In this document: piece after piece, positions 1-6,484 of the stretch | Layout of the letters: the number at the start of each line of letters is the position of its first letter | How positions within the stretch are numbered: the first letter of the stretch is position 1 | Origin: a virus | Lineage: Duplodnaviria; Heunggongvirae; Uroviricota; Caudoviricetes | Virus record (IMG/VR): IMGVR_UViG_2734482598_000009 | Direction: 5' to 3' (one strand) | Length of the DNA stretch: 6,484 bases | Translations under genes and position numbers: made by a program | The notes under the pieces: model-generated | Database searches by the model: none | Told to the model about the DNA's origin: nothing | Seen by the model: only the letters and a program-made list of their open reading frames with translations

Positions 1-107
1 CTCTCGTCTGGGGAATATCTCCCCGGCAGCCTTCAGGGAAAAATATCATCAGATGGCTGCTTAAAAAAAGAACAAATGGTAGTGTCCGCTATTGCCAGTA
101 CACCTCA
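1..107. repeat. Left copy of a 107-bp perfect terminal inverted repeat (partner 6378-6484)
   Basis: Bases 1-107 are the exact reverse complement of 6378-6484; the match ends at 108/6377. The repeat covers the upstream region and first 11 codons of the 76..306 ORF. Confidence 0.9.
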
Positions 108-306
108 TCCATCACCGAAAAAAATTGGCTTTTACACCATTGGCGATAAAAGCATTTACCTGTATGACCTACGCCGCATGGATGAAATCATGGAGGCTCT
201 TGATAATCGTTCGTCGATGGATTGGTGTGTTGCTGTTCATGATATGAATGCAGGGTTTGATGAAAAGATTTTGTTCCCCTCATCAGTTGAAAGCACTGCG
301 GGTTAA
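76..306 (+). CDS. Hypothetical protein, possibly 5'-truncated by the window edge
   Basis: ATG at 76 but no Shine-Dalgarno sequence upstream, and the frame has no stop between base 1 and 75, so the gene may start upstream of the window. Stop TAA at 304-306. No family recognised. Confidence 0.4.
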   Translation: MVVSAIASTPHPSPKKIGFYTIGDKSIYLYDLRRMDEIMEALDNRSSMDWCVAVHDMNAGFDEKILFPSSVESTAG

Positions 307-316
307 GGAGTAACAC

Positions 317-484
317 ATGACCACTATTACCAAAGAACGTATTGAATTGTTCATTAAAAACCCGCTTGAAAACGGGCTTACCCGTGGTGAACAAATGGAA
401 CTGGCACGGATTGCGCTGGCATCGCTGGAAGCAGAGCCGGTTGTGTTCTGGTTTGAAAAATATCAAGAAGGGGCTACGGCATGA
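317..484 (+). CDS. Small hypothetical protein (55 aa), first gene of a translationally coupled trio
   Basis: Strong RBS AAGGAG at 305-310, ATG at 317. Stop TGA 482-484 overlaps the next start (ATGA). Not in the supplied ORF track because it is under 60 aa. Shares the motifs MTT.T.E and IAL(A/V)SL(E/A)AEP with the next ORF. Confidence 0.55.
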
Positions 485-825
485 CGACTTTTACCAGAGA
501 GCAGTTAATAGCTCACGCAGAGGAGACTATTGAAGCACAGAGACTGTGCATACCGGGCACAATCGACCATGACATCATCCGCACATATAAGATGGATATT
601 GCTGTTCTGGAAATCGCACTGGTATCGCTGGCAGCAGAGCCAGCCGGTAAATTGCATGAATACAAACCAGTGGGATATCAGCGTCTGGTCGATGAGTTAA
701 CCATGCTGGTAAAGCAGTTAACCTGGCAACTGAGGAAAGCGAAGCCAGACTGCAAATTACCGGATAAGGCGATGAGTTATCTGGAGCGGAACGGACTGAT
801 AAGCGTGGAGGATATTTTACGATGA
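481..825 (+). CDS. Hypothetical protein (114 aa), N-terminal region paralogous to the upstream 55-aa ORF
   Basis: ATG at 481 overlaps the upstream stop (ATGA). [10 protein letters not shown] here matches [10 protein letters not shown] in the 55-aa ORF. Stop TGA 823-825 overlaps the next ATG. Confidence 0.6.
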
Positions 826-905
826 CCTGGCCTGAAGCATTAACAACGGTAGGAATTGCGATGGCGGTGGCGCTGGTGGTGTATTCGATTTGCCGCTGGG
901 GATAA
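822..905 (+). CDS. Small hydrophobic peptide (27 aa, [27 protein letters not shown]), putative single-pass membrane peptide
   Basis: RBS GGAGGA at 806-811, ATG at 822 overlapping the upstream TGA (ATGA), stop TAA 903-905. One hydrophobic stretch of about 18 residues. Very short, so coding status is uncertain. Confidence 0.35.
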
Positions 906-912
906 AAACGGT

Positions 913-940
913 TTGCGGGAAAAGGAGAGTTAAGTAGAAT
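913..940 (+). promoter_or_regulatory. Candidate sigma70 promoter for the hok mRNA (TTGCGG, 16-nt spacer, TAGAAT)
   Basis: -35 TTGCGG at 913-918 and -10 TAGAAT at 935-940. The predicted start near 947 coincides with the 5' element that is complementary to the mRNA 3' end. Confidence 0.4.
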
Positions 941-1059
941 TGCAGCGGGTGCTTGAGGCTATCTGTCTCAGGCATGAACACCAAAAGGCAGATAGAGAAA
1001 AGCCCCAGTTAACATTACGCGTCCGGCAAGACGCTTAACATTAATCTGAGGCTCAATCT

Positions 1060-1272
1060 ATGAACGGCAAATCTAGGTTAGCCTCTTACGTGCCGAAAGG
1101 CAAGGAGAAGCAGGCTATGAAGCAGCAAAAGGCGATGTTAATCGCCCTGATCGTCATCTGTTTAACCGTCATAGTGACGGCACTGGTAACGAGGAAAGAC
1201 CTCTGCGAGGTACGAATTCGAACCGGCCAGACGGAGGTCGCTGTCTTCACAGCTTACGAACCTGAGGAGTAA
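1060..1272 (+). CDS. Mok-like reading frame (N-terminally extended, in frame with hok, shared stop)
   Basis: ATG at 1060 with GAGG 8 nt upstream; 70-aa ORF whose last 51 codons are the Hok toxin. In-frame mok/hok arrangement with shared stop is recalled from chromosomal hok loci. Confidence 0.5.
   Translation: MNGKSRLASYVPKGKEKQAMKQQKAMLIALIVICLTVIVTALVTRKDLCEVRIRTGQTEVAVFTAYEPEE
1117..1272 (+). CDS. hokD: Hok/Gef-family type I toxin (51 aa), most like HokD/RelF
   Basis: MKQQKAMLIALIVICLTVIVTALVTRKDLCEVRIRTGQTEVAVFTAYEPEE carries the Hok hallmark (hydrophobic TM helix, TRK.LCE, conserved EV.AF.AYE). RBS AAGGAG at 1102-1107 with 9-nt spacing to ATG 1117. The hokD name is from recalled sequence. 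Confidence 0.85.
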   Translation: MKQQKAMLIALIVICLTVIVTALVTRKDLCEVRIRTGQTEVAVFTAYEPEE

Positions 1273-1321
1273 GAGACCAGGCGGGGGAGAAATCCCTCGC
1301 CACCTCTGATGGGTCAGGCAT

Positions 1322-1334
1322 CCTCAATGCACCC
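1322..1334 (+). promoter_or_regulatory. fbi-like 3' element of hok mRNA, complementary to the 5' end (947-958)
   Basis: 947-958 GGGTGCTTGAGG pairs antiparallel with 1322-1334 CCTCAATGCACCC as 6 bp + 1-nt bulge + 6 bp. This matches the fold-back (tac/fbi) architecture known for hok mRNAs. Confidence 0.45.
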
Positions 1335-1341
1335 ACACTTA

Positions 1342-1367
1342 ACCCGCTTCGGCGGGTTTTTGTTTTT
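1342..1367 (+). terminator. Intrinsic terminator of the hok transcript
   Basis: 6-bp stem ACCCGC/GCGGGT with a TTCG tetraloop (1342-1357), followed by TTTTTGTTTTT. Confidence 0.75.
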
Positions 1368-1492
1368 ATTTTCAACGCGTTTGAAGTTTTAGATGGTGCC
1401 GGAATAGAATCAAAAATACTTAAGTAGCGCGCAGGGAGAAGAGGGATGGACCCCGAACAGGGGAGTGCTATTTATCTGGAAGGATTCTGTTG

Positions 1493-1774
1493 ATGAAAAT
1501 CGAAGAATTACGTGAAATTTTTAGTGAAGATGGCCTCTATACTGTGCGCGTTGAGAATGGCGCTATTGTCAGCCACTGCCTTCCAGACTACACAATTCTG
1601 ATAATTCAGCCGTCTTTGCCAGCAGGCACGGGCGGCGCTCTCACGCATTTAAATCTGATTGGTACCAGCATCCCCCATGCACTGAAGAACAGGCCGAATG
1701 GCTCATTCAGTGTTACCGCAGGCGCGGATGCGAGGTTAAAAAAGCCCTTAGCCTCGACTACCGTCACTGGATAA
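1493..1774 (+). CDS. Rem-like small protein (positional analogue of Qin rem); probable frameshift into the alternative frame that ends at 1848
   Basis: RBS GGAAGGA at 1478-1484, ATG at 1493 (the ORF track starts at TTG 1490). The N-terminal ~50 residues look protein-like and the rest is low-complexity. A second frame, open 1555-1848 with no start codon, encodes a protein-like sequence and stops at TAA 1846-1848 beside the next gene's RBS and start. Confidence 0.4.
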   Translation: MKIEELREIFSEDGLYTVRVENGAIVSHCLPDYTILIIQPSLPAGTGGALTHLNLIGTSIPHALKNRPNGSFSVTAGADARLKKPLASTTVTG

Positions 1775-1849
1775 TCTCCGTCAGGCTCCCTTACTCCGAA
1801 CGGCCAACGCGTCCGTCCCGCACATTCCAGCAACGGATCTGGAGGTAAT

Positions 1850-2908
1850 GTGCGGGTATTACTTCGACCTGTTCTGGTACCGGAACTCGGTCTGGTTATC
1901 GTTAAGCCAGGCCGTGAATCAATGTCAGCATTCCATAACGGCAGAATACTGGTGGAGCCGGAACCAAAAAGCATGCGTAATCTGCCGTCCGGGGTCGTTC
2001 CTGCCGCTCGCCAGCCGCTGGTGGAAGACAAAACATTGCTGCCGTTTTTCAGTAACGCACGGGTGATTCGTGCTGCTGGTGGTGCTGGTGCATTGTCTGA
2101 CTGGCTGTTGCGCCATATTAAATCCTGCCAGTGGCCACACGGCGATTATCATCACAGCGAAACCGTCATTCACCGTTATGGTACCGGCGCAATGGTGTTG
2201 TGCTGGCACTGCGACAACCAGCTGCGTGACCAGACATCCGAATCACTCGAGCAACTTGCTCATCAAAACCTGTCAGCATGGATGATTGACGTCATCGGTC
2301 ACGCAATAAGCGGTACGCAGGAGCGTGAATTATCTCTGGCTGAATTATCCTGGTGGGCGGTCCGCAATCAGGTGGCGGACGCGCTACCGGAAGCGGTATT
2401 ACGTCGTTCGCTGGGGTTGCGTGCGGAAAAAATTCGCTCTGTGTACAGTGAAAGCGACATCATACCGGGAGAGCAGACAGCCACCAGCATACTGAAGCAG
2501 CGCACAAAAAATATTGCGTTACTGCCTCACGTCCACCAGCAACAGAACCCACCACAGGAAAAGACGGTGGTCAGCATTGCCGTTGATCCGGAGTCACCGG
2601 CTCAGTATCTCCAGCGCCAGAAATCACAACGGGAAGAGATGCCTGTATACACGCGCTGGGTAAAAACGCAGAAATGCATGACGTGTGGCAATCAGGCAGA
2701 TGATCCGCATCACATCATTGGTCATGGACTGGGAGGGATGGGAACAAAGGCTGATGATTTGTTTGTTATTCCGTTATGCCGTAAATGCCGTAACGAACTA
2801 CATGCCGGAGTAAAAGATTTTGAAGAGAAACACGGCAGTCAGCTGTTGTTGCTGATTCGTTTTTTAATGCACGCGAGAAATTCGGGTGTTCTGAAGTGGA
2901 AAGCATAA
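1850..2908 (+). CDS. DUF968-family prophage protein (YdfU-like) with a C-terminal HNH-like Cys/His motif
   Basis: 352-aa ORF from GTG 1850 with GGAGG at 1841-1845 (alternative ATG at 1922). C-terminus CMTCGNQADDPHHIIGHGLGG...LCRKCRNELH has CxxC...HH...CxxC...H. Sits immediately upstream of rusA, as ydfU-like genes do in lambdoid nin regions. Family call is from memory. Confidence 0.75.
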   Translation: MRVLLRPVLVPELGLVIVKPGRESMSAFHNGRILVEPEPKSMRNLPSGVVPAARQPLVEDKTLLPFFSNARVIRAAGGAGALSDWLLRHIKSCQWPHGDYHHSETVIHRYGTGAMVLCWHCDNQLRDQTSESLEQLAHQNLSAWMIDVIGHAISGTQERELSLAELSWWAVRNQVADALPEAVLRRSLGLRAEKIRSVYSESDIIPGEQTATSILKQRTKNIALLPHVHQQQNPPQEKTVVSIAVDPESPAQYLQRQKSQREEMPVYTRWVKTQKCMTCGNQADDPHHIIGHGLGGMGTKADDLFVIPLCRKCRNELHAGVKDFEEKHGSQLLLLIRFLMHARNSGVLKWKA

Positions 2909-3289
2909 ATGACCGAGCGCATAGAATTTGTTTTACCTTACCCGCCGACGGTGAACACTTACTGGCGTCGTCGTGGCAGCACATATTTTGTATCAAAAGC
3001 CGGGGAGCGTTATCGCCGGGCAGTGGCGCTTATTGTTCGCCAGCAGCGGCTGAAATTAAGCCTGTCCGGAAGGTTGGCAATAAAAATTATTGCAGAACCA
3101 CCGGATAAGCGCCGCCGTGACCTGGACAATATTCTGAAAGCGCCGCTGGATGCGCTGACGCATGCGGGGTTGCTAATGGACGATGAGCAGTTTGATGAAA
3201 TCAATATCGTTCGTGCTCAGCCAGTATCTGGTGGACGTCTGGGGGTGAAGATTTATCCCATAATGCTTGAAGGGCAGGTCAAAAAATGA
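2909..3289 (+). CDS. rusA: Crossover junction endodeoxyribonuclease RusA (Holliday junction resolvase)
   Basis: 126-aa product with PDKRRRDLDNILKAPLDALTHAGLLMDDEQF, matching the RusA catalytic core (PDRRRRDLDN...DALT.AG...DD). Start ATG 2909 directly follows the upstream TAA, and stop TGA 3287-3289 overlaps the next ATG. Confidence 0.9.
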   Translation: MTERIEFVLPYPPTVNTYWRRRGSTYFVSKAGERYRRAVALIVRQQRLKLSLSGRLAIKIIAEPPDKRRRDLDNILKAPLDALTHAGLLMDDEQFDEINIVRAQPVSGGRLGVKIYPIMLEGQVKK

Positions 3290-4005
3290 AACTGGAAGAT
3301 TTACCGNNNNNNNNNNNNNNNNNNNNNNNNNNNNNNNNNNNNNNNNNNNNNNNNNNNNNNNNNNNNNNNNNNNNNNNNNNNNNNNNNNNNNNNNNNNNNN
3401 NNNNNNNNNNNNNNNNNNNNNNNNNNNNNNNNNNNNNNNNNNNNNNNGCAGAAATAAAACCGGCAGTGATGCGTATTATGGCTTCGTATGCGTTTGAAGA
3501 TTATGCCCGTAGCGCGGCGAGCAAAAAACAGTGCCCCTGCTGTCACGGAAAAAAATTTATTGAAAGCGAGGTTTTTACAAACAAGATCCAGTATCCGGAT
3601 GGTAAGCCGCCGGTATGGGCAAAGTGTACGAAAGGTGTGTATCCGTCTTACTGGGAAGAATGGAAAAAAGTCAGGGAGGTGGTAAAAGTTGCCTGTCCGG
3701 AGTGTGGCGGAAAGGGTGAGGTTTCCACCGCCTGTAAGGATTGCCGTGGGCGTGGTGTCGCCATTCATCGTGAAGAGTCGGTAAAACGTGGTATGCCTGT
3801 TATCAGAGACTGCCAGCGTTGTGGTGGTCGTGGCTATGAAAGACTACCATCAACGGAGGCATTTAATGCTATATGCGAGGTGACAAACCAGATAACACGC
3901 GCGTCATGGGAAAAAACAGTTAAGAAATTTTATGATGCGCTGGTGACCCGGTTTGATATTGAAGAAGCATGGGCTGAGCGGCAGTTAAAAAAGGTAACTA
4001 GGTAA
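3286..4005 (+). CDS. Late antitermination protein Q (QuuQ-like) with four CxxCxGxG zinc-finger repeats; N-terminal part masked by Ns
   Basis: Lies between rusA and a PR'-like promoter. Contains CPCCHGKK, CPECGGKG, CKDCRGRG and CQRCGGRG. Frame is continuous across the 141-nt N-run (47 codons). Call is positional plus motif; 47 residues are unseen. Confidence 0.65.
   Translation: MKLEDLPXXXXXXXXXXXXXXXXXXXXXXXXXXXXXXXXXXXXXXXXXXXXXXXAEIKPAVMRIMASYAFEDYARSAASKKQCPCCHGKKFIESEVFTNKIQYPDGKPPVWAKCTKGVYPSYWEEWKKVREVVKVACPECGGKGEVSTACKDCRGRGVAIHREESVKRGMPVIRDCQRCGGRGYERLPSTEAFNAICEVTNQITRASWEKTVKKFYDALVTRFDIEEAWAERQLKKVTR
3307..3447. other. 141-nt run of N (masked or unsequenced) inside the Q gene
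   Basis: Literal N characters. Length is a multiple of 3 and the flanking frame is preserved. Confidence 0.95.
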
Positions 4006-4010
4006 CAAGG

Positions 4011-4050
4011 TTGATTTTTCCGGAATCTGTGGTAAATTCGTCATAACGAT
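4011..4050 (+). promoter_or_regulatory. PR'-like late promoter with promoter-proximal sigma70 pause element (qut-type region)
   Basis: -35 TTGATT 4011-4016; extended -10 TGgTAAATT 4030-4038; then CGTCAT followed by AACGATGGG (4045-4053). This parallels lambda PR' TAAATT-TGACTC-AACGATGGG (lambda sequence from memory). Starts 6 nt after the Q stop. Confidence 0.7.
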
Positions 4051-4086
4051 GGGCGTTTTATGCCTGACGTTAGAAGAGTTTCTACA

Positions 4087-4109
4087 ACCCGCCGCCGAGC
4101 GGGTTTTTT
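4087..4109 (+). terminator. Intrinsic terminator downstream of PR' (tR'-like)
   Basis: Stem CCCGC/GCGGG (4088-4092 / 4099-4103) with 6-nt loop, followed by TTTTTT 4104-4109. Confidence 0.6.
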
Positions 4110-4229
4110 ATGACTGAAATCGCGTCAGTACAGTAAACGCGCTGGTGGCGGTGAATACCTGTCTTTCAGCTTGCTGGCTTTTTCGACAAGAGTTATTGGT
4201 GTGTCACGTTAACCGGAAAAGGAAAAGAC

Positions 4230-4427
4230 ATGCTAAAACAGCAGGATATGACAGAAACCGCCAGAGTGGTGTTTAATGAATTAAGCGTTACCGAACCGGC
4301 GACAGTCGGGGAGATAGCGCAGAATACTTACCTTTCACGCGAACGCTGCCAGTTAATACTGACCCAGCTGGTTATGGCGGGTCTGGCAGACTATCAGTTC
4401 GGTTGTTACAGACGCCTTCCGCAGTGA
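4230..4427 (+). CDS. Small helix-turn-helix protein (65 aa), possibly winged-helix PapI/FaeA-like
   Basis: RBS AAAGGAAAAG at 4218-4227, ATG 4230. TVGEIAQNTYLSRERCQLILTQLVMAGL has an HTH pattern. Family assignment is tentative. Confidence 0.55.
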   Translation: MLKQQDMTETARVVFNELSVTEPATVGEIAQNTYLSRERCQLILTQLVMAGLADYQFGCYRRLPQ

Positions 4428-4437
4428 AGGCTTTTTT
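4414..4437 (+). terminator. Intrinsic terminator overlapping the stop of the HTH ORF
   Basis: Stem GCCTTC/GAAGGC (4414-4419 / 4426-4431) with 6-nt loop, then TTTTTT 4432-4437. Confidence 0.6.
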
Positions 4438-4454
4438 ATTTGTGGTAAATGGGC

Positions 4455-4485
4455 GGCTGGTGGGTGTTAGGGGCACCCACCAGCC
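4455..4485. promoter_or_regulatory. Perfect 12-bp inverted repeat separated by 7 bp (GGCTGGTGGGTG-ttagggg-CACCCACCAGCC); candidate operator or RNA hairpin
   Basis: Exact complementarity of 4455-4466 with 4474-4485. No U-tract on either strand, so it is not a canonical terminator. Lies between the HTH ORF and the methyltransferase. Confidence 0.6.
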
Positions 4486-4577
4486 ATCTGCTCATGCGTT
4501 GGGTTCACAAGCAAACCTCAGGCCCACTGCTTTGCGCAAAAGCAGAATGAGCCTATCAGAGACAGGCTTAATGATCC

Positions 4578-5636
4578 ATGCTTAATACTGTAAAAATATC
4601 CAGTTGTGAGTTAATCAACGCCGACTGCCTGGAATTTATCCGGTCGTTACCCGAAAATTCTGTTGACCTGATAGTCACGGACCCGCCGTACTTTAAAGTG
4701 AAGCCTGAGGGCTGGGATAACCAGTGGAAGGGCGACGATGATTACCTGAAGTGGCTGGACCAGTGTCTGGCGCAGTTCTGGCGGGTGCTGAAACCTGCCG
4801 GAAGTCTTTACCTGTTCTGTGGTCATCGCCTGGCATCTGATATCGAAATCATGATGCGTGAACGCTTCAGTGTGCTGAACCATATTATCTGGGCGAAGCC
4901 GTCCGGACGCTGGAACGGATGCAACAAGGAAAGCCTGCGGGCGTATTTCCCCGCCACAGAGCGCATTCTGTTCGCGGAACATTATCAGGGGCCGTATCGT
5001 CCGAAAGATGCCGGGTATGCGGCGAAGGGCAGTGCACTGAAACAGCATGTGATGGCCCCGCTGATTTCTTACTTTCGTGATGCGCGAGCTGCCCTGGGGA
5101 TAACGGCAAAACAGATTGCAGATGCCACAGGAAAGAAAAACATGGTGTCGCACTGGTTCAGTGCCGGTCAGTGGCAGTTGCCGAATGAAAGCGATTATCT
5201 GAAATTACAGGCGCTGTTTGCCCGGGTGGCAGAAGAGAAGCATCGGCGTGGTGAACTGGAAAAGCTCCACCACCAGCTGGTGGATACGTATACCTCACTG
5301 AACCGGCAGTATGCGGAGCTGCTGAGTGAATATAAACATCTGCGGCGGTATTTTGGCGTGACGGTGCAGGTGCCGTATACCGATGTGTGGACGCATAAAC
5401 CGGTGCAGTTCTATCCCGGGAAACATCCGTGCGAAAAACCGGCAGAAATGCTGCAGCAGATAATCAGCGCTAGCAGTCGTCCGGGTGACCTGATTGCAGA
5501 TTTTTTCATGGGGTTGGGTTCGACAGTGAAAGCGGCACTGGCGCTCGGGCGTCGTGCAATTGGCGTTGAGCTGGAGACTGAACGTTTTGAGCAGACGGTT
5601 CGGGAAGTACAGGATTTAGTCAGCCAGAACGGATGA
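4578..5636 (+). CDS. Orphan DNA methyltransferase, N6-adenine/N4-cytosine family, beta-class motif order
   Basis: 352 aa. Motif IV TDPPY near the N-terminus (DLIVTDPPYF) and motif I FxGxGS near the C-terminus (DFFMGLGST). No restriction endonuclease partner in the window. Weak RBS, and a 5-bp hairpin (4550-4568) lies just upstream of the start. Confidence 0.9.
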   Translation: MLNTVKISSCELINADCLEFIRSLPENSVDLIVTDPPYFKVKPEGWDNQWKGDDDYLKWLDQCLAQFWRVLKPAGSLYLFCGHRLASDIEIMMRERFSVLNHIIWAKPSGRWNGCNKESLRAYFPATERILFAEHYQGPYRPKDAGYAAKGSALKQHVMAPLISYFRDARAALGITAKQIADATGKKNMVSHWFSAGQWQLPNESDYLKLQALFARVAEEKHRRGELEKLHHQLVDTYTSLNRQYAELLSEYKHLRRYFGVTVQVPYTDVWTHKPVQFYPGKHPCEKPAEMLQQIISASSRPGDLIADFFMGLGSTVKAALALGRRAIGVELETERFEQTVREVQDLVSQNG

Positions 5637-5676
5637 TATTGAAGAATTAATTACGCGTCGTTATTATGCGGCTCCC

Positions 5677-5752
5677 GGCCCTTTAGCTCAGTGGTGAGAG
5701 CGAGCGACTCATAATCGCCAGGTCGCTGGTTCAAATCCAGCAAGGGCCACCA
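5677..5752 (+). tRNA. tRNA with CAU anticodon, ileX/ileZ-like (probably tRNA-Ile2 read via lysidine; tRNA-Met not excluded)
   Basis: Folds by hand into a cloverleaf: acceptor GGCCCTT/AAGGGCC, D-stem GCTC/GAGC, anticodon loop CTCATAA, T-arm GCTGG-TTCAAAT-CCAGC, encoded CCA. Close to the recalled E. coli ileX sequence. Confidence 0.85.
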
Positions 5753-5759
5753 TCACATA

Positions 5760-5795
5760 CCGCCATTAGCTCATCAGGAAAGAGCGCCAGCCTTC
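5760..5795 (+). tRNA. 5' part of a second tRNA running into the N-run; anticodon begins TC (consistent with tRNA-Arg UCU)
   Basis: Acceptor strand CCGCCAT, then TA, D-stem GCTC ... GAGC, anticodon stem CCAGC and loop starting CTTC before the Ns. Position 1 is C, which is unusual. Confidence 0.3.
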
Positions 5796-6045
5796 NNNNN
5801 NNNNNNNNNNNNNNNNNNNNNNNNNNNNNNNNNNNNNNNNNNNNNNNNNNNNNNNNNNNNNNNNNNNNNNNNNNNNNNNNNNNNNNNNNNNNNNNNNNNN
5901 NNNNNNNNNNNNNNNNNNNNNNNNNNNNNNNNNNNNNNNNNNNNNNNNNNNNNNNNNNNNNNNNNNNNNNNNNNNNNNNNNNNNNNNNNNNNNNNNNNNN
6001 NNNNNNNNNNNNNNNNNNNNNNNNNNNNNNNNNNNNNNNNNNNNN
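5796..6045. other. 250-nt run of N (masked or unsequenced), probably hiding the rest of the tRNA cluster
   Basis: Literal N characters, flanked by a tRNA 5' fragment and a possible tRNA 3' fragment. Confidence 0.95.
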
Positions 6046-6062
6046 GAATCCCCCTGTGCGGA
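6046..6062 (+). tRNA. Possible 3' end of a third tRNA (T-loop GAAT, T-stem CCCCC, acceptor TGTGCGG, discriminator A)
   Basis: GAATCCCCCTGTGCGGA right after the gap looks like a T-arm plus acceptor 3' strand. The implied 5' strand CCGCACA resembles the CCGCCAT start of the fragment at 5760. No encoded CCA. Confidence 0.2.
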
Positions 6063-6170
6063 GGGGCAATCAGCGAGTAGGTATATGGGATAATCGCGGA
6101 TTCAGGTGCTGGTACTGAATTCACCGGGAGGCACCCGGCATCATGCAATGGCACATAGCGCCACTCTCCA

Positions 6171-6191
6171 GCCCTCTCCGGAGGGGCTTTT
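6171..6191 (+). terminator. Terminator-like hairpin with T-run
   Basis: Stem CCCTC/GAGGG (6172-6176 / 6181-6185) with TCCG loop, then GC and TTTT (6188-6191). The U-tract is short and offset by 2 nt. Confidence 0.35.
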
Positions 6192-6377
6192 CTGTGCCGG
6201 ATACATCACAGTTTCTGGAACCTTAGGTACTACAGTATCAGTCAGGGTGCTATATTTTCAGATGTGATGAAAGCCTGTCAGCAGGCAGGGCGTATCGGAA
6301 ATGACCCAGTAGAGAAAACGTTGACTCAGATACCGGTGCTGAGTTACCGGGAAACCGGCATCACATGACCGCTATCC

Positions 6378-6484
6378 TGAGGTGTACTGGCAATAGCGGA
6401 CACTACCATTTGTTCTTTTTTTAAGCAGCCATCTGATGATATTTTTCCCTGAAGGCTGCCGGGGAGATATTCCCCAGACGAGAG
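6378..6484. repeat. Right copy of the 107-bp perfect terminal inverted repeat (partner 1-107)
   Basis: Exact reverse complement of 1-107. On the minus strand it repeats the first 11 codons of the left-end ORF, then diverges and stops after 21 codons. Confidence 0.9.

Follow-up and report, generated by a model that had tools for sequence, protein, structure and literature searches.

Two oppositely oriented IS600 copies bound a segment of decayed lambdoid prophage in Shigella sonnei

GENE CONTENT OF THE SEGMENT

The window, by which we mean the whole 6484-nucleotide stretch of DNA analyzed here, consists of a 6270-bp interior (positions 108–6377) with a 107-nt arm at each end. The interior is a degraded segment of a lambdoid prophage, spanning the region from replication to late regulation and read on the plus strand; its features were assigned from open reading frames (ORFs), RefSeq annotation of collinear Escherichia coli prophages, Pfam, and tRNA and Rfam analysis. 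A chimeric ORF of 76 codons (76–306, plus strand), delimited by aligning the native and chimeric proteins and discussed later, straddles the left boundary. It is followed by two small hypothetical ORFs (317–484 and 481–825), a sok RNA (947–1122), hokD (1117–1272), a DUF968 gene (1850–2908), a RusA gene (2909–3289), a gene for a Q-type antiterminator that is partly masked by N (3286–4005), an ORF of 65 amino acids (4230–4427), an N6/N4 DNA methyltransferase gene (4578–5636) and a tRNA gene with anticodon CAT (5677–5752). Two tRNA-Arg genes lie hidden under a second run of N (5796–6045), and an intergenic, STnc100-like region (6046–6377) completes the interior. Pfam families were assigned on the identical genes of one complete chromosome, L018, and comprise RusA, Antiterm, HOK_GEF, DUF968 and N6_N4_Mtase.

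The lambdoid affiliation is clear from alignment: 87% of the window matches annotated prophage regions of complete E. coli genomes at 94–97% identity. The order hokD, DUF968, RusA, Q antiterminator, DNA methyltransferase and tRNA-Ile/Arg/Arg is that of the late region of 933W-like and other Stx-phage-like prophages, and is shared, at 94–97% identity, with prophages in 155 complete E. coli genomes. The S. sonnei region differs from these relatives in being cut on both sides by the insertion sequence IS600, and in having no toxin gene after the tRNAs; in complete genomes, a SASA esterase and a holin are found past the right-hand IS instead.

The window also contains two runs of N that the first-pass annotation did not mention. 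One, of 141 N (3307–3447), lies inside the antiterminator gene and stands for 243 bp in all gap-free relatives. The other, of 250 N (5796–6045), likewise stands for 243 bp, comprising most of tRNA-Arg(tcg), all of tRNA-Arg(tct) and the spacer downstream. Since neither run has the length of the DNA that it replaces, the record could have been processed after assembly, the runs being either scaffold gaps or masks applied post hoc.

THE ARMS ARE THE ENDS OF IS600

A repeat search of the window finds that bases 1–107 and 6378–6484 are 100% complementary over all 107 nt, 6270 nt apart and flush with both ends, just as the first-pass annotation had reported. By our own calculation, a perfect inverted pair of this length would arise by chance in 6.5 kb with an expectation of (6484^2/2) x 4^-107, or ~1e-57. 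The second-best inverted pair within the window is 26 nt long and 73% matched.

Both arms are 100% identical to RefSeq loci annotated ‘IS3-like element IS600 family transposase’. From these matches, and from BLAST comparison with the 1264-bp IS600, the left arm (1–107, plus strand) is the last 107 nt of one copy (element positions 1158–1264), running into the window. Its translation gives the end of the transposase gene orfB, namely the last 20 codons, ending ...SRLGNISPAAFREKYHQMAA, and the stop (2–64, plus strand). The right inverted repeat, IRR, follows (about 80–107, plus strand), ending ...ACACCTCA, and window base 107 is exactly the terminal CA of IS600. The right arm (6378–6484, minus strand) is the last 107 nt of a second copy in inverted orientation, identified by the repeat search, the same BLAST comparison and full-length copies; the tip of its IRR, TGAGGTGT... 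on the plus strand, abuts base 6377. The element boundary itself was set by a ninF pseudogene that IS600 splits (locus L001), and by comparing filled with empty sites (L018).

Full copies at the locus are 1264 bp long and encode orfA and orfB as ORFs of 100 and 272 amino acids, with the Pfam domains HTH_Tnp_1, rve and rve_3; the RefSeq annotation of the IS600 transposase specifies a ‘programmed frameshift’. The terminal inverted repeats are about 28 bp, imperfect and of the form TG...CA, with 20 of the first 28 positions matching (IRL, TGAGGTAGCCTGAGTTTAACGGACACTCC; reverse complement of IRR, TGAGGTGTACTGGCAATAGCGGACACTAC). Near-identity to the exact termini, imperfect TG/CA repeats, an orfA/orfB pair with programmed −1 frameshifting and a 3-bp target-site duplication together identify the element as IS600. 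We see no substantive difference from IS600 (IS3 family) in Shigella chromosomes and pINV plasmids; of each copy, the window retains just the last 107 nt. Five insertion sequences, IS600 among them, have expanded in all Shigella species, whose reference chromosomes carry 229–348 IS insertions in total (PMC7373316). Across 5426 complete E. coli genomes, the 107-nt arm reaches as many as 43 occurrences in one genome, and it is found on plasmids too.

The repeat, then, is the tips of two oppositely oriented copies of IS600, a common insertion sequence, and as such is an ordinary, already known structure. The first-pass annotation had argued that a repeat of this length far exceeds typical IS ends. 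That comparison was misplaced, because the arms are not the terminal inverted repeats of a single element, but the same end of two copies that face each other.

AN ORF THAT BEGINS IN THE INSERTION SEQUENCE

The same annotation placed the start of the leftmost ORF within the repeat, and suggested, as one possible explanation, that the arms are the starts of two paralogous prophage genes in opposite orientation. The first part stands: an ATG-initiated ORF does begin in the left arm, at position 76, and takes its first 32 nt (MVVSAIASTP and 2 nt of the H codon) from the IRR of IS600. The remainder of the ORF corresponds to residues 22–87 of an 87-amino acid hypothetical prophage protein (WP_000224233-like), the gene for which is intact at positions 2936–3199 of locus L003. 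Insertion removed the first 65 nt of this 87-codon gene, and the 3′ two-thirds remain, fused in frame to an ATG that lies in IRR by chance. The gene start is thus a chimera rather than one of a duplicated pair, the arms are the IRR-side ends of two IS600 copies, and on the right, as read from the sequence, the same ATG opens a frame of only 21 codons. We regard the proposal of paralogous gene starts as having a negligible chance of being correct.

Many assemblies annotate the chimera as a gene. Within the collection it is indexed in 795 blocks, of which 83 have contigs longer than 1 Mb. The commonest size classes for contigs that bear it are 5–10 kb (325 blocks) and 2–5 kb (274 blocks), as would be expected of contigs bounded by IS elements.

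THE LOCUS IN COMPLETE CHROMOSOMES

Every non-N base of the window is matched at 100% identity in five complete S. sonnei chromosomes: L018, L020, L022 (CP022457, S. sonnei 2015C-3566), L023 and L025. In these, the 6270-bp interior (108–6377) lies between two full 1264-bp copies of IS600 that are inverted relative to each other, each with its IRR turned toward the segment, and the segment sits in a decayed lambdoid prophage adjoining ompW. Two earlier suggestions, that each end of the contig lies in one copy of a genomic inverted repeat and that the true repeat may exceed 107 bp, accordingly proved right: the full repeat is 1264 bp, the whole of IS600. A full-length left-hand copy is present in L013 and in L018–L027, and a full-length right-hand copy in L013, L018, L020–L023 and L025–L027. 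In L018 the two copies agree at all 1264 positions; in others they are 1–3 nt apart. Neither IS600/flank junction occurs in the 5426 complete E. coli genomes, where the 107 nt are never joined to the flanks seen in the window. This absence points to Shigella rather than to E. coli proper, and the contigs that encode the segment, together with two papers in which the accessions are named, confirm the link. An exact-pattern scan for either junction found 12 loci among viral contigs, and none in genome contigs or in metagenome contigs; the contig of the window itself is in none of the three collections.

These comparisons bear on the suggestion that the structure is an artefact of assembly or scaffolding, such as a palindromic mis-join or a chimera absent from the genome. 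A repeat flush with the contig ends, in a record that contains runs of N, might invite that reading. But a search for the same junctions in related genomes, a check proposed at the outset, finds both of them in closed S. sonnei chromosomes, at 100% identity and equal spacing. Only the truncation to 107 nt, inside a collapsed repeat, is the work of assembly, and we attach practically no probability to an artefact of this kind.

HISTORY OF THE TWO INSERTIONS

The right-hand copy retains its target-site duplication. The inner half, TCC, occupies window positions 6375–6377, and the partner lies beyond the IS, outside the window. The filled site in L018 reads GCTATCC–IS600–TCCTTCCAGG, with TCC on both sides of the element, and the empty site in L019 and L024 (CP060117, S. 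sonnei UKMCC1015) reads GCTATCCTTCCAGG, with a single TCC. This comparison shows that the right-hand IS600 is a simple insertion by ordinary transposition. Beyond it the prophage continues normally, with a DUF1737/SASA esterase gene and then a holin, in all eight of the complete genomes that have both copies. Some S. sonnei strains carry the insertion and others do not, and it could act as a lineage marker, although IS sites of this sort have already been catalogued in IS-mapping studies.

The left-hand copy has a more complicated history. Mapping of L003 against L018 identifies the TCC at window positions 108–110 as the inner half of its original target duplication: L003 2430–3003 corresponds to L018 7116–6543, L003 3001–3300 corresponds to L018 10033–10332, and the two intervals overlap by 3 bp, which are TCC. 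In complete genomes the partner TCC is found ~3.5 kb away, inverted, and so the copy is now without a flanking duplication; its outer flank is TTT (TAG in L026). Both halves of the duplication are therefore still present, parted by a later inversion. The outer flank also varies among S. sonnei genomes (L018 versus L026 and L013), with divergence beginning at the IS itself. The left-hand IS600 is thus shown to have cut into the 87-codon prophage gene, and to have served later as a breakpoint of inversion or deletion. That rearrangement, perhaps by one of several mechanisms, inverted a DUF977–DUF4014 block and cost the prophage its left arm; where it meets an integrase remnant beside ompW, no IS is present.

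A near-identical, inverted pair of IS elements bracketing cargo is also the architecture of a composite transposon, in which the two IS600 copies and the 6.27-kb segment would move the Q antiterminator, methyltransferase and tRNA module together. Tn10 with IS10, and Tn5 with IS50, are likewise inverted copies of one IS around a segment of several kilobases. The S. sonnei locus differs from these transposons. Its right-hand copy arrived independently, as its own TCC duplication and the empty site in L019 and L024 attest. Its outer flanks, TTT and TCC, share no target duplication, and the right outer flank is the same prophage continuing, in eight of eight complete genomes with both copies. Each of its two outer ends is an IRL, rather than one being IRL and the other IRR. 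Nor was an IS600–segment–IS600 unit found at a second, unrelated locus among all those examined. A composite transposon is, on this evidence, extremely improbable.

A different possibility is that the segment is an invertible element, with recombination between the arms flipping it and so altering expression, for instance if the late genes were thereby disconnected from Q and the tRNAs. Near-identical inverted repeats of 1264 bp do suit homologous recombination, and the differing left outer flanks (L018 versus L026 and L013) show that IS600 copies recombine. Yet the segment has a single orientation relative to the right flank in eight of eight complete genomes with both copies, and the window contains neither an invertase or recombinase ORF nor a short crossover site. 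In the Hin, Gin, Cin and Pin systems, a serine invertase lies adjacent to crossover sites of ~26 bp, whereas here the repeat is an entire IS. We consider an invertible element very unlikely; should the segment invert at all, it would do so incidentally, through homology, rather than as a dedicated switch.

CONTIG ENDS AT A COLLAPSED INSERTION SEQUENCE

We are highly confident that short-read assembly of an S. sonnei chromosome produced the window, as a contig or scaffold of unique DNA between two inverted, full-length copies of IS600, broken where this multi-copy IS was collapsed by the assembler. With many near-identical copies of IS600 in each Shigella genome, an assembler merges them into one repeat, and contigs of unique DNA then stop a set number of bases, here 107, inside it. 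The ends of the window are exact reverse complements because both run into the same end of IS600. Other draft contigs of the locus stop 32, 37, 47, 51, 61, 72, 107 or 1138 nt into the element, and from these varied depths it follows that the length of the arms mirrors assembly, not biology. The value of 107 probably reflects the k-mer or overlap size of the assembler. Contig breaks at collapsed IS elements are alike in stopping at a fixed depth inside the repeat at both ends; this one differs from the usual case in that both neighbors are the same IS end, so that the two overhangs are perfectly matched inverted copies of each other, where usually they would be unrelated. In the chromosome, RecA-dependent recombination between the two 1264-bp copies could invert the segment, of which no inverted form was seen.

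We find no evidence of a composite transposon, of programmed inversion or of a mis-join. It is conceivable, but in our judgment highly improbable, that the inverted pair is more than a scar: that the 6.3-kb Q–methyltransferase–tRNA module flips appreciably through the arms or is mobilized as an IS600-bounded unit, or that the IRR-borne ATG gives rise to an expressed chimeric protein of 76 amino acids, selected across S. sonnei.

A caution follows for draft genomes. A unique segment that lies between opposed copies of a multi-copy IS is expected to yield just such a draft contig, with a long, perfect inverted repeat flush with its two ends. The ends described here are not a new mobile-element terminus, and the locus adds nothing beyond the well-documented expansion of IS600, and decay of prophages, in Shigella.

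Identity of the terminal repeat

The perfect terminal inverted repeat described by the first-pass annotation is confirmed: bases 1–107 and 6378–6484 are 100% complementary over 107 nt, lie 6270 nt apart and coincide exactly with the ends of the window. The second-best inverted pair within the window is of 26 nt and 73%. A perfect 107-nt inverted pair in 6.5 kb (chance expectation ∼1e-57, by our own calculation) cannot be accidental.

When the whole window was compared with 5426 complete Escherichia coli genomes, the best-matching records aligned to 108–6191 only, from the first base after the left arm. The two ends were searched separately, and in no complete E. coli genome were the 107 nt contiguous with either flank. 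The 107 nt alone occurred in 2887 of these genomes, as many as 43 times in a single genome, and also on 790 Escherichia and Shigella plasmids; the annotated occurrences are labelled IS600 or IS3-family transposase. Against the annotated IS600 copy that splits ninF (L001; 1264 bp), the 107 nt correspond to positions 1158–1264 of the element, which makes window base 107 the terminal A of its ...CA end. The translation of 2–64 ends ...SRLGNISPAAFREKYHQMAA*, the C-terminus of the transposase frame, orfB. The terminal inverted repeats of IS600 itself, IRL and IRR, are short and imperfect (20 of the first 28 positions match), and so a perfect repeat of 107 nt is no ordinary IS terminus: it is the IRR end of two separate IS600 copies, face to face. 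The remark that the repeat is longer than typical IS ends sets unlike things side by side, the arms being the same end of two facing copies rather than the paired termini of one. The suggestion that the arms are the starts of paralogous prophage genes in opposite orientation is excluded by their identification as IS600.

The locus in other contigs and in closed chromosomes

Exact-pattern scanning for either IS600/flank junction gave no matches in genome_contigs or metagenome_contigs, and 12 contigs in IMG/VR. The IMG/VR locus L013, 10.8 kb from a contig of 21.5 kb, contains the entire window at 99.96–100% identity, flanked by a complete reversed IS600 and, at the opposite end, by 989 nt of IS600 that reach the end of the locus. 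The 76-aa ORF across the left junction occurs in 795 blocks of the collection of assemblies, most commonly in contigs of 5–10 kb (325 blocks) and 2–5 kb (274 blocks); 83 blocks have contigs longer than 1 Mb. Ten chromosomes of 4.8–5.0 Mb (L018–L027), returned for this ORF, were compared. Five (L018, L020, L022, L023 and L025) match at 100% at every non-N base of the window, and in eight a full 1264-bp IS600 copy lies on either side of the segment, the two in inverted orientation with IRR ends inward. Two of the ten accessions are named in papers: CP022457 (L022) is Shigella sonnei 2015C-3566, and CP060117 (L024) is S. sonnei UKMCC1015. In L018 the left and right copies agree at all 1264 bp, and in others they differ by 1–3 nt; the inverted repeat is thus in truth the entire element, as the suspicion that it extends beyond 107 bp had anticipated. 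IS600 copies at this locus vary at nt 126, 980 and 1148 (L020–L026).

The window is a contig of S. sonnei that runs from 107 nt inside one IS600 copy, through a piece of prophage, to 107 nt inside a second, inverted copy. A palindromic mis-join of the ends, the form in which an assembly or scaffolding artefact had been considered, is excluded, since both junctions, looked for in related genomes, are present in closed chromosomes. A dedicated inversion switch is unlikely: the window has neither a recombinase nor short crossover sites, and the eight closed genomes show only one orientation. RecA-dependent flipping may occur now and then, though none was observed.

Insertion history of the two copies

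The right copy has a simple history. Its filled site reads GCTATCC–IS600–TCCTTCCAGG, and the empty site, GCTATCCTTCCAGG, is kept in two S. sonnei chromosomes, L019 and L024. Comparison of the two reveals a 3-bp target duplication, the defining trait of the IS3 family, and the right copy is accordingly a simple transposition. Beyond it, complete genomes have the normal continuation of the same prophage, DUF1737/SASA esterase and then holin. TCC is the 3-bp target of both IS600 insertions here (108–110 and 6375–6377), and CGC that of the ninF copy; the shared TCC may reflect chance or a weak preference for this target.

E. coli prophages have an intact 87-codon hypothetical gene (L003 2936–3199), which the left copy interrupts after 65 nt. 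An ATG at 76, inside IRR by happenstance, is in frame with the rest of the interrupted gene. Where the first-pass annotation placed a gene start within the repeat there is indeed an ORF, but not a duplicated gene start: this is a chimeric 76-codon ORF, running from the IRR ATG into the truncated gene, its first ten residues IS-derived and the remainder residues 22–87 of the native protein. The flanking duplication is absent, with TTT outside and TCC inside (108–110). The partner TCC lies ∼3.5 kb away, inverted (L018 6543–6545 and 8769), and carries with it the first 68 nt of the interrupted gene and a DUF4014–DUF977 block; it abuts a truncated phage-integrase remnant beside ompW, with no IS at that junction. 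Because the two halves of the duplication are separated and inverted, the left copy has been a breakpoint of later events, and the arrangement suggests an inversion and an adjacent deletion, both breaking at its IRL. The reading of IS600–segment–IS600 as one composite transposon is contradicted on several counts: the right copy has a target duplication of its own, no duplication flanks the unit as a whole, both outer ends are IRL, and such a unit was never seen away from this prophage.

In L026 (CP045932) and L013, the outer flank of the left copy is a 203-aa ORF and a Dam-like methylase, unlike that of other S. sonnei genomes, which indicates rearrangement via the left IS600 in some strains. 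IS copies tend to drive rearrangements in Shigella, and the variable left outer flank fits this tendency. In L023, further out on the left side, the region differs beyond the position of an IS1.

The interior segment

The interior (108–6377) is the replication-to-late-regulation region of a lambdoid prophage. It comprises, in order, small hypothetical genes, sok/hokD, DUF968, RusA, a Q-type antiterminator, a 65-aa ORF, an N6/N4 DNA methyltransferase, a tRNA(CAT) gene (5677–5752), two tRNA-Arg genes beneath the second of two N runs, and a non-coding stretch. The tRNA(CAT) is called ‘Met’ by ARAGORN, and the same gene in E. coli prophages is tRNA-Ile (lysidine-modified) by RefSeq; it heads an Ile-Arg-Arg trio typical of 933W-like lambdoid phages. 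Rfam places, above gathering score, the sok antitoxin RNA at 947–1122, upstream of and overlapping hokD, and the sRNA family STnc100 at 6017–6199, downstream of the tRNAs, the latter match lying partly over an N run. A 250-bp stretch present in S. sonnei L019 and L024 is missing from the window lineage between 1580 and 1581. The deletion joins the beginning of a Rem-family ORF (1490–1774) to out-of-frame sequence, and takes away the start of a 92-aa gene that precedes DUF968; of the loci examined, those with the deletion are also those with the right-hand IS600.

The N runs cover part of the Q antiterminator (3307–3447; 141 N) and tRNA-Arg(tcg), tRNA-Arg(tct) and spacer (5796–6045; 250 N). In all gap-free S. 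sonnei relatives the sequence in place of each run is exactly 243 bp long (L018 13232–13474 and 15823–16065). Since the true lengths are the same and the N lengths unequal, the runs look more like masking after assembly than scaffold gaps.

Origin of the 107-nt arms

Draft contigs of this locus from other assemblies end 32, 37, 47, 51, 61 or 72 nt into IS600; three stop 1138 nt into it, and longer contigs and closed genomes traverse it in full. As the depth varies between assemblies, it is a property of assembly, not a biological boundary. In de Bruijn-graph assemblers all copies of an IS become one node, and a unique contig ends k or k−1 bases inside; by this general behavior, the 107-nt arms would be such a stop within a collapsed IS600 node. 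L007 (IMGVR_UViG_2734482560_000006; 6236 bp) likewise extends 107 nt into IS600 at either end and shares the left junction of the window; it has no methyltransferase gene in its interior, and on the right it meets IS600 at a different site. A different strain or variant of the prophage, put through the same assembly pipeline, is its probable source. L008, L009 and L015 stop at IS600 nt 127, adjoining polymorphic nt 126, which suggests that these assemblies ran through the repeat to where the copies diverged.

The observation of the repeat is real, and its meaning is ordinary. Five insertion sequences, IS600 among them, have expanded in all Shigella species, the reference chromosomes of which carry 229–348 IS insertions in total, with the highest recent IS activity in S. 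sonnei (PMC7373316). Given this expansion, contigs with IS600 at both ends are expected in Shigella, and about half of them would be expected to have the two copies in opposite orientation.

Follow-up and report, generated by a model that had tools for sequence, protein, structure and literature searches.

The three small open reading frames at 317-905 of the window, by which we mean the whole analyzed stretch of 6,484 nucleotides from a Caudoviricetes virus (IMG/VR record IMGVR_UViG_2734482598_000009), are quite probably three cassettes that assort separately within the accessory portion of a lambdoid prophage's early-right (nin-like) operon. These are ORF1 (317-484, 55 aa), ORF2 (481-825, 114 aa) and ORF3 (822-905, 27 aa), all on the plus strand, and they are followed by hok/mok, a DUF968 gene, RusA and Q in this order. 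The complete trio is found in 324 complete E. coli genomes at a coverage of at least 80%.

The ORF list and the sequence both confirm the preliminary description of three small ORFs chained by ATGA overlaps (481-484 for ORF1/ORF2, 822-825 for ORF2/ORF3), each with its own Shine-Dalgarno sequence. These sequences are AAGGAG at 305-310 (6 nt before the ATG at 317), GAAGGGG at 467-473 (7 nt before the ATG at 481) and GGAGGA at 807-812, which lies within the end of ORF2, 9 nt before the ATG at 822. ATGA overlaps occur operon-wide, as seen for RusA (2909-3289) and Q (3286-4005) in the window and for several neighbors in a related locus (L001), so that the coupling does not single out the trio. The three cassettes would be co-transcribed, presumably from the early promoter, and translationally coupled in the same way as their neighbors. 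Scanning of 300-905 revealed no convincing internal promoter or terminator, and the sole terminator-like match was a weak 5-pair stem at 424-441 within the ORF1 motif. The upstream early-operon gene (76..306, plus strand) encodes 76 aa from this ATG, against 87 aa in the gene calls of related loci, and ends with a stop codon that overlaps the Shine-Dalgarno sequence of ORF1. It matches phrog_1714 (5e-37), a PHROG of unknown function, and is context only, outside the EaA-type family to which ORF1 and ORF2 belong.

ORF1 (317..484) is a chimeric, truncated EaA-type gene, in which an EaA N-terminal module is joined to the tail of an HNH endonuclease gene. The N-module covers residues 1-41 (317..439, plus strand) according to the family alignment, the P22 EaA translation and the motif codon table, and it ends in a first copy of a conserved motif at 410-439. 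In a tblastn search against phages, ORF1 and the N-terminus of P22 EaA (317 aa, from the early-left 'ea' region) were 86% identical over residues 1-44. Thus ORF1, which had earlier been left unassigned to a known family, is the N-terminus of a named one, and its UniRef name is 'Eaa protein'. Proteins called EaA or Eaa are also found in P22-like, HK620-like and Stx phages. ORF1 matches phrog_3323 and phrog_60, and its residues 31-54 match phrog_2118 (HNH). The remaining part (440..484, plus strand) consists of the last 14 codons and the stop codon of an HNH gene: the DNA is identical to the 3' end of the HNH gene of phage ArgO145 from GTTGTGTTC on, homology is lost upstream of GTTGTGTTC, and the tail peptide is the end of the HNH gene translation. 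ORF1 arose by recombination, which joined an EaA-type hairpin module in frame, just after the motif, to this HNH end. The tail is probably kept in ORF1 because it holds the ribosome-binding site (467-473) and the ATGA restart for ORF2. Three distinct N-module variants share this one identical tail, and ORF1-type truncated genes are intact in most loci and in all three variants; from this persistence, ORF1 could be selected for itself and be more than a mere remnant.

ORF2 (481..825) begins with an N-module hairpin (481-642), of which the second motif copy (613-642) forms the end; a short linker leads to the helical module at the C-terminus (approximately 670-825). The paralogy of ORF1 and ORF2, with a C-terminal extension of the second copy, was proposed earlier and is borne out here, since the two share the N-terminal domain and ORF2 adds the C-terminal module. 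In a single BLASTP comparison they were 33% identical (E=1e-05) over the N-terminal ~41-54 residues only, and the relationship is much plainer in the family alignment. Both have an N-terminal module of the MTTxTKE... type that can be aligned to the EaA N-terminus as far as the conserved motif; the N-terminus of ORF2, a diverged copy of the EaA N-module, aligns to it in the family alignment and in the profile. ORF2 matches phrog_660 (8e-43), and its AlphaFold2 model has helices at residues 6-26 and 30-51 with pLDDT above 90, followed by helices at 64-87, 95-103 and 109-113.

The family is very mosaic and occurs in phages of Enterobacterales, with an N-terminal hairpin, variable middle domains and a C-terminal helical module. 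Its profile matched 1216 representatives of 50%-identity clusters at E<=0.001, with lengths of 50-395 aa. ORF2 is the minimal architecture of this family, without a middle domain such as DUF550 or DUF551, and it would be all-helical. P22 EaA itself is composed of the N-module, DUF550 (MazG-like) and DUF551, as judged from annotations and reading of its sequence. ORF1 differs from it in ending after the module with the HNH-derived tail, and ORF2 differs in having another C-terminal helical module and no Pfam domain. Pfam detected neither DUF550 nor DUF551 in ORF1 or ORF2, and only the N-module is common to EaA; DUF551 is present in only 2 of 35 aligned relatives. Like ORF1 and ORF2, EaA is a non-essential accessory early gene of lambdoid phages, though it is located in the ea region and ORF1-ORF3 in the nin-like (early-right) region.

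The C-module of ORF2 shows pN/pS of 0.24-0.29 at pS of 0.26-0.90, which indicates selection at the protein level. We rejected the idea that it serves only as a linker at the DNA level, on the grounds of this high synonymous divergence and of pN/pS of about 0.25. A C-module profile matched only designed coiled coils in a sequence search of PDB, antiparallel ones at its first helix (E=8e-06), which suggests a coiled-coil character and should not be read as homology. The same kind of PDB search with ORF2 gave no match, and Foldseek with the ORF2 model against BFVD and PDB gave none at E<=0.001. A helical hairpin is too generic for a fold search. The exact-pattern scan of genome contigs for the C-module gave 4 loci only and carries little information beyond Enterobacteriaceae. 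ORF2 probably oligomerizes through coiled coils, and by analogy with Ea22 it would be a scaffold or adaptor rather than an enzyme. No functional work on EaA or on the modules described here emerged from our searches of the literature.

Ea22 of lambda and Stx phages ('Ead/Ea22-like', PF13935) is composed of an N-terminal segment, a coiled coil and interchangeable C-terminal domains (PMC10834534). The design is that of the present family, with conserved helical or coiled-coil parts to which portable C-terminal domains (DUF551 among them) are attached, and Ea22-type genes occur in the same arrays. The ORF2 C-module also ends the Ead/Ea22-like protein Sb32 of ST64B, where an N-module gene follows with an ATGA overlap. 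On the other hand, the N-terminal module of Ea22 differs from that of ORF1 and ORF2, and PF13935 (Ead_Ea22) matched neither ORF at E<=1 and none of 35 relatives at E<=0.01.

The repeated motif in the two N-modules is evidently a site of recombination in nature. The 203-bp segment between the two copies (421..623, plus strand) is missing from natural recombinants. When three related loci (L222-L224) were aligned with the window, the flanks were identical and the crossover was located within the common ATCGCTGG. The loss of 203 bp fuses ORF1 and ORF2 in frame into a single 101-aa hybrid (P0031), which is also preceded by the gene at 76..306 in these loci, and the deletion was seen in three contexts, one of them adjoining int. 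The amino acids of the motif are near-invariant and its I, A, E and P codons vary freely at synonymous positions, and the motif core CTGGCATCGCTGGAAGCAGAG is conserved at synonymous sites too. In-frame crossovers probably take place at short conserved segments, such as the MTTx... motif and the end of the C-module with the ATGAC behind it, and they would make the mosaics, including the ORF1/ORF2 duplication of the window and its collapse. The HNH-ORF2 parent, the ORF1-ORF2 chimera and the collapsed 101-aa hybrid are all still extant in nature. This provides a clean example, at the sequence level, of the rebuilding of lambdoid accessory genes by in-frame recombination at short conserved motifs.

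Lambdoid phages evolve in a modular and mosaic manner with junctions at gene or domain boundaries, as known from the modules of Susskind and Botstein and from comparisons of HK97, HK022 and HK620. The mosaic breakpoints found here likewise coincide with ATGA junctions, with the point where the N-module motif ends and, exactly, with the ORF3 start and the ORF3 stop. What differs is that several crossovers lie inside coding sequence, at short peptide motifs, and lead to in-frame domain swaps, and that deletion between tandem repeats is observed as well.

The cassettes assort independently of each other. In 83 loci whose ORF2 is at least 99% identical, the gene upstream of ORF2 is ORF1-like in 59, an intact HNH endonuclease gene in 20 and a 61-aa N-module variant in 4, though these loci are phylogenetically related and the counts do not represent independent events. 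Intact ORF3 follows the near-identical ORF2 in about 74 of the 83. The ORF2-ORF3 pair is retained where the flanking genes change on both sides, and adjacency of ORF3 and hok recurs in several otherwise unlike contexts. The near-invariant pair and the recurrent adjacency may reflect some functional linkage. Linkage to hok, which had been raised earlier, holds in part when tabulated among the homologs: it is frequent (hok is present in 54 of the ORF2 loci) but not obligatory (absent in about 28).

ORF3 (822..905) encodes a 27-aa peptide predicted to be a single-pass membrane protein, with 19-residue hydropathy that reaches 2.16, and is an independent cassette. Since the peptide is short, it was surveyed by a degenerate DNA pattern scan and tblastn. 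Its DNA was found in 1634 of 5426 E. coli genomes (about 30% of complete genomes) and in phage 933W. It is annotated neither in L001 (by PGAP) nor in 933W, and the family is essentially uncatalogued and mostly left unannotated. ORF3 behaves as a coding gene in its conserved frame, length, start and stop, its excess of synonymous changes and its ribosome-binding site. Start, stop and a length of 27 codons are unchanged in four diverged alleles, among them those with nucleotide identities of 79-83%, and the replacements in these are hydrophobic and conservative; the major peptide is specified by 17 different DNA sequences. Variable sites are distributed 10/10/19 over the three codon positions, and pN/pS of 0.17-0.50 indicates moderate purifying selection. 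In 197 of 199 sampled copies the start lies within the stop codon of the upstream gene, and GGAGG is kept 7-10 nt upstream in the last codons of different upstream genes. At least six unrelated gene ends precede ORF3, including the C-module, DUF551 and ...LKNIEQEVNR. ORF3 is probably a genuine inner-membrane micro-protein that closes such gene arrays on their 3' side, and it would be translated by coupling to whichever gene precedes it. An apparent fusion of ORF3 with DUF551 proteins in exact-sequence clusters is regarded as a grouping artefact, as those proteins do not contain the ORF3 sequence.

The hok/sok/mok locus immediately downstream (912..1358, plus strand) is an independent neighbor and is complete, with a Hok/Gef ORF (hok, 1117-1272), the overlapping mok (1060-1272), a sok region and a terminator at 1341-1358. 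The hok/mok frame matches Pfam HOK_GEF (3e-23), and the sok region at 947-1122 scores 112 bits in Rfam against a gathering score of 59. By comparison with R1 hok, the putative promoter is TTTGCG-17 nt-TAGAAT at 912-940, and the mRNA would start near 947. Homology to contexts without hok breaks directly after the ORF3 stop. About 59% of the sampled ORF3 copies have no hok leader downstream, and we rejected ORF3 as a part of that leader. ORF3 resembles Hok proteins (hokD of Qin, hokW of 933W) as a very small hydrophobic peptide; however, it shows no Hok/Gef similarity, no antisense RNA family or promoter of its own was detected, and it is coupled to the gene upstream. The gene order relB-relE-hokD-rem-ydfU(DUF968)-ydfT(Q) in Qin of K-12 agrees with the earlier placement of the trio in the relBE position directly upstream of hok. 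The map position is indeed the same, upstream of hok and the DUF968 gene, but the trio has no similarity to relBE in sequence, domain or architecture and no conserved two-gene partnership.

The preliminary description regarded the trio as a possible toxin-antitoxin, anti-defence or superinfection-exclusion module. In such a dedicated unit, ORF3 would be the small hydrophobic effector and the paralogous ORF1 and ORF2 the regulators. It could account for the tight coupling and small size of the ORFs, for a hydrophobic 27-mer comparable in size to type I toxins, for the relBE slot adjoining hok and for the entire trio in 324 genomes. Yet it is very improbable. Its partners vary, as an HNH gene or another variant takes the place of ORF1 in 24 of the 83 loci, which also removes the conserved gene pair on which the module depended; the ORF1 tail is a remnant of an HNH gene, natural recombinants fuse ORF1 and ORF2, and ORF3 also stands separately behind DUF551 and other unrelated genes. 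The same modules appear in hundreds of other architectures, and the coupling is an operon-wide feature. No signature of a module was detected either: the HMM searches proposed for the three peptides found no match in Pfam or NCBIfam, no PADLOC-DB defence family at E<=1 for the three ORFs and two neighbors, and only PHROGs of 'unknown function', from which ORF3 is absent. No toxin or antitoxin domain was found in Pfam, NCBIfam or PADLOC, and the predicted fold is all-helical without a significant structural neighbor. ORF1 and ORF2 do not form a conserved type II pair in the 83 loci and the natural fusions. Nor does ORF3 look like a stand-alone type I unit, given that the only Rfam antisense family is sok, which belongs to hok, and that no promoter-like site was detected upstream of ORF3 within 300-905. 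Individual cassettes, especially ORF3, may still have a role in defence or exclusion.

Other functional units deserve more weight than the trio, though each is unlikely. Any EaA-family gene together with ORF3 might form the unit, where the membrane peptide anchors, regulates or is regulated by the upstream helical protein. This would fit the start of nearly all ORF3 copies in the upstream stop codon with GGAGG in the last codons, upstream genes that mostly belong to the family and end in the C-module or DUF551, and the retention of ORF2-ORF3 between changing flanks. However, the unrelated domains at the ends of the upstream partners argue against a specific protein-protein partnership, a family gene in ea-type arrays often precedes another family gene and not ORF3, and our sample was chosen by ORF3 or ORF2 sequence, so the linkage is overestimated. 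We hold about the same low expectation for ORF1 as a selected micro-protein that contains only the N-module and modulates ORF2, or further N-module proteins encoded by its own prophage or a co-resident one, by hetero-oligomerization. ORF1-type genes are intact in nearly all loci carrying them, with three N-module variants on one tail and the strong Shine-Dalgarno sequence AAGGAG, and the N-module is predicted with confidence as a helical hairpin, of a kind that often associates into four-helix bundles; but AlphaFold2 of a natural ORF1-ORF2 fusion (P0001), used as a proxy for the complex, reached only low confidence (mean pLDDT of 57) and did not pack the hairpins as a pair, the HNH-type and collapsed 101-aa loci do without ORF1, and ORF1 varies too little for a dN/dS test. 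Still more doubtful is the view that ORF3 is no gene and that its frame is open by chance within a conserved non-coding element, such as a recombination linker or an upstream part of the region that controls hok. The frame is short, lacks a PGAP annotation and a PHROG, often adjoins the hok promoter, carries frameshifts or nonsense mutations in about 9 of the 83 close copies and has lost its ATG to ATA in one; against this stand the majority of copies without a hok leader, the four alleles that keep 27 codons, the 17 DNA sequences for one peptide with third-position excess and low pN/pS (0.17-0.5), the GGAGG kept across different upstream genes and the breakpoints exactly at both ends of ORF3.

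With the three ORFs taken as separately assorting cassettes, a false lead is removed, as the relBE slot does not contain a new trio for toxin-antitoxin or defence functions; current concepts are unchanged and the value of this result is modest. More tentatively, and with a rather low probability, ORF3 may represent a widespread family of 27-aa inner-membrane micro-proteins of lambdoid and Stx phages, always translated by restart from the accessory gene before it, and the EaA-type motifs may be kept partly as sites of in-frame crossover. If true, the motifs would constitute a built-in domain-shuffling system for accessory genes, active in both early operons, and ORF3 might have a real role at the membrane, for example in exclusion of incoming phage DNA, modulation of host membrane proteins or cooperation with hok. 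ORF3 is present in many prophages of pathogenic E. coli, including Stx phages, and should be a cheap and well-defined target for small-protein studies.

The window belongs to an E. coli lambdoid prophage, of which it represents the nin-like, early-right region. Its best full-length match is E. coli TUM10008, in which the replication genes are followed by a string of small genes, then hokD, a DUF968 gene, RusA, the antiterminator Q, a DNA methyltransferase and tRNAs. The window sequence and ORF list confirm the preliminary description of three small plus-strand genes, each with its own Shine-Dalgarno sequence: ORF1 (317-484, 55 aa; AAGGAG at 305-310), ORF2 (481-825, 114 aa; GAAGGGG at 467-473) and ORF3 (822-905, 27 aa; GGAGGA at 807-812), chained by ATGA overlaps at 481-484 and 822-825. 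Their placement in the slot of relBE was also correct (the order in K-12 Qin is relB-relE-hokD-rem-ydfU-ydfT), and the proposed relatedness of ORF1 and ORF2 holds for an N-terminal module common to both (BLASTP, E=1e-05). A complete hok/mok/sok locus follows the trio (Pfam HOK_GEF, 3e-23; Rfam sok, 947-1122; terminator, 1341-1358). ATGA overlaps are frequent throughout the operon, and thus the trio is not singled out by its coupling.

By its sequence, ORF1 is a chimera of an EaA-type N-module, which ends in a conserved 10-residue motif, and an HNH endonuclease tail joined in frame directly after this motif. In tblastn against phage genomes, residues 1-44 showed 86% identity to the N-terminus of P22 EaA; for the 'EaA' genes carried by many phages of the P22-like, HK620-like and Stx groups the value exceeds 90%. 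The UniRef name is 'Eaa protein'. The final 45 nt of ORF1 (440-484) match the 3' end of the HNH endonuclease gene of phage ArgO145 at every position; in that phage, this gene precedes the ORF2 homologue. The homology of this HNH gene to the window begins exactly at GTTGTGTTC, with none upstream of that point, and the tail is also matched by a PHROG HNH family. The tail holds the Shine-Dalgarno sequence and ATGA restart of ORF2, probably a simple reason for its retention. Moreover, the HNH C-terminus (KALVRMGLVEMKSDP), upstream of the identical tail, weakly resembles the second helix of the N-module (window 410-484 vs ~3400-3504 of the related locus L003; 57% identity in tblastn of ORF1 residues 21-55 against the ArgO145 HNH 3' region), so the join may reflect recombination between diverged homologous sequences rather than a purely illegitimate event.

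ORF2 had no match in Pfam, NCBIfam or PADLOC, and matched phrog_660 (8e-43) and several further PHROG families, all function-unassigned. Its homologues are found in prophages and phages of Escherichia, Shigella and Salmonella, and the N-module also in phages of Yersinia, Edwardsiella and Enterobacter. The family members are strikingly mosaic: a conserved MTTxTKE start, a variable stretch and the conserved motif are followed by nothing or by at least one variable domain (DUF551, a GWNACRAAMLQ-containing segment and others), often closed by a conserved C-terminal module (C-module). The family profile matched 1216 representatives of 50%-identity clusters (E<=0.001; 50-395 aa). ORF2 is the minimal N+C form. 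In Salmonella phage ST64B, the C-module terminates an Ead/Ea22-like protein and the next gene starts with the N-module through an ATGA overlap. The C-module is under purifying selection at the protein level (pN/pS 0.24-0.29 at pS 0.26-0.90). AlphaFold2 predicted the N-module of ORF2 as a helical hairpin (helices 6-26 and 30-51, pLDDT >90), followed by a flexible linker and a C-module of one long and two short helices; fold searches with this model gave no significant neighbour. The long C-module helix is similar in sequence to designed antiparallel coiled coils, suggesting a helical protein that oligomerises. Two records from other hosts, PP818812.1 (Actinobacillus phage vB_Apl-pPE4, 12972-13186; C-module 89% and ORF3 96% amino-acid identity to E. 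coli sequences) and the 1.8-kb contig JAJXBQ010000377.1 binned as Segatella copri (C-module 100% identical), look like E. coli prophage DNA through contamination, mis-binning or very recent transfer.

ORF3 was not found in PHROGs and is without PGAP annotation in the related locus L001. Of 5426 complete E. coli genomes, 1634 carry its DNA. Its homology to other contexts starts exactly at its ATG and stops 0-3 nt from its stop codon, with at least six different upstream gene ends among 199 sampled copies and at least ten different downstream sequences. An ATGA-type overlap marks the start in 197 of these 199 copies, with GGAGG within the last codons of the upstream gene; in O157:H7, this upstream gene encodes a DUF551 protein with the C-terminus ...LPEPPQEVNQ. 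The 27 codons, start and stop persist in alleles of 79-83% nucleotide identity, with conservative hydrophobic replacements; such a diverged allele lies unannotated in phage 933W between L0139 and sokW/hokW. The pN/pS was 0.17-0.50, the variable sites were distributed 10/10/19 by codon position, and the major peptide is encoded by 17 distinct DNAs. We therefore take ORF3 to be a genuine micro-protein gene that assorts independently, and consider a non-coding ORF3 quite improbable. The hydropathy is compatible with one transmembrane helix. ORF3 is dispensable, since some 9 of its 83 close copies carry disruptions. Inactivated copies include that of GCA_049977665.1, where ATA replaces the ATG start just after 2423, and that of phage vB_EcoS-689R5 (3842-3952), which lacks 1 nt at codon 2 and was deposited with a frameshifted ORF of 36 aa annotated in its place. 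An exact-sequence look-up in a protein collection clustered ORF3 peptides with DUF551 proteins of 121-185 aa that lack the ORF3 sequence, apparently an artefact of how very short proteins are grouped.

The trio as a single functional unit was not borne out by 83 loci with ORF2 at least 99% identical to that of the window. The gene upstream of ORF2 is ORF1-like in 59 and the intact HNH gene in 20; the other 4 have a different N-module variant of 61 aa, which shares the HNH-derived tail of ORF1. Downstream, hok is present in 54 loci and missing from about 28, and all four upstream/downstream combinations occur. ORF1 and ORF2 are even fused in natural recombinants (P0031, 101 aa), in which the flanks are identical to the window and the 203 bp (~421-623) between the motif copies are missing, the crossover lying within the shared ATCGCTGG and giving an in-frame hybrid. 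A dedicated toxin-antitoxin or defence trio is therefore most unlikely. We regard a functional pairing of any family gene with ORF3 as doubtful. A selected role of the N-module-only ORF1 is likewise unlikely, its place being taken by the HNH gene in some loci; AlphaFold2 on a natural fusion of ORF1 and ORF2 gave only a low-confidence model (mean pLDDT 57).

We consider it probable that these are three accessory cassettes of the early region that are shuffled separately and, as is the case for their neighbours, transcribed together and coupled in translation, with the conserved motifs as in-frame crossover points. In this reading, ORF1 is an EaA-type chimera in truncated form, ORF2 would act in the EaA/Ea22 network as a small helical protein of scaffold type that probably forms oligomers, and ORF3 would be a membrane micro-protein. 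The motif occurs in 67 distinct DNA versions, which encode a near-invariant peptide and vary freely at the synonymous sites of several codons, yet the core CTGGCATCGCTGGAAGCAGAG is conserved at synonymous sites too. The pattern agrees with protein constraint as well as with frequent exchange of DNA, and is only suggestive because the sequences are related to one another. The cassettes move between both early operons, since one of the three hybrid loci (ENA ERZ28589437 scaffold_5) carries a block of an 87-aa gene, the EaA-type hybrid and ORF3 beside DUF4222/xis/int in the early-left region, the same block adjoins hok in the nin-like region at the other two (L222 and L223), and ORF3-hokW is present in the left arm of phage 933W.

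Among the closest named relatives, P22 EaA shares the N-module with ORF1 and ORF2, whereas its DUF550/DUF551 domains are absent from both; the mosaic Ea22 family has been described for lambda and Stx phages (PMC10834534), and neither ORF matches the Ead_Ea22 Pfam profile. ORF1 and ORF2 thus add new, minimal architectures to an already known type of mosaic accessory gene in lambdoid phages. As sequences they already abound in databases under the names 'hypothetical protein' or 'Eaa'; modestly new are the documented series from parent through chimera to collapse and the conserved, unannotated ORF3.

The prophage early region is strongly enriched in Chi. The octamer GCTGGTGG occurs ten times in the 6.5 kb window, on the plus strand at 872-879, 2017-2024, 2075-2082, 4141-4148, 4456-4463 and 5276-5283 and on the minus strand at 2481-2488, 2533-2540, 4477-4484 and 5270-5277, against 0.24 expected from shuffles (largest 2). 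In E. coli, Chi is found about once every 4.5-5 kb. ORF3 contains one of the ten copies, which its diverged alleles lack, and a palindromic back-to-back pair occupies 5270-5283 (CCACCAGCTGGTGG). This enrichment may bear on RecBCD protection or on recombination. The annotation is incomplete at ~3307-3470, in the region of the Q antiterminator gene, and at ~5755-6045, after a tRNA, owing to runs of masked bases (N, translated X). Downstream of the methyltransferase gene are this tRNA (5677-5749, 72.5 bits) and an STnc100 sRNA family match (6017-6199; 69.8 bits vs a gathering score of 47); at the corresponding place, L001 carries tRNA-Ile, tRNA-Arg and tRNA-Arg.

Follow-up and report, generated by a model that had tools for sequence, protein, structure and literature searches.

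We analyzed a stretch of 6,484 nucleotides (hereafter, the window) from a Caudoviricetes virus (IMG/VR record IMGVR_UViG_2734482598_000009). An ATG-initiated open reading frame (ORF) of 27 codons followed by a TAA stop codon is found on the plus strand at positions 822-905 (stop at 903-905). This ORF had been proposed by an earlier interpretation of the window made without database searches (hereafter, the sequence-only reading), and we reproduced the exact translation of its 27-aa hydrophobic product, which we refer to as the WPEAF micropeptide. As that reading also stated, the ATG overlaps the stop codon of an upstream 114-aa gene (481-825, plus strand; TGA at 823-825), the two codons sharing the sequence ATGA. 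The upstream gene belongs to the modular EaA/Ea22-like accessory family (phrog_660). A Shine-Dalgarno (SD) sequence, GGAGGA, is indeed present on the plus strand at 807-812, inside the final codons of the upstream coding sequence (..V E D I L R*), but it is separated from the ATG by 9 nt and not by the 10 nt that had been claimed. The ORFs located further upstream are chained in a similar manner: those at 317-484 and 481-825 also share an ATGA and the one at 76-306 stops 10 nt before position 317. The micropeptide ORF contains an internal hexamer quasi-repeat on the plus strand (GCGATG GCGGTG GCGCTG GTGGTG; 858-881), and its product presents the hydrophobic core of membrane-spanning length that had been anticipated (residues 6-24; 19-residue Kyte-Doolittle mean of 2.16).

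The sequence that follows on the plus strand belongs to a hok cassette, a neighbor that lies outside of the micropeptide gene. The left end of this cassette (906-946) includes a putative hok promoter composed of a -35 element (TTGCGG; 913-918), a spacer of 16 nt and a -10 element (TAGAAT; 935-940). We infer this promoter rather than report it as detected, since the -35 element fits the expected motif at only three of six positions and was missed by our simple promoter scan. The description of the ORF as standing directly upstream of the hok promoter is accurate with regard to distance (the gap from the stop codon to the -35 element is 8 nt), but the promoter itself is putative. The hok mRNA leader with the sok target, mok and the hokD-type toxin ORF occupy positions 947-1272 of the plus strand. 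Indeed, the Rfam family RF01794 (sok/hok-leader) matches positions 947-1122 with 112 bits, mok extends over 1060-1272, the hokD-type toxin ORF over 1117-1272, and the ORF at 1060-1272 matches HOK_GEF at 3e-23. The remainder of the window corresponds to the nin/late-control region of a lambdoid prophage, with DUF968, RusA, the antiterminator Q, a DNA methylase, a tRNA and STnc100. Q occupies positions 3286-4005, and the micropeptide ORF precedes it within the nin/ea region.

Annotation status of the micropeptide

The suggestion that such ORFs escape gene callers was borne out: the micropeptide ORF is unannotated in the classic phage records, and RefSeq PGAP skips it except after the loss of its stop codon, when the product reaches 44 aa (WP_258188236.1). 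The exact peptide of the window is present in NCBI and UniRef under the name "Prophage protein". We recovered it on 15 contigs, and a variant carrying the substitution L7F on 79 contigs. Other GenBank and UniRef entries include a "putative prophage protein" of E. coli 042, CAL6704654.1 and AOM45384.1, and variants are labeled "bacteriophage protein". All the named clusters that we recovered in a word-index search were either hypothetical proteins or PGAP entries named "DUF551, partial".

We then searched protein families and structures for related sequences. No significant match to the micropeptide was found in Pfam, NCBIfam, PHROG, PADLOC or PDB, the best PHROG match being phrog_4612 (E = 0.011), and no match to PADLOC-DB (anti-phage defense) was found for the micropeptide or for the three upstream ORFs. 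The weak match to phrog_4612 was tied to a 52-aa form initiated at a GTG (MDNSWCVV...); this form was rejected as an alternative frame running over the end of a DUF551 gene, and it does not represent a distinct protein. The KdpF model TIGR02115 scored 12.5 bits relative to a cutoff of 26.85, and DUF883_C scored 14.5 relative to a cutoff of 27. Holin profiles were reached only below threshold and with an artificially extended 45-aa form of the peptide (Phage_holin_3_3, E = 0.027; phrog_785, E = 0.067). A phage holin was rejected given that no profile matched above threshold and that the gene is located upstream of Q, outside of the lysis cassette.

The micropeptide sequence was not found in any paper by a literature text search, nor did it appear in the text of the supplements to the Sakai RIBOseq study. 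In one study of the exo-xis region (PMC10789677), searching for terms related to small ORFs, hok and membrane proteins returned no mention of the gene.

Distribution and homologs of the micropeptide

Homologs were retrieved using DNA pattern scans, tblastn, exact look-up, a 45-aa alternative-start form of the peptide and a profile search. At least 1638 of the 5426 complete genomes of E. coli (~30%) carry the micropeptide ORF, with up to seven matching places per genome and ~3000-3100 matching places overall. We further observed tblastn matches in 95 phage records and 196 plasmid records. The latter search also identified the micropeptide on ~95-kb non-mobilizable plasmids of E. coli and Salmonella, which are probably phage-plasmids. 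In phage 933W, a micropeptide of the same length is ATGA-joined to the stop codon of an unrelated gene, L0139. Two other phages, VT1-Sakai (MNWPEAFTAVGVAIAVAFILYSLFRWG) and the virulent Av-05 of the Vequintavirinae (MTWPEAFTTVGVVMAVAFAVYSVCRWG), likewise yielded homologs of 27 aa by tblastn. The length of exactly 27 codons is shared by the copies of 933W, VT1-Sakai, Av-05 and a further type (L111), with 63-78% identity at the amino-acid level and ~70% at the nucleotide level.

Apart from two tiny contigs resembling contamination, scanning one genome per species with a strict pattern returned no genus other than Escherichia and Shigella, a result that tells little about distant taxa because of the strictness of the pattern. 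The word-index search, based on the 45-aa alternative-start form, yielded 58 clusters, with no match exceeding 71 aa, and all the organisms named in these clusters are Escherichia, Shigella, Salmonella or E. albertii. Finally, a profile search against 1.84 billion representatives revealed distant metagenomic relatives in which WPEAF-xx-VG-x-A-x-A-x-A is retained and the helix is followed by a basic residue. The peptide of the window can be aligned gap-free with the 60 remaining unique variants and fits the pattern of this family (~27 aa, with M-x-W-P-E-A-F at the start, G11, a ladder of A13/A15/A17 and an end in Y-S-x-C-R-W-G), for which we derived the consensus M-x-W-P-E-A-F-x-x-V-G-x-A-x-A-x-A-[LF]-x-x-Y-S-x-C-R-W-G.

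Evidence for a protein-coding gene

A single ORF of 27 codons is within chance expectation, and it is the comparative conservation of the micropeptide ORF that places it beyond chance. Our selection analysis was based on 141 homologous copies, representing 61 unique 84-mers. Consistent with the prediction of the sequence-only reading for a translated gene, the reading frame, start, stop and length are kept across these homologs, and synonymous changes predominate. Across the 61 unique sequences, we estimated a pN/pS ratio of 0.33 in the frame of the ORF (relative to 0.83 and 1.68 in the +1 and +2 sense frames, respectively), although this apparent conservation is inflated by the part of the sample that was fetched with a pattern fixing conserved residues. 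When limiting the estimate to the codons left free by the retrieval pattern, the ratio was 0.49. On a neighbor-joining tree, Fitch parsimony inferred 202 substitution events, which were distributed as 50, 43 and 109 across the first, second and third codon positions, respectively. Divergent pairs of sequences present dS > 1 and dN of 0.1-0.3, and the comparison of the window to Av-05 yielded w = 0.09 (binomial P = 2e-4); some close pairs present w of ~0.5-0.9. The micropeptide ORF is under purifying selection that is moderate and not strong. Ten residues are nearly invariant (W3, P4, E5, A6, G11, A13, A15, A17, Y21 and W26), and the replacements observed in the hydrophobic core are conservative (I/V/L/M/A/F).

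A complementary sample was obtained by scanning viral contigs using the 5' end of the hok mRNA as an anchor, a procedure that is blind to the integrity of the ORF. Among the 41 copies collected in this manner (24 distinct sequences), 40 were intact and one presented a TAG at codon 3 (L050); two copies presented in-frame deletions of 6 nt. In addition to L050, the known disrupted alleles comprise a 1-nt deletion (L129) and frameshifted database variants. Variants of 25, 29, 31 and 35 aa also exist. These in-frame length changes stem from the hexamer quasi-repeat at 858-881, and in-frame indels therefore constitute weak evidence of coding, since the repeat generates them by itself. Judging from its sequence conservation, the ORF at 822-905 is a genuine, widely conserved and usually unannotated protein-coding micro-gene.

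A self-contained cassette joined to unrelated genes

We further analyzed the boundaries of the conserved DNA. Conservation starts ~15 nt before the ATG, thereby including the SD sequence, and finishes at the stop codon. In a megablast search against phages, the region shared with 933W-type Stx phages begins at query position 523, equivalent to position 822 of the window and to the ATG itself. The upstream gene of 933W is unrelated to that of the window, yet the homology begins at the SD/ATG. Two flavors of SD sequence are found in the family, GGAGGTGAATCAATGA and GGAGGATRTTTTRCGATGA, and nearly every context presents a GGAGG at 7-10 nt upstream of the ATG. The SD sequence travels with the ORF, since the contexts of DUF551 type and of L0139 type have the stretch AGGTGAATCAATGA in common.

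The coupling to the upstream gene is equally well preserved, with an ATGA junction in 139 of the 141 copies. Residue 2 of the peptide is encoded only by ANN codons (T/N/S/I), and the upstream TGA is preserved because of this restriction. The ATGA junction is maintained after upstream genes whose tails are of at least three unrelated types: the EDILR-tail (phrog_660), the DUF551-tail and the L0139-type tail of 933W. In the copies from Escherichia phages, the coupled upstream gene almost always belongs to the mosaic EaA/Ea22-like family. In 933W, the micropeptide is preceded, in order, by the TraR-like gene L0141, the DUF551 gene L0140 and L0139, and in VT1-Sakai it is flanked by the DUF551 gene H0068 on one side and xis/int on the other. 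Distant metagenomic homologs follow unrelated genes, for instance an AAA-like gene or a nuclease.

On the other side, the homology does not extend past the stop codon in any of six distinct downstream contexts, giving at least six continuations. In the window, the stop codon is followed by the hok promoter block. In other copies, it is followed by a second small hydrophobic ORF and then hok, by a GC-rich hairpin and a run of T and then a different hok promoter, or by another hairpin and then unrelated genes. In VT1-Sakai, the micropeptide precedes a DUF4222 gene followed by xis and int, and in Av-05 it precedes further early genes. These conserved boundaries around the SD sequence and the ORF define a self-contained cassette of ~100 nt. 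We found no promoter-like site on either strand within positions 600-1380 using the promoter scan, and the cassette, as delimited by the conserved DNA, appears to be devoid of its own promoter, terminator or antisense partner.

The micropeptide gene is not part of the hok locus

The sequence-only reading, in noting the position of the ORF next to hok, had implied a link between the two. We evaluated this link using 85 copies of the ORF that were fetched without reference to hok, 73 of which presented enough downstream sequence to be informative. A hok locus was found within 250 nt in 19 of these 73 copies, at 250-700 nt in six and further away in six others, and no downstream hok was found in the remaining 42. 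Conversely, where the micropeptide ORF is absent, many other left neighbors are found next to the hok cassette (AAAAACGGTTTGCGG...TAGAAT...GGGTGCTTGAGGCT). The block AAAAACGGTTTGCGG...TAGAAT is conserved before hok and is nearly identical in 933W, and the annotated genes of the hok locus in relatives are hokD, mokW, hokW and sokW. The micropeptide ORF also lies outside of the hok mRNA: it ends at position 905, upstream of the putative -35 element, and RF01794 covers positions 947-1122 only. These results do not support the implied link. The ORF is an independent cassette that touches the hok cassette at its TAA, and the adjacency observed in the window is a mosaic junction rather than a functional unit. 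This corrects a tempting misreading, as the proximity of hok does not imply membership in a toxin-antitoxin system.

Alternative explanations

The sequence-only reading had listed type I toxins among the possible identities of the peptide. The micropeptide would then be a killer peptide that depolarizes the membrane, either tied to hok/sok or acting as the second toxin of the module. Its size and composition do resemble those of DinQ, TisB, Ibs and Sho-type toxins, about one third of the informative copies (25 of 73) are located within 700 nt upstream of hok, and several other phage hok loci also present small hydrophobic ORFs in front of them. However, the 27-aa peptide does not match HOK_GEF (PF01848) at E ≤ 1 or any other toxin family, and its ORF has no Rfam match, no promoter of its own and no antisense RNA, the Rfam sok signal starting only at position 947. 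Type I toxins possess their own promoter and a long structured leader, whereas translation of the micropeptide is coupled to that of an upstream gene. Most informative copies are found without a downstream hok, as described above, and the micropeptide is present in a virulent phage. Moreover, the cassette is limited to the SD sequence and the ORF, and the flanks diverge right after the stop codon, which implies that it contains no conserved antisense promoter or RNA. We consequently consider that a toxin of this type is improbable, although a pore-forming or otherwise membrane-damaging action of the peptide is conceivable. It is somewhat easier to envision, although still unlikely, that the micropeptide is the membrane-anchoring partner subunit of the EaA/Ea22-like proteins (DUF551, Ead_Ea22), which it would tether or regulate at the inner membrane. 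The family of the coupled upstream gene in nearly all Escherichia-phage copies favors this possibility, and so do two natural in-frame fusions, recovered only by the profile search, that carry the peptide at the end of an Ead/Ea22-like coiled-coil protein and hint at a functional tie: P0118 (143 aa; six contigs; an Escherichia prophage beside rcsB) and P0120 (206 aa). However, the C-terminal modules of the upstream proteins are mutually unrelated, which makes a single specific protein-protein interface unlikely, and distant homologs sit behind genes of entirely different types. The fusions are also rare (seven contigs relative to ~3000 unfused matching places) and they retain the internal ATG, such that they may still give rise to the free peptide. 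An apparent "DUF551-peptide fusion" suggested by clusters at 90% identity was rejected: these clusters mix the peptide with DUF551 proteins but contain no fusions, since the DUF551 members end in ..PPQEVNQ and lack the peptide, which indicates that both the clustering and the PGAP names "DUF551, partial" are artefactual.

Two other explanations dispense with the peptide altogether. Translation of a terminal mini-cistron could matter on its own, for instance by protecting the transcript with ribosomes against Rho or RNases or by affecting read-through into the hok promoter, in which case the sequence of the peptide would be irrelevant. The micropeptide is always coupled and often represents the last cistron; in several contexts a hairpin resembling an intrinsic terminator follows directly, and in the window the hok promoter is only 8 nt away. 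This explanation is nevertheless highly improbable in light of the constraint on amino acids: we observed an excess of synonymous changes and conservative hydrophobic replacements, and WPEAF, G11, Y21 and W26 remain invariant at 63-78% identity and in the distant relatives, while the length of 27 codons is fixed across very different contexts. We give almost no weight to the possibility that there is no gene at all and that conservation reflects an overlapping DNA or RNA element (an upstream element of the hok promoter or a structured RNA) or an antisense gene. Antisense ORFs do exist, with 55 aa in the window (817-984) and 249 aa annotated in Stx2 phage II, and the antisense frame that shares the wobble positions presents a similar split of synonymous and nonsynonymous changes. 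However, hok promoters with the AAAAACGG...TAGAAT block exist without the ORF and the ORF exists without hok, and the boundaries of homology coincide with the sense SD sequence and the sense stop codon. No Rfam match was found on positions 822-905 and the predicted fold was no better than that of shuffled sequences (z = +1.28). The antisense gene was rejected as well, since in most of the 84 distinct contexts that we examined its start codon is missing or its frame reaches a stop codon within 0-60 nt beyond the cassette; for the wobble-sharing antisense frame, this rejection relies on start and stop grounds only.

A candidate small membrane modulator

The micropeptide presents one predicted transmembrane helix at approximately residues 6-24. 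The mean hydropathy over 19 residues ranges from 1.85 to 2.45 in six of seven representatives, and the summed Hessa-type dG was ~0 kcal/mol for the window peptide and -1.7 to +1.6 kcal/mol in the same six representatives. The N-terminal tail is acidic, with no positive charge even in homologs that are extended at the N-terminus, and an R or K is conserved after the helix. The explanation that we consider likely is that the micropeptide is a translationally coupled, early-operon, single-pass inner-membrane peptide of 27 residues that may act as a small membrane modulator, the other type of identity raised by the sequence-only reading, and not as a stand-alone toxin-antitoxin module.

Under this explanation, the micropeptide would be transcribed as a member, and often as the last cistron, of early accessory operons in phages of E. 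coli, Shigella and Salmonella. These operons would be located in the "ea"/exo-xis region or, as in the window, in the nin region upstream of DUF968-rusA-Q. Expression would depend on pL in the exo-xis context and on pR/N in the nin context of the window, and such early-operon expression would leave the micropeptide silent in a repressed prophage. Translation would be coupled to that of the EaA/Ea22-like gene through the ATGA, with the help of the GGAGG of the cassette. The peptide would then insert into the membrane without a signal peptide, most likely with its N-terminus in the periplasm and the R/K that follows the helix in the cytoplasm. This N-out/C-in orientation, of the Pf3-coat type, is favored by the acidic N-terminal tail devoid of positive charges and by the post-helix R/K. 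The rare Ead/Ea22 fusions described above would fit the opposite, N-in orientation.

Once inserted, the micropeptide may act during lytic or early development on a membrane-protein partner of the host or of the phage. The contact surface would be formed by the small-residue face (G11, A13, A15 and A17) together with the interfacial motifs WPEAF and YS..RW; the invariance of these small residues, along with the aromatic residues at both interfaces, suggests packing on another transmembrane protein. Small membrane modulators are described as packing against transmembrane proteins (PMC12648545).

Discussion

Our analysis partly supports the sequence-only reading: the ORF likely represents a missed gene for a small membrane peptide, but neither a type I toxin nor a part of hok. 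Small membrane proteins are a recognized and under-annotated class, among which the micropeptide is unusually common. A genome often carries it in more than one prophage, and it occurs on Shiga-toxin phages, on phage-plasmids and in a virulent phage. It is noteworthy in being prevalent, in being encoded by a minimal cassette and in having no entry in family databases. The micropeptide is also a clean and inexpensive target for functional work on small proteins, and the conserved SD sequence and ORF of ~100 nt provide an easily tracked marker of phage mosaicism.

Deletions in the exo-xis/ea and nin regions alter lysogenization and the induction of Stx prophages. Since the cassette is found in these same regions, experiments that knocked out "ea22-like" genes may have inadvertently deleted or uncoupled the micropeptide. 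It is conceivable, but rather doubtful, that the micropeptide is a dedicated membrane anchor or regulator of the EaA/Ea22/DUF551 family and that coupled translation delivers these "pro-lysogenic" proteins to the inner membrane. If this were true, the cassette would be a missing component of the exo-xis phenotypes of lambda-like and Shiga-toxin phages (the choice between lysis and lysogeny and the induction of Stx prophages), and the rare Ead/Ea22-peptide fusions would constitute Rosetta-stone evidence.

Several known systems resemble the micropeptide to different degrees. The unnamed 27-aa "prophage protein" entries are the same or nearly the same sequence, but they are bare hypothetical labels and cover a minority of records. 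The genes of the lambdoid exo-xis/"ea" region (ea22, eaA, DUF551 and orf73/TraR; PMC7093339, PMC10789677, PMC10834534) share the neighborhood of the micropeptide in 933W and VT1-Sakai, whereas the copy of the window sits in the nin region. Type I toxins are membrane toxins of <60 aa with a single helix (PMC12648545). Like the micropeptide, those of the Hok/Gef family as well as DinQ, TisB, IbsC, ShoB and ZorO are small, present one hydrophobic helix with short tails and are often uncalled. In contrast to them, the micropeptide matches no toxin family and has neither a cis-antisense RNA nor a dedicated promoter or long folded leader; its translation is coupled to that of an upstream gene, and it is mostly found without hok.

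Coat peptides of the Pf3 type insert into the membrane via YidC or spontaneously. The micropeptide would resemble Pf3 coat in topology only, sharing a short acidic N-terminal tail devoid of positive charges and a single helix with a basic residue behind it. Relative to the small membrane modulators KdpF, MgtS, AcrZ, MgrB, PmrR and CydX, with which we found no homology, the micropeptide is phage-borne and located in early phage operons. It nevertheless resembles these proteins in its size class (25-50 aa), in its single helix and in the conservation of small-residue and aromatic interfacial positions.

Length variation and fusion of the WPEAF micropeptide

The open reading frame of the WPEAF micropeptide (window 822-905, plus strand), which encodes 27 residues in the window, varies in length among genomes. 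It contains a hexamer quasi-repeat (GCGATG GCGGTG GCGCTG GTGGTG; window 858-881) that has undergone both expansion and contraction in other genomes, yielding peptides of 25, 29, 31 and 35 aa, with a repeat-derived length variant of sequence ..GIAMAMAMAMAMAVAL.. The predicted transmembrane segment is therefore naturally polymorphic in length.

The 3′ end of the frame is also variable. In E. coli S163-2 (locus L127, 617-751), the TAA stop codon is mutated to CAA, and this stop loss results in read-through across the hok promoter and a product of 44 aa. This read-through form is the only one with a PGAP annotation (WP_258188236.1), and its exact sequence is present on 105 contigs. We further identified Ead/Ea22-like coiled-coil proteins of 143 or 206 aa that carry a WPDAF version of the peptide as their C-terminal end (contigs L216, 4001-4432, and L215, 156-776), which represent natural in-frame fusions. 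DUF4222, xis and int genes lie downstream of these fusions, which belong to a prophage inserted beside rcsB in Escherichia.

Two short contigs in assemblies from unrelated genera (Xanthomonas pisi, L131, 431 nt; Acinetobacter idrijaensis, L133, 369 nt) were matched by the strict peptide pattern as well. Contamination by DNA of enterobacterial phages is the most likely origin of these two matches, rather than a true occurrence of the peptide in these genera.

Annotation of the locus

On the minus strand, the window contains an antisense ORF (817-984), and a long antisense ORF has been annotated in Stx2 phage II (ORF C38, Stx2II_p072; L124, 201-950). This annotated ORF spans L0139 (the gene upstream of the peptide homologue in phage 933W), the small ORF itself, the hok promoter and sok; it translates into a low-complexity sequence and lacks conservation across contexts. 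The long antisense ORF is probably a spurious call, and it may have blocked the annotation of the real small gene.

On the coding strand, PGAP assigns the label "DUF551 domain-containing protein, partial" to contig-edge fragments such as GGESMTWPEAF...CRWG, and clusters built at 90% identity (P0027, P0033, P0049 and others) pool the 27-aa peptide with DUF551 proteins. The peptide is absent from the DUF551 proteins of those mixed clusters. Both the naming and the clustering are artefacts of overlapping reading frames.

Genes and small ORFs upstream of hok

The two genes preceding the micropeptide in the window, a 55-aa ORF (317-484) and a 114-aa ORF (481-825), have an N-terminal module in common. 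Elsewhere, the same module starts long DUF551/EaA-like proteins, including a 300-aa protein (L016) whose first ~40 residues correspond to it. The 55-aa ORF has the appearance of a truncated module from this mosaic family.

In front of phage hok loci, we also often observed other small hydrophobic ORFs that are unrelated to the micropeptide. We grouped these into classes B, C and D, and none of the three matched any family. Class B (34 aa, MSDDISLAMEGALAVIAVVGVYCLVVFLMDRLGN; L111, 3847-3951) has a strong AAAGGAGGG Shine-Dalgarno sequence and is followed by a hairpin; at this locus the gene order is DUF551 gene, micropeptide, class B ORF and hok. Class D (59 aa, MKNALQFLFVAFWLF...FMAVMCIEYWR; L005, L024 and others) also has a strong Shine-Dalgarno sequence and apparently encodes two helices. 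Class C (..VLVLKCALAIAAVMAIYCLAVVLMDRLSD) was found in L043, L047 and others. In three further loci (L009, L013 and L018), it is reduced to its last codons (..FMDHLSD*), located ~46 nt before the hok mRNA 5′ end used as scanning anchor and behind an unrelated upstream gene ending in ..YCGCVYSLRDTNLH.. Since only these codons are kept, the hok cassette of that lineage has its left boundary within the class C ORF.

RNA-family matches in the window

A sub-threshold match to isrK (window 1281-1362; 25.7 bits; E = 0.018) covers the 3′-terminal part of the hok mRNA, including the terminator hairpin (1341-1358) with its T-run. Rather than a distinct sRNA, the 3′ fold-back and terminator region of hok probably accounts for this match. 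We detected a tRNA with anticodon CAT (5677-5752) on the downstream side of the genes for Q and a DNA methylase, followed by a strong match to the sRNA STnc100 (6017-6199; 69.8 bits) and a weak match to a second STnc100 copy (6238-6426). A similar late-region layout with a tRNA is known from phages of the Stx type.

What the first reader, a model, noticed from the sequence alone, without database searches (positions are those of the whole stretch)
913..1367. Apparently intact hok-type type I toxin locus with promoter, mok-like frame, fold-back element and terminator
The Hok toxin is unmistakable and the surrounding architecture is complete. There is a candidate promoter at 913-940; a structured leader with hairpins at 959-995 and 1008-1039; an in-frame mok-like extension from 1060; a GAAA-tetraloop hairpin at 1279-1300; and a 12-bp long-range complementarity between the predicted 5' end (947-958) and a 3' element (1322-1334) just before the terminator. 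That is the tac/fbi fold-back arrangement that keeps full-length hok mRNA translationally inert. I recall that chromosomal hok loci in K-12 are reported as inactivated, so an intact copy would be notable. I could not identify a convincing Sok antisense promoter on the minus strand by eye; the only candidates near the mok start are weak (for example TTGCCT-17-TAACCT on the minus strand).
Basis: partly seen in the sequence, partly recalled or inferred. Interest (0 to 1): 0.45.

Follow-up and report, generated by a model that had tools for sequence, protein, structure and literature searches.

The report
Intact prophage hok/sok toxin–antitoxin locus
This is a complete copy of the well-known hok/mok/sok RNA-controlled toxin–antitoxin module, of the type carried by lambda-like prophages (hokD/hokW), which is present in most E. 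coli genomes and is therefore ordinary.

Summary
Window 913-1367 holds a full hok/mok/sok type I toxin-antitoxin locus.

- Parts found: a hok promoter, a 5' tac element, an anti-SD box, a mok frame, a 51-aa Hok, a GAAA hairpin, a 3' fbi element and a terminator.
- Hok is 100% identical to K-12 HokD.
- The 12-bp tac/fbi pairing is kept in 31 of 32 related loci from six or more genera. One pair switches cleanly between U-A and C-G.
It sits where plasmid R1's Sok promoter sits. It is also identical to the sokW promoter whose -10 was mutated experimentally in prophage Sp5.
- Sok maps to 1068..998 (71 nt).

The locus is 93% identical to the annotated mokW/hokW/sokW of phage 933W. At least 80% of the 900-1400 query is present in 3,827 of 5,426 complete E. 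coli genomes. K-12 hokD lacks everything upstream of 1103, so this copy is the common full-length form and K-12 is the exception. Verdict: already known, low interest. Transcription, processing and killing were not tested here.

The parts
913..940 (+). hok/mok mRNA promoter: -35 TTGCGG (913-918), 16-nt spacer, -10 TAGAAT (935-940)
   Evidence: Direct read. A -10-like hexamer lies exactly 6 nt upstream of the 5' GGG in all 31 loci compared, while sequence further upstream is not conserved. The consensus scan missed it because the -35 matches only 3 of 6.
947..1367 (+). Predicted full-length hok mRNA, about 421 nt
   Evidence: MFE -169.2 kcal/mol, z = -6.6, with 5' and 3' ends paired. The start is inferred from the -10 position and the conserved GGG. 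The end is inferred from the terminator. Neither end was mapped experimentally here.
947..958 (+). tac (translational activator) element, GGGUGCUUGAGG
   Evidence: Pairs with fbi in the full-length fold and with ucb in the Rfam model structure. Covariation.
959..995 (+). 5' leader hairpin (959-968 with 986-995)
   Evidence: helix 2, 91% of cells paired, 3 pairs with compensatory changes.
1000..1006 (+). ucb / anti-SD box, AAGCCCC
   Evidence: GCCCC 1002-1006 pairs with the mok SD in the full-length MFE. AAGCCCC pairs with tac in the Rfam model structure. Both partners are nearly invariant in 32 loci.
998..1068 (-). Predicted Sok antisense RNA, 71 nt: 14-nt single-stranded 5' tail, long hairpin, UUUU tail
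   Evidence: Mapped from the sokW feature of phage 933W; 65 of 71 nt identical, with all differences in the first 10 nt. Fold -29.9 kcal/mol, z = -4.9. Hairpin covariation AU:21/GC:11 and GC:18/AU:12. Transcription was not tested here.
1075..1103 (-). Sok promoter: -35 TTGCCT (1103..1098), 17-nt spacer, -10 TAACCT (1080..1075)
   Evidence: Conserved in position in all 31 loci compared. Identical to 933W/Sp5 over this span. Three of the four substitutions in the published promoter-less sokW mutant fall in this hexamer. The start at 1068 is 7 nt downstream of the -10.
1048..1051 (+). mok Shine-Dalgarno, GAGG
   Evidence: Invariant in 32 of 32 loci. Paired with ucb in the closed fold and with dcb in the open fold.
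1060..1272 (+). mok reading frame (70 aa), in frame with hok and sharing its stop codon
   Evidence: Same layout as the annotated mokW of 933W and as the R1-type plasmid locus. In frame in most loci, out of frame in the Kluyvera-type loci.
1081..1085 (+). dcb (downstream complementary box), GCCUC
   Evidence: Pairs with GAGGC 1048-1052 in the Rfam model structure. Four of the five pairs are invariant in 32/32 loci and the fifth, C1052-G1081, is C-G in 27 (4 gapped, 1 unpaired).
1117..1272 (+). hok toxin gene, 51 aa, preceded by AAGGAG at 1102-1107
   Evidence: Pfam PF01848, E = 1.2e-23. 100% identical to the Hok of K-12-like genomes. Annotated hokD in RefSeq genomes.
1280..1301 (+). GAAA-loop hairpin in the 3' UTR, the likely 3' end-protecting stem of the processed mRNA
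   Evidence: Helix 16 is 94% paired across 32 loci. Its role as a processing stop is inferred from the R1 model.
1322..1334 (+). fbi (fold-back inhibition) element, CCUCAAUGCACCC, with U1328 bulged
   Evidence: 12-bp duplex with tac, -19.8 kcal/mol. Pair 950/1331 is U-A in 22 loci, C-G in 9 and U-G in 1, with none unpaired. Own partners beat permuted partners in 5,000 of 5,000 trials.
1341..1367 (+). Intrinsic terminator of the hok mRNA
   Evidence: 7-bp stem (5 G-C), UUCG loop, T run.

Best explanation
Window 913-1367 is an intact hok/mok/sok type I toxin-antitoxin module of the lambdoid-prophage hokD/hokW type.

How it most likely works, following the R1 model:
1. A promoter at 913-940 makes a stable mRNA of about 420 nt (947 to about 1367).
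2. In the full-length RNA, the 5' tac element (947-958) pairs with the 3' fbi element (1322-1334). The anti-SD box GCCCC (1002-1006) covers the mok Shine-Dalgarno (1048-1051). The message is then neither translated nor bound by Sok.
3. Slow 3' trimming back towards the GAAA hairpin (1280-1301) removes fbi.
4. tac can then pair with AAGCCCC (1000-1006). The SD region refolds with GCCUC (1081-1085) into the Sok-target hairpin. Translation of mok (1060) then allows translation of the in-frame hok (1117-1272), a 51-aa membrane toxin.
5. A short-lived 71-nt antisense RNA, Sok, is made from TTGCCT-17-TAACCT on the minus strand (RNA 1068..998). It pairs across the mok start, and the duplex is destroyed by RNase III. 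Cells are harmed only when Sok stops being replenished.

Shown here: the sequence elements, their complementarity, their conservation and the covariation of tac/fbi. Inferred from R1 and Sp5 work: transcription, processing, RNase III cleavage and killing.
For: - Family matches: Rfam RF01794 at 947-1122, 112.4 bits against a gathering score of 59, full model length, whose consensus structure is tac/ucb plus SD/dcb. Pfam HOK_GEF E = 1.2e-23.
- Fold: the MFE of 947-1367 closes tac on fbi and ucb on the SD, z = -6.6.
- Covariation on 32 loci (Escherichia, Shigella, Kluyvera, Citrobacter, Pseudocitrobacter, Photorhabdus, Pantoea, R1-type plasmid): 85% of cells paired against 40-47% when partners are slid; 152 compensatory cells against 33-75; 0 of 500 shuffles reach the observed values. 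tac/fbi is 91% paired, with U-A:22 / C-G:9 at 950/1331.
- The own 12-bp duplex is kept in 31 of 32 loci, and own partners beat permuted partners 5,000 of 5,000 times.
- Forced open fold costs 11.2 kcal/mol in the full-length RNA but only 1.3 after truncation.
- Sok: 65 of 71 nt identical to the annotated SokW of 933W, canonical tail-hairpin-U fold, promoter conserved in position in 31 loci and identical to the promoter whose -10 mutation released HokW toxicity (PMC8621323).
- Sp5 sokW RNA and hokW mRNA were detected by Northern blot, and hokW-sokW behaved as a toxin-antitoxin pair.
- HokD peptide is toxic on expression (bioRxiv 10.1101/2025.08.07.668861).
Against: - Nothing was measured for this exact sequence.
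- The hok -35 is poor (3 of 6), and the consensus scan reported neither promoter.
- After in-silico 3' truncation, the open fold is near-isoenergetic but is not the MFE. The MFE keeps the SD covered and uses a local 5' hairpin.
- tac/ucb and SD/dcb are almost invariant, so covariation cannot confirm them.
- Some native chromosomal hok loci were reported not to mediate post-segregational killing (cited), so structural integrity does not guarantee a phenotype.
- RNase III and Hfq were only partly required in Sp5.
Confidence: 0.9

Rival explanations
1. The locus is structurally intact but physiologically silent. It would be a selfish or relic module whose hok mRNA is too weakly expressed, or too tightly locked, to kill or to stabilise the prophage, as has been proposed for chromosomal hok loci.
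For: - The hok -35 matches only 3 of 6 and the consensus scan found no promoter.
- Native chromosomal hokA, hokB and hokC loci were reported not to mediate post-segregational killing or rifampicin activation (cited in bioRxiv 10.1101/2025.08.07.668861).
- The surrounding prophage fragment is bracketed by IS600 ends, which suggests a decaying prophage.
Against: - All regulatory elements are kept under visible constraint, including compensatory changes.
- Decayed copies look different: L004 has lost tac, and K-12 hokD has lost the whole leader.
- The 93%-identical hokW-sokW is active and affects Sp5 phage release (PMC8621323).
- A single chromosomal copy of R1 hok is lethal without Sok (PMC9841398).
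Confidence: 0.2
2. The 5'/3' complementarity and the minus-strand promoter-like hexamers are chance matches around a bare hok gene. This would resemble K-12 hokD, which is simply the last gene of another operon.
For: A 12-nt complement and a weak promoter-like site can each arise by chance. The promoter scan gives about 0.8 promoter-like sites per shuffle of this region.
Against: - The duplex is kept in 31 of 32 loci with compensatory U-A to C-G and G-C to A-U changes. Permuted partners never do as well.
- The Rfam match has E = 9.5e-26.
- Promoter positions are fixed in all 31 loci compared.
- K-12's similarity starts only at 1103, whereas this window carries the full leader.
Confidence: 0.01
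3. The module is active, but its main role in this prophage is not maintenance. It could instead help host lysis and phage release on induction, as reported for Sp5, or act as an abortive-infection defence against other phages.
For: - hokW-sokW halves or doubles Sp5 release depending on its presence, and Sok falls after mitomycin C (PMC8621323 abstract).
- hok/sok of R1 is cited as excluding T4 (reference list).
- The locus sits just upstream of the rem-ydfU-rusA-Q late-control region.
Against: - This concerns biological role, not mechanism, and nothing in the sequence separates the roles.
- No enrichment of hok near defence systems was found in the survey.
- The prophage here may be defective, given the IS600 ends on both sides.
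Confidence: 0.35

Closest known systems
mokW/hokW/sokW of Stx2 phage 933W and Sakai prophage 5 (AF125520.1; PMC8621323)
   Same: - 93% nucleotide identity over window 901-1344.
- Same layout: in-frame 70-aa mok, 51-aa hok, 71-nt antisense Sok.
- Identical sequence from 1075 to about 1210, covering the Sok promoter, dcb, hok SD and hok 5' half.
- Identical tac. fbi differs at a single base, the bulged one (U1328 here, C in 933W).

   Different: - 6 of the first 10 nt of Sok differ, which also changes mok codons 2-5 (MNGKS here, MLNTC in 933W).
- The Hok C-terminus differs: ...FTAYEPEE here, ...FVDYESEK in HokW.
- The genomic position differs. Here the locus lies upstream of rem-ydfU-rusA-Q, as in the Qin prophage. 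In 933W it lies near the right end of the genome.

hokD (relF) of the E. coli K-12 Qin prophage
   Same: - Hok protein 100% identical.
- 95% nucleotide identity from 1103 through the 3' UTR, fbi, terminator and on into the rem-like gene.
- Same downstream neighbours: rem, ydfU, Q.

   Different: K-12 has relB-relE directly upstream, and its similarity to the window stops at 1103. It therefore lacks the hok promoter, tac, ucb, the mok start, Sok and the Sok -10. The window is the full-length form of this locus.
hok/sok (parB) of plasmid R1, the prototype
   Same: - Same element order: tac, hairpin, ucb, mok SD, in-frame mok, dcb, Sok promoter at the same position (TTGCGC-17-TATCCT), hok, 3' hairpin, fbi.
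- A 5'/3' duplex of -17.2 kcal/mol.
(mechanism in PMC9841398)
   Different: - Sequence is distant. HokW is 44% identical to R1 Hok according to PMC8621323.
- tac is GGCGC... rather than GGGUGC....
- R1 has a longer first hairpin.
- R1 is plasmid-borne with a demonstrated post-segregational killing role.

Membership tests
[quoted passage not shown] | Small hydrophobic Hok/Gef toxin ORF of about 50 aa | tested here: met
   Pfam PF01848, 82.9 bits, E = 1.2e-23, full-length match. Intact 51-aa ORF at 1117-1272.
[quoted passage not shown] | mok leader frame with its own SD, starting upstream of hok and overlapping it | tested here: met
   GAGG at 1048-1051 and ATG at 1060, 70 aa, in frame with hok. 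Same as mokW and the R1-type locus. Translational coupling itself was not tested.
[quoted passage not shown] | hok mRNA leader matching the family covariance model (tac/ucb and SD/dcb stems) | tested here: met
   Rfam RF01794, 112.4 bits against a gathering score of 59, model positions 1-157 of 157. The partner boxes are nearly invariant in 32 loci.
[quoted passage not shown] | Long-range tac/fbi pairing that closes the full-length mRNA | tested here: met
   It is the MFE. 91% of cells paired, 4 pairs with compensatory change, U-A:22 / C-G:9 at 950/1331. Kept in 31 of 32 loci, and own partners beat permuted partners 5,000 of 5,000 times.
[quoted passage not shown] | cis-encoded antisense Sok RNA with its own promoter, covering the mok translation start | tested here: met
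   Met at the sequence level only. The promoter TTGCCT-17-TAACCT is conserved in position. The 71-nt RNA maps from the 933W annotation and has the tail-hairpin-U fold. Expression is known only for the Sp5 homologue.
[quoted passage not shown] | Refolding to a translatable, Sok-accessible form after 3' processing | tested here: inconclusive
   The cost of the open fold drops from 11.2 to 1.3 kcal/mol on truncation, but the open fold is not the MFE. The real 3' processing site is unknown.
[quoted passage not shown] | RNase III cleavage of the Sok-mRNA duplex, and killing when Sok decays | not testable with these tools
   Known for R1 (PMC9841398) and partly for Sp5 (PMC8621323).
prophage hokD/hokW subgroup | Near-identity to annotated hokD/hokW loci and location in a lambdoid prophage | tested here: met
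   - 98.4% to the best E. coli hokD locus.
- 93% to 933W mokW/hokW/sokW.
- Neighbours DUF968/YdfU, RusA, Q antiterminator, DNA methylase and tRNA.

The most novel reading that the evidence does not exclude
The patch at about 1056-1070 (the single-stranded 5' tail of Sok, which is also mok codons 2-4) is about four times more variable than the rest of the locus among close relatives. It may be a specificity code under diversifying selection. Such a code would keep the several hok/sok copies in one genome (median 2, up to 9) from cross-neutralising each other. This window's variant, shared with E. coli CAU16175, would then be one distinct specificity class.
Probability: 0.3. Interest if true: 0.3.

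Novelty: already known. Interest (0 to 1): 0.1.

Why it matters
It matters little as a discovery. The module, its RNA switch and its prophage variants are described, annotated in public phage records and surveyed at scale.

It has three modest uses.
- It is a clean worked example showing that the textbook R1 architecture, including the long-range tac/fbi lock, can be recovered by covariation in chromosomal and prophage copies across several genera.
- It shows what K-12's truncated hokD looked like before relBE replaced its leader.
- It is a reminder for annotation that RefSeq marks only the hok CDS here and leaves out mok, Sok and the regulatory RNA elements.

Tried and rejected
1. Consensus promoter scan. 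It found neither the hok nor the Sok promoter, because each has a hexamer below the scan's threshold. I used positional conservation and published mutagenesis instead.

2. I suspected that an in-frame mok was abnormal. I rejected this: the 933W annotation, the R1-type plasmid locus and most relatives are in frame, and only the Kluyvera-type loci are out of frame.

3. Alignment A2 was trimmed too short at both ends through my own coordinate error. I discarded it and replaced it with A3.

4. In A3, the second half of the tac/fbi helix is out of register for loci that lack the bulged base, so column counts understate the pairing. I added alignment-free duplex scoring.

5. In-silico 3' truncation did not flip the MFE to the open fold. 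I report this as inconclusive.

6. Weak Rfam hits in the hok 3' UTR (isrK 25.7 bits, rsmX 23.3 bits) are far below their gathering scores. I treated them as hairpin-plus-terminator resemblance.

7. I suspected the perfect 107-nt terminal inverted repeat was an assembly hairpin. It is the end of IS600 at both contig ends.

8. No supplement is held for PMC8621323. I used the primer table in the main text instead.

9. I looked for a YUNR U-turn motif in the Sok-target loop by eye. I found nothing consistent between the window and 933W and did not pursue it.

Full report
**What is there**

Reading the window directly and listing ORFs shows a 51-aa ORF at 1117-1272: MKQQKAMLIALIVICLTVIVTALVTRKDLCEVRIRTGQTEVAVFTAYEPEE. 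It matches Pfam HOK_GEF over the whole model (E = 1.2e-23). It is 100% identical to the Hok encoded in K-12-like genomes. An in-frame ATG at 1060 extends it to 70 aa.

Rfam's family RF01794 ('sok') matches 947-1122 on the plus strand at 112.4 bits (gathering score 59, E = 9.5e-26), across all 157 model positions. The match is on the hok-sense strand and ends at the hok AUG. Its consensus structure is the tac/ucb stem plus the SD/dcb hairpin. In practice, then, this model describes the hok mRNA leader in its open form.

**Checking each element of the finding**

Exact coordinates:
- hok promoter: -35 TTGCGG 913-918, -10 TAGAAT 935-940
- tac: 947-958
- AAGCCCC (ucb): 1000-1006
- mok SD GAGG: 1048-1051
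- mok ATG: 1060
- GCCUC (dcb): 1081-1085
- hok SD AAGGAG: 1102-1107
- GAAA hairpin: 1280-1301
- fbi CCUCAAUGCACCC: 1322-1334
- terminator: 1341-1367

The minimum-energy fold of 947-1367 is -169.2 kcal/mol, against -127.6 +/- 6.3 for shuffles (z = -6.6). It pairs 947-958 with 1322-1334, with U1328 bulged. It also pairs GCCCC 1002-1006 with the mok SD.

**How common it is, and the context**

At least 80% of the 900-1400 query is found in 3,827 of 5,426 complete E. coli genomes, with a median of 2 places per genome and up to 9. The best identity is 98.4%, and the locus is annotated hokD. It also occurs in 78 phage records, including Stx phages.

The window's neighbours mark the late-control region of a lambdoid prophage, as in K-12's Qin prophage:
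- a rem-like ORF
- DUF968/YdfU
- RusA
- a Q antiterminator
- an N6/N4 DNA methylase
- a tRNA

In K-12, relB-relE lie directly upstream of hokD, and similarity to the window begins only at 1103. K-12 therefore lacks the promoter, tac, ucb, the mok start and Sok. This fits the literature statement that K-12's hok loci other than hokB are inactivated by insertion elements or rearrangement (PMC12214031). The window is the common full-length form, and K-12 is the exception.

**Sok**

Phage 933W is 93% identical over 901-1344 and carries annotated mokW, hokW and a 71-nt sokW. Mapping these gives Sok at window 1068..998 on the minus strand. It is identical to SokW at 65 of 71 nt, and all six differences lie in the first ten bases. 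It folds into a 14-nt free 5' tail, a long hairpin and a U tail (-29.9 kcal/mol, z = -4.9).

Its promoter is TTGCCT (1103..1098), a 17-nt spacer, then TAACCT (1080..1075), with the start 7 nt downstream.
- It is the positional homologue of R1's TTGCGC-17-TATCCT.
- It is present at the same place in all 31 loci compared.
- It is identical in 933W.

In PMC8621323 a promoter-less sokW mutant released HokW toxicity, and sokW supplied in trans partly restored growth. The mutagenic primer YO-421 aligns to window 1074-1099 with four mismatches. Three of them fall in the TAACCT hexamer, at positions 1, 3 and 6. That paper also detected sokW RNA and hokW mRNA by Northern blot and found partial dependence on RNase III and Hfq.

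**Covariation**

I collected hok loci from one genome per species and aligned 32 full-length copies (A3). They come from Escherichia, Shigella, Kluyvera, Citrobacter, Pseudocitrobacter, Photorhabdus and Pantoea, plus 933W and an R1-type plasmid.

Closed (full-length) fold:

| Measure | Observed | Partners slid by 1-3 columns |
|---|---|---|
| Cells forming a standard pair | 85.0% | 40-47% |
| Cells changed on both sides | 152 | 33-75 |

None of 500 shuffles reached the observed pairing, compensatory-cell count or covariation score.

The tac/fbi helix is 91% paired. Pair 950/1331 is U-A in 22 loci, C-G in 9 and U-G in 1, with none unpaired. The outermost pair, 958/1322, is G-C in 18 and A-U in 5.

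Loci without the bulged base are out of register in the alignment, so I also scored each locus's own 5' 13-mer against its own 3' 18-mer.
- A 12-bp duplex of -17 to -24 kcal/mol is present in 31 of 32 loci.
- The exception, L004, has a decayed 5' end (-4.6 kcal/mol).
- Own partners beat permuted partners in all 5,000 permutations.
- Shuffled 3' elements give -9.3 +/- 2.7 kcal/mol.

For the open fold, tac/ucb and SD/dcb are nearly invariant on both sides. They are consistent with the model but uninformative by covariation. Position 950 is the one tac base that varies. It is bulged in tac/ucb but paired, with compensation, in tac/fbi. That is what two alternative pairings of the same element would predict.

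**The switch**

In the full-length RNA, forcing tac/ucb plus SD/dcb costs 11.2 kcal/mol relative to the MFE. After removing the 3' end (947-1306) it costs only 1.3 kcal/mol. However, the truncated MFE still covers the SD. It uses a local hairpin between tac and the sequence just downstream, which resembles the metastable hairpin described for nascent R1 hok mRNA (PMC9841398). The in-silico switch is therefore plausible but not demonstrated.

**Mechanism**

The best-supported mechanism is the R1 model transferred to this locus (PMC9841398):
1. A stable full-length mRNA is locked by tac/fbi and ucb/SD.
2. Slow 3' trimming removes fbi.
3. The RNA refolds to tac/ucb and SD/dcb.
4. mok-dependent translation of Hok follows, unless the short-lived Sok pairs across the mok start and the duplex is degraded.

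The elements, their complementarity and the tac/fbi covariation are shown here. Transcription, processing, RNase III cleavage and killing are inferred from R1 and Sp5.

**Comparison and novelty**

The closest known loci are mokW/hokW/sokW of 933W/Sp5, K-12 hokD (the same toxin, truncated locus) and R1 hok/sok (the same architecture, distant sequence). All the sequence-level defining features of the family that I could test are met.

A recent survey counts 44,248 Hok homologues and finds hok enriched in prophages, 23% against 5% expected (bioRxiv 10.1101/2025.08.07.668861). The finding is real and correctly interpreted, but already known. Interest is low.

**Side observations**

- The window's two ends (1-107 and 6378-6484) are a perfect inverted repeat. 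They are the terminal sequence of IS600, an IS3-family element. Prophage similarity covers only 108-6377.
- Among close relatives, the patch at 1056-1070 (Sok's 5' tail) is about four times as variable as the locus average, 0.38-0.41 against 0.105. The window's variant recurs in E. coli CAU16175.
- Hok Tyr47 is TAC followed by G (1255-1258), and TACGAA is invariant in all 32 loci. This is the position reported to be recoded to Cys by A-to-I editing in hokC, hokD and hokE (PMC12214031).

Noticed in passing
window 1-107 and 6378-6484: The two ends of the window are a perfect 107-nt inverted repeat. The sequence is the terminal part of IS600 (IS3 family), present up to 43 times per E. coli genome. 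Prophage similarity covers only 108-6377. So the fragment is bracketed by inverted IS600 copies where the contig breaks.
   Followed up: yes
window 1056-1070: Among seven close relatives, the patch covering Sok's single-stranded 5' tail and mok codons 2-4 has a mean pairwise difference of 0.38-0.41, against 0.105 for the whole locus. The hairpin loop at 974-987 is similarly variable. Mok residues 2-5 differ in nearly every copy (MNGKS, MLNTC, MSHKC, MLCTC...). This may be a Sok/target specificity determinant. The window's variant also occurs in E. coli CAU16175.
   Followed up: partly
window 1255-1258: Hok Tyr47 is encoded TAC followed by G, and TACGAA is invariant in all 32 aligned loci. This corresponds to the C-terminal Tyr reported to be recoded to Cys by A-to-I mRNA editing in hokC, hokD and hokE, with hokD edited at 6% (PMC12214031).
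   Followed up: partly
window 1103, against K-12 MG1655 hokD (L055): K-12's similarity to the window starts exactly at 1103, inside the Sok -35, with relE immediately upstream. This marks the rearrangement breakpoint that stripped K-12 hokD of its promoter, tac, ucb, mok start and Sok.
   Followed up: yes
window 3307-3447 and 5796-6045: There are two runs of N. The first lies inside the Q-antiterminator ORF (3286-4005). The second follows tRNA-Met(CAT) at 5677-5752 and the start of what looks like a second tRNA at about 5760, and it runs into the Rfam STnc100 match at 6017-6199 (69.8 bits). A weak second STnc100-like match lies at 6238-6426.
   Followed up: no
window 947-1122 (Rfam RF01794): The Rfam family named 'sok antitoxin' matches the hok-sense strand and ends at the hok AUG. 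Its consensus structure is tac/ucb plus SD/dcb. It therefore describes the hok mRNA leader rather than the antisense RNA itself.
   Followed up: partly
loci L024, L027, L028, L030, L022, L010 (Kluyvera and relatives): In loci whose Sok -35 is TTGACC (one extra base compared with TTGCCT), the mok frame is shifted +1 relative to hok. In the window, 933W, R1 and Photorhabdus it is in frame. Both layouts occur naturally.
   Followed up: partly
loci L004, L014, L046, L005, L042: These are decayed copies for comparison. L004 has a mutated tac (duplex only -4.6 kcal/mol). L014 diverges just after the 3' hairpin and so lacks fbi. L046 is degenerate. L005 and L042 are K-12-like copies lacking the leader.
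   Followed up: partly
loci L016 (275 nt), L021 (431 nt), L054; phage record PP818812.1: Very short contigs filed under Acinetobacter idrijaensis and Xanthomonas pisi, and an 'Actinobacillus phage' record, carry Hok 96-100% identical to the E. coli type. These are more likely contamination or mislabelling than true hosts.
   Followed up: no
window 1381-1410: The only site the consensus scan reported in this region is a promoter-like TTGAAG-18-TAGAAT just after the hok terminator, upstream of the rem-like ORF (1490-1774). It is also conserved in K-12.
   Followed up: no

Follow-up and report, generated by a model that had tools for sequence, protein, structure and literature searches.

Genes and features of the locus

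The stretch of DNA considered here (the window; 6,484 nt of IMG/VR record IMGVR_UViG_2734482598_000009) represents 6.27 kb of a lambdoid prophage and lies between two inverted copies of IS600 and, in several genomes, near ompW. Its genes occur in the order hokD, rem', 'orf92, DUF968/HNH, rusA, a Q antiterminator, an N6/N4 methylase and tRNAs. All of the features around rem' and 'orf92 to which coordinates are assigned below, including the DUF968 gene, are on the plus strand.

Three consecutive genes are of primary concern. The first, rem' (1493–1580), is the 5' fragment of a rem-like antirepressor gene and consists of codons 1–29 plus the first base of codon 30, preceded by its own Shine-Dalgarno-like AAGGA. 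The second, 'orf92 (1581–1848), is the 3' remainder of an independent prophage gene of 92 aa and comprises the third base of codon 4, codons 5–92 and the TAA stop; it is without the ATG, the first 11 nt and the ribosome-binding site. The third is a ydfU-like gene of the DUF968/HNH type (1850–2908; 352 aa), with a GTG start at 1850 and GGAGG at 1841–1845, whose product matches PF06147 (E = 2.6e-62), PF16784 (E = 1.9e-6) and the HNH endonuclease family phrog_96 (E = 1e-162). It starts 1 nt after the orf92 stop, and intact loci are arranged alike.

Upstream, a hok-type toxin locus (1060–1272) holds a 70-aa ORF that contains the 51-aa HokD from an ATG at 1117, and related loci match PF01848 at this place. 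Just upstream of rem', at approximately 1335–1370, a GC-rich stem precedes a T-run in the manner of a terminator. At the other end, a cluster of tRNA-Met(cat), tRNA-Arg(tcg) and tRNA-Arg(tct) follows the methylase gene, occupying roughly 5677–5752 and continuing into a run of Ns (12287–12536 in the Shigella sonnei locus L004). In L004, an IS600 copy comes after the cluster, and beyond it lies a DUF1737/SASA esterase gene. This layout presumably resembles that of Stx-phage late regions, but no stx genes are present.

The window is bounded by a perfect 107-nt inverted repeat (1–107 and 6378–6484) that represents the inward-facing ends of the inverted IS600 copies. The DNA beyond IS600 varies between S. 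sonnei genomes (L004–L009), with the ompW side, tail-fibre genes or Dam/resolvase genes found there, and this variation suggests IS600-mediated rearrangements. Two runs of Ns, at 3307–3447 (141 nt) and 5796–6045 (250 nt), each replace 243 nt of L004 (9815–10057 and 12406–12648, respectively), and past the first mask the window coordinates no longer agree with those of the real genome. As a result of the masking, the Q-antiterminator ORF (3286–4005) appears to encode 239 aa, as compared to 273 aa in L004.

Reading frames across the rem–orf92 region

A 93-aa ORF opens with the ATG at 1493 (an alternative TTG occurs at 1490) and terminates with the TAA at 1772–1774. The ORF is chimeric (1493–1774), in that residues 1–29 belong to Rem while the remaining 64 residues arise from the wrong frame of orf92. 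The initial annotation had noticed a low-complexity tail in this ORF, LPDYTILIIQPSLPAGTGG..., and rightly so, with the nonsensical portion (chimera tail ...VSHCLPDYTILIIQPSLPAGTGGALTHLNLIGTSIPHALK) beginning after approximately 29 codons. No family match for the tail was found in scans of Pfam, NCBIfam and PHROGs.

The same annotation had pointed to a second, -1 frame that was open, lacked a start codon, seemed more protein-like than the first and stopped where a real coupled gene would. Each of these observations holds up. The frame follows a TGA at 1552–1554, stays open across 1555–1848, and terminates at a TAA (1846–1848) that lies 1 nt before the GTG of the next gene. Its translation matches phrog_1212 with E = 7e-35. 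A scan of 1555–1848 showed that ATG, GTG and TTG are all absent from the frame, leaving only a CTG at 1576 and a few ATT, ATA or ATC codons. The frame is, in fact, 'orf92, and it is long, open and protein-like far beyond chance because it derives from a real gene of the phrog_1212 family. Within the overlap, the heptamer T TTA AAT (1648–1654) does fall in the X XXY YYZ register of the 1493 frame, as had been reported, and a shift at this site would produce a fusion computed at 118 aa, close to the earlier estimate of roughly 119.

Homologous loci

A megablast search with window positions 1400–1900 against 5426 complete E. coli genomes gave matches in 4462 of them, and every top-ranked match was in two pieces, with about 750 nt of subject corresponding to the 501-nt query. 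Top-ranked records of a phage collection were split likewise, and the query was never recovered in one piece. Two of the E. coli loci (L001 and L002) are annotated with two CDSs at this position, a rem or rem-like gene of 83–86 aa and a 92-aa "hypothetical protein", while in a third (L003) the 92-aa gene alone occurs directly upstream of DUF968. In annotated loci, the stop of the 92-aa gene abuts the start of DUF968.

A further 80 viral-contig loci, L011 and L012 among them, were fetched with the 92-aa protein as the query. Across 83 related loci, an intact 92-aa ORF with its own Met was found in 80, and the window's junction occurred only in L013 and L014. Conserved overlapping frames, which the initial annotation had raised as a possibility, were thus not encountered; 80 of the 83 loci instead have two separate, non-overlapping genes. 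Similarly, the proposed alignment of homologues did not reveal a single uninterrupted frame, but two independent genes.

The two parental gene families

In L011, rem' is identical to positions 874–961, and the ORF there runs on to 86 aa. This intact Rem-like protein is 72% identical to the "protein Rem" of L002. Full-length members of the Rem family (PF27490 / phrog_340) are approximately 83–86 aa in length, and the window ORF does not match the family over that length: phrog_340 covers only its residues 1–29 (E = 4.9e-7), whereas the intact L001 protein gives a two-stretch match that reaches residue 84 (E = 4.4e-22). The Pfam label PF27490 Rem carried by the chimera is a precomputed annotation, and the local copy of Pfam returned no match. 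When Rem, orf92 and the chimera were scanned against Pfam and NCBIfam, nothing usable emerged, the sole result being a chance match to GvpM (E = 0.036).

[quoted passage not shown] 2023, PMC10448788). The rem gene of the K-12 Qin cryptic prophage occupies the same slot as the one in the window, just downstream of hokD and upstream of a ydfU-like DUF968 gene. Compared with K-12 rem, the window retains codons 1–29 along with the translation start, but residues 30–86, or two thirds of the protein, are gone and the frame that follows is foreign. Antirepression of DicA has been tested for K-12 Rem only, as distinct from the 72%-identical variant at this locus, and no antirepressor activity can be presumed for the window.

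The second family, phrog_1212, is encountered as a "hypothetical protein" upstream of DUF968 in lambdoid and Stx prophages of E. coli. A protein search with orf92 returned 155 clusters from Escherichia and Shigella that were mostly 90–92 aa in length; the shorter homologues were mostly partial sequences, and a few were longer. All 44 of the aligned full-length members start with Met, and Trp, Cys and Tyr columns are invariant. The match of 'orf92 to the phrog_1212 profile spans positions 1–66 of 66 (E = 7.1e-35), and its nearest full-length relative is 92% identical. The window therefore retains the whole conserved core of the family along with the native stop, which precedes the DUF968 start by 1 nt. 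The start codon and ribosome-binding site possessed by full-length phrog_1212 members are, however, missing, and 'orf92 is therefore a 5'-truncated pseudogene. Since the profile has only 66 positions, an alternative internal start was considered for orf92; it was rejected on account of the lack of any ATG, GTG or TTG in frame.

PHROGs lists phrog_1212 as of unknown function. In three phage records (ON470612.1, ON470619.1 and ON470583.1; hits H53–H55), the 92-aa gene sits upstream of a ydfU-like gene and bears the putative label "toxin to Rem". The function of orf92 has no bearing on its verdict as a pseudogene.

A 250-nt deletion fused the two genes

The window differs from intact alleles by a clean loss of DNA between positions 1580 and 1581. 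By k-mer mapping, window 1580 corresponds to L001 1681 and window 1581 to L001 1932, i.e., exactly 250 nt fewer, and in the alignment to L011 the gap is L011 962–1211. Both L011 and L012 match window 1400–1580 and 1581–1848 perfectly. Over longer flanks of 961 nt to the left and 1465 nt to the right, L012 is 100% identical and L011 has one mismatch (on the left), so that the only other difference between the window and these two alleles is the 250 extra nt at 1580|1581. On the orf92 side, window 1581–1848 is identical to L011 1212–1479, or nt 12–279 of the ORF at 1201–1479, and the same is true of L012.

The arrangement in L011 shows what the extra DNA encodes. A Rem-like ORF of 86 aa (87 if read from a TTG one codon upstream) runs from the ATG at 874 to a stop at 1134, and after a 66-nt spacer the 92-aa ORF (1201–1479) begins with GGAG-N9-ATG. 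Both ORFs are complete and separate in L011 and L012. A deletion of exactly 250 nt, with these limits, separates the window from a two-gene ancestral state, and it is reproduced across assemblies. The reverse polarity, with the intact allele as an insertion derivative and not the ancestor, is implausible, considering that the extra 250 nt complete two conserved ORFs.

The sequences at the ends of the missing segment are CACTGCC|GTATT on the left and GCAAAA|TTCCAG on the right. Inspection of L001 and of the parent allele L011 showed no microhomology or repeats at the deletion ends, and therefore neither slipped mispairing nor an IS-based mechanism can be named for the event. The TTTAAAT heptamer, an A6 run and a Pro-to-Thr change found in the window are already present in L011 and are therefore older than the deletion.

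The defining features of a deletion pseudogene are found here: an otherwise identical allele carries a segment that completes conserved ORFs, the length of that segment is not a multiple of 3, and the junction is reproducible. The region is best explained, with a probability of about 0.95, as a pair of pseudogenes generated by deletion within a heavily decayed lambdoid prophage of S. sonnei. Of the options offered by the initial annotation, that of a pseudogene arising from a mutational frameshift was accordingly right as to the pseudogene and wrong as to its mechanism, which was not a 1-nt indel but a 250-nt deletion involving two genes.

The events leading to this state are as follows. The ancestral order was hokD, the 86-aa rem-like gene, the 66-nt spacer, the 92-aa orf92 with its own GGAG and ATG, and the DUF968 gene. 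One blunt-ended deletion of 250 nt then took rem codons 30–86, the spacer, and the ribosome-binding site of orf92 together with the first 11 nt of that gene (ATGGCGCAAAA). Because 250 = 3 x 83 + 1, the rem frame enters orf92 out of register. Ribosomes that initiate at the rem ATG (1493) thus enter orf92 one base off, read 64 nonsense residues and stop at 1772–1774. The true orf92 frame stays open to its native stop at 1846–1848 with no start from which to read it. Both genes are probably inactivated, with Rem deprived of 57 of its 86 residues and orf92 incapable of being initiated, and the DUF968 gene should still be translated from its own GGAGG and GTG.

Recurrence in Shigella sonnei

The exact 93-aa chimera is listed in a protein collection as "hypothetical protein [Shigella sonnei]" from 679 contigs, and it was found in 965 blocks of an assembly index. 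Six loci (L004–L009), on S. sonnei contigs of 0.3–4.9 Mb, are identical to window 1380–1900. Recurrence on this scale means that the chimera is not a read or assembly error, and the sequencing error that the initial annotation had allowed for is contradicted by the identical junction in independent assemblies. An exact search for the junction 33-mer in the genome_contigs collection, which was read as one genome per GTDB species and hence as having no sample of S. sonnei apart from E. coli, returned no match; the result is uninformative for that reason and does not count against the deletion.

Intact alleles of the two genes are also recorded under S. sonnei names (488 and 453 contigs). The deletion therefore could serve as a lineage marker, and it appears either to be polymorphic within S. 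sonnei or to reflect two prophage copies per genome.

Can ribosomal frameshifting account for the locus?

One means by which the two frames could conceivably be joined is ribosomal slippage, and two heptamers in the overlap would be suited to it. The first, T TTA AAT (1648–1654), corresponds to orf92 codons Phe27 (TTT) and Lys28 (AAA) and the first base of Ser29. The second, A AAA AAG (1738–1744), went unmentioned in the initial annotation and represents the Lys-Lys codons of orf92 read one base off. It is only through the deletion that either heptamer falls in X XXY YYZ register. Altogether, 40 heptamers of this form occur in the window's 6093 non-N bases, a frequency that predicts about 0.47 sites in register for the overlap of 72 codons, as compared to the two that were seen; the heptamers alone are therefore not remarkable.

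Known bacterial -1 sites, including the A AAA AAG of dnaX, the orfA-orfB junction of the IS3 family and the phage tail-chaperone G/GT, are similar to the window in having in-register heptamers within a zero/-1 overlap. They differ in that the overlap and heptamer of the window are unconserved, are accompanied by no structure above shuffled sequences, and are by-products of a recent deletion. Across the 83 loci, the first site reads TTCAAAT in 72, TTTAAAT in nine (seven of them intact alleles), TTTAAGT in one and TTTAAAA in one, with TTT and TTC being synonymous Phe variants. No zero-frame ORF crosses TTTAAAT in the seven intact alleles.

Signals that might stimulate slippage were also sought, namely a hairpin or pseudoknot 5–9 nt downstream of a heptamer or a Shine-Dalgarno-like sequence approximately 10 nt upstream, and neither was found. 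Folds of 1655–1724 (z = -0.93) and 1745–1814 (z = +0.77) showed no stimulatory RNA structure relative to dinucleotide shuffles. The sole solid hairpin after the first heptamer begins about 24 nt downstream, not 5–9 nt, and the hairpin after the second is weak, with a total of -10.2 kcal/mol that 158 of 200 shuffles equaled. A stimulatory Shine-Dalgarno sequence for -1 frameshifting lies approximately 10 nt upstream of the slippery site; a GAGG does occur near A AAA AAG, 2 nt upstream of it.

Unstimulated heptamers in E. coli exceed the frameshifting background of about 0.055% by a factor of only 2.1 to 10 (Sharma et al. 2014, PMC4066793), and A_AA.A_AA.G is among the best E. coli motifs only when a stimulator is present (PMC4066793). 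Any slippage at this locus would probably be incidental and well under one percent. It is very unlikely that low-level -1 slippage at U UUA AAU, or at the stronger A AAA AAG, gives rise to 118-aa trans-frame proteins, for which the predicted peptides across the shift are ...ALTHLNSDWYQHPPCTEEQAEWLIQCYR or ...LKKALSLDYR. Were this the case, the product of the first slip would carry orf92 residues 29–92, essentially the whole conserved core, and the beheaded orf92 would be partly expressed under the translation signals of rem in a kind of accidental "frameshift rescue".

A stronger proposal, and the one favored by the initial annotation, is that programmed -1 frameshifting at U UUA AAU links the N-terminal, Rem-like part with the -1 frame in a functional fusion of approximately 118 aa. 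The heptamer is indeed in register, the -1 frame reads as open, protein-like sequence as far as a stop in a suitable position, and the shift would carry nearly the whole conserved phrog_1212 core (orf92 residues 29–92). These attractions are nonetheless outweighed on several counts. The two-frame overlap is confined to the deletion allele, with two genes in 80 of the 83 loci; the site is TTCAAAT in 72 of the 83, and the TTTAAAT of seven intact alleles cannot serve frameshifting. The only downstream hairpin begins about 24 nt from the heptamer, and its fold does not stand out from those of shuffled sequences (z = -0.93). In-register heptamers are already expected by chance (about 0.47), and unstimulated ones in E. 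coli reach only 2- to 10-fold over about 0.055% (PMC4066793). Moreover, the first 25 residues past Rem residue 29 would still be out-of-frame junk in any such fusion. With neither the heptamer nor the overlap conserved, a programmed signal is extremely unlikely, and the deletion pseudogene pair remains the preferred reading.

Other explanations

The deletion might instead have created a new functional gene, with the 93-aa chimera expressed and retained, for example, as a dominant-negative antirepressor fragment. A 93-aa product may well be made, considering that the chimera keeps the Shine-Dalgarno sequence and ATG of rem, and the ORF is unchanged in hundreds of S. sonnei assemblies. S. sonnei is clonal, however, so that persistence does not testify to selection. 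The tail consists of low-complexity sequence read out of frame and matches no family, and its variants on single contigs include missense and frame changes. A selected function for the chimera is, accordingly, exceedingly improbable.

That the junction is a sequencing or assembly artefact, whether a spurious indel or a mis-join in one contig, has practically no likelihood: the window is a short contig that ends in IS600 repeats and has masked N runs, and some relatives (P0007 and P0011) show homopolymer-length variants typical of read errors, but the junction and exact product also occur in 4.8–4.9 Mb S. sonnei contigs from several projects and in two IMG/VR contigs, and the intact allele differs by a reproducible 250 nt, not by the 1 nt that an indel or homopolymer error would entail.

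Significance and database variants

The locus offers a caution in the form of a negative result. A second frame that is open and protein-like, when paired with an in-register slippery heptamer, can mimic recoding, and here a gene-fusing deletion of 250 nt explains all of it. In terms of genome evolution, the locus represents one more decay event in Shigella, in which a Rem-type antirepressor gene and the adjacent 92-aa gene were lost from an IS600-bracketed defective prophage. It resembles Shigella reductive decay in its deletion of a length that is not a multiple of 3, in the IS600 copies that bracket a defective prophage, and in a neighboring IS1. The deletion itself is not at an IS end and has no junction repeat, and there is nothing unusual about it. 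Deletion pseudogenes are an already known kind of event, and no new mechanism is implied.

Two protein variants of the chimera occur among its database relatives. The first (P0007; 85 aa) is on two contigs, including one from a 4.8-Mb assembly, and reads as A5 in the A6 run at 1738–1743. The second (P0011; 118 aa) is on one Logan contig and reads as A7, with an extra A in the same run. The A5 and A7 lengths were deduced from the protein sequences, and the variants could stem either from read errors in the homopolymer or from true slippage mutations. P0011 would appear to mimic the trans-frame product by way of a one-base change in DNA length, and it carries no evidence of ribosomal slippage. 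Finally, an NCBI record of S. sonnei assigns L004 8001–8356 (equivalent to window 1493–1848) to one gene whose range of 356 nt, a length not divisible by 3, takes in both frames and whose recorded product has 93 aa, apparently because the annotator treated the two frames as one disrupted gene.

Follow-up and report, generated by a model that had tools for sequence, protein, structure and literature searches.

A conserved cis-acting leader RNA with two alternative folds, most likely a translational switch of the methyltransferase, appears to occupy the region between a small winged-helix gene and an adenine methyltransferase gene in a lambdoid Escherichia coli prophage; we give this reading a probability of about 0.6. 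The perfect 12-bp palindrome found in this region is, as far as comparative sequence evidence can tell, one variant of a helix (P2) of this leader and no protein operator, and together with the two hairpins downstream of it would be part of one cis-acting 5' leader RNA. The general idea of the original prediction, that this region gates methyltransferase expression, is probably right, in the form of a leader acting on a start codon that lacks a Shine-Dalgarno (SD) sequence. The leader is apparently an undescribed bistable RNA tied to methyltransferases of the M.EcoGII family.

Genomic context

The window (the whole stretch of DNA analysed, 6,484 nt) spans the point where the early region meets the late one (Q / late operon) in a lambdoid E. 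coli prophage. Its gene order is sok/hok, a DUF968 gene, RusA, the Q antiterminator, a terminator, the 65-aa ORF, the methyltransferase, a tRNA gene and masked sequence. A chromosomal copy, 99.7% identical, keeps this order and continues with tRNA-Ile/Arg/Arg, a SASA family carbohydrate esterase gene, holin and lysozyme. The features surrounding the leader are the following:

947-1272: sok/hok.
3286-4005: Q antiterminator (PF03589).
4086-4111, + strand: intrinsic terminator directly 3' of the Q gene, tR'-like, with an AACCCGC/GCGGGTT stem (4086-4105) and then TTTTTT.
4230-4427, + strand: gene of a 65-aa winged-helix protein, the ORF that comes first on the late transcript; its presence next to the leader is optional.
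4414-4437, + strand: intrinsic terminator overlapping the 3' end of the winged-helix ORF, with a GCCTTC-CGCAGT-GAAGGC hairpin (4414-4431) and then TTTTTT.
4578-5636, + strand: N6-adenine DNA methyltransferase gene, M.EcoGI/GII family, beta-class (Pfam N6_N4_Mtase, PF01555, E = 8e-42).
4588-4603, + strand: CTG-N10-CAG motif within the methyltransferase coding region (codons 4-9), which resembles a LexA box or may be a small hairpin.

Both 4086-4105 and 4414-4431 are GC-rich hairpins directly followed by a U tract, as intrinsic terminators are. The ATG ORF of 65 codons and the terminator behind it had been noticed from the sequence alone and are both present, and a hairpin comparable to 4414-4431 lies upstream of the leader in most clades, the Providencia/Morganella type being without it. 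The terminator at 4086-4111 forms the left edge of a module common to phages with differing Q genes, and many database matches start at query position 137, which is window position 4086. From this position onward the segment recurs in Stx2 phages, phiP27, SfV, mEp460 and many E. coli genomes. Since it is joined to differing Q genes, the segment lies downstream of the Q-specific promoter/terminator unit, within the late operon. Calling the methyltransferase an orphan was fair, as tRNA genes and no restriction endonuclease gene are found 3' of it.

A leader that accompanies the methyltransferase

The element and its parts are located as follows:

About 4448-4580, + strand: conserved leader RNA of the methyltransferase mRNA, about 130 nt (match of covariance model R1, 4434-4592).
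4450-4454, + strand: 5' strand UGGGC, pairing with 4522-4526 (P1, Fold I) or with 4490-4494 (P1alt, Fold II).
4455-4485, + strand: helix P2, the perfect 12-bp inverted repeat, with arms GGCTGGTGGGTG (4455-4466) and CACCCACCAGCC (4474-4485) and 7 nt between them.
4456-4463, + strand: Chi GCTGGTGG, exact octamer, in the 5' arm of P2.
4477-4484, - strand: Chi, exact octamer, in the 3' arm of P2, in the perfect-palindrome variant only.
4487-4515, + strand: P3 of Fold I, UCUGCU (4487-4492) with AGCAAA (4510-4515).
4521-4553, + strand: P4', the Fold II extension of P4, GGCCCA (4521-4526) with UGAGCC (4548-4553).
4527-4533 and 4539-4545, + strand: P4 hairpin, CTGCTTT/AAAGCAG.
4547-4571, + strand: P5 of Fold I.
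4565-4580, + strand: 3' strand of helix H and start codon, GGCUU..UGAUCC pairing with 4502-4513 (P3 loop and 3' strand of P3).
4573-4576: GATC.
4578-4580: ATG.

Loci were collected initially by means of the winged-helix (HTH) protein, giving 24 loci of other species and 80 viral contigs, and further, more divergent loci by means of methyltransferase homologs. A covariance model built from 30 sequences was searched against 199 methyltransferase-anchored loci and matched 163 of them, from Escherichia to Aeromonas and always on the + strand; on the window it scores 153 bits. The matches end at the methyltransferase ATG+15, with the exception of the Aeromonas type, in which they end at the start of a Com-like ORF. 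An HTH homolog is present in 91 of the 163 element-bearing loci, and none lies within about 1.5 kb upstream in the other 72; where the methyltransferase has been replaced, the leader element is cut off at the junction. Thus, the element travels with the methyltransferase and not with the HTH gene. Moreover, across at least 12 genera the HTH ORF (53-98% amino acid identity) is less conserved than the spacer between its stop codon and the methyltransferase ATG.

The element shows compensatory changes, strand specificity and a fixed position relative to a gene, which are the marks of a conserved structured cis-regulatory RNA. G·U pairs are frequent and would become A·C mismatches on the opposite strand, which marks the + strand as the folded one, and the RNA of 4400-4600 folds with z = -4.25 relative to shuffles. 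A search of Rfam 15 with the + strand of the window gave nothing at E <= 1; its sole overlap with the leader was P26, on the - strand, at 24 bits against a gathering score of 36, and five divergent leader loci gave no match. In the literature searched, the coverage of which was incomplete, no described methyltransferase leader motif was found. Two kinds of prophage small RNA were considered and rejected as identities of the leader: AsxR and AgvB are convergent sRNAs downstream of morons, and among the Pas sRNAs, PasD, which is related to STnc100, corresponds to 6017-6199 of the window and is distinct from the leader element.

The inverted repeat as an RNA helix

The perfect 12-bp inverted repeat with its 7-bp spacer is present at 4455-4485 as originally described; a perfect 12-bp repeat with a loop of 3-10 nt occurred in 1 of 300 shuffles of the window, with an analytic expectation of 0.003. 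It had been taken either for a dimeric HTH operator or for a stable RNA hairpin that is not a canonical terminator, and the latter option was right: the palindrome is followed by AUCUGCU, with no U tract, and so fails the intrinsic terminator test, and P2 is a helix of the leader RNA with covariation. Conservation in homologous loci had been suggested as a check of the operator, and the symmetric DNA site is not kept, only the 5' arm being invariant. Among 50 distinct sequences the 5' arm GGCTGGTGGGTG has 1 variant versus 16 of the 3' arm. The palindrome varies even among the loci that encode an identical HTH protein (n=80), being perfect in 22 and carrying a CACCTGCCAGCC 3' arm in 46, which speaks against the operator option. 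The CACCTGCCAGCC arm gives two G·U pairs as RNA and two mismatches as DNA, and a further variant of this arm, CACCCGGCCAGCC, introduces a 1-nt bulge in P2.

In other clades both arms differ. They are CTACAGCATG and CATGCTGTAG in Klebsiella phage 48ST307, and GGCCACCCTCTG and CAGAAGGTGACC in Aeromonas phage PhAER-2, in which the outer helix is also changed from UGGGC/GCCCA to GUGGC/GCCAC; in Providencia the arms again have a different sequence with full compensation. At least 13 such compensated versions of different sequence were found, often with G·U pairs, and over 100 distinct sequences P2 is 92.8% paired, with double changes at 10 of its 12 pairs. Arms which are unrelated between clades, yet mutually complementary within each of them, mark a folded strand and not an operator.

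In addition to its role in the helix, the 5' arm carries a Chi site, wherever Chi is present this arm is invariant, and the window as a whole has 10 Chi sites versus 0.24 expected, with about 1.06 per kb in related loci. Chi-rich lambdoid phages are a known class (PMC3784561, PMC12315714), and with RecBCD entering at the right cos end Chi is active on the top strand (PMC12315714). Chi is absent from half of the distinct elements, and P2 with full compensation is found in Chi-less clades (Klebsiella 48ST307, Aeromonas, Providencia and loci L194 and L176). As the helix is kept in these clades, Chi is not the cause of the helix and looks like a layer added onto it. The asymmetry of the arms is consistent with an additional constraint on the 5' arm at the DNA level, so that the same 12 nt of P2 appear to carry both DNA-level and RNA-level constraints. 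The literature searched gave no description of an overlap of Chi with a conserved structured-RNA helix.

Two mutually exclusive folds

Fold I, a three-way junction, was evaluated on 100 distinct sequences for five helices comprising 36 pairs. In this set 86.5% of cells are paired, a percentage inflated by an alignment that was fitted to Fold I, versus 30-40% when the partner is slid. Changes on both sides occur at 32 of the 36 pairs and the observed values were reached by none of 500 shuffles, although many of the leader sequences are related and cell counts overstate the independent events. P1 and P2 are also found de novo by RNAalifold. For P1, 99.8% of cells are paired, with covariation at 3 of 5 pairs (UA/GC, GC/UA, GC/AU), and for P3 79.6%, with double changes at 6 of 6 pairs and a conserved G(G/A)UCAC motif (4502-4508) in its loop. 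The corresponding figures are 89.2% for P4, with covariation at 5 of 5 pairs, and 71.4% for P5, with double changes at 6 of 6. The two further hairpins of the original prediction, 4527-4545 and 4550-4568, were both detected and correspond to P4 and to part of P5; the impression that the second one is not conserved proved wrong, since it belongs to P5. Nucleotides in the junction and loops are highly conserved (AAUGGGC, GGUCAC, GCCCA), and the P2 and P3 loops vary much between clades.

Fold II combines P1alt and P2 with helix H and with P4' plus P4, and 86.4% of its cells are paired. Its existence is suggested by the 5' strand, (A)UGGGC(G), which in nearly all sequences is complementary to both of two partner sites: site 1, directly after P2, and site 2, GCCCA, about 70 nt downstream. 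Positions 4489-4495 of P3 double as site 1. Where the strand differs, its partners follow: all three segments are changed together in the Aeromonas type, site 2 is changed to follow the 5' strand in locus L024, and site 1 is changed to follow it in the AUAGGCG variant (L291). Furthermore, P4' covaries (pair 108-153, GC55/AU21/GU17; pair 114-144, CG49/UA17), as do the inner pairs of helix H (93-178, AU39/GC27/GU20; 96-174, GC53/AU35), although the alignment was fitted to Fold I and not to Fold II. The outer part of helix H (GGUCA x UGAUC) is 91% paired and varies on one side only, so that it neither supports nor refutes the helix; the same pairing had been considered as a loop-to-start pseudoknot of Fold I and was recast in this way. 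P5 and P4' are each just 71-82% paired. Taken as a whole, the comparisons point to two mutually exclusive folds, both with covariation.

Thermodynamic prediction favours P1alt in 79 of 100 sequences. In HTH-bearing loci Fold II is predicted to dominate (median probability 0.99, with the start region 0.32 unpaired), and in the Klebsiella N15-like loci without HTH Fold I is favoured, with the start region 0.8-0.9 unpaired, a correlation between HTH presence and predicted fold that is confounded by phylogeny. In the Klebsiella N15-like clade the methyltransferase is the first late gene. The HTH-less Eeyore, L183, L194 and L176 are predicted to favour Fold II. A pairing of the C-terminal codons of the HTH gene with the methyltransferase start, present in the minimum free energy structure of the window, was discarded, as it is not conserved in other genera.

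The methyltransferase and its start codon

The translation of the methyltransferase shows DPPY and FMGLG, in the beta-class order DPPY ... TRD ... FxGxG. It is 95% identical to the enzyme of phage 1720a-02, which has been named as very similar to M.EcoGII (PMC5778455), and this identity places it in the M.EcoGI/GII family, with non-specificity as a putative property. Members of the M.EcoGII family are non-specific for adenine, unexpressed in lysogens and deleterious if constitutive (PMC5778455).

The ribosome-binding region had been called weak, and indeed no usable SD precedes the ATG at 4578. The median anti-SD duplex energy of 91 leader-bearing genes is -3.2 kcal/mol, and none of them reaches -6. 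Of 9 leader-less homologs checked, 8 lie between -5 and -11.6 kcal/mol and the ninth, L225, is at -4.0; homologs without the leader carry an AGGAG-type SD, a Com-type zinc-ribbon gene (PF10122), or a LexA box with a different conserved leader. Zinc ribbons of this type, above the Pfam threshold, directly precede the methyltransferase in loci L107 and L182 (E = 1e-8 and 6e-12, respectively); no com gene was found among the ORFs of the window.

The beginning of the coding region contains CTGT-N8-ACAG in 70 and CTG-N10-CAG in 84 of the 91 leader-bearing genes. The motif of the window, at 4588-4603, lies inside the coding region with no promoter nearby, and protein coding or a small RNA hairpin could explain it as well as a LexA box. 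Other candidate signals in the leader were rejected. A promoter, proposed on the resemblance of TGTGGTAAAT / CTGTGAAAAT to an extended -10, was dismissed because the promoter scan was empty and this stretch does not keep the form of a -10 across clades. A small upstream ORF (AUG/GUG at 4547) overlapping the methyltransferase start has no start codon in the Klebsiella type, and a 60-aa ORF at 4403-4585 has no Pfam match and is broken in frame by 1-nt indels between homologs. Some database records translate the leader as protein, for example in the 1200-nt 'DNA adenine methylase' CDS of phage 48ST307.

The winged-helix protein

The 65-aa protein belongs to a family of 334 homologs, mostly labelled 'TrmB family', and its own Pfam matches are all below threshold (TrmB, E = 0.0026; MarR_2; DprA_WH). 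The AlphaFold model has a pLDDT of 90.9 and an H-H-H plus beta-wing layout, and Foldseek returns generic winged-helix matches: OhrR/MarR, IclR, the winged-helix domains of O-methyltransferases, MotA and SelB. The Pfam search gave no match to FaeA at E <= 1 nor to an Xre-type HTH (HTH_3/HTH_31), and no PapI or FaeA structure is among the top 50 Foldseek PDB matches. The PapI/FaeA-like, methylation-sensitive switch once considered conceivable consequently finds no counterpart by either method; a very remote kinship is possible, both being winged helices. The proposed arrangement of a controller protein with its operator likewise finds no support, because the protein is a generic winged helix, not of the Xre type, and the element occurs without it in 72 of the 163 loci. 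The protein may bind RNA. In loci with the HTH gene, 5-25 nt separate its stop codon from the 5' switching strand downstream (22 nt in the window), which hints at a coupling through terminating ribosomes.

Proposed mechanism and alternative explanations

In the proposed mechanism, synthesis of the leader RNA would depend on readthrough of the late-operon terminators by Q-modified RNA polymerase. In the closed state, Fold II, UGGGC would pair directly after P2 to give one long hairpin, and GGUCAC-AAGCG would pair with CGCUUAC-UGAUC (helix H), burying positions -2 to -17 before the AUG. In the open state, Fold I, UGGGC would pair with GCCCA about 70 nt downstream and close the P1/P2/P3 three-way junction, P5 would form and the UGAUC-AUG segment would be single-stranded. 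As the methyltransferase has no SD, the balance between Fold I and Fold II would decide whether ribosomes initiate, and such a switch would keep a non-specific, harmful methyltransferase tightly limited. Candidate triggers would be ribosomes finishing the HTH ORF, the winged-helix protein acting on the RNA as Com does, the methyltransferase itself, or a small ligand. That control is translational, and which fold is 'on', we infer from sequence; post-transcriptional gating would be the most economical reading, and ribosomes might also initiate at the SD-less start by other routes that involve no switch. A fuller version can be put forward tentatively, the odds being against it in its entirety: an undescribed class of bistable RNA would license translation of a non-specific adenine methyltransferase only in the lytic late phase, through a dedicated trigger (ribosomes ending the winged-helix ORF, a Com-like winged-helix protein, or m6A of the leader by the enzyme), with one helix doubling as an active Chi.

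Two alternatives place the function of the palindrome at the DNA level. A dimer of the 65-aa protein, C-protein-like or PapI-like, might bind it as an operator and gate transcription of the methyltransferase, for which the confidently predicted winged helix-turn-helix, a gene adjacent to the palindrome, both here and in 91 of the 163 element-bearing loci, and a 5' arm invariant wherever Chi occurs can be adduced. This is nevertheless very improbable, given that one half-site is conserved and the other arm has 16 variants, that an identical protein is encoded beside perfect or imperfect palindromes, that arms of other clades are unrelated but complementary, and that 72 loci keep the element without the protein. 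Moreover, both the HTH gene and its terminator precede the site, which belongs to a Q-antiterminated unit where the scan detected no promoter that could be repressed, and the protein matches neither Xre/HTH_3 nor FaeA. The invariance of the 5' arm can also be adduced for a palindrome that is primarily a DNA-level Chi, doubled head-to-head in the window and protecting or recombining phage DNA, with RNA pairing as a secondary effect. Such a role would be in keeping with the top-strand, and hence active, orientation of GCTGGTGG in this arm, with the excess of Chi in the window and its density in related loci, and with a recombination junction directly after the 5' arm in locus L114. We consider it quite improbable, however, because the compensated helix persists in clades without any Chi and half of the distinct elements have none.

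The other two alternatives accept a structured RNA and assign it a different function. It may be a true riboswitch, with the P1/P2/P3 junction as an aptamer for a small molecule (e.g. SAM or SAH) that sets the balance of the folds; mutually exclusive, covarying folds, highly conserved junction and loop nucleotides and a position directly before the gene of a SAM-dependent enzyme are what such an element would show. It is unlikely in view of the lack of a match to known riboswitch families, the variable P2 and P3 loops, a sequence that points to no ligand, and the absence of an obvious use for metabolite sensing by a late-operon gene in a dying cell. Alternatively, the element may be mainly a device for RNA processing or stability, or a released small RNA, in which an RNase III/E site or a protective 5' hairpin uncouples the methyltransferase message. 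P1alt and P2 together would form a long, near-perfect duplex of about 20 bp, interrupted by one internal loop, that does resemble an RNase III substrate, and an element that follows a terminator could form a stable 5' end. This explanation is unlikely, since conservation and covariation reach the start codon, including the pairings that sequester it, and the strict association with SD-less starts is not accounted for by stability alone. A two-state leader controlling translation of the methyltransferase is the reading we prefer.

Significance and comparison with known systems

Enzymes of the M.EcoGII family are used in chromatin-mapping tools. They methylate every accessible adenine, and how the native gene is kept off is unexplained (PMC5778455). 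A two-state leader on an SD-less start would be a concrete, testable mechanism for this. In addition, the leader adds to the known repertoire a widespread RNA motif missing from Rfam (about 160 loci, from Escherichia to Aeromonas), and corrects the annotation of records in which it is translated as protein.

In restriction-modification systems the controller (C) protein, an Xre-type HTH protein, binds C-boxes located 5' of its gene and sets when the restriction enzyme is expressed. The window resembles these systems in that a small HTH gene adjoins a methyltransferase gene and an inverted repeat, but differs in having a winged helix, no endonuclease, and a repeat that is downstream and behaves as an RNA helix. 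As an operator of the C-box kind the repeat does not qualify, being 3' of the HTH gene with one arm conserved, and tRNA genes, not an endonuclease gene, follow the methyltransferase.

Chi-rich lambdoid phages (Bobay 2013, PMC3784561; Genome Res 2025, PMC12315714) have dense, mostly top-strand Chi clusters towards the right genome end, as seen here; the window differs in that one of its Chi sites falls within a structured RNA helix, in the conserved 5' arm, and so provides a clean example of overlapping DNA-level and RNA-level constraints. With the expression platforms of riboswitches and with long-range translational coupling (e.g. in MS2, or in leaders remodelled by ribosomes) the leader shares mutually exclusive helices that compete for a strand, one of them predicted to occlude the ribosome-loading region, as well as strong covariation and an upstream ORF that ends a few nt before the switching strand. 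Unlike such RNA switches and coupled leaders, it has no leader peptide with regulatory codons and no Rfam family match.

Another known paradigm is com-mom of phage Mu, in which Com, the translational activator of mom, opens an RNA structure that inhibits translation; com homologs precede other non-specific adenine methyltransferases (PMC3299994). Both systems concern a late, host-harmful DNA-modification gene whose start lies in an RNA structure and is released post-transcriptionally, as is predicted for the leader, and the Com-type zinc-ribbon genes (PF10122) of L107 and L182 directly precede relatives of this methyltransferase. The window differs from Mu in having no com gene and in its transcription, which depends on Q antitermination, as against Mu C, Dam and OxyR. 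The leader, with about 130 nt, five helices and two global folds, is also much larger and unrelated in sequence, and would link the control of lambdoid methyltransferases to the classic Mu com-mom paradigm.

Replacement and loss of the methyltransferase gene

In the related loci that carry a replaced methyltransferase, the recombination junction lies inside the leader, the conserved RNA of about 130 nt that precedes the gene, and in PhiR5_1 (L114) it directly follows the Chi-bearing 5' arm. The positions, in the coordinates of each locus, are:

about 1880, L114, leader junction
about 1765 / 3270, L113/L036, leader junctions
about 3260, L019, leader junction

The 933W-like Stx2a phages (records H77-H92) retain the last 37 methyltransferase codons alone, upstream of the tRNA/stx region, and this remnant sequence suggests that the methyltransferase and its leader were deleted together, repeatedly.

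Leaders and genes preceding methyltransferase homologs

Upstream of other methyltransferase homologs lies a second leader, also conserved but distinct from that of the window: GCCTTGAGTACCTGAGACCC ... GGAGAGGAAGCA ... TCAAGGC. It is found in the following loci:

about 1370-1500, L168, L177 and L185, second leader, with a near-perfect LexA box 5' of it (in L168, TACTGTATAAAAATACAGTT)
about 1175-1225, L167, second leader, in tandem with the window-type leader element

In two loci, ORFs for a zinc ribbon of the Mu Com type, matching PF10122 above threshold, are located directly 5' of methyltransferase homologs and overlap them:

1329-1508, L107, Com-type ORF
1338-1529, L182, Com-type ORF

In the Aeromonas phage, the order is leader RNA, Com-like ORF and methyltransferase. 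In the record of Klebsiella phage 48ST307 (L106), the methyltransferase CDS as annotated is 138 nt too long, the leader RNA being translated as protein. This phage also contains, at 1183-1260, AAAACTGTGCGACC(A/G)(C/T)GGTCGCA(C/T)AGAAAGAAAA in two direct copies, each of them an inverted repeat; the pair is situated upstream of a pR'-like promoter/terminator unit.

A conserved motif in the first methyltransferase codons

Codons 4-9 of the methyltransferase (window 4588-4603) include a CTG-N10-CAG motif with an A/T-rich spacer. Of 91 related genes, 84 have the motif at this site and 70 have the CTGT-N8-ACAG form. It may be either a LexA-box-like motif or a small hairpin; two synonymous positions look constrained.

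Other RNAs and tRNA genes

The window contains several further RNA features:

947-1272, sok antisense RNA (112 bits) together with the ORF of a hok/gef toxin
1281-1362, weak isrK-like match after sok and hok/gef (25.7 bits, below threshold)
5677-5752, tRNA with a CAT anticodon
6017-6199, STnc100 match (69.8 bits, above the gathering score)
6238-6426, second STnc100 copy, a weaker match

A preprint of 2026 links STnc100 to the PasD prophage sRNAs, which are located near Q genes. In a 99.7%-identical chromosomal copy, the CAT-anticodon tRNA is annotated as tRNA-Ile and is followed by two tRNA-Arg genes. In the window, runs of N (about 3307-3450 and 5753-6040) hide both tRNA-Arg genes and a stretch of the Q gene.

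Chi sites

Exact Chi octamers number 10 in the 6.5 kb of the window, versus 0.24 expected from shuffles:

872, 2017, 2075, 4141, 4456 and 5276, + strand
2481, 2533, 4477 and 5270, - strand

Within the methyltransferase gene, CCACCAGCTGGTGG (5270-5283) consists of two overlapping, opposed Chi sites and is palindromic; this pair is kept at the equivalent place in other genera, as in L004 (4035/4041). The related loci have a Chi density of ~1.06 per kb, with most of the sites on the top strand, and the Chi load of both the window and these loci agrees with that of the Chi-rich lambdoid phages already described as a class (PMC3784561, PMC12315714).

Follow-up and report, generated by a model that had tools for sequence, protein, structure and literature searches.

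Background

M.EcoGII is sold as a reagent and is used for chromatin and RNA footprinting. Together with M.EcoGI (E. coli O104:H4 C227-11; PMC5778455), it belongs to a family of orphan, prophage-encoded methyltransferases that are non-specific, unexpressed in the lysogen, and toxic when expressed (PMC5778455). The substrates of M.EcoGII include duplex and single-stranded DNA, RNA, and hybrids, and an anti-restriction role was proposed for it by Murray et al. (2018, PMC5778455). Published homologues annotated as non-specific and lysogen-silent include M.EcoMV of the E. coli ST131 strain EC958 and M.Eco95JB1I/II of O111 STEC. Homologues in O111 STEC with 92.4-93.6% amino acid similarity to M.EcoGI/GII are listed as 'nonspecific' (PMC6602927), and the EC958 homologue, with 99% amino acid identity to M.EcoGI, was silent by RT-PCR (PMC4659465). 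The same logic (late, toxic, broadly anti-restrictive, and silent in the lysogen) applies to Mom of phage Mu and to the alpha-class promiscuous adenine methyltransferases (Drozdz et al. 2012, as cited in PMC5778455).

Here, we analysed a methyltransferase gene in a 6,484-nucleotide stretch of Caudoviricetes DNA (IMG/VR record IMGVR_UViG_2734482598_000009), referred to as the window. The best overall explanation, to which we assign a probability of about 80%, is that the gene encodes a non-specific methyltransferase of the M.EcoGI/GII family that would be made late, under Q control, with an anti-restriction role, and that is most likely silent in its Shigella sonnei host. The gene is of an already known and very common kind and by itself adds little. 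The new points are a substitution in motif I, Leu313, and a conserved, undescribed leader ahead of the gene.

An orphan beta-class methyltransferase related to M.EcoGII

The following open reading frame was analysed.

4578..5636, + strand: methyltransferase gene, M.EcoGI/GII-family beta-class N6-adenine; ATG start, 352 amino acids

Its product matched the Pfam family PF01555 (N6_N4_Mtase; E 7.9e-42, aa 29-340) and the PADLOC MTase_II model PDLC03265 (E 4.6e-163). The DPPY motif (motif IV) is located at aa 35-38 (nt 4680-4691, GAC CCG CCG TAC), and FMGLGST (motif I) at aa 310-316 (nt 5505-5525, TTC ATG GGG TTG GGT TCG ACA). Motif IV therefore precedes motif I, confirming the beta-class order reported in the first-pass annotation of this DNA. 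The nearest solved structures, 9C3U/8URK, M.RsrI, CcrM, M.MboIIA, and M.PvuII, are all beta-class, and they align with the enzyme at its two conserved ends only. They share with it the catalytic Rossmann core, with E values of 1e-14 to 1e-25 that cover the motif IV and motif I segments, whereas all of them are sequence-specific and have a recognition domain without detectable similarity to that of the window enzyme. AF2 modelling of the enzyme from an alignment of 22 sequences reached a pLDDT of 55; the model was too poor for evaluating Leu313 or for a fold search, and was set aside.

Pfam and the PADLOC REase models revealed nothing like a restriction enzyme in the window, and the genes called in the source genome up to 10 kb to each side include no nuclease partner. 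The enzyme is an orphan, as had been claimed; with no endonuclease partner in the regions covered, it does not belong to a Type II restriction-modification system.

We next compared the enzyme with M.EcoGII over its full length. The reference was the machine-read text of a supplementary table (PMC11551740 Table S1), which contains visible OCR slips such as NHHIW for NHIIW. Against this text, 324 of 353 aligned positions are identical, and the count becomes 328/352 once three evident slips are mended; because of these slips, we quote the identity as a range of 92-93%. After mending, residues 1-147 are the same as those of M.EcoGII (one slip lies there, at residue 103). The high identity spans the entire length, including the central recognition domain (residues 160-237). 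[quoted passage not shown] The two enzymes have the same motif order, DPPY ... TRD ... FxGxG, and are of the same length class (349 aa in M.EcoGII vs 352 aa). The window enzyme differs in having three extra C-terminal residues, about 20 substitutions, and Leu in place of Ser in motif I. Its host also differs, being Shigella sonnei with a defective prophage. In comparison with M.EcoMV and M.Eco95JB1I/II, Leu313 is the sole difference of consequence. Conversely, the chemistry of Mom is unrelated, and the motif order of the alpha-class enzymes is reversed. Judged by its sequence, the window gene belongs to the M.EcoGI/GII family and carries the family features that can be read at this level, save for the Leu in motif I.

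Since the enzyme is 92-93% identical to the non-specific M.EcoGII, it most likely has no sequence specificity. The first-pass annotation had mentioned prophage-borne relatives with relaxed specificity; these exist, and they are close, M.EcoGII itself being among them. Its statement that the sequence does not reveal the target appears too cautious, as the identity to M.EcoGII and the homologues listed as nonspecific suggest that specificity is probably lacking. The other option would be a sequence-specific orphan that, like Dam or CcrM, serves the host in epigenetics or regulation. CcrM is likewise an orphan of the beta class, and the approximately 20 substitutions relative to M.EcoGII lie in the linker and recognition-domain region, which speaks for this option. 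We consider it very improbable, given the identity to a demonstrably non-specific enzyme and the finding that reconstructed family ancestors, of much lower identity and far more divergent than the window allele, remain non-site-specific (PMC11551740). Furthermore, the gene lies behind two late-operon terminators, and lysogen-silent family members would be ill-suited to a housekeeping epigenetic role.

Late-operon layout

The elements surrounding the methyltransferase gene are as follows.

3286..4005, + strand: Q antiterminator gene, lambda-Q type; partly N-masked, full protein 273 aa
4011..4050, + strand: PR'-like late promoter, read from the sequence by eye, with a putative function
4086..4111, + strand: first intrinsic terminator (tR'-like), hairpin 4086-4105, from the terminator scan
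4230..4427, + strand: gene for a 65-aa winged-helix protein (PHROG 331), between the two terminators
4414..4437, + strand: second intrinsic terminator, hairpin 4414-4431, from the terminator scan; overlaps the stop codon of the small ORF
5639..5667, + strand: sigma-70-like promoter, TTGAAG-17-TATTAT, the only site listed by the promoter scan
5677..5752, + strand: tRNA with CAT anticodon (ARAGORN; Rfam tRNA, 72.5 bits); tRNA-Ile in RefSeq relatives

The Q gene matched Pfam Antiterm (PF03589, E 2.1e-34) and PHROG 127/25523, 'anti-termination protein Q-like'. When its complete sequence of 273 aa was read from L003, the identical unmasked locus, the protein matched the lambda Q structures 7UBM/4MO1 (E 3.5e-41) and showed an inserted DnaJ-like zinc-finger segment. 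Directly after this lambda-type Q gene, we identified TTGATT (4011-4016), a 16-nt spacer, TAAATT (4033-4038), a further 6 nt, and AACGAT (4045-4050) followed by GGG. This layout resembles that of lambda PR' with its sigma-dependent pause element. The site matches only 8 of 12 consensus positions and was therefore missed by the consensus promoter scan.

The terminator scan returned four sites in the whole window, against 1.1 expected from shuffles. The first terminator, about 65 nt past the presumed start, has a 7-bp stem with five GC pairs and a T run. By analogy with the lambda 6S RNA or StxS (PMC7547250), it would give a short constitutive PR' transcript. The stem of the second terminator varies by locus with its pairing kept, being GCCTTC/GAAGGC or GCCTCC/GGAGGC in the alignment read by eye. 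The position of the methyltransferase gene downstream of two terminators and a putative PR', as initially described, is borne out, with the promoter assigned by eye.

The gene also lies ahead of a tRNA cluster, in agreement with the first-pass annotation. The cluster order is Ile/Arg(TCG)/Arg(TCT); the two Arg tRNAs are mostly hidden under the N run at 5796-6045 and are visible in L003. Further downstream on the same strand, L003 and L002 carry a holin gene for lysis, whereas an IS element intervenes in S. sonnei. The promoter-like site at 5639-5667 sits between the stop codon of the methyltransferase and the tRNA genes, and in the Stx2 phage Sp5, a tRNA-driving promoter was mapped by dRNA-seq at the equivalent place (PMC7547250).

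The methyltransferase gene was matched in 247 phage records, mostly Stx-converting, and is present in 2021 of 5426 complete E. coli genomes. The exact window protein occurs on at least 997 contigs, under Shigella names. The allele of the E. coli type strain encodes a protein with 342/352 (97%) identity to that of the window, in the same Q - small ORF - methyltransferase - tRNA arrangement, and intact relatives keep the order Q - small ORF - methyltransferase - tRNA - lysis. The genes of phage 1720a-02, of many Stx2a/2c/2d phages, and of phiP27 show 84-95% nucleotide identity to the window gene. For 1720a-02, the values are 95.2% (nucleotide) and 94.6% (amino acid); its enzyme was named as a close relative of M.EcoGII by Murray et al. 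(PMC5778455), to which it is 93.8% identical, comparable to the window enzyme. In the Stx phages, the gene occupies the same place as in the window, between Q and the tRNA plus toxin or lysis genes. These phages are inducible and carry stx downstream, whereas no toxin gene follows at the window locus and its late region is cut by IS elements.

Proposed mechanism

The enzyme would be a SAM-dependent beta-class N6-adenine methyltransferase of the M.EcoGI/M.EcoGII family which, by homology, is expected to flip out and methylate adenines in any context, in double- and single-stranded DNA and in RNA. In an intact lambdoid phage, its gene would come first among the long genes of the late operon. PR' would fire constitutively, with transcripts ending at tR' or at the second terminator, and after induction only Q-modified RNA polymerase would pass both. 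Because only the modified polymerase would read through, the toxic enzyme would be made late, during replication and packaging of the progeny DNA. The hypermethylated virion DNA would then be shielded in the next host from Type I, II, and III restriction enzymes that are blocked by m6A. We infer the Q dependence and the anti-restriction role from this arrangement. Silence in the lysogen is suggested by the two upstream terminators together with the published data on homologues, and the toxicity of the enzyme would explain both this silence and the double terminator.

Another view is that, instead of protecting duplex DNA, the enzyme acts in vivo on RNA or single-stranded DNA; late phage transcripts, the neighbouring tRNAs, and intermediates of replication or packaging would be the candidates. 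M.EcoGII does methylate single-stranded DNA, RNA, and RNA:DNA hybrids in vitro, and in Escherichia the gene abuts three tRNA genes. However, the activity of M.EcoGII on RNA is approximately 100-fold below that on DNA (PMC11551740 Table S3), tRNAs are linked to the gene only in Escherichia loci, and they seem to be served by a separate promoter. We therefore give this view very little weight, and retain the protection of virion DNA as the preferred role.

A defective prophage in Shigella sonnei

Apart from the two N runs, the window agrees at every position with several Shigella sonnei chromosomes (100% identity). The N runs are not length-preserving; they consist of 141 N and 250 N, each standing for 243 nt. 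The end of one IS3-family element is present twice, in opposite orientations, at positions 1-107 and 6378-6484. The prophage remnant adjoins ompW in S. sonnei, and beyond the left IS3-family copy there are only an IS1, a reversed DUF977 gene, and ompW. No recognisable repressor, cro, N, or replication genes were found within 10 kb in the S. sonnei source genome. The prophage is riddled with IS elements, its lysozyme and head genes are also missing, and further IS copies downstream break up the lysis and tail region. Strain 53G lacks the right-hand IS, indicating that this insertion is recent.

With the immunity and early region missing, Q has no normal route to expression, and for this reason the methyltransferase gene is most likely silent cargo in S. 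sonnei. The expression during lytic growth that was initially predicted does not apply to the window copy, which lies in an IS-bounded defective prophage lacking the immunity and early regions. The place of the early region is taken by IS elements, which also break up the late region, and the Ser313Leu substitution may have weakened the enzyme.

Leu313 in motif I

Residue 313 of the window enzyme is Leu (codon TTG, 5514-5516) and lies between the two glycines of FxGxG. Compared with the canonical motif I, F-x-G-S-G-S/T-T, the F and both G residues are kept, and Ser313 is changed to Leu. Ser occupies this position in 119 of the 120 closest cluster representatives, in all 96 viral-contig homologues, and in all 11 other members of the enzyme's own 90% cluster that had a findable motif (13 read). 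Among 128 distant representatives, Ser was found in 107, one of S/T/G/A in 123, and Leu in one. As Leu313 replaces a near-invariant Ser, the activity of the window allele is not assured. With regard to the motif disruption considered in the first-pass annotation, DPPY and the FxGxG glycines are intact, and the change is limited to the replacement of Ser313 by Leu. In comparison with six close alleles, the Shigella gene has three synonymous and three non-synonymous private codon changes, the latter being S197G, V306I, and S313L. Relaxed selection on the Shigella allele was considered, and six private changes are too few to show it.

These observations raise the alternative that the gene is a relic, in which a leaky, toxic methyltransferase was selected against in a repressor-less remnant and Ser313Leu, an inactivating or weakening change, became fixed in Shigella. 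Leu313 is unique to the window allele among the close and viral-contig homologues examined, small residues rule this position even in distant relatives, and the toxicity of M.EcoGII is documented (PMC5778455); the IS-riddled state of the prophage and the loss of its early, lysozyme, and head genes are also in line with this alternative. On the other hand, the ORF retains its full length, uninterrupted by frameshifts or stops, its DPPY and both FxGxG glycines are unaltered, the private changes give no clear sign of relaxed selection, and the 'x' positions of FxGxG are formally variable. We regard the relic explanation as less likely than not, and favour a family member kept silent by the loss of the route to Q expression. 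Based on the sequence comparison, the Shigella Leu313 allele could nevertheless be a naturally attenuated variant. Fixed in Shigella sonnei, Ser313Leu provides a natural test of the share of the motif-I serine in SAM binding by beta-class enzymes.

Winged-helix gene and leader RNA upstream of the methyltransferase

The AF2 model of the 65-aa protein (pLDDT 91) has the order H-b-H-H-b-b, a plain winged helix. A Foldseek search with this model gave generic winged-helix matches only, and a sequence search of the PDB gave no match. PHROG 331 is without an assigned function, and the database labels for the protein are 'TrmB family' or 'DprA-like WH'.

We compared the neighbourhoods of 80 loci of methyltransferase relatives, taken from one-genome-per-species contigs. 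Homologues of the small ORF were located 76-150 nt upstream of the methyltransferase in about 55 of the 80 loci, ranging from Escherichia to Xenorhabdus and Providencia, and the small ORF was likewise upstream in 99 of 116 viral loci. The Q and nin genes upstream vary among the 80 loci. Downstream tRNAs were present in the Escherichia-type loci only and absent in other genera, and are thus an Escherichia-only addition to the cassette. The parts that stay with the methyltransferase across loci are the small ORF and a leader, whose elements are listed here.

4443..4577, + strand: conserved structured leader of the methyltransferase mRNA, about 135 nt (covariation in a 41-locus alignment)
4455-4466/4474-4485, + strand: leader helix P1a
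4449-4454/4490-4495, + strand: leader helix P1 base
4487-4492/4510-4515, + strand: leader helix P2
4520-4524/4549-4554, + strand: leader helix P3
4527-4533/4539-4545, + strand: leader helix P4
4501-4505/4573-4577, + strand: possible anti-start helix, 93% paired and barely varying

In the alignment of 41 sequences, the four-helix structure had 13 pairs changed on both sides. The controls gave 4.1+/-1.4 such pairs for shuffles, none of 500 reaching 13, and 3-8 for slid partners. One pair appears as C-G, A-U, U-A, and U-G across loci. G-U pairs are frequent and assign the structure to the + (mRNA) strand, and the window leader has a folding z of -4.4. P2 and the P1 base share nucleotides and are therefore mutually exclusive. 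There is no Shine-Dalgarno sequence ahead of the methyltransferase ATG, and the possible anti-start helix would cover the bases right before the AUG.

The covariance model of the leader found exactly one strong match per locus, always abutting the methyltransferase ATG. In viral contigs, the methyltransferase followed the leader pattern 72-73 nt downstream in all 116 testable loci. The mean pairwise nucleotide identity is 78% in the leader, vs 68-73% in the coding sequence and 33% further upstream, and the leader is conserved even at loci without the small ORF. It is probably an undescribed structured mRNA leader that controls the translation or stability of the message for the toxic enzyme. 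The literature searched contained no mention of a leader RNA or a small winged-helix gene before an M.EcoGII-type gene.

These elements may constitute a conserved cassette of Enterobacterales prophages, composed of the winged-helix protein, the terminator, the leader, and the methyltransferase, with its own control at the RNA level; we propose this tentatively, at somewhat less than even odds. In such a cassette, the leader would be a cis-regulatory RNA gating the translation or stability of the methyltransferase mRNA, and the winged-helix protein would work with it, whether by regulating, by reading m6A, or by binding RNA. If the leader or the winged-helix gene does control the toxic enzyme, this would explain how phages keep it off, and could provide tight expression control for M.EcoGII-based tools.

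The leader had no Rfam match on the + strand of the window at E <= 0.1, and none at E <= 1 in five diverse loci. Two sub-threshold Rfam hits, P26 on the - strand (4454-4518, E 0.097) and isrK (1281-1362, 25.7 bits), were taken as chance. Short ORFs also occur in the leader; a 7-aa ORF, MGGWWVL, is frequent, and a second often ends at the methyltransferase ATG. Since these ORFs keep neither start, frame, nor stop from one locus to the next, the peptide-coding interpretation of the leader was dropped in favour of RNA structure.

Leader RNA and genes adjoining the methyltransferase

The gene for the M.EcoGI/GII-family beta-class methyltransferase (MTase) is set among the following features, given in window coordinates.

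1-107 and 6378-6484: end of an IS3-family element, in inverted copies that bracket the whole segment
947-1272, +: hok/sok type I toxin-antitoxin locus (Rfam and Pfam)
1850-2908, +: DUF968 protein gene of the nin region, a conserved lambdoid gene
3286-4005: Q gene, by alignment to lambda Q (8607-9428 in L003, the identical unmasked locus)
3307-3447 and 5796-6045: runs of 141 and 250 N
4230-4427, +: winged-helix protein gene, 65 aa (PHROG 331, annotated as of unknown function)
4443-4577, +: structured leader of ~135 nt, directly 5′ of the MTase start
5514-5516, +: MTase codon 313 in SAM-binding motif I, TTG (Leu)
5639-5667, +: sigma-70-like promoter (TTGAAG-17-TATTAT), directly 3′ of the MTase stop codon
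6017-6199, +: match to the STnc100 sRNA family (69.8 bits versus a gathering score of 47)

The leader occupies the same position in the 80 fetched loci encoding MTase relatives, L009-L088, and across these loci and the window its sequence is more conserved than the MTase coding sequence. Its helices are supported by covariation, and two of the pairings are mutually exclusive. The leader and the MTase gene are strictly linked in both genome and viral contigs. No Rfam family matched the leader, and no Shine-Dalgarno sequence was found on the plus strand of 4443-4577.

The 65-aa winged-helix gene is kept directly 5′ of M.EcoGII-family genes across the Enterobacterales, and would be transcribed jointly with the MTase gene from the upstream predicted PR′. 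Possible roles for its product are regulation, recognition of m6A, and RNA binding.

At MTase codon 313, relatives carry TCG or TCA (Ser), in contrast to the leucine codon of the window. Among the homologues examined, the Leu313 allele is confined to Shigella-named records, and the exact Leu313 protein occurs in at least 997 contigs.

tRNA cluster, Q, and flanking elements

The first tRNA lies 10 nt 3′ of the sigma-70-like promoter, which fits the tRNA promoter mapped at the equivalent position in the Stx2 phage Sp5 (PMC7547250). The STnc100 match, whose 5′ end falls under an N run, follows the tRNA cluster, as it does in E. coli relatives.

Each N run replaces 243 nt of real S. sonnei sequence. 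Since the runs do not preserve length, window coordinates 3′ of each are offset from the genome, and the runs distort the reading frames and genes that they interrupt, namely Q and the Arg tRNAs. Q comprises 273 aa, compared with 207 aa in lambda Q; its two ends, residues 1-113 and 183-273, align with the lambda protein, and the extra length is an insertion of ~70 residues with DnaJ-type CxxCxGxG zinc-finger repeats.

Within the hok/sok locus, sok scored 112 bits at 947-1122 (Rfam), and a Hok/Gef ORF spans 1060-1272 (Pfam, E = 3e-23). The C-terminus of the DUF968 protein gave a weak HNH-nuclease-like match (HNHc_6, E = 1.9e-6), but the protein is not the MTase's restriction partner. A stop or frameshift breaks its gene in S. 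sonnei 53G (L007).

The two IS3-family ends flank the nin, Q, MTase, and tRNA genes in a composite-element-like arrangement. The right-hand copy is missing from 53G, and the insertion at this end is therefore polymorphic.
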